Origin: an uncultured virus (IMG/VR IMGVR_UViG_3300021085_002396)
Taxonomy: Duplodnaviria > Heunggongvirae > Uroviricota > Caudoviricetes
Length of the DNA: 20,000 nt
Direction: 5' to 3' (one strand)
IMG/VR virus record: IMGVR_UViG_3300021085_002396
Each line of letters begins with the position of its first letter. Within the stretch, counting starts at the first letter, position 1. Position numbers and translations under genes: made by a program. Below are positions 1-20,000 of the stretch, one piece after another. Below the pieces are notes generated by a model. It was not told where the DNA came from. It did not search any database and saw nothing but the letters and a program-made list of their open reading frames with translations.

Positions 1-46
1 TGACTAAAATGTCGAACGGATTACGTTCGTAAATTAATGTACTCAT
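1..46 (-). CDS. 5' end of a gene running off the window; probable small heat-shock protein (Hsp20)
   Basis: Manual translation from ATG at 46 gives MSTLIYERNPFDILV, which resembles the N-termini of phage/Bacteroidota Hsp20 proteins. It has its own promoter (123-153). Only 15 codons are visible. Confidence 0.45.
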   Translation of the reverse strand, partial: MSTLIYERNPFDILV

Positions 47-61
47 ATCATTATGTTTTGT

Positions 62-114
62 GATGTCCTAAGATCATCGGGTTAAAATAAAAAATCGCTC
101 TCGAGTCGACCTTT
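62..114 (-). promoter_or_regulatory. Tandem bulged-A hairpins in a 5' leader
   Basis: GUCG-A-CU-CGAG-AG-CGAU (110-94, extendable with AAAG/UUUU to 114-90) and GAUG-A-UC-UUAG-GA-CAUC (78-62) have the same architecture but different sequences. Confidence 0.5.
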
Positions 115-122
115 ATATAATA

Positions 123-153
123 TAAATATATGAAAAAAAACTAAACGAACCAA
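123..153 (-). promoter_or_regulatory. Bacteroidota-type promoter (-33/-7)
   Basis: TTGG(153-150)-N19-TATATTTA(130-123); spacing is identical to four other copies. Confidence 0.7.
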
Positions 154-170
154 CTACCTATTAAATTATA

Positions 171-1190
171 TTAATTATCTTCCCATATTACATCTACATG
201 TTCTATTTCTCCTTGTAATTGTTTAGTGCGTTCTTCGTAATTATCTTTTAGATTAGTCCAACCAACTATCTTACCTAAAGGTGGGTTCCTAGTTAAATAG
301 AAAGGTATGTTAGTATCGTCGAGCCATTTACTCCAGTCTGAGTTATCTACACATCGTTTATAATTTGCTTCGTTTTTATTAAGACTAGGAGTAAAGAATA
401 AAAACTCTCCTTCTATATTTTCAACGTTTGTTACGTCAAATTCAATAGGAGGGTCTTCTTCAAAATAAGTTTCTCTATATGATTTCCCAAAAATAGAAGA
501 ATGTATATGAACATCGTAATCCGCATAGTCACCAGGAAAACATGATTGAAGTTCCTTAACCGTAAGAGTTAATGAAGTTACGTGTTGTGCTTCTTTTCTC
601 ATAAATTTAACATAAACGTAATCTGCGGATTCTTTTTTACTAAGACTCTGTATACTCCTTGGTAAGACTATTGACGGTTCGTATTGATGTATAAGGTCAT
701 TAATTAGGTGACAGTTTTCTTCGAATACTGTTTGGTCTAAAATTTCGAATTGCTTAGGAGCGAGATCAATAAATGCTTGACGTTTTTCCGGCCAATTCAT
801 ACTCTTAAACTGCAGCAATTGTTTATGATCCCAGTTATGCTTCCAAGCTTTAAGTGTGGTGATTCCCGTTGTGAAACATCTGTGTATTAGCTGAGTCTCA
901 GCAATTGTCATTTTTTGTTTTGCCCAATGTGGAAATTTCTTTCCTTTTATTGCTTTATTAACATTGCTTATAGCAGTATTTAATTTTATGCTAATATCTT
1001 TTTTATCTTTTTGGGATACTGAGCTCGATTTAGAATTACCGTCCAATGCCCATTTGACATTCGTAGCTTCCATATCATTTGAAGGCTTGTTTTTAAGAAA
1101 GCAATAAACCCATTTTCTAACTGCCGGTGTATCAAGTAGTCTGATATCCAGTGTAACTTTAGATTTATATGTAACTTTAAGGTTGTACAC
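171..1190 (-). CDS. Hypothetical protein (339 aa, GTG start)
   Basis: Long ORF starting 1 nt after the polymerase stop; no catalytic motif recognised. Confidence 0.75.
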   Translation of the reverse strand: MYNLKVTYKSKVTLDIRLLDTPAVRKWVYCFLKNKPSNDMEATNVKWALDGNSKSSSVSQKDKKDISIKLNTAISNVNKAIKGKKFPHWAKQKMTIAETQLIHRCFTTGITTLKAWKHNWDHKQLLQFKSMNWPEKRQAFIDLAPKQFEILDQTVFEENCHLINDLIHQYEPSIVLPRSIQSLSKKESADYVYVKFMRKEAQHVTSLTLTVKELQSCFPGDYADYDVHIHSSIFGKSYRETYFEEDPPIEFDVTNVENIEGEFLFFTPSLNKNEANYKRCVDNSDWSKWLDDTNIPFYLTRNPPLGKIVGWTNLKDNYEERTKQLQGEIEHVDVIWEDN

Positions 1191-1191
1191 T

Positions 1192-3723
1192 CTAGTGACC
1201 GTCTTTCCAGTTATTAGCTATCTCTGGAGGAGCTTTTAAAGTTACGCCAGGTAGTATTGTAGTATTCTCCATTAACTCTTGGACTATAGGGGCGAACATC
1301 TTAGCATCTTTCTCATCTACGTTAACAACAAGTTGATCATGAACCTGTGCTTGCACTATAGCATCGATACCTAATTCTTTAGCTTTTCTATTAATCTTTA
1401 AAGCAGCTCTATTGACTACAGCAGCTGCTAATGATTGCAATTGAAAGTTTAAGCAGTTATTTCTACCGTTTCTATAATCTCTATAAGTCTGTAAAGCTTC
1501 AGCTTTAGCTTTATCTCTAACAAAACGAGTAAAAGCATCGGTATACATTTGATTAATCTGTTGAGGAGGCATAGACTCTTTTACCTTAGGAGCTCCTATA
1601 ATTTCATGAAACGATTCTAAGTCCCAAGTATCCCCATCTGATATTTTATCCCAAGTCTCTTCTCTCCACTTTTCAGTTAGAGTAGTATCTTGCCAATCTT
1701 GTCTATATCTCCAGTTTAGTATATTACATTTAACATCACCAGATTTCTTATCTATATAAGTACCGTGCTCTTCTTGTATTCTCTGCACCTTAGGTAAATG
1801 ACGTATCCTGCCAAGATAATTAGTAATTCTACCATGAGTTTCTACTTGTAATCTAGAATCCTCTCTCCATTTAGCTAATCCTGGGAATCCCTCTAGATAA
1901 CCTTTGATTAACTCTTCAGCTACATTCTGCTCTACTCCTAAAGTCATTTTTAAAGCAAATGCCTCCATACCGTATGCAACTCCTAACGAATAAGCTTTAG
2001 CTTTATTTCTCTTTACAGGATCTAACTTCTTAAGATAGTTATCAGCTTTTTTATCAGCAGATACTCCTTCAAGATTTTCAGTTTGTATAGCTACATAAGA
2101 ATAAAAGTCCCAATTATTAGCAAATATCTCTTGCAGTTTTTTATCTCCTGATACAGATGCAAAGCAGTGAGGTTCTAGAGATTCGTAATCACAGTCAATA
2201 ACTTTTCTACCTTTACCAGCAGTCAGGAAAGCTCTAACTATATTAACATACTTCATAATAATAGGAGCATCTTCTCCTTCTTCTAAAGGCTTAGGTAGCT
2301 GTTGAGCATCAGATCCATAACGACCAGATACTGTACCGTTCTGCTTAAAGTAAAAGAAGTACTTACCGTCTTCCTGACGGTCTCTAAACCTGTCTACGTA
2401 GGTAGATTTAATCTTAAGTAACTTATTATATATACGTAAGTTTTCAGCCCAGGGATACTTCTTAGCTAACTCTTCTACCATAGTCATATCAAATTTATCT
2501 CTACCTGACTTGGTATTAGCACCTGACGTTTTAGGCTTTTCTTTTAGGTATTGAAAAACTATTTCACCTAAATGCTTCTTAGATTGAATATTAATATAAT
2601 CTCCATCATTAGATTCTCTCCACAAGTCCATAGATATACGAGCCTGTTCTTTTAACTCAATCAATTCTAAATTACCAGTGAGAAGAAACTCTTTAATGTT
2701 AGAGTCTTCTAACTCCTCTATATTCTTTTGAGTAATAGAATACTTACCTGTCTTTTCAGACTTAGGTAACGGTAATGAATACCTGCTAATTAATCTCTGA
2801 GCCCAAGTACCTTTATGATTAGGAGGGTAAGCAGACGTAGCAGTATGTATTACCCATTCCTGAACCTGTCTTAAGTCAAGTAGGGATTTCATAACAATCT
2901 CTTTATTCTCTTTCTGATCTTTTTCAATCTCACTATGAATCTTTTCAATAAGGTCATTATCTAAATCTACTCCATAAGCTTCCATAGGAACAGTAACTTC
3001 TCTATAGATTGGCATTACCTCATCTTCAAAGAAGAATTTAGTTAGTCCTTCTTCTTCAAGTTTTTTAAGGTACATATTACATATACGTAATGTTAAATCG
3101 GTATCTGCAGAAGCATACTTAGAAAGAATACTAAGATCGGCTTTATAAATTTCATATAAATCTTTAGTAACAGAACCTCCGTTACCTTTAATACTCTCTT
3201 TCAATTCTACTTGCTCATCATTAGCCGCTTTGTCCATATCAAGACCTAGCTCTTTCTGATTCATCTTAGCAATAGACTTTAAACCAAAGGGGTTACCAAA
3301 ACCAAATGCTCCTTCTTCAAATACAGTATGTACTAGTAATCCAGTATCTACCCATACGTCAGGTAATAAATCAACTCCTAAGTAATTCTTAATAAATTGA
3401 ACATCAAACGATGCGTTATGGAATACTAGTTTTTTACCTTTAAGTAAGTTAAGTAAGTTTCTGGAAATAGTCTCAGTAGAAGTACCATCGATAGTTTGCA
3501 ACTCTAATTCTCCTTTATCAAAGTTCCATACTAACGTAGGAAGATAAAATCCTATACCTTCATCACCAGAAACAGACCAACCTACTATCTTATCCTTCCT
3601 AGGATTAAGACCAGTAGTCTCTGTATCGACTGCAAGTATATCAGATTCTACAATATGCTGATGTAATAATTTTAAGTCCGCTTTATCTTGGACTGTGTAG
3701 TACTTTTTTTCTAAGTTAGCCAT
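1192..3723 (-). CDS. polA: Family A DNA polymerase with 3'-5' exonuclease and no 5'-3' exonuclease
   Basis: ExoI DTETTG, ExoII HNASFD, ExoIII YASAD; TVSGRY, motif A DYESLE, motif B RNKAKAYSLGVAYG, motif C VHDQ. Confidence 0.97.
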   Translation of the reverse strand: MANLEKKYYTVQDKADLKLLHQHIVESDILAVDTETTGLNPRKDKIVGWSVSGDEGIGFYLPTLVWNFDKGELELQTIDGTSTETISRNLLNLLKGKKLVFHNASFDVQFIKNYLGVDLLPDVWVDTGLLVHTVFEEGAFGFGNPFGLKSIAKMNQKELGLDMDKAANDEQVELKESIKGNGGSVTKDLYEIYKADLSILSKYASADTDLTLRICNMYLKKLEEEGLTKFFFEDEVMPIYREVTVPMEAYGVDLDNDLIEKIHSEIEKDQKENKEIVMKSLLDLRQVQEWVIHTATSAYPPNHKGTWAQRLISRYSLPLPKSEKTGKYSITQKNIEELEDSNIKEFLLTGNLELIELKEQARISMDLWRESNDGDYINIQSKKHLGEIVFQYLKEKPKTSGANTKSGRDKFDMTMVEELAKKYPWAENLRIYNKLLKIKSTYVDRFRDRQEDGKYFFYFKQNGTVSGRYGSDAQQLPKPLEEGEDAPIIMKYVNIVRAFLTAGKGRKVIDCDYESLEPHCFASVSGDKKLQEIFANNWDFYSYVAIQTENLEGVSADKKADNYLKKLDPVKRNKAKAYSLGVAYGMEAFALKMTLGVEQNVAEELIKGYLEGFPGLAKWREDSRLQVETHGRITNYLGRIRHLPKVQRIQEEHGTYIDKKSGDVKCNILNWRYRQDWQDTTLTEKWREETWDKISDGDTWDLESFHEIIGAPKVKESMPPQQINQMYTDAFTRFVRDKAKAEALQTYRDYRNGRNNCLNFQLQSLAAAVVNRAALKINRKAKELGIDAIVQAQVHDQLVVNVDEKDAKMFAPIVQELMENTTILPGVTLKAPPEIANNWKDGH

Positions 3724-4169
3724 ATTTCTTCTAAAGTTTGTTGTTTAAGATCGTATTCAATTTCGTATAAGTCTATCTTGCAAGGAAATCCAGTATCATT
3801 AACCCAATTATCAGGTAGTTTAGCTGATATCATAACTGCTTTTTGGCCATTTTTAAGCTTTTTATCTAATATATCACAAGTCTTAAAACTACCGTTATCT
3901 TTTTTATTACCTTTTCTCCACTCAAGTAGATTATTATTAGCACTCCTATATTGACTAATCCTATTGTTTACGCCTTTCTTTTTTCCTTCACCGTATATAC
4001 CATTTTTACGTACTCTAACTACACCTTCATTATCTTGTACTAAGATACGATAAACTCCTTGTTTATACAACGTTGCAAATTCTCTAGGACATTCAGGCCA
4101 AAATAGACCAGAGGGAGTTTTAGTGATATCTATTATCTTTTCCCACTCTAATTGATTTAAGTAATCCAT
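3711..4169 (-). CDS. Possible GIY-YIG superfamily nuclease
   Basis: GVYRI...KNGIYG...GVNNRISQY...EIE resembles the GIY / YIG / R / E arrangement, but the match is degenerate. Confidence 0.4.
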   Translation of the reverse strand: MDYLNQLEWEKIIDITKTPSGLFWPECPREFATLYKQGVYRILVQDNEGVVRVRKNGIYGEGKKKGVNNRISQYRSANNNLLEWRKGNKKDNGSFKTCDILDKKLKNGQKAVMISAKLPDNWVNDTGFPCKIDLYEIEYDLKQQTLEEIWLT

Positions 4170-4185
4170 AACCGTTTAATAATAT

Positions 4186-4216
4186 ACAATATACGAATAA
4201 TATATCAGAATGCCAA
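4186..4216 (-). promoter_or_regulatory. Bacteroidota-type promoter upstream of the nuclease-like gene and polA
   Basis: TTGG(4216-4213)-N19-TATATTGT(4193-4186). Confidence 0.7.
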
Positions 4217-4771
4217 GAAAGTACCTATATCTTTTTCTGATAATTTAATCTGATGAACTTTTTCTAGTTCATTAATTACTGCTTGTTTTGTAGGTATGTC
4301 GCCATTAAAATAAGTCCATACTAAGCTCTGATGTATAGTGTTTATTTTATTAGATAAAGAGTTTATCCTAGCTTCTATTAATTTAGAATCTGACTCTACC
4401 AATTTTACTTTAACGTTATACTTAACAGCAAATTTAATAAGCTCTATTACATCTCTTTCTTCGTATGCTTTTTTTAACTCATTAAAGTCATCTACAGTTC
4501 CTCCTTTGTCTGGGTGAGCATGCTTACTAAGTCTTTTATAAAGTTTTCTTAATCTTGGATCTGCTTCTGGTTTAGATTCTTTATCAGGTTTTTCCTCTCT
4601 AATCTCACCAGTTTCTTCATCAACCCACATAACCTTTTGTTTGTCCATTAAGTACTTACCGATAATGCTATTCCACTTATCAAGATACTCGTCTAGTTGT
4701 TCTTGATTTTCTTCGAGTTCTAATCTTAAGAACTCATACTTATGTGAAATTTTGGCAAGTGATTTGTCCAT
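4205..4771 (-). CDS. J-domain (DnaJ-like) co-chaperone
   Basis: LRKLYKRLSKHAHPDKGG...FNELKKAYE contains the J-domain HPD motif, flanked by coiled-coil-like segments. Confidence 0.85.
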   Translation of the reverse strand: MDKSLAKISHKYEFLRLELEENQEQLDEYLDKWNSIIGKYLMDKQKVMWVDEETGEIREEKPDKESKPEADPRLRKLYKRLSKHAHPDKGGTVDDFNELKKAYEERDVIELIKFAVKYNVKVKLVESDSKLIEARINSLSNKINTIHQSLVWTYFNGDIPTKQAVINELEKVHQIKLSEKDIGTFLAF

Positions 4772-5031
4772 TAGTACTCTCCATAAAGATCGAATTTCAT
4801 TGGTTCTGGTTCAACAACTTCTACTTCTTGTTTTTCAATAGCATAAAGTTTACCGTCTAATGGATCTAGTTGGTAAGATCCTTTAAATTTAGTTTTACGC
4901 ATATACATTGTAAGAGCCATTACAAGGCTCTCGATTGTTGTTCCCTGATCAATGACTAATTCCCAGTTATCTCCAGGAGGCATTCTATTCGCTATAAGTA
5001 CTCTTTCTTCCTCAATTTGTATTTCTGGCAT
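4771..5031 (-). CDS. Hypothetical protein (86 aa)
   Basis: Acidic ORF tightly packed with both neighbours; TAATG overlap at 4771. Confidence 0.75.
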   Translation of the reverse strand: MPEIQIEEERVLIANRMPPGDNWELVIDQGTTIESLVMALTMYMRKTKFKGSYQLDPLDGKLYAIEKQEVEVVEPEPMKFDLYGEY

Positions 5032-5033
5032 AA

Positions 5034-5708
5034 TTATTTTTTAGTGGCTATTAATAAATAGTATCCTTCATCGAGTGTATCTTGAAATTGTATAAACTCA
5101 TAACTAAATCTATCTCCTAAATGTTCTTCTAGTCTTTTATGAGGTATAAACTTTTCATTTTCTAAAAAAGCTATTTGACCATTTTTAGTTAACCTGTCGT
5201 AAACTTCCTCACAAAAATGAGTATGAAATTTAAAATCTTCGTCTAATAAAATTAATCTAGATTGTCTCTCTTCTTCTGGTGTTTCTGTAGGAAACCATTC
5301 AGGGACAGTCTTAGCTAGATTATCAAATTGTTTTTCTTCTACTAAATGAGGAGGGTTAAGAACTATTAAATTAACTTTTGGACCTGTATATGATTTAAAA
5401 CCATCAGACACTTTATGACTAACTTTAAAATTAACTCTCTTTTTATTCTCCTTATAAGAATCTGCTACTTCAGGATTAATATCTAAAAAGTAAGCATTAT
5501 TAAGGTTTAACTTATATGCTAGGTAGTAGCCCATAAACCCTGGACCGCTACACATTTCCATTACGGATGTAGTAGCATTAAACTTATCGAGAACACCTGG
5601 TTTACTCAAAAACTTTTCTATAAAGAAAGGTCCTCCTCCATTATGTTTATTTACATGACTGAGCGATAAATCACACCCCAGTGGTCCATTGATGATGCAA
5701 GTTTCCAT
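5034..5708 (-). CDS. Class I SAM-dependent amino-methyltransferase (PrmC/MTS-like)
   Basis: Motif I EMCSGPGFMG, motif II LDIN, motif IV LNPPH (NPPY-like). Its start overlaps the queF stop (TAATG). Confidence 0.85.
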   Translation of the reverse strand: METCIINGPLGCDLSLSHVNKHNGGGPFFIEKFLSKPGVLDKFNATTSVMEMCSGPGFMGYYLAYKLNLNNAYFLDINPEVADSYKENKKRVNFKVSHKVSDGFKSYTGPKVNLIVLNPPHLVEEKQFDNLAKTVPEWFPTETPEEERQSRLILLDEDFKFHTHFCEEVYDRLTKNGQIAFLENEKFIPHKRLEEHLGDRFSYEFIQFQDTLDEGYYLLIATKK

Positions 5709-6616
5709 TACTGTCTTAAAGTCTTCCTAATAGTATATTCTGGGTTAGTAAAAAATTCTGGAATTAATGATTGATGAGTAGCTCTAATAGGATTAATATC
5801 TAATCCTCCTCTACGAGTATATAAACAAGCAACCATTAACTGTTCTGGTTTACAAGCATCAGATAAATGCTTAAATACCATTTCACATATTTCCTCGTGA
5901 AAATGACTAACTGTTCTATGACTAACAATATATTTAGCTATTGATTCTGCTGTTGGTACGTTTTTACCTATAATCTTAATAAATACATCACCCCAATCTG
6001 GTTGGTTAGTCACTCTACAATTAGACCTTAATAAGTTAGAACTAAATCTAACAGTAGTAGTATCGCTATGCTCTTCAATATCAAGCTGACTTTCATCTGA
6101 TTGGAAAGCTGTAAAGTCTATAGCATCTAAGTTAGCTATTTCTCCTAAATCTGTATACTCTTGAAAAGATAAAGGTTCAGTTTCTAGATCTGAAGCATAG
6201 AAAGTAACAGTTGTTGTAGTCTCTAATAATTCATCTAGATCTCTCTTAACTCTTGCTTCAATACCACTAATACAATCAGCTGCATTATCTCCTATTCTGG
6301 TCATATTAAATGAATTCAAATATAATTTAATTGACTTAGATTCTACGTGAAATTCACTATTACTAGGGCAAACGATTTTTAGCATTCCTGCTACTGGTTG
6401 ACCTTTAGTAGTAATTGCTGATACTTCGTAACAATTCCATGTATCTACTCCTACAAAGCTATCAGATGTTAATCCGTAACCTTCTCTATTTAAGTATCTT
6501 GGTATTTTTACTAGTAGCTCAGGAGCATAGGTATCTTTGTACCCAGCACCTCCTACAGTTCCTAAATGTTTAGATGCAATATCTACAACTTCTTGATAAT
6601 TTTTAACTTCTGCCAT
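5708..6616 (-). CDS. queF: preQ0 nitrile reductase, bimodular (E. coli-type) QueF
   Basis: QueF motif VESKSIKLYLNSF, catalytic Cys in RSNCRVTNQPDWG, FHEEICE, RRGGLDINP. Start moved to ATG 6616 (MAEVKN) to avoid overlapping the upstream gene. Confidence 0.95.
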   Translation of the reverse strand: MAEVKNYQEVVDIASKHLGTVGGAGYKDTYAPELLVKIPRYLNREGYGLTSDSFVGVDTWNCYEVSAITTKGQPVAGMLKIVCPSNSEFHVESKSIKLYLNSFNMTRIGDNAADCISGIEARVKRDLDELLETTTTVTFYASDLETEPLSFQEYTDLGEIANLDAIDFTAFQSDESQLDIEEHSDTTTVRFSSNLLRSNCRVTNQPDWGDVFIKIIGKNVPTAESIAKYIVSHRTVSHFHEEICEMVFKHLSDACKPEQLMVACLYTRRGGLDINPIRATHQSLIPEFFTNPEYTIRKTLRQ

Positions 6617-6617
6617 A

Positions 6618-6983
6618 TTAACCTTTAAATAATTGTTTTTTACCACCCTCATAAACATAAGCGTGACCGTTTTCTATTAATAAATCATTAAGAGATTTTT
6701 CTTCTCCATCTATGAATATTTCTGCAAGTACTCTACCGTACTTACCTTTACCGTAAGATTGTATTTCAAACTTACCATCATTCATCTCTAGGTATTTTTT
6801 CGTAAATTCCGAAGCAAGTAAACCTTTAGCTTTTTCCTCTAGGTTTCTTGTTCTCTTTTCCCAGGTGTCAACACCTTTAAATCTTAACCTAGCTTTTACC
6901 CAGGTACTAAATCCTAAATCGATCATAACATCTGCTGTGTCACCATCTACTACTCTTAGTAATTTTGCTCCGTATCTAAACAT
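6618..6983 (-). CDS. Thermonuclease (staphylococcal nuclease-like)
   Basis: VVDGDT, RLRFKGVDTWE, KYGRVLA and LNDLLIENGHA motifs; no signal peptide. Confidence 0.92.
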   Translation of the reverse strand: MFRYGAKLLRVVDGDTADVMIDLGFSTWVKARLRFKGVDTWEKRTRNLEEKAKGLLASEFTKKYLEMNDGKFEIQSYGKGKYGRVLAEIFIDGEEKSLNDLLIENGHAYVYEGGKKQLFKG

Positions 6984-7497
6984 TTATAAATTTTAATATT
7001 TGTTCTACCCTTTGCATAGGGGAACCAGTTATCGTCAAGTAAGGCTGACGTACACCTTCTAATACTGCTTTAAACTCTTCATCAATATCTGTTCTCCACT
7101 TTTCATTTACACTTCTAACTCCATCATCTACAGAATCAAATTCTATAGGAAAATAAATATAATGAGTATATTCATGCTTTATTCTATTCCAAGTATCATT
7201 AATATACTTGATTGTTCCTCCTCCAACATTATCCATAAATCTTGTATATACTACAACATCCATAAAACATCTATCGAGAACTTGATTATAAGGTTGCAAT
7301 AAAGCCTCTAAGTGAAAACAGCTAATAGCTAACTGAGTAGCTTCTGTTCCTTTCTCATTAATAGGAAATTCGTAACTACTTACAGTTCTAGTAGACTCAT
7401 TTACGAATTCATACTTAGGTAATTTATTTTTAAGTAGTTCATAAACAGTAGTCTTACCTGTACTACTAGCTCCTACTAATGCTATTCTTTTAATCAT
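6976..7497 (-). CDS. P-loop nucleotide kinase (NadR/AAA_28 or dNMP kinase-like)
   Basis: Walker A GASSTGKTT, LDRCFMD, DDGVR lid and ITGSPMQR. Confidence 0.8.
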   Translation of the reverse strand: MIKRIALVGASSTGKTTVYELLKNKLPKYEFVNESTRTVSSYEFPINEKGTEATQLAISCFHLEALLQPYNQVLDRCFMDVVVYTRFMDNVGGGTIKYINDTWNRIKHEYTHYIYFPIEFDSVDDGVRSVNEKWRTDIDEEFKAVLEGVRQPYLTITGSPMQRVEQILKFINV

Positions 7498-7515
7498 AAA
7501 ACCTTTTTATTTATA

Positions 7516-7546
7516 TAAAGATAAGAAATTTACTTCGTATTTCCTA
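7516..7546 (-). promoter_or_regulatory. Bacteroidota-type promoter upstream of kinase-nuclease-queF-methyltransferase
   Basis: TAGG(7546-7543)-N19-TATCTTTA(7523-7516). Confidence 0.65.
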
Positions 7547-8078
7547 ATAATTCTTTTAAAAATTCTAACCACAAATATAACGATCTATCCCTCATAGTTT
7601 CCCACATCTCCGTTTCTGTAATACCCCAAGAGTTAAAGAATATTTCCTTTAAGACTCTTCCTTCATCTACTCCTGCAGTAACTTTATGTATTACTGCTCC
7701 CATTACTTCATGTTTTGCTAGATATGCTTTAAGTTGAGGATCTTTACCTTTTAATTCAGGGTACCTAGTAATCAAACCTGGATGTCCATTGTATATATTA
7801 AACTTATCACAAATTTCAGGAGGCATAATTCTTAACCAACCATGTAATGTTATTGTAGCTTCCGGAAAATAAACTAAAAACTCTTCATAATCCTCTAACG
7901 TAGGTTTATTAGGTAATGTATAGAATCCTTTTTCTACAATTCTAGGATCTACAGTTCGAAGATCTTCCGGTCTATCGTTAGTATAAATTCTATCAGGCCA
8001 TCGACCTATTGATTCCGCTATGTCTGCTATTTCTTTACCAGTTTGGCTAAAGAACGTTATCCACATTTTGCTGTCCAT
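7530..8078 (-). CDS. dpdN: PurN-like formyltransferase; candidate preQ1 formyltransferase (DpdN-like)
   Basis: GAR transformylase catalytic N/H/D in YNGHPGL and IHKVTAGVDEG, plus LHGWLRIM. The fold is clear; the dpdN label rests on the dpdA-like/queF context. Confidence 0.75.
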   Translation of the reverse strand: MDSKMWITFFSQTGKEIADIAESIGRWPDRIYTNDRPEDLRTVDPRIVEKGFYTLPNKPTLEDYEEFLVYFPEATITLHGWLRIMPPEICDKFNIYNGHPGLITRYPELKGKDPQLKAYLAKHEVMGAVIHKVTAGVDEGRVLKEIFFNSWGITETEMWETMRDRSLYLWLEFLKELLGNTK

Positions 8079-8874
8079 TTGTAAACCATCTAAATTTTTG
8101 AATATTACTTTTAATATATGTTAATTGATCTTCATTAACTTCATAGTTAATTAATTCAAATAACTTCTGAGATTCTTTATCCCATAGTCCTTGATCTTTA
8201 TAGATTATTTCTTTTATTCCATGTACTACAGGATTAGATGTATCTAAAGAGTATATCCAATCATAGTTAGATTCTCTATATAACATAAACTCTTGAGGTA
8301 AACCACATCCTAATAAATGATGAGGCTTATCTTTATTAATAACATCGTTTTTAACTAAATCTCCAAGTAGCTTTGCACGTCCTAGCATCCAACTAACGTA
8401 CTTGTTAGGATGCGGACAAACCTCTTCATAATACGAATAATCAAAAGATATAGCAATCATATCTACAGGAGCTACTTTATCCATATAGTCGTAACAGCTA
8501 GCTATTGATTCATATGTTTTACCTTGTACTACTCCAATTGCTTTTCCCGGTAGACTATCTTTAGGATACTTTTCAAAAAACTTATGAGCTTGATCACAAG
8601 TCTTAAAACATTGCTCTAAAGCATCTGGAACTATATACCAAGTGGGTTTTAGTTCTTTTATCCAGTATGCAAATCTATCAGCATCGAATGCTTCTTCTAA
8701 TTCAAATATAGAATTATCTAAAATTACTTCTCTACCGTTTGCTAATGCATCTTTAAAGTGTTGAAGGTACTCTTCGTCTTCTTCAAATAAATGTACTAAA
8801 GCATAATCGTAGTCTGTAAATTTCTGTACAGTACTAAAAATACTCTTTGGTGATTCGTGTGCTATCTTAATCAA
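8047..8874 (-). CDS. dpdA: TGT-fold transglycosylase, DpdA-like
   Basis: TGT/DpdA-type motifs ILDNSIFE (cf. DSGGF), IVPD, GVVQG, HHLLG and SLDTSNP (cf. DS/DC). It lacks the TGT zinc-binding C-terminus and sits inside the que cluster. Confidence 0.75.
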   Translation of the reverse strand: MIKIAHESPKSIFSTVQKFTDYDYALVHLFEEDEEYLQHFKDALANGREVILDNSIFELEEAFDADRFAYWIKELKPTWYIVPDALEQCFKTCDQAHKFFEKYPKDSLPGKAIGVVQGKTYESIASCYDYMDKVAPVDMIAISFDYSYYEEVCPHPNKYVSWMLGRAKLLGDLVKNDVINKDKPHHLLGCGLPQEFMLYRESNYDWIYSLDTSNPVVHGIKEIIYKDQGLWDKESQKLFELINYEVNEDQLTYIKSNIQKFRWFTNGQQNVDNVL

Positions 8875-9049
8875 TATCTAAATCTTTAAATGCGTTATTT
8901 AAATCCATAGTAGATTTTTTTATTGTATCTACTACCTGTTCAAGTGACTTATTACTTGCATAAGCCTCTGCTAGAGCTTTCACTGCTATATCGTAAGGTA
9001 CATATAAAGTACCTTCTACTTCTTTTTTATGTTCGTCTAAGTTAATCAT
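8867..9049 (-). CDS. Small hypothetical protein (60 aa)
   Basis: Overlaps both neighbours by 8 nt, consistent with translational coupling. Confidence 0.65.
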   Translation of the reverse strand: MINLDEHKKEVEGTLYVPYDIAVKALAEAYASNKSLEQVVDTIKKSTMDLNNAFKDLDID

Positions 9050-9587
9050 TAAAAAATTGTTTAAGGTCGGGTCTAAAATAACTAAGGCTTTTCAATACTT
9101 TTCTATCTCTTGTTCTGTAGACAACGTACCGTCCTTCCGCAACCTTCTCAAAATGACAGGCCTCACCTTGCTCCTTAGCTCTTTGGCTGACACTCTGTAT
9201 GGCCTCTTCTTCAGTTTTGCAAGCTTTTGACATATTAGAAGCTTGTACTTCTTGATATGCTGGCCATATCTTATCTTTAAGGCCATGTAGCATAGTACCG
9301 TTCCCAAGGGAAACATAAGTAATGTCGCACAAAGCGTCCAAAACTTCCACAATGTCCCCTCTTTCGCAAGCTTCTCTATATTCTTCGAGTTCTTCGAGGA
9401 TAAAATCATAGACAAATTTCCACTCTTTGTATTCTGGGATGACTGGTTCATAGTTATTAGTTTTTCCGAATGTATTATTAAATGTTTCTACTTCATCTAC
9501 AAAAGGAACTCCGTTAGTCCATACTGGTAGCGGTTCCATGTCTTTCATCTCATTATCTGAGAATAATGTTAATTGGTTATCTTTCAT
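9042..9587 (-). CDS. MazG-like all-alpha NTP pyrophosphohydrolase
   Basis: ILEELEEY...EVLDALCDITYV metal motif, plus EVQASNMSK and KVLKS. Confidence 0.88.
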   Translation of the reverse strand: MKDNQLTLFSDNEMKDMEPLPVWTNGVPFVDEVETFNNTFGKTNNYEPVIPEYKEWKFVYDFILEELEEYREACERGDIVEVLDALCDITYVSLGNGTMLHGLKDKIWPAYQEVQASNMSKACKTEEEAIQSVSQRAKEQGEACHFEKVAEGRYVVYRTRDRKVLKSLSYFRPDLKQFFND

Positions 9588-9924
9588 AATCGTCTTCTAA
9601 TCTTACTATATCGTCTTCTCCGAAATAGCTTCCTGTTTGTGTTTCTATAAATTGTGATACTTCCATAGTATCGTTAAATGCTCTGTGTTTAGCTCCTTGA
9701 GGAATAACTATTGAATCCCCAGGATATAACTCATGTAAAACATCATCTAAAATAACTGATAATTTACCTTTTACACAAGCCCAAACTTCTGATCTTTTAT
9801 GATGGTATTGATAAGATAATCTACCGCCTGGTTTTACAGTTATAATTTTAACCTTAGTTGTATCAGTATCTAATAATACATCATAACAACCCCAAGGTCT
9901 TTCATCGTGTTCTAATGCTTGCAT
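9577..9924 (-). CDS. Cupin, type II phosphomannose isomerase C-terminal-like
   Basis: RPWG, LSYQYHHKRSEVW, IPQGAKHR and GSYFGEDDIVRLEDDY. Confidence 0.9.
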   Translation of the reverse strand: MQALEHDERPWGCYDVLLDTDTTKVKIITVKPGGRLSYQYHHKRSEVWACVKGKLSVILDDVLHELYPGDSIVIPQGAKHRAFNDTMEVSQFIETQTGSYFGEDDIVRLEDDYER

Positions 9925-10625
9925 ATACTTGCTAATTCTATATTTTTATAAAACTCTGCTTTAGCTGAGTCTTCATTTAGAAATGCTCCAGTTAATTTAG
10001 CTGTTTGCATAGAAGCTCCTCCATGCTTAACTCCTCTACATGATACACATGCATGAGTTGCATTTACTTGAACTGCTACTCCTAAATTACCTTCACATAT
10101 CTTATCTACAGCATTATGTATAGCTACAGTTAGCTGTTCTTGAATAGCTCCTCTTCTGCCGAATTGCTCTACTATTCTATTTAATTTAGATAGTCCTACT
10201 ACCTTACCATCTTCTGATGCTATATAAGCAATACTTACTGTACCTCTAATAGCTTGATGGTGATGAGAGCACATAGACGTTACAGGTATATTACTTTCCT
10301 GTACAATACCGTCATAACCGTCAGATGGAAATGCTGTAATACGATCTAGTGGAGCATATCTTCCAGCCCATAAATCGTTAACGTATGCTTTTGCTACTCT
10401 CATTGGAGTATCTGAAGAGTTAGGATCATCAGCATAATCACATCCTAAGGCAGTTAGAAAATCTGCATATGCTTTTGCTGCATTATCTATAATAACTTGC
10501 TTCTCTTCAGCATTTAACCTTGCTTCAGGTCCTTCTTTCTCCTGTTTCTTTGCTAATTGACTTGATATTCCGTTAGCAAAACCGGCTCGAACTAATTCTG
10601 TTCCTTCTATAAACTTTTTAGGCAT
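9912..10625 (-). CDS. folE: GTP cyclohydrolase I
   Basis: TPMRVAK, SMCSHHH, GLSKLNR, QEQLT and HACVSCRGV. Confidence 0.97.
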   Translation of the reverse strand: MPKKFIEGTELVRAGFANGISSQLAKKQEKEGPEARLNAEEKQVIIDNAAKAYADFLTALGCDYADDPNSSDTPMRVAKAYVNDLWAGRYAPLDRITAFPSDGYDGIVQESNIPVTSMCSHHHQAIRGTVSIAYIASEDGKVVGLSKLNRIVEQFGRRGAIQEQLTVAIHNAVDKICEGNLGVAVQVNATHACVSCRGVKHGGASMQTAKLTGAFLNEDSAKAEFYKNIELASICKH

Positions 10626-10634
10626 AATATAACT

Positions 10635-10662
10635 TCTGTTTTTATTGAGGTTCTACGACTCA
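10635..10662 (-). ncRNA. preQ1 class I riboswitch-like aptamer upstream of folE
   Basis: UGAG-UCGUAGAAC-CUCA-AUAAAAA-CAGA: P1 stem, loop beginning with U and ending in C, A-rich tail, and pseudoknot pairs G-C and U-A. It ends 9 nt before the folE AUG. Confidence 0.8.
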
Positions 10663-10670
10663 TTGTTAAT

Positions 10671-10701
10671 ACAATATAGTAATTTATTTTTAATTATCCA
10701 A
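10671..10701 (-). promoter_or_regulatory. Bacteroidota-type promoter upstream of the riboswitch and folE
   Basis: TTGG(10701-10698)-N19-TATATTGT(10678-10671). Confidence 0.72.
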
Positions 10702-11088
10702 ATAATCTTGGATGGATTTTGCGTTTTCATTTTCCCATGGGTATACAATCCATTCAGGTCCTACTTCTTCAACATAGTAATTAGGTTTAAATACTGATTG
10801 TTTTTTATAGTGTAGAGATGCATACATAGGTTTTGGACATTCATCATAATACTTTTTAAATGTTTTTCCTGTGTCAGCTATATCATCAATAACTAATAAG
10901 TGAGGATAATGATTACTAATGTTGTTAAAATACTCAACTCCAAATCTATGAGAATATAAGATAGCTATTATTGCTCCTCCTCTTGGAATACCTGTTACTA
11001 ATCTAGCTTTCCCTCCTACTTGTTCATGTAACTTATCTAAAAGTACATTTATATCGTCCCAAGTTAAATATACTTTCTCTACTCCCAT
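10690..11088 (-). CDS. Type I phosphoribosyltransferase, xanthine/guanine PRT-like
   Basis: GIPRGG, PRPP-binding LVIDDIADTGKT and C-terminal WIVYPWE as in Gpt. Confidence 0.88.
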   Translation of the reverse strand: MGVEKVYLTWDDINVLLDKLHEQVGGKARLVTGIPRGGAIIAILYSHRFGVEYFNNISNHYPHLLVIDDIADTGKTFKKYYDECPKPMYASLHYKKQSVFKPNYYVEEVGPEWIVYPWENENAKSIQDYLDN

Positions 11089-11142
11089 GTATGATTTGTT
11101 GTCCAGTAATTATCTGGTAATTCTATTGTTGCGATAACTGAG

Positions 11143-11457
11143 TTATCCGTTCCACTTTTCTCCAAAAAATTCATAATTTAATTTAACATATTTATCTGTG
11201 CCATCTTTTTCTATGGCTGTTTCTTCATCTTCGTAGATTGCATCTACTGGACATTCCGGAAGACAAGCACCACAGTCGATACATTCTTCAGGATTAATAT
11301 AGAGCATTTTATTAACTAGCTCTTCTTTACTCATATCTGCTACTTCAGCTCCTGCTCCATCTACTTTAATAGGACCATGTATACAATCTACTGGGCAAAC
11401 TGCTACACAAGCTGTATCACAGGTACTAACGCAAGGATGTCCAATTATATAACTCAT
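11143..11457 (-). CDS. Dicluster ferredoxin (FdxA-like)
   Basis: CVSTCDTACVAVCPVDC and CIDCGACLPECPVDAI; start overlaps the queE stop (TAATG). Confidence 0.93.
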   Translation of the reverse strand: MSYIIGHPCVSTCDTACVAVCPVDCIHGPIKVDGAGAEVADMSKEELVNKMLYINPEECIDCGACLPECPVDAIYEDEETAIEKDGTDKYVKLNYEFFGEKWNG

Positions 11458-12236
11458 TAGACTTCTCTTTGATCTTCAAATGCAATAATATGAGGTCTCC
11501 AGGTCATTCTATAACCATTATCTCTAACCCAATCAAATAATATAGGGTAAGATTTATATAAAGCTTCTCTACTATCTCCAGCAGGCATAAACCATACTTT
11601 ATCTTTTGGAGCATTTAGTGTTTCAATACATTCCATAATTTCATTTAGAGCATTATTATCTTTACCGTCCCAAACAGGTTTAATATGGTAATCAGAATGA
11701 TAGTCCATACTCTGTTTTATAGTATCGTATTTTAATCTAAATTTATTATGTTGTTTAATCATTCTTTCGTCTGTAGTCGCTCCTTGAGGCGTAGATACTC
11801 CCAGTACAGGAACACTATTGGAGAACTTAGGACTAATAGAAAGCAAATTAATAGGATAATCAGTGGGTAGAAAATGGCTTCCTTCAGTCTCGATAGTAAT
11901 AAAGATATTTCTTTCATTAGCAAAGTGTGTTAATTCGTTTACAAGTTTTTTATGCATAGTAGGTGAACCTCCAGTTAACATCATTTCTGATATTTGAGGA
12001 TTCTTATCGTACATTTCTATAATATCGTTAAACGAATATTGACCTTTTTCTGGATGAATACTTGTATACCAAGAATCACACCAACCGCCTTCACCAAAAT
12101 AACATCTGTGAGTACATCCTGTAGTCCTAATTACTACCGTTGGGTATCCTGCTCTTGAGCCTTCTGATTGGACTGCAGTATATATTTCTACAATCGGTAA
12201 GTTTTTATCATAATCTTCTATTCTACCTAGGGACAT
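11457..12236 (-). CDS. queE: 7-carboxy-7-deazaguanine synthase (radical SAM)
   Basis: EIYTAVQSEG, GYPTVVIRTTGC, WCDS, TGGSP, IETEG and SISPK; the cluster motif is CX3CX7C. Confidence 0.93.
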   Translation of the reverse strand: MSLGRIEDYDKNLPIVEIYTAVQSEGSRAGYPTVVIRTTGCTHRCYFGEGGWCDSWYTSIHPEKGQYSFNDIIEMYDKNPQISEMMLTGGSPTMHKKLVNELTHFANERNIFITIETEGSHFLPTDYPINLLSISPKFSNSVPVLGVSTPQGATTDERMIKQHNKFRLKYDTIKQSMDYHSDYHIKPVWDGKDNNALNEIMECIETLNAPKDKVWFMPAGDSREALYKSYPILFDWVRDNGYRMTWRPHIIAFEDQREV

Positions 12237-12690
12237 ATAGTGCTGAGTTTTTACCGTGTTCTCTAAATTCTACTTTTATAACTTTTACTCTACCTTCAGT
12301 TTCCGTCTCTATGAACGGAGCTAGCTTTTCGTATATATATTGTGAGAACTTCTCTGCTCCTGTAGCAGGTACTACTCTAACCTGTGCTATACCCTTCTCA
12401 TCTAGCTTTAATGCTTCAGGTAAAAATGGATCGTCTTCTGCTATCAAGTATGTATGATCAAACATATAATCCATCCATGCTTTAGGTGATTTTCCGTCAA
12501 TTAAGGTTTTAGCTCTTTTCATTCCTCCAAAGTCCCAGACCCAATTACGATTATCTAATTCTCCTTCAAACCAGAGTTTAAATGATACTCCATAACCGTG
12601 AAGAAATCTACAGTGAGTTGTTTCGGCTTTCCATTGACGAAAGACGGTACTAAATCCATCGAATACTTTTGTTGATTGATATTTTGCCAT
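12223..12690 (-). CDS. queD: 6-carboxytetrahydropterin synthase (T-fold PTPS family)
   Basis: HCRFLHGY, WVWDFG, FDHTYL, GAEKF and EHGKNSA; adjacent to queE. Confidence 0.9.
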   Translation of the reverse strand: MAKYQSTKVFDGFSTVFRQWKAETTHCRFLHGYGVSFKLWFEGELDNRNWVWDFGGMKRAKTLIDGKSPKAWMDYMFDHTYLIAEDDPFLPEALKLDEKGIAQVRVVPATGAEKFSQYIYEKLAPFIETETEGRVKVIKVEFREHGKNSALYVPR

Positions 12691-12700
12691 AACTTATTTT

Positions 12701-12973
12701 TTATACTAATTCTTCGATTATACCTACTATTTCAGATAATATAAGAAGAATAGCTGAGGTTACCAAATTAAATGGTATAAAACAGTATCCTAGTATTCTA
12801 ATACCGGATTTAATAAACGATACAATCTGGTGCTTCTTTGCATCAGGGTAGTTAATCGATTCATCAGATGTAATTTTGTTTTGATGTATACGGTTCGCTA
12901 AGTATTGCTCTTCCGTCATTCTGCGAGACTCTACATCATAGAGATCATTCTCGACTTCCTTTAAGTCCATCAT
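12701..12973 (-). CDS. Small protein with a hydrophobic C-terminus (probable membrane protein)
   Basis: C-terminus IVSFIKSGIRILGYCFIPFNLVTSAILLILSEIVGII. Start reassigned to ATG 12973 because the GTG at 13003 lies inside the RNA aptamer. Confidence 0.7.
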   Translation of the reverse strand: MMDLKEVENDLYDVESRRMTEEQYLANRIHQNKITSDESINYPDAKKHQIVSFIKSGIRILGYCFIPFNLVTSAILLILSEIVGIIEELV

Positions 12974-12976
12974 TTT

Positions 12977-13004
12977 CGTGTTTTTTAAGTGGTGCTGTGA
13001 CACT
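12977..13004 (-). ncRNA. preQ1 class I riboswitch-like aptamer heading the membrane protein-queD-queE-fdx operon
   Basis: AGUG-UCACAGCAC-CACU-UAAAAAA-CACG has the same 4-9-4-7-4 layout as the folE copy, with compensatory changes. It ends 3 nt before the AUG. Confidence 0.78.
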
Positions 13005-13020
13005 GTCGTCTAATTATACT

Positions 13021-13051
13021 ATAATATAAGAAAGTTATTTCTAATTTCCAA
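13021..13051 (-). promoter_or_regulatory. Bacteroidota-type promoter upstream of the riboswitch and queD operon
   Basis: TTGG(13051-13048)-N19-TATATTAT(13028-13021). Confidence 0.72.
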
Positions 13052-13684
13052 CTAGATTATATAATTTTCTTCTAACCCATACCTCCAAAATCCAAATGCA
13101 TCTCCGGTAAGATTTAAATACCAATAAATATGTTTATCTATATATCTCTCAACCTTTAATAGCCTCCTCTTATATAGTATTCTACCTAGCATTCCATCTT
13201 CACCATATCTTGTATTATCTGGTATTTCTTTCCATGCTTCTTTTGCTATATCTGTTTTAATAACACATTTGCAGTCTGTAGGTGCTACTATATCGAAACC
13301 GTACATATTCTCCCATCTTTCCGCGTACCTCTTTCTAAAATCACATACTAACATTTTGCCGGGGATACTTTCGTTAGGTTTTCCATCAAATTCTTGTACC
13401 ATTCTATACGATACAGAGTCTGGTTGGAATTCTAATTCTTTCATTATATGATGTATACCTAAAGGGTGAATCCAATCATCATCATCCCACTGTACGCTGT
13501 AAGGCATAGTAGACATTTCATAAAGAAGTCTTCTTTTCTTACCTAAAGGCATTTCTTTTTGATCTGAAAGGTATATTATTTCTACTTTATCGCCAAAAGG
13601 TTCTGCTTGTCTTTTTAGCTCAGCTAATAGAGGATTAAAAACATGAGAACGAGAAACAGTTGTTGGAATCTGTATAGATAACAT
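13052..13684 (-). CDS. GT-A fold (family 2-like) glycosyltransferase
   Basis: LSIQIPT...R, LGKKR, DxD-type WDDDDW and GED. Confidence 0.85.
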   Translation of the reverse strand: MLSIQIPTTVSRSHVFNPLLAELKRQAEPFGDKVEIIYLSDQKEMPLGKKRRLLYEMSTMPYSVQWDDDDWIHPLGIHHIMKELEFQPDSVSYRMVQEFDGKPNESIPGKMLVCDFRKRYAERWENMYGFDIVAPTDCKCVIKTDIAKEAWKEIPDNTRYGEDGMLGRILYKRRLLKVERYIDKHIYWYLNLTGDAFGFWRYGLEENYII

Positions 13685-15291
13685 TAAAAGTCTAAGTTTG
13701 TAGTAGCAGTAAAACTTCCAGAGAATGTTAATGGTGAATTTTGACCGTACTTATTATGTAACATTTTAACTGAATCAGCCTGTAGTGAGTAACTACCGGA
13801 TAAATGTTCTGTAGGATTATAAATTACTTCACTAGCATTTGCAAAGACTACTTCTTGCATTTTAGCTGGTGTTAATCCTGGGGATGACTGTGCATATAGA
13901 GCTACTACACCGCATACTTGTGGAGCTGCCATTGATGTACCATTTAATATAGATTCCCAATACGCACCGTTATGAGTATAAGAACCTCTTGCGTATCCTG
14001 AGGTATTACTTACTGATGAAAGTATACGTGAACCGGGTGCATAAATGTTTACTCCAGGTCCGTGATTTGAAAAAGAAGCTCTTTTATCTATGTAGTTACT
14101 TCCAGATTGTACTTGATCTTCATCAATACATCCAACCATAAAAGCTTTATCAGAATAAGGTGATGAACCTCTAGAATAATATCTCCATTGAGTATTTTTA
14201 ATCAATGCTTGATTATTATAATCAGCTCCTGAAGGTACATCTATCTTATGATTACTATTTCCTGAAGCAATTATTACGTGGATGCCTTCTTCTACCATTT
14301 CTTCAATATCGGTATCTACAGAAGTTATTCTTACTGGGTGTTTCCATGTGCCTAACAAACCTATACTAGGCGCAAATTCGTTTAGCCCAAACGCTTTAAG
14401 TTCTCCTCCAAAGGAGTTTTGTATGACGGTAGAACTATATGACGTTCCTCTATAATTTACTGCGTATGCTGTAGAGCCTCCTGTAAATTTTGCAGAATAC
14501 CCCCAAGACATATTGACTACTGTCGGTCTTTTATACCCGGTAGCAGGGTCAATAGCCTTTTGTCTGTGGAATAATTTAATTGCATCTAATGCATAACTAT
14601 CATCTATTCCAGTAGCACCGTCACCAGAGCCTTCTAAACCTCTTATTTTTAAGGAGTATATTTTTGCATTCTTAGCCCATCCAAAGGTTTTTCCTGCTGC
14701 TATACCTGCACAATGAGTACCGTGACCATCATTATCTCTTTCATGGTTAGCATTTTGAGTAAATCCTGTATGAATAGAACCCCAATCTATAAATGTATAC
14801 CTGGATACTCCATGCTGATCTTCCCATTCTGGATGATCAGTTTGTACTCCGGAATCAACAATAACTACGTCTACTCCTTTTCCATCTAAAGTATAATTAT
14901 AAGTTTCATCTATAATTTCATTACCGTTATAGGTATTATCTTTAGTATTGCATCTTAATAGTCCCCAGTTTTTATCTCCTGAAGATAATGAAGGGCTTCT
15001 ATTATACGATCCGCTAATTATAGCTCCGTGTTCTTTTACTATATCATTTCTCTGTTCAGGTGGTATTTCAATATCTAAAACACTAGGATGTTCTAAGAGG
15101 TCATCTTTTTCAGCTTCTGTCAACCAGTAGTGTGTTTGGCGATAACTACCTAATCTCGGATTGGCTATTTCCACTTGCCTATTAGGTACATTATCTTTTT
15201 CTGTAATTTCTTTTAGATCTTCCCAAAATAAATCATAGTCTACTTCTTTATGAAGGATAATATTATATTCTCTCTCATTAAATTCTGGCAT
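13684..15291 (-). CDS. S8 subtilisin-like serine protease
   Basis: Catalytic triad in VVIVDSG, HGTHCAG and GTSMAAPQV; NMSWG; oxyanion ASGN; N-terminal propeptide-like region. Confidence 0.95.
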   Translation of the reverse strand: MPEFNEREYNIILHKEVDYDLFWEDLKEITEKDNVPNRQVEIANPRLGSYRQTHYWLTEAEKDDLLEHPSVLDIEIPPEQRNDIVKEHGAIISGSYNRSPSLSSGDKNWGLLRCNTKDNTYNGNEIIDETYNYTLDGKGVDVVIVDSGVQTDHPEWEDQHGVSRYTFIDWGSIHTGFTQNANHERDNDGHGTHCAGIAAGKTFGWAKNAKIYSLKIRGLEGSGDGATGIDDSYALDAIKLFHRQKAIDPATGYKRPTVVNMSWGYSAKFTGGSTAYAVNYRGTSYSSTVIQNSFGGELKAFGLNEFAPSIGLLGTWKHPVRITSVDTDIEEMVEEGIHVIIASGNSNHKIDVPSGADYNNQALIKNTQWRYYSRGSSPYSDKAFMVGCIDEDQVQSGSNYIDKRASFSNHGPGVNIYAPGSRILSSVSNTSGYARGSYTHNGAYWESILNGTSMAAPQVCGVVALYAQSSPGLTPAKMQEVVFANASEVIYNPTEHLSGSYSLQADSVKMLHNKYGQNSPLTFSGSFTATTNLDF

Positions 15292-15302
15292 ACAAATTTA
15301 TT

Positions 15303-16886
15303 TTATAGTGATCCTATAGCTGCTTGAAATTCTGCGTATGAACCTGTAATAAATGTTTTAAGCTTTTCTATACTAATATAGTCTGATGCAATACTTGCTG
15401 ATGTTTGAATTACTGTTGCTGAGCTCGCACTTAATGCTGTTCTTTGTGTATGAGCTGAGCTAGATAAGGCTGTATCTCCTGCTACATATTCACTTCTTAA
15501 TGCAGTTGCTGCTGAACTACTTAACGCACTATCTGCTGCTATATATTCTGTTCTTATTGCAGATGCTTCAGAACCAGAATTAGCTAATTTTATCCAATTA
15601 CCTCCGTGAGCAAAATACCCTAATCCAGTAGCATGTACATGTGCGAACATTCCATGGTAGTCAGCTGCAGTTGGTAGATCTCCTTCTGTAGCATAAACAT
15701 TAGAAAATTGTATCTTTTTACCTGGTAAGTCTACTATTCCTCCTGAATGAGAAACGTTTGATGAAATCACACTGTCTATTGCTGTATCTAATGCTCCTGA
15801 GATTGCTGTTCTTTGTGTATGAGCTGAAGCTGATATTGTAGCAGTTGTTTCTGCACTTTCTAAAGTAACAATTCTAGTATTTAATGAAGAACTCAAAGAA
15901 GTGTCACCAGCTAAAAATTCTGTTCTTAATGCTGATGCATTAGAAGATGAAAATGCTGTATGTGTTGCTGTAGGTAATTTAGTACCTATAGTAGTTGCTA
16001 TAGAAGCTGAAAATGTTGCATCATCTCCTAAAGCTGCTGCTAATTCATTTAACGTATCTAAAGTTCCTGGTGAGCTATCTACTAATGCTGCTACTTTAGC
16101 ATTAATGTAGGTGTTTTGTGATGCACTTAACGCACTATCTGCTGCTATATATTCAGCTCTTAAAGCACTTGCGCTTGAACCACTTAATTCGTTTCTTCTT
16201 ACATCTGCAGAAGTAGATAATGCTGTATTAGCACTTGATGCTAATCCTTTAATTGCTTCTCTCTGTATGTGTGCAGAACCAGATAATACTATATCTTCAG
16301 ATACTCTTTGAGAATGAGCTGAACTACTTAAAGCAGTTATGTTTGCGTCTAAGTGAGTATCTGCTGAAGCTGAAAGTAATGATATTTCAGAATCTAAATG
16401 ACTATCAGTTGAAGCTGATAAAGCACTAATATTGGCATCTAAATGTGCATCTACTGAAGCACTTAATATTGTGTCTAAAGCTACTCTATGAATATGTGCT
16501 GATTGTGAGTTAGCAATAATAGCATCTTCTGCAGCATCTAATGAAGCTGATACGTTAGCATAGTTTCCTAATGCTAAAGAATTATGCATTGTTACTGATC
16601 CTGAAAAGCTATGTGTGTCTGTTGCATCATCCCCGAAAGCTGTAGAACCAGACTTATATAATACGGTAGATTGAGTTAATTCTGTAATAAATGCTCTTGC
16701 TTTTACATCACCGGTAACTGTTAAATCACCTCCAACTGTTTGACTACCGGTAACATGCAAACTACCGCTAAGTTTTATTGACCCTGTGAGTGGAGAACCT
16801 ATTCCATTCTGCACTAATTGACCATCGTCAACTTGCACTAACTTATAGTAAGTGTCTTTTATTGTATTTCCTGTTAAAGTAGCCAT
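15303..16886 (-). CDS. Ser/Ala-rich repetitive fibre-like or virion structural protein
   Basis: Fibre-type motif PGTLDTLNELAAALGDD, a YHGMFAHVH module, and repeats SSSAHTQR and ALRxEYIAADSALS. Confidence 0.7.
   Translation of the reverse strand: MATLTGNTIKDTYYKLVQVDDGQLVQNGIGSPLTGSIKLSGSLHVTGSQTVGGDLTVTGDVKARAFITELTQSTVLYKSGSTAFGDDATDTHSFSGSVTMHNSLALGNYANVSASLDAAEDAIIANSQSAHIHRVALDTILSASVDAHLDANISALSASTDSHLDSEISLLSASADTHLDANITALSSSAHSQRVSEDIVLSGSAHIQREAIKGLASSANTALSTSADVRRNELSGSSASALRAEYIAADSALSASQNTYINAKVAALVDSSPGTLDTLNELAAALGDDATFSASIATTIGTKLPTATHTAFSSSNASALRTEFLAGDTSLSSSLNTRIVTLESAETTATISASAHTQRTAISGALDTAIDSVISSNVSHSGGIVDLPGKKIQFSNVYATEGDLPTAADYHGMFAHVHATGLGYFAHGGNWIKLANSGSEASAIRTEYIAADSALSSSAATALRSEYVAGDTALSSSAHTQRTALSASSATVIQTSASIASDYISIEKLKTFITGSYAEFQAAIGSL
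15435..16154. repeat. Exact intragenic direct repeats in the fibre-like gene
   Basis: 30 bp acttaacgcactatctgctgctatatattc at 15519-15548 and 16125-16154; 24 bp tgctgttctttgtgtatgagctga at 15435-15458 and 15804-15827. Confidence 0.9.
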
Positions 16887-16896
16887 GAATTATGTT

Positions 16897-16908
16897 TATT
16901 TATAAATA
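16897..16908 (-). promoter_or_regulatory. Possible late-type promoter (palindromic TATTTATAAATA)
   Basis: Contains TATAAATA (T4 late consensus) 10 nt upstream of the fibre-like gene start; the AT-rich background weakens the call. Confidence 0.4.
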
Positions 16909-16911
16909 GTA

Positions 16912-17025
16912 CTAGAAATTCTTATAAACAAAAGGGTCTCTCTTTTTAAGTTCCTTTAACCTCTCTTGAAATTCTTTTTCTTTCTTTTCTTTTAAAATCT
17001 TCTCTTTTTTTTCTTTGTCTGTCAT
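16912..17025 (-). CDS. Small Lys/Glu-rich protein (37 aa) not in the ORF track
   Basis: MTDKEKKEKILKEKKEKEFQERLKELKKRDPFVYKNF; ATGA overlap with the carbamoyltransferase stop. Confidence 0.7.
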   Translation of the reverse strand: MTDKEKKEKILKEKKEKEFQERLKELKKRDPFVYKNF

Positions 17026-18689
17026 AATTTCTGTATAAGATGATTATTGATAACTAAAAAATCTATATTAGATTTCATAAATCTTGATATAGCTTGTTCT
17101 GGGGACATTGTTATAGTTTGATCTTTTAAATTAAACGAAGTATTAAGTAGTATAGGAGATCCAGTTAACCTCTTAATTTCATCTAATAATAAATAGTAAC
17201 GTTCGTTTTGTTCTGGTGTTACTGTATGTACCCTTGCTGAATTGTCAATATGAACAGCTGAAGGTATCCTTTTAGTCTTAGCTTGAACTACTATGTTCAT
17301 ATATGGAACTTCTTCTTTTAGATCAAAATATTTACTTGCTTCATCAGCTTTTACAGAAGGAGCAAAAGGTCTAAACCCTTCTCTTTTCTTTATAACATAA
17401 TTTAATTTTTCTCTCATCTTAGGATCTTGAGGAGCTGCTAATATAGACCTATTACCTAATGCTCTTGCTCCAAATTCCATCCTACCTTGAAACCATGCTA
17501 CTATTTTCTGTTTAGAAAGCAACTCAGCAGTTTTTTTAACTATTAAATCATCAGACAGTCTAAACGAAGTTATAAAATCAGGCCATTTTTCTTGAAAGTC
17601 ATTAATAGCCTTGTGTATTTCGATATCTTTATAGTCTGGTCCTAAATACGGATTACTATTATCCTTACGTTCTCCTTTATAGTGGTGTAAACATGCACCT
17701 ATAGCTGATCCTGCATCTGATGGAGAAAAAGGGATATGTACTGAGTCAAAATATTTATAAGCTAAAGCATTTGCTACTCCATTATAGGCACATCCTCCTC
17801 CTAAACATAAATTAGGTGACTTCGACATATTTTTTGCAGTTATCAGCAATTTAGTAAATTGATATTCATACCATTTCTGTAAAGCTGCTGCTAAATCTTT
17901 GTGTTCCTGAGTAACTGGTTCTTCTGGAAATCTAGGAAGTATGCCAAGTGCCTTAAATAAGTTTTTATTAAACATTACTTTATCAGAGTATTCCCAAGAG
18001 AATGGTTTAGTATTTAATCTAAACTGATTAGATGTATTTTCTACTAAACTCATTAACTTACCTAAATATACATCTGGATTACCGTATGGTGCTAATCCCA
18101 TAATTTTATATTCTCCTTCATTAGGTTTAAACCCTAAATACGCAGTAATAGTAGAGTATACTAATCCTAAAGAATTAGGATATTTAATAGATTGCATTTT
18201 CTGTACTTTGCCGTTTCTACTTCTATATACTGCTGTGGTATCCCATTCACCTACTCCGTCGACTGTTAGTATTGCAGGATTTTCATAGGGACTTGTATGT
18301 AGGCTAAAAGCTGCATGAGAAGTATGATGGTCGGTGTATACTATTTCACCTTTAAACCCACCTCTTCTTAAAATAGTTTCAGGATTATATTTTTTATAAT
18401 CTCTTAAATATCTATACCTTAACAATAACGTTTTAAAGAAATGTTTATTAAAAGTAGTAAGTACTCTATCTTTTTTTAATTCAGGATTTTCATACCAACA
18501 GACTTGATCTACTGCTTTAAGAGTTGTTCTAGTATACCTTAAACACCAATTAATAGCATTAAAAGGAAATGAACTGTCATGCTTAATTCCGGTAAATCTT
18601 TCTTCTTCTGCTGCTGCAATAACTTTACCGTCTACTACTAAACAAGCAGCTGAGTCATGGTAAAAAGCAGATATTCCTAACTGTATCAT
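17022..18689 (-). CDS. Carbamoyltransferase, NodU/CmcH/TobZ family
   Basis: HDSAA, EEERF, HHTSHA, DGVGE, GEYKIMGLAPYG, GRMEFGARALGNRS, KREGFRPFAP and NTSFN. Confidence 0.96.
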   Translation of the reverse strand: MIQLGISAFYHDSAACLVVDGKVIAAAEEERFTGIKHDSSFPFNAINWCLRYTRTTLKAVDQVCWYENPELKKDRVLTTFNKHFFKTLLLRYRYLRDYKKYNPETILRRGGFKGEIVYTDHHTSHAAFSLHTSPYENPAILTVDGVGEWDTTAVYRSRNGKVQKMQSIKYPNSLGLVYSTITAYLGFKPNEGEYKIMGLAPYGNPDVYLGKLMSLVENTSNQFRLNTKPFSWEYSDKVMFNKNLFKALGILPRFPEEPVTQEHKDLAAALQKWYEYQFTKLLITAKNMSKSPNLCLGGGCAYNGVANALAYKYFDSVHIPFSPSDAGSAIGACLHHYKGERKDNSNPYLGPDYKDIEIHKAINDFQEKWPDFITSFRLSDDLIVKKTAELLSKQKIVAWFQGRMEFGARALGNRSILAAPQDPKMREKLNYVIKKREGFRPFAPSVKADEASKYFDLKEEVPYMNIVVQAKTKRIPSAVHIDNSARVHTVTPEQNERYYLLLDEIKRLTGSPILLNTSFNLKDQTITMSPEQAISRFMKSNIDFLVINNHLIQKL

Positions 18690-19360
18690 ATTATGTTGTA
18701 TCCTCTTTTAGGTTCCTCTGGGAGTTTTATACTACTGTTAAAGTAATTCTTTGAGATAAATTTGGCAAATTGCCAATGTCCTTTTATACTAAAATGATCA
18801 TCAGCAGTACTACCATTAGATGCTACTCTTGAAGTTTCAAACATTTCGCCTTTTTGAATATTAGCAAAAGAGAGCTTATACGGTAAATGTATGTATTCTA
18901 CTTTTATTGATTTAAAAAATATACCGAAATCAGAGAATATACTAGAAAAGTACTTACCAAAAGGATTTAGTTTCTTATATCTATGGTCGTATATAAAGTT
19001 AAATATACTTTTTATTTCATCTTGATTATTAAAATAATTTTTGTCAAAAGGAACTCCAAATTCAAGTGCATCTACTAATTTACCATTCGTAACAGAAACA
19101 ATTTCATCCTTATATTCATTATAGACCTCTATTCTATCCGGTACAGTTTCTAGTAAAAATACTTTATCACCTTCTTTAATATTCGGCAATGCTTTAATAA
19201 CTTGATTAATTATAAACTGTGGACTTGCTCCTCCTTGAGCATAATTTTTATACTTTAAATCTAATCCTTTAGCAATTAATCTAGGCCAAATACTAGAGGT
19301 TTTATACAAAGTGTGACCACATGTAAAACTATCTCCGAAAAAATGTGCCGTTGATTTCAT
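18686..19360 (-). CDS. SGNH/GDSL hydrolase-like protein
   Basis: FGDSFT, NYAQGGAS and DHFSIKGH. Start reassigned to ATG 19360 (MKSTAH) because the longer ORF overlaps the tRNA. Confidence 0.75.
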   Translation of the reverse strand: MKSTAHFFGDSFTCGHTLYKTSSIWPRLIAKGLDLKYKNYAQGGASPQFIINQVIKALPNIKEGDKVFLLETVPDRIEVYNEYKDEIVSVTNGKLVDALEFGVPFDKNYFNNQDEIKSIFNFIYDHRYKKLNPFGKYFSSIFSDFGIFFKSIKVEYIHLPYKLSFANIQKGEMFETSRVASNGSTADDHFSIKGHWQFAKFISKNYFNSSIKLPEEPKRGYNII

Positions 19361-19376
19361 ATTACTGAAGTGTTTG

Positions 19377-19450
19377 TGGAGAATATCGGAGTCGAACCGA
19401 TGACCTCCTGCGTGCAAGGCAGGCGCTCTAGCCAGCTGAGCTAATCCCCC
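19377..19450 (-). tRNA. tRNA-Ala (anticodon UGC), CCA not encoded
   Basis: GGGGGATTAGCTCAGCTGGCTAGAGCGCCTGCCTTGCACGCAGGAGGTCATCGGTTCGACTCCGATATTCTCCA: cloverleaf, G3-U70 identity pair, TTCGA T-loop, discriminator A followed by CAA. Confidence 0.97.
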
Positions 19451-19456
19451 TACCTA

Positions 19457-19603
19457 CTATATAGAGCGGTTTCTTCTTCTGTTCTCCCACTCTACTCTCT
19501 TTGTCGCTCCCAACATCTTATACTTTTCAATTCTTCTATTAAAATCATTTCGAGTACTATTAGTATGTGGGTTTCCTGTACTTGTGTTATCGTTATTGCT
19601 CAT
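19457..19603 (-). CDS. Small basic hypothetical protein (48 aa) not in the ORF track
   Basis: MSNNDNTSTGNPHTNSTRNDFNRRIEKYKMLGATKRVEWENRRRNRSI; overlaps the queC end by 11 nt and fills the gap to the tRNA. Confidence 0.55.
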   Translation of the reverse strand: MSNNDNTSTGNPHTNSTRNDFNRRIEKYKMLGATKRVEWENRRRNRSI

Positions 19604-20000
19604 GCTCTGCTAATAATTTTTTAACATGTGCTTTCGCAATTGCGTAATCCACAGGTCCAGTTTCGTCTTCATACTGAACGGGATCATCAACACCCAACTC
19701 AATAAACGCTTCAATTCTTTCCACCGATGATGCAGACTTGTAGTCTGAGTTACCGGACGGGTAAGGTTTGTAAGACGTGTTTGTTCTCTTGTATACTTGT
19801 ACAAAATCCAGTTCCAATGCATCTATAAGTAATTGTCCATCTTGTAAAATTCCTAATTTATCTGTATCTAAGTAAGGAGTAAAATACCCTACCTTATCTG
19901 CTTCCCAGTTACCTATTCTAAAGGCAGCATCGTCAGCATCTCTAAACTCTTGTCTACAATCTGGATAAATTGCATGATCACCTGCATGTATTCCTAAAGC
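19593..20000 (-). CDS. queC: 7-cyano-7-deazaguanine synthase, C-terminal part (start outside the window)
   Basis: The frame is open from the window edge: ALGIHAGDHAIYPDCRQEF...TPYL..DK...TNTSY...SASSVERIEAF...DPVQY, including the YPDCR QueC motif. Confidence 0.93.
   Translation of the reverse strand, partial: ALGIHAGDHAIYPDCRQEFRDADDAAFRIGNWEADKVGYFTPYLDTDKLGILQDGQLLIDALELDFVQVYKRTNTSYKPYPSGNSDYKSASSVERIEAFIELGVDDPVQYEDETGPVDYAIAKAHVKKLLAEHEQ

Follow-up and report, generated by a model that had tools for sequence, protein, structure and literature searches.

Two conserved RNA elements in a phage 7-deazaguanine pathway

Two 28-nt elements with a common layout are found in the leaders of folE and of a small ORF-queD-queE operon of an uncultured Caudoviricetes virus, and both are real and conserved. 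We hypothesize that they represent a compact (26-28 nt) preQ1-I-like switch that turns translation OFF on sensing a 7-deazaguanine base and uses its A-tract as an initiation determinant on the Shine-Dalgarno (SD)-blind ribosomes of Bacteroidota, a reading that we consider reasonably likely. The elements probably throttle the synthesis pathway of the modified guanine in phage DNA. The analysis covered a stretch of 20,000 nucleotides, from now on referred to as the window, and the whole 113-kb genome. The elements and their parts are:

10662-10635, minus strand: element 1, aptamer-like, folE leader, UGAG-UCGUAGAAC-CUCA-AUAAAAA-CAGA
10662-10659, minus strand: element 1, P1 5' strand UGAG
10658-10650, minus strand: element 1, loop UCGUAGAAC
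10649-10646, minus strand: element 1, P1 3' strand CUCA
10645-10639, minus strand: element 1, A-tract (L3)
10638-10635, minus strand: element 1, tail CAGA
13004-12977, minus strand: element 2, aptamer-like, leader of the small ORF-queD-queE operon, AGUG-UCACAGCAC-CACU-UAAAAAA-CACG
13004-13001, minus strand: element 2, P1 5' strand AGUG
13000-12992, minus strand: element 2, loop UCACAGCAC
12991-12988, minus strand: element 2, P1 3' strand CACU
12987-12981, minus strand: element 2, L3
12980-12977, minus strand: element 2, tail CACG

Inspection of the sequence located both elements where a first-pass annotation had placed them. The spacing to the start codons given there is also correct, with the folE ATG (10625) 9 nt past element 1 and an ATG (12973) 3 nt past element 2, as are the differences between the two copies: P1 pair 1 is U-A in element 1 and A-U in element 2, P1 pair 3 is A-U and U-A, and loop 4/tail 4 is U/A and C/G, respectively. 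Scanning the whole 113-kb genome for a hairpin plus tail returned four matches, namely both elements and two sites with A/T-rich stems and motif-unlike loops. A covariance model of the phage motif built from relatives (R1) scored element 1 at 49.7 bits and element 2 at 46.9 bits, the next-best match in the genome reaching 14.2 bits; no third R1 site was found in the genome, including before queC. Within the window, two pattern matches were found against 0.15 expected, a count that is circular because the pattern was taken from these same two sites.

Conservation and covariation in related viruses

Related viral contigs contain 45 distinct motif variants. P1 was analyzed in 54 distinct sequences selected with the inner pairs required, with which two pattern scans lacking a fixed stem agree; here, 99.5% of 216 cells pair, and two-sided changes are found at three of the four pairs (AU/UA/GC, GC/AU and UA/AU). 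The P1 covariation score was reached by 0 of 500 shuffles, 31-58% of cells pair in slid registers, and RNAalifold predicts the same P1 helix. The G closing P1 is invariant (54/54). Across the 45 variants, loop positions U1, A5, G6, A8 and C9 as well as tail positions C1 and A2 do not vary, an A-tract followed by C is present in every case, and the bases 3' of the tail vary freely. The features originally described as shared by the two elements, that is, the first loop U, the last loop C, the loop G-tail C combination and the A-tract, are therefore invariant throughout this set. The compensatory changes read from the two copies were borne out by the relatives for P1 (three of four pairs) and only weakly for the loop-tail pair: the second P2 pair (loop 4/tail 4) pairs in 31 of 45 variants, which is equaled by 56 of 1000 shuffles. 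The loop UCGUAG is found also with a CACG tail, and the G-C ceiling pair (loop G6-tail C1) is uninformative because it never varies.

Thermodynamically, P1 alone is marginal at -1.5 kcal/mol, no better than shuffles, and the predicted minimum of element 2 is a different hairpin register. A coding reading of a GTG ORF (12701-13003) running across element 2 was rejected, because the loop UCGUAG puts an in-frame UAG stop in most relatives. A terminator reading was likewise discarded: no U-run is found behind either hairpin, and only 3-13 nt are left to the AUG.

Genes associated with the motif

The genes adjoining the elements and the pathway genes of their surroundings are:

9912..10625, minus strand: folE, GTP cyclohydrolase I, directly behind element 1 (PF01227, E 5e-42)
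10690..11088, minus strand: phosphoribosyltransferase-like gene, last gene before element 1 (PF00156 below cut-off; phrog_8995)
11143..11457, minus strand: 4Fe-4S ferredoxin-like gene of the queD-queE operon (Fer4 families)
11457..12236, minus strand: queE, radical SAM 7-carboxy-7-deazaguanine synthase (PF04055; the syntenic immuto gene is annotated QueE)
12223..12690, minus strand: queD, 6-carboxytetrahydropterin synthase family (PF01242, E 2e-13)
12701..12973, minus strand: small ORF, 90 aa, first gene behind element 2 (no Pfam or PHROG family)
8047..8874, minus strand: dpdA, DNA guanine transglycosylase, downstream context (72% identity to annotated immuto DpdA)
5708..6658, minus strand: queF, preQ0 to preQ1 reductase, context (PF14819 and PF14489)
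19593..20000, minus strand: queC, cut by the window end, without aptamer (PF06508 at G000:171-875, 129.7 bits)

The identities first proposed for folE, queD and queE hold (PF01227, PF01242 and PF04055). The pathway genes of the phage comprise FolE, QueD, QueE, QueC, QueF and DpdA plus a DpdN-like formyltransferase. The small ORF falls into exclusively viral clusters in the Atlas, and its homologues in relatives (74-105 aa) are likewise located behind the element. In the relative phage immuto, all G is replaced by fdPreQ1 (PMC10516641).

Stem-forming copies in relatives are located 2-13 nt upstream of the ATG of FolE, QueD, QueE or the small ORF. In scan A, where the stem was not fixed, 34 of 47 loci have 4/4 P1 pairs and all 34 precede FolE; the 13 stemless loci lie upstream of none of the nine pathway or neighboring window proteins used as BLAST references. 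Scan B, also without a fixed stem, matched 98 stretches, and the counts cover 80 loci, 78 of them with 4/4 P1 pairs. Seventy-six stem-forming loci were assigned to the small ORF, QueD, QueE or FolE (74 confirmed, 2 at contig ends without a readable ORF), and copies before the small ORF, QueD or QueE account for 69 of the 80 loci. Taken together, stem-forming copies upstream of pathway genes or at contig ends were found in at least 110 viral contigs (34 from scan A, 76 from scan B). The pattern scans and the P1 covariation in relatives uphold the description of the elements as conserved, structured, noncoding leaders of 7-deazaguanine genes.

Two copies are present in each of the complete relatives G001 and G003, and one in G002 and in phage immuto. 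Flavobacterium phage immuto, which is cultured with Flavobacterium sp. LMO8, carries the folE copy, and some relatives have a folE leader without the element. QueC is encoded in 5/5 motif-bearing records and also in 2/5 motif-less records, so that not every phage with QueC has the motif; in the dDG phage phi13:1, both QueC and the motif are lacking. Before queC, queF and dpdA of the genome, the motif is absent. A 25.5-bit R1 match in phi13:1 was identified as an ordinary terminator (GC hairpin, then T-run), and phiST-type phages are therefore without the motif, with which their folE and queD leaders agree. Searching 151 Flavobacteriaceae genomes with R1 returned nothing at E<=0.01, a null that says little because scoring reached only 42 of the thousands of first-look candidates in each genome.

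A hairpin with a tail could also serve as the operator of a translational repressor protein, encoded by phage or host, that binds RNA and reads the loop. Autoregulation by RegA and by the gene 32 product of phage T4 are comparable cases. A conserved loop, a covarying stem and adjacency to the AUG fit operators as well as aptamers, and both the weak P2 covariation and the silence of the Rfam riboswitch model described below would be in line with an operator. However, the element is limited to genes of one metabolic pathway, no candidate regulator gene was identified beside it (Pfam, PHROG), the A-tract and CA are conserved at fixed spacing as in an H-type pseudoknot, and the invariant positions match the ligand-pocket residues of a known aptamer one for one (PMC7641330). 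We therefore consider a protein operator unlikely.

Relationship to preQ1 riboswitches

The Rfam PreQ1 model (RF00522), proposed at the outset as a check, was negative for both elements. At its gathering cut-off (39 bits) it matched neither element, at E<=10 it returned nothing in two 181-nt slices, and neither element was among 25 scored genome candidates. The PreQ1-II and PreQ1-III models are also silent on the elements, and all 4227 Rfam families gave only chance-level matches around them (snoR9, viral pseudoknots). As a positive control, RF00522 scores a Flavobacteriaceae locus (G039) at 50 bits. Two further RF00522 matches were rejected: one of 17.4 bits (G000:20971-21004) looks like chance sequence, and one of 24.6 bits (G005) is located inside a 492-aa ORF. 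Reciprocally, R1 with filters off missed the 50-bit G039 switch; in L183, R1 gave three chance-level matches elsewhere (best 13.3 bits), and a weaker candidate was matched at its tail only (14.1 bits). By eye, the Rfam PreQ1 consensus (P1 aGuGG/CCaCu, tail AUAAAAAAC) resembles element 2 (AGUG/CACU, UAAAAAAC) less one base pair.

A match to class I, type II aptamers is seen in the identity of the invariant bases. Type II is defined by AC before the P1 3' strand (PMC11625349), and AC directly 5' of this strand, an A-preceded cytosine in keeping with the type II specificity rule, is found in 45/45 variants. The remaining type II pocket residues are present as well: U follows the P1 5' strand (45/45), the closing G is retained, and C comes directly after the final A of L3. 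In T. tengcongensis, G5, U6, A10, G11, A14, C15, C16, A29, C30 and A31 contribute to the ligand pocket or its ceiling (PMC7641330), and the invariant positions of the phage motif correspond to these residues. The features of the other types are not shared: where types I and III have UU on top of the P1 5' strand, 43/45 variants have UC, and where type I has UC before the 3' strand, all have AC. No SD-occluding platform is present, the tails consisting of CA and variable bases without CUAAGG. The originally claimed likeness to class I preQ1 aptamers thus stands for the bases, which match type II ligand-recognition residues (PMC7641330, PMC11625349), and fails for the RF00522 model.

The elements may alternatively be true aptamers for another guanine-like ligand such as guanine, 2'-deoxyguanosine, GTP, CDG or the preQ1 base in formylated or methylated form. 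Any ligand with a guanine-like Watson-Crick face would be able to pair with the conserved C, GTP is the substrate of folE, and L2 and P1 are reduced in length compared with known preQ1-I aptamers, so that the pocket may differ; moreover, the end product in immuto is fdPreQ1 and not preQ1 (PMC10516641). Arguing in the other direction are the invariant P1-closing G, which PMC7641330 connects with the preQ1 methylamine, the presence of QueC in all five motif-bearing records, and the acceptance of both preQ0 and preQ1 by type II aptamers with a 17-fold difference (PMC10622847). Such a ligand appears improbable, to the same degree as a protein operator.

The phage motif shares with preQ1-I type II switches (T. 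tengcongensis and B. subtilis, in RF00522) the H-type pseudoknot layout of hairpin, A-rich tail and tail C, the U right after the P1 5' strand and the AC right before the 3' strand, the G closing P1, the loop AG facing the tail CA, and the tie to preQ0/preQ1 synthesis genes. It differs in having a P1 of 4 bp instead of the 5 bp and a loop of 9 nt instead of the 12 nt of the Rfam consensus, an L2 of 3 nt as opposed to U12-C15 in T. tengcongensis (phage L3 being mostly 7 nt), and no CUAAGG/SD tail. Found in phages, it precedes folE and queD-queE and serves the modification of DNA, not of tRNA. To our knowledge, folE is not a usual preQ1-I target. Translational control beside the AUG, as proposed for the phage motif, is described for the T. 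tengcongensis switch (PMC7641330, PMC11625349).

The Flavobacteriaceae type I switch (G039, 50 bits, before a YhhQ/Vut_1 transporter) belongs to the host family and likewise abuts a start codon without a separate platform, but has a UC specificity motif, UU after P1, a 5-bp P1, a 12-nt loop and a CUAAG tail, and controls salvage where the phage motif would control synthesis. Type III, represented by an E. coli 36-mer before yhhQ, is similarly small with an AC specificity motif, and this switch binds one ligand and represses translation, as proposed here for the phage motif; it differs by UU after P1, a pyrimidine-rich loop and an SD that is fully buried and reads the ligand (PMC10622847). Type III is almost confined to Gammaproteobacteria (PMC11625349). 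The yhhQ leader of E. coli K-12 gave no RF00522 match at E<=1 and none by R1, the published 36-mer being another E. coli record.

Promoter-like boxes and transcripts

10673..10678, minus strand: TATATT box, promoter-like, 10 nt upstream of element 1 P1, weak sigma-70-type match
13028-13023, minus strand: TATATT box, promoter-like, upstream of element 2 P1
13018-13013, minus strand: TATAAT box, promoter-like, which with the preceding box spans 8-18 nt upstream of element 2 P1

The promoter earlier assigned just upstream of each element reduces to these consensus-like TATATT/TATAAT boxes. Leaders of relatives retain the box of element 1, even where they have no aptamer. Genome-wide, a loose regular expression for promoter-like boxes matched 39 times compared with 25 in shuffles, which is uninformative. 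Metatranscriptome contigs end at 13003, 12975 and 12965 and none covers 13082-13238, a weak hint only; both elements lie within RNA-library contigs, though such contigs may contain DNA.

Given their position at or near putative 5' ends directly behind promoter-like boxes, the elements might form a constitutive, non-sensing leader, in which a 5' hairpin increases mRNA stability or holds translation at a constant rate. The weak hairpin and the element-free folE leaders of some relatives would be compatible with this. Yet a stabilizer needs no five invariant loop bases, fixed-length A-tract or invariant CA, and the genome contains further boxes of this promoter-like type with no element behind them, making a constitutive leader the least probable of the alternatives considered.

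Proposed mechanism

Each element would fold into an H-type-pseudoknot aptamer like those of class I type II, in which a P1 of 4 bp closes a 9-nt loop. A 7-deazaguanine base (preQ1 or preQ0) may be bound in a pocket formed by the U at the start of the loop, the C at its end and the final A of the A-tract. The A-tract itself is predicted to occupy the minor groove of P1, and pairing of the tail C with the loop G would provide the pocket ceiling. As the aptamer ends 2-13 nt from the start codon with no terminator in between, we infer that control acts at translation initiation and switches OFF. F. johnsoniae mRNAs are without SD, and both structure and A residues at -3, -6, -12 and -13 modulate initiation (PMC6847099). 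The hosts belong to the Bacteroidota, the ribosomes of which ignore the SD and favor unstructured A-rich leaders, and the A-tract would therefore be hidden instead of an SD: the ligand-stabilized fold is predicted to hide the A-tract (for the small ORF, positions -8 to -13) and to put the pseudoknot in the 30S footprint. In this way, the phage may limit the first three steps (FolE, QueD, QueE) supplying the base that replaces G in its DNA. Control would cover folE, queD and queE, with queC, queF and dpdA outside.

Phage 7-deazaguanine clusters (immuto, phiST) share the gene set and synteny described here, and neither "riboswitch" nor "regulat" occurs in the main text of PMC10516641; relative to that account, the RNA element is the new part. 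No prior report of the motif was found in the literature searched. Phage Dp-1 may carry a preQ1-type switch.

Since the cultured pair of immuto and LMO8 carries the folE copy, the idea is directly testable. More tentatively, the motif could, at 26-28 nt, be smaller than any natural riboswitch aptamer seen so far and represent an SD-free phage offshoot of preQ1-I whose A-tract doubles as the A-rich initiation determinant hidden on ligand binding, with two tuned copies metering the host GTP diverted into an all-guanine-replacing base. If ligand binding is true, the motif would lower the size limit of natural metabolite-sensing RNA, and with a P1 of 4 bp and an L2 of 3 nt it would offer structural biology a minimal preQ1 pocket. 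It would also reveal a gap in the coverage of the current Rfam model, which scored neither window copy (the only two run). For phage biology, it would clearly exemplify a viral riboswitch acting on the virus's own DNA hypermodification and not on tRNA queuosine, and would show riboswitch control of translation in a phylum without Shine-Dalgarno pairing.

Two leader elements before folE and queD-queE

Both elements described in the first-pass annotation, including their distances of 9 and 3 nt to the respective start codons, are borne out by the window sequence, and the two-element feature is real.

10662-10635, minus strand: element 1, UGAG-UCGUAGAAC-CUCA-AUAAAAA-CAGA; folE ATG (10625) 9 nt beyond
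13004-12977, minus strand: element 2, AGUG-UCACAGCAC-CACU-UAAAAAA-CACG; ATG (12973) 3 nt beyond
12701-12973, minus strand: small ORF of 90 aa behind element 2; hydrophobic C-terminus, no Pfam or PHROG family

The window belongs to a 113-kb viral record, and a hairpin-plus-tail scan over all of it gave four matches, namely elements 1 and 2 and two others whose stems are A/T-rich and whose loops differ from the motif. R1, a covariance model built from related copies of the phage motif, recovers only elements 1 and 2 in this genome (49.7 and 46.9 bits; next match 14.2 bits). Among relatives it recovers two sites per genome in G001 and G003, both complete, and a single site in G002 as in immuto. 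The one site it hits in Cellulophaga phage phi13:1 was rejected as a terminator.

Pfam confirmed folE and gave the gene order behind element 2 as the small ORF, queD, queE, a ferredoxin-like and a phosphoribosyltransferase-like gene. Farther downstream lie DpdA (72% identical to Flavobacterium phage immuto DpdA), a formyltransferase and QueF, and QueC is found at the far end of the window. Homologues of the small ORF (74-105 aa) sit at the equivalent position in 64 of the 80 loci scanned, and in the Atlas it falls into viral clusters only. QueC is present in 5/5 motif-bearing and 2/5 motif-less records; the motif thus implies the pathway, not the reverse. Immuto, which carries fdPreQ1 in place of all G (PMC10516641), bears the folE copy of the element.

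An MTS-type methyltransferase (PF05175) is located beside queF and a PurN-like formyltransferase beside dpdA (5034-5708 and 7530-8078, minus strand); preQ1 may undergo formylation as well as methylation in this phage. Published DpdM belongs to a different family (DUF3109). The roughly 6 kb separating queC from element 2 (13052-19450, minus strand) encode tRNA-Ala(UGC), a GDSL-like hydrolase, a NodU/CmcH-type carbamoyltransferase, a 527-aa unknown protein, a subtilase and a glycosyltransferase, and may be either an insertion or an additional tailoring module; in G001 the element follows queC at a distance of only about 400 nt.

Conservation and covariation of the stem

A FolE search yielded 80 viral loci, and in most folE leaders the element follows a TATATT box and precedes the ATG, with the four-pair stem P1 appearing as UGAG/CUCA, UGUG/CACA, GGAG/CUCC, GGUG/CACC, AGUG/CACU or UAAG/CUUA; some relatives keep the box and have no element. 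Across 54 distinct sequences, P1 is paired in 99.5% of 216 stem cells, compared with just 31-58% in slid registers, three of the four pairs show double-sided changes, the covariation score is reached by 0 of 500 shuffles, and RNAalifold predicts the same helix. Since this set was gathered with the inner P1 pairs required, two scans with loop and tail fixed and the stem left free were run. In scan A, all four pairs formed in 34 of 47 loci, every one with FolE downstream; the remaining 13 had at most two pairs, and none lay upstream of the nine BLAST reference proteins (pathway and window neighbours). Scan B gave 98 matching stretches, and among the 80 with DNA fetched, 78 formed all four pairs, with the small ORF (64), FolE (7), QueE (3) or QueD (2) downstream; two are cut by a contig end. 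One four-pair and one one-pair match look like chance. Conservation and P1 covariation in related leaders, which the first-pass annotation set as a check, are upheld.

Five loci (L033, L037, L040, L057 and L062) keep a cgTATATT box before folE without the aptamer, three of them (L033, L037 and L062) still carrying a queD-type copy. Because such box-only leaders occur among relatives, gain or loss of the folE copy appears to have happened more than once. In L083 (141 and 3465), L082 and L086, the folE leader holds a queD-type aptamer (AGUG ... CAC ... CACU) nearly identical to the small-ORF copy, a sign that one leader in this clade may derive from the other by duplication or conversion. Phage folE with its aptamer was also found on contigs binned to a Verrucomicrobiales MAG (L176) and an 'uncultured bacterium' MAG (L141) at 53.6 and 27.5 bits, probably phage contigs swept into bins.

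Invariant bases and the proposed loop-tail helix

Among 45 distinct variants, no change is seen at loop positions U1, A5, G6, A8 and C9 or at tail positions C1 and A2. The A-tract (L3) is 5-9 nt long (7 nt in 33/45), and bases 3' of the tail CA vary freely, so the functional unit is about 26-28 nt. The loop-tail covariation proposed from the two elements is weak. Where loop position 4 is C, the opposite base is G in 7/7; however, this second pair of the proposed P2 pseudoknot helix (loop 4-tail 4) forms in 31 of 45 variants, a level matched by 56 of 1000 shuffles, is unpaired in the other 14, and UCGUAG loops also occur with a CACG tail.

P1 alone folds at -1.5 kcal/mol, not better than shuffles. 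The predicted minimum of element 2 uses another register, GUGU/GCAC with a 4-nt loop (-2.4 kcal/mol; 12991-13003, minus strand), which is also possible in UCGUAGCAC relatives, would pair the specificity C and cannot be formed by AAC-type folE copies. This modelled register may compete with the aptamer fold in the apo state or be incidental.

Likeness to preQ1-I riboswitches

Class I type II preQ1 switches are defined by an AC directly 5' of the P1 3' strand, its C pairing with the ligand (PMC11625349). For the T. tengcongensis aptamer, PMC7641330 describes G5 as closing P1 and facing the methylamine, U6 and A29 as ligand contacts and C15 as the specificity base, with the canonical pairs G11-C30 and C9-G33 on either side of A10-A32 and G8-A31. 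The bases that never vary in the phage motif coincide exactly with these positions. The Rfam PreQ1 consensus (aGuGG ... CCaCu AUAAAAAAC) likewise resembles element 2 less one base pair. The corresponding Rfam model, RF00522, against which the earlier kinship to class I aptamers was to be checked, scored neither element; it scores one Flavobacteriaceae switch at 50 bits, which the R1 search did not find, so that preQ1-I membership by covariance model fails both ways.

That switch, from the host family, is canonical type I (L183:1501-1545, minus strand); it stops 1 nt short of the start codon (ATG) of a gene for a Vut_1/YhhQ-like transporter and retains a CUAAG tail though its phylum does not use Shine-Dalgarno (SD) sequences. 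It thus adjoins the AUG in the same manner as the phage elements. A full-text literature search with partial coverage returned no paper in which a riboswitch is connected with 7-deazaguanine or DpdA clusters of phages, and the main text of PMC10516641 never mentions riboswitches. The elements are most likely a compact, diverged preQ1-I-like candidate riboswitch.

Transcription and possible control of initiation

RNA-library contigs span both elements, one piece (10623-10820) bridging element 1 and another stopping at 13003, one base inside the 5' end of element 2; no run covers 13082-13238. As these are contigs with possible DNA carry-over, they offer a weak hint only. Many queD-type copies carry a conserved AGAC box 4-5 nt 5' of P1 (e.g. 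tAGACgac, aAGACaat; window 13005-13012, minus strand), which may mark the transcript start or provide an additional contact.

A terminator scan of 10400-13300 found no minus-strand site and none between either element and its AUG. The elements end 3 nt (element 2) and 9 nt (element 1) before the AUG, and in queD-type copies the tail C lies 4-7 nt before it (6 nt in most). Control, if any, would thus act at initiation. F. johnsoniae mRNAs lack SD sequences, and initiation in this species relies on low structure and on A at -3, -6, -12 and -13 (PMC6847099). The A-tract of element 2 occupies positions -8 to -13, and a ligand-locked fold would take it away from initiation and set a pseudoknot within the 30S footprint.

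Follow-up and report, generated by a model that had tools for sequence, protein, structure and literature searches.

The window analysed here is a stretch of 20,000 nucleotides from a 113,071-base virus record (33.6% G+C, with 137 of the 141 called ORFs on one strand), and two of its leaders, judged by sequence, very probably carry a ligand-binding riboswitch of the preQ1-I class. The feature is a new, compact variant of this riboswitch, the class and its pocket being already known, and at 28 nt it is smaller than the class I aptamers for which we found a size in the literature. Its primary output is probably the steric occlusion, by a preQ1-driven pseudoknot, of translation initiation that uses no Shine-Dalgarno (SD) sequence. 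The first-pass annotation of this DNA had read the 3' part of each leader as an A-rich aptamer tail running almost directly into a start codon, and both tails match that reading exactly: positions 12987-12971 of the minus strand hold the A-rich tail and, after a spacer of 3 nt, the ATG that opens the ORF at 12973-12701, and in the folE leader the aptamer tail is followed by a 9-nt spacer (10634-10626) and the ATG at 10625.

As judged from its sequence, the phage is related to Flavobacterium phage immuto, and its host is likely to be of the Flavobacteria type; the best cultured matches of its FolE are those of immuto (76.5%) and of Cellulophaga phages (70%). In immuto DNA, G is described as wholly replaced by formyl-preQ1, and in phiST by 7-deazaguanine without QueC (PMC10516641); the same paper gives the name DpdN to the immuto protein YP_010114479. 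The coordinates of the promoters, aptamers and genes are collected in Table 1. The small ORF under the first aptamer is hydrophobic and conserved in its C-terminal half, varies strongly at its N-terminus and precedes queD in many relatives; it had no Pfam or PHROG match, and the Atlas gave only unnamed viral clusters for it. Its distance from queD was 9-10 nt in 13 of 26 relatives and 153-162 nt in 4 of the 26. The modification cluster also holds a P-loop kinase-like gene (6976-7497), a MazG-like gene (9042-9587) and the phosphoribosyltransferase-like gene (10690-11088), and a tRNA gene (19377-19450, TGC anticodon in the Rfam alignment) adjoins queC. When the window QueF was compared with immuto (L255:12690-13610), one TAA fell inside the match even though a full gene is annotated there, which is probably an effect of the match edge. 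RNA-library contigs over 9900-13700 (three runs) cover much of the cluster, and contigs of this kind cannot show starts, strand or level; single contigs end at 13003, 12975, 12965 and 10654 and another crosses the folE leader, ends from which starts are not deducible.

Table 1. Positions of predicted promoters, aptamers and genes in the window.
Feature	Coordinates	Strand	Description
Predicted promoter 1	13021..13051	-	Putative TTG at 13051-13049 and -7-like element at 13028-13021
Predicted start of promoter 1	near 13016	-	Predicted leader of 43 nt
Aptamer 1 (28 nt)	12977..13004	-	P1 5' strand 13004-13001; 9-nt loop 13000-12992; P1 3' strand 12991-12988; A-rich L3 and P2 strand 12987-12977
Aptamer 1 tail and start	12971..12987	-	L3 A-tract at -8 to -13; C at -7 (equivalent of Tte C30); A at -6; G at -4 pairs with loop C; free AAA at -3 to -1; ATG
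Small ORF (90 aa)	12701..12973	-	First gene under aptamer 1; hydrophobic C-terminus, variable N-terminus
queD (PTPS family)	12223..12690	-	PF01242, E 2e-13; 10 nt past the small ORF stop
queE-like radical SAM gene	11457..12236	-	PF04055; overlaps queD; gene order as in annotated queD-queE of immuto
4Fe-4S ferredoxin	11143..11457	-	Fer4 families
Phosphoribosyltransferase-like gene	10690..11088	-	PF00156 below cut-off; phrog_8995
Predicted promoter 2	10671..10701	-	Putative TTG at 10701-10699 and -7-like element at 10678-10671
Predicted start of promoter 2	near 10666	-	4 nt 5' of P1; predicted leader of 41 nt
Aptamer 2 (28 nt)	10635..10662	-	P1 sequence differs from aptamer 1, pairing the same; P2 strand at -13 to -10; A-tract at -18 to -14
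folE, GTP cyclohydrolase I	9912..10625	-	Pathway step one; PF01227, E 5e-42; 76.5% identity to immuto FolE
DpdA3-type DNA transglycosylase gene	8047..8874	-	72% identity to annotated immuto DpdA; no aptamer
DpdN-like formyltransferase	7530..8078	-	51% identity to immuto YP_010114479
queF, preQ1-making	5708..6658	-	PF14819 and PF14489; no aptamer
queC	19593..20000	-	PF06508; cut at the window edge, complete in the genome; no aptamer

A descriptor built from both window sites matched exactly these two places in the 113,071-base genome and nothing in 60 Markov-simulated genomes, a weak control because the descriptor was fitted after the fact; the descriptor and the model search agreed that the whole genome holds only two copies. 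In the model search aptamer 1 scored 43.2 bits and aptamer 2 scored 44.3 bits, with the row of each included in the model. Rfam returned no preQ1 match for the window, for either site or for three cellular loci, and neither window aptamer reached an RF00522 score at the gathering threshold or even at E<=10. The predicted stem energy was marginal at the two window sites (-0.5 and -0.7 kcal/mol) and the median predicted P1 probability across the aptamer family was 0.03, as computed by folding programs that do not see the pseudoknot. At site 1 a stronger competing hairpin (-2.4 kcal/mol, 12992-13003) is predicted, in which the 5' stem strand pairs with the loop end and the tail stays free; this hairpin, which could possibly be the ligand-free fold, is absent from the folE site. 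Without ligand, positions -14 to -1 were predicted to be open at 0.89 and 0.74, compared with a genome mean of 0.60.

The first viral scan used a 15-base pattern with no stem demand beyond the closing pair and yielded at least 134 stretches; among the 134 matches listed, the stem reached 4 bp or more in 105 (exactly 4 bp in 103), and the 29 with a shorter stem were dropped. Because this pattern fixes the pocket bases, the test was repeated on loci picked by protein, namely 80 loci chosen by FolE similarity, in which only a 4-bp stem with a loop of 7-12 nt before the start was demanded and no loop or tail sequence was imposed. Such a stem was found before 32 of 52 distinct folE starts and 25 of 26 small-ORF starts, always with a 9-nt loop, compared with 2/44 for queD, 3/45 for queE (one of them a true copy), 2/50 for dpdA, 0/17 for queF and 1/36 for dpdN as controls. 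None of the 57 copies departed from the closing G-C pair, the loop U, A and G, the specificity C or the C-A that follows the A-run, and L3 held a run of 4-7 adenines in every one; the 'AC' before the P1 3' strand had its A in 56/57 and its C in 57/57, C7 was kept in 55/57 and a purine at position 8 in 57/57. These loci are related, so descent contributes to this conservation.

Covariation was read from an alignment of 38 rows, which were chosen for pairing and from which 9 rows with insertions or deletions were excluded. In the register of the Tte aptamer, three P1 pairs showed two-sided changes in 17, 5 and 10 of the 38 rows. The 9-33 pair was held in 26/38 rows, with two-sided changes in 5, and broken in 12, including immuto, and the G11-C30 pair was invariant and is thus uninformative alone on P2. 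An alternative register (pairing in only 12-13 of the 38 rows), a stem of five pairs (the fifth failing in 37/38) and a contiguous P2 register were rejected. The first-pass annotation had suggested that a minimal 4-bp P1 and a 9-nt loop may define a compact subtype, and the sample bears this out, with a stem of exactly 4 bp in 74 of 77 distinct phage copies and a loop of 9 nt in all 57 copies from the protein-picked loci. The class I leaders stood before folE, (ORF)-queD-queE, queD or queE in phages and before queC or queD in cells, and every copy assigned to a gene sat on the sense strand of that gene. When the commonest loop was excluded, a second viral scan listed 104 stretches, of which 28 had a stem of 4 bp or longer, mostly of known types and a few chance-like; for the stem type of the cellular copies, a further viral scan turned up a single stretch, which was unscored by the aptamer pattern.

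The leader layout was examined in the 77 distinct phage copies, of which one (L134) was set aside because no ATG follows within 70 nt, leaving 76. The aptamer ended 1-10 nt before the ATG in 76 of the 77 (median 3) and 1-3 nt from the AUG in 41/77, and its length was 28 nt in 66/76. As had been noted for the two window sites, neither has an SD or a terminator, and the only minus-strand terminator-like sites in the window are at 29, 2278 and 18776. Across the family, GGAG, GAGG or AGGA occurred at -18 to -4 in 0/76 phage copies (best anti-SD duplex -1.7 kcal/mol), and an E. coli-type scan, which could miss weak terminators, found a terminator-like site within the aptamer or the 76 nt that follow it in 0/76. 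In the genome at large, GGAG lay in the SD zone of 2/120 confident starts vs 4/120 in the control zone, GGAGG in 0/120, and an anti-SD duplex reached -3.5 kcal/mol in 12.5% of starts vs 20% of random stretches; SD absence is therefore genome-wide, not special to the aptamer leaders and not discriminating.

A promoter-like hexamer was present within 42 nt upstream in 73/76 phage copies, compared with 18% of the non-coding background. The pattern TTG-N19/20-TATATT, which resembles a variant of the Bacteroidetes -33/-7 consensus as described in PMC6847099, occurs at 26 non-coding sites in the genome, both window promoters among them. The predicted leaders of the window aptamers (43 and 41 nt, vs 12-26 nt for most other predicted promoters) would consist almost only of the aptamer, which lies 4-12 nt from the predicted 5' end. 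Across copies the predicted promoter-to-stem distance varied from 4 to 33 nt and the 3' distance to the AUG never exceeded 10 nt, which marks the 3' side as the constrained one; short leaders are normal in this genome, so compaction could explain part of the proximity to the AUG. With 76/77 copies 1-10 nt from the AUG, neither an SD nor a terminator-like site in any of the 76 and little in the leader beyond the aptamer, the SD-independent translational switch put forward in the first-pass annotation is the best reading of these leaders.

How the A-rich tail would act is a separate matter. Initiation in F. johnsoniae is reported to be promoted by A-3, A-6, A-12, A-13 and low structure (PMC6847099), and the reading of A-12/A-13 by bS1 is presented as a hypothesis in PMC13000457; at the starts of the present genome, A peaks at -11 to -13 (0.54-0.59) and reaches only 0.45 at -3. 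It had been proposed that ligand binding docks the A-tract into the pseudoknot and so hides these enhancer adenines. One part of this proposal stands, as -11 and -12 lay within the aptamer in 76/76 phage copies; position -3, however, was outside it in 63/76 and at both window sites. The tract is likewise only partly aligned with the positions in question, for the tail overlaps the A-rich zone (A in 96% of the 76 phage copies at -10, 93% at -11, 72% at -12 and 45% at -13), but A stood at both -12 and -13 in only 23/76, and in the folE leader the tract lies at -14 to -18 and the P2 strand takes up -10 to -13. Since the tail overlaps the A-rich zone and is not phased to its key positions, a steric block by the folded pseudoknot fits better, and is simpler, than masking of a specific enhancer.

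We propose that both leaders are compact class I preQ1 riboswitches, which would act on SD-free translation initiation. The phage transcript would start a few bases 5' of the aptamer. At low ligand the weak 4-bp stem would be mostly open, and the A-rich tail would serve as an ordinary, unstructured initiation region of the Bacteroidota type. As preQ1 accumulates, it would bind between the stem and the loop, the tail adenines would enter the stem groove, the tail C would pair with the loop G, and the pseudoknot would close to within 1-10 nt of the AUG. The fold, stabilised by its ligand, would then sit within the footprint of the 30S subunit and deny the ribosome the A-rich region from -9 to -12. 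In this way folE would be turned down directly, and queD-queE indirectly through coupling or polarity from the first ORF, giving feedback on the three opening steps of the route from GTP to the formyl-preQ1 base that would replace G in the phage DNA. A direct switch of queD at site 1 does not agree with the gene order, as the aptamer leads the small ORF and not queD; control of queD-queE thus needs coupling, Rho polarity or decay, and mRNA may also fall as a result, even if the first event is translational. Published precedents are a preQ1-I pseudoknot that is reported to repress translation, with no pairing to an SD, even when it lies as far as 24 nt from the start codon (PMC10018353), and B. 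thetaiotaomicron TPP switches less than 5 nt from the start, for which translation-only action is described and no mechanism given (10.1101/867226).

We also examined how the aptamer is distributed among relatives and in cells. Among 52 loci with long flanks, 44 had the aptamer together with queF, 6 had neither, 2 had queF only and none had the aptamer alone; the loci without queF are spread over about three positions in a quick FolE tree, and the association is therefore suggestive only. Immuto has queF and one aptamer, 5 nt before folE, and phiST has neither. A cellular scan gave at least 120 genome matches, and among the matches listed 16 had a 4-bp stem, mostly in Thalassospira, Vibrio and Marinomonas. 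In the genus Thalassospira the aptamer was present once in 37/37 genomes, before queC (loci L136, L150 and L488-L499; Rfam missed the tested copy, L136). In the 12 loci read, it lay 13-15 nt before the queC AUG, with queC-queD-queE in the two for which genes were listed, and its last G began GAAAG or GAGAG, an overlap with an SD-like 5-mer that is complementary to the CTTTC after CCTC in the Thalassospira 16S tail, if this lies within the mature 16S end. In Vibrio and Marinomonas the downstream ATG (of a queD-like gene where this was read) followed the aptamer at 58-63 nt, and a hairpin is predicted to cover a separate AGGA. Four of these loci (L186, L200, L209, L178) and L234 have two predicted hairpins after the aptamer, the second covering the SD-like element that belongs to a gene some 60 nt downstream; this arrangement is predicted to be a different platform. 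One aptamer thus has three spacings, which track the initiation mode of the host. The presence of the 4-bp-stem aptamer in SD-using Proteobacteria (Thalassospira and others) means that it is neither phage-only nor an adaptation to SD-less initiation, and the idea of a compact subtype tied to SD-less hosts has to be given up.

Within the Bacteroidota, a model search of Zobellia's family found no copy in 151 genomes (strict filters, 48 candidates scored per genome). Of 401 genomes from the phylum, 62 matched the pattern; all 75 matches were read, and the single 4-bp stem among them lay in a coding frame. One of the 151 Zobellia-family genomes, a genome bin, holds a 50-bit Rfam type I preQ1 aptamer (L344; G034:C41:20088-20132, minus strand) that ends about 6 nt before a transporter-like gene and has no AGGA, making it a candidate cellular SD-less switch. 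The gene after this aptamer may be YhhQ-like.

Several other explanations of these leaders were weighed against translational occlusion by the preQ1-bound fold. The aptamer may bind preQ1 and yet act mainly at the transcript level, by mRNA decay, by pausing linked to the pseudoknot or by Rho-dependent termination within the first ORF. The operon often opens with a gene that does not belong to the pathway (the small ORF, or the 197-aa protein in L017) and the gap to queD is variable, a combination that pure translational control explains poorly, and the aptamer keeps its position at the head of the operon even with an unrelated first gene. (The 197-aa protein, at L017:1528-2121, has a lipoprotein-like N-terminus and lies between the aptamer and the small ORF-queD-queE; similar ORFs occur in L036 and L037.) Moreover, switches that act by pausing alone would have no terminator (PMC11625349), and Rho is described as often following a translational block (PMC10907184). 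Control of this kind, however, has no need of the 1-10 nt limit to the AUG or of the SD overlap in Thalassospira, the C-over-G skew after the two starts was unremarkable (79th and 42nd percentile) in a test that is uninformative for Rho sites, and a preQ1-I switch (Can) is reported to have left mRNA levels unchanged (PMC10018353). We therefore regard mainly transcript-level action as unlikely. About equally improbable, in our judgement, is that the same occlusion is triggered by something other than preQ1, such as preQ0, a formylated or nucleotide form, guanine, or a leader-binding protein (e.g. the small ORF product or FolE). L2 is one base and P1 one pair shorter than in Tte, Tte itself is reported to favour preQ1 over preQ0 only 17-fold (PMC10622847), and the phage end product is unusual (PMC10516641), all of which would suit another trigger. 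Yet every pocket position is kept, the aptamers travel with queF, the same aptamer stands at the front of an ordinary queC-queD-queE operon in Thalassospira, with none of the phage genes close by, and a type III switch with a 9-nt loop is reported to favour preQ1 133-fold (PMC10622847).

It is a good deal less probable still that the folded aptamer is an ON element or a 5' stabiliser that protects the mRNA or presents the start codon. The mere 4-12 nt between it and the predicted 5' ends of the window leaders would allow this, and a phage that replaces all of its G would gain from high output; but the preQ1-I switches described in PMC10622847, PMC11625349 and PMC10018353 are OFF switches, a fold 1-3 nt from the AUG (41/77 copies) would need to be melted for initiation, and the controlled genes make the ligand. 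Hardly credible is a promoter-proximal DNA operator or a chance pattern with no RNA function, even though the motif is short, has no Rfam match and includes a 4-bp inverted repeat that could be a protein site on DNA, since several stem sequences keep the pairing, the loop and tail match the RNA pocket, and all copies assigned to a gene are on its sense strand. The preferred reading stays with occlusion of SD-free initiation by the preQ1-bound pseudoknot. A broader view, which we hold only tentatively and consider possible rather than likely, is that this is a 28-nt riboswitch in which the bases of the aptamer double as the ribosome-loading signal. The L3 adenines would be read by the Bacteroidota 30S (possibly through bS1) in the free state and by the P1 groove once preQ1 has bound. 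Phages would use it to meter the precursor of a DNA hypermodification, and SD-using marine Proteobacteria would combine the same aptamer with either an SD overlap or a platform formed by a separate hairpin.

A 2024 review predicts SD-free translational preQ1 switches and describes finding them as an open challenge (PMC11625349), the expression platform is treated as almost always holding the ribosome-binding site (PMC10907184), and phage riboswitches are described as rare (PMC5473149, PMC9004378). Among top-ranked titles and abstract openings, which included few subscription papers, neither this compact subtype nor a phage preQ1 switch appeared; the McCown 2014 alignments may include such environmental sequences. 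The family bears on the view that phages rarely use riboswitches, as expressed in PMC5473149, and shows that Rfam misses a whole preQ1-I subtype. It also offers 76 natural variants whose spacers measure 1-10 nt, a phage and its host that are both in culture (immuto and Flavobacterium sp. LMO8) and, in Thalassospira, an SD-using counterpart with the same aptamer, so that steric block and enhancer masking can be directly tested against each other.

Among known preQ1-I systems, the phage aptamer is closest in sequence to the type II switch of Tte (RF00522; as described in PMC11625349 and PMC10622847), with which it shares the G-C floor, loop U, C7, purine 8, A10 and G11, the 'AC' before the P1 3' strand, the L3 adenines, C30, A31, the 9-33 pair (in 26/38 rows) and the translational position. 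Unlike Tte, it has a 4-bp stem with the fifth position unpaired in 37/38 rows and a 9-nt rather than a 10-nt loop, is 28 nt long and phage-borne, falls below any Rfam score and has no SD in P2. The sequence marks of type II ('AC', the C7-G11-C30 ceiling and purine 8 with A31) are thus all present and the dimensions of Tte (a 10-nt G5-C16 loop and a stem to position 1) are not, and the two type II platforms, an SD in P2 as in Tte and an intrinsic terminator as in Bsu, were each found in 0/76 phage copies. With the type III switch of E. coli yhhQ (PMC10622847) it has in common a 9-nt loop, the 'AC' specificity motif and a very compact fold; the yhhQ loop, in contrast, has a UU start and is a pyrimidine-rich anti-SD loop that buries AAGG, and the phage loop is purine-rich and type II-like, starting with UC in 55/57 and carrying AG, with a tail that continues C-A. 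The type I switch of C. antarcticum, as presented in PMC10018353, resembles it in using the pseudoknot as a steric block and in having a dispensable terminal P2 pair, but was studied with engineered spacers in E. coli and an SD, whereas the phage leaders are natural and without SD; it also binds two ligands and has UU and UC motifs, and in the phage copies AC, not UC, precedes the P1 3' strand.

Outside the preQ1-I class, the TPP switches of B. thetaiotaomicron (10.1101/867226) are likewise found in Bacteroidota, less than 5 nt from the start codon, with control at the level of translation as shown by fusions; they are cellular, belong to another riboswitch class, and their mechanism is left open by the authors. 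The related phage immuto has the same gene set (DpdA 72%, DpdN 51%, FolE 76.5%, polymerase 60%) and one aptamer at its folE, but lacks the second copy; the main text of the paper on its modification carries no mention of a riboswitch. Finally, the glutamine riboswitches of cyanophages and Melnitz and the c-di-GMP-I riboswitches of C. difficile prophages are, like the present family, metabolite-sensing RNAs in phage (PMC5473149, PMC9004378), but these are called rare in the sources cited, whereas the compact aptamer is frequent within a single phage group, where it is linked to DNA modification.
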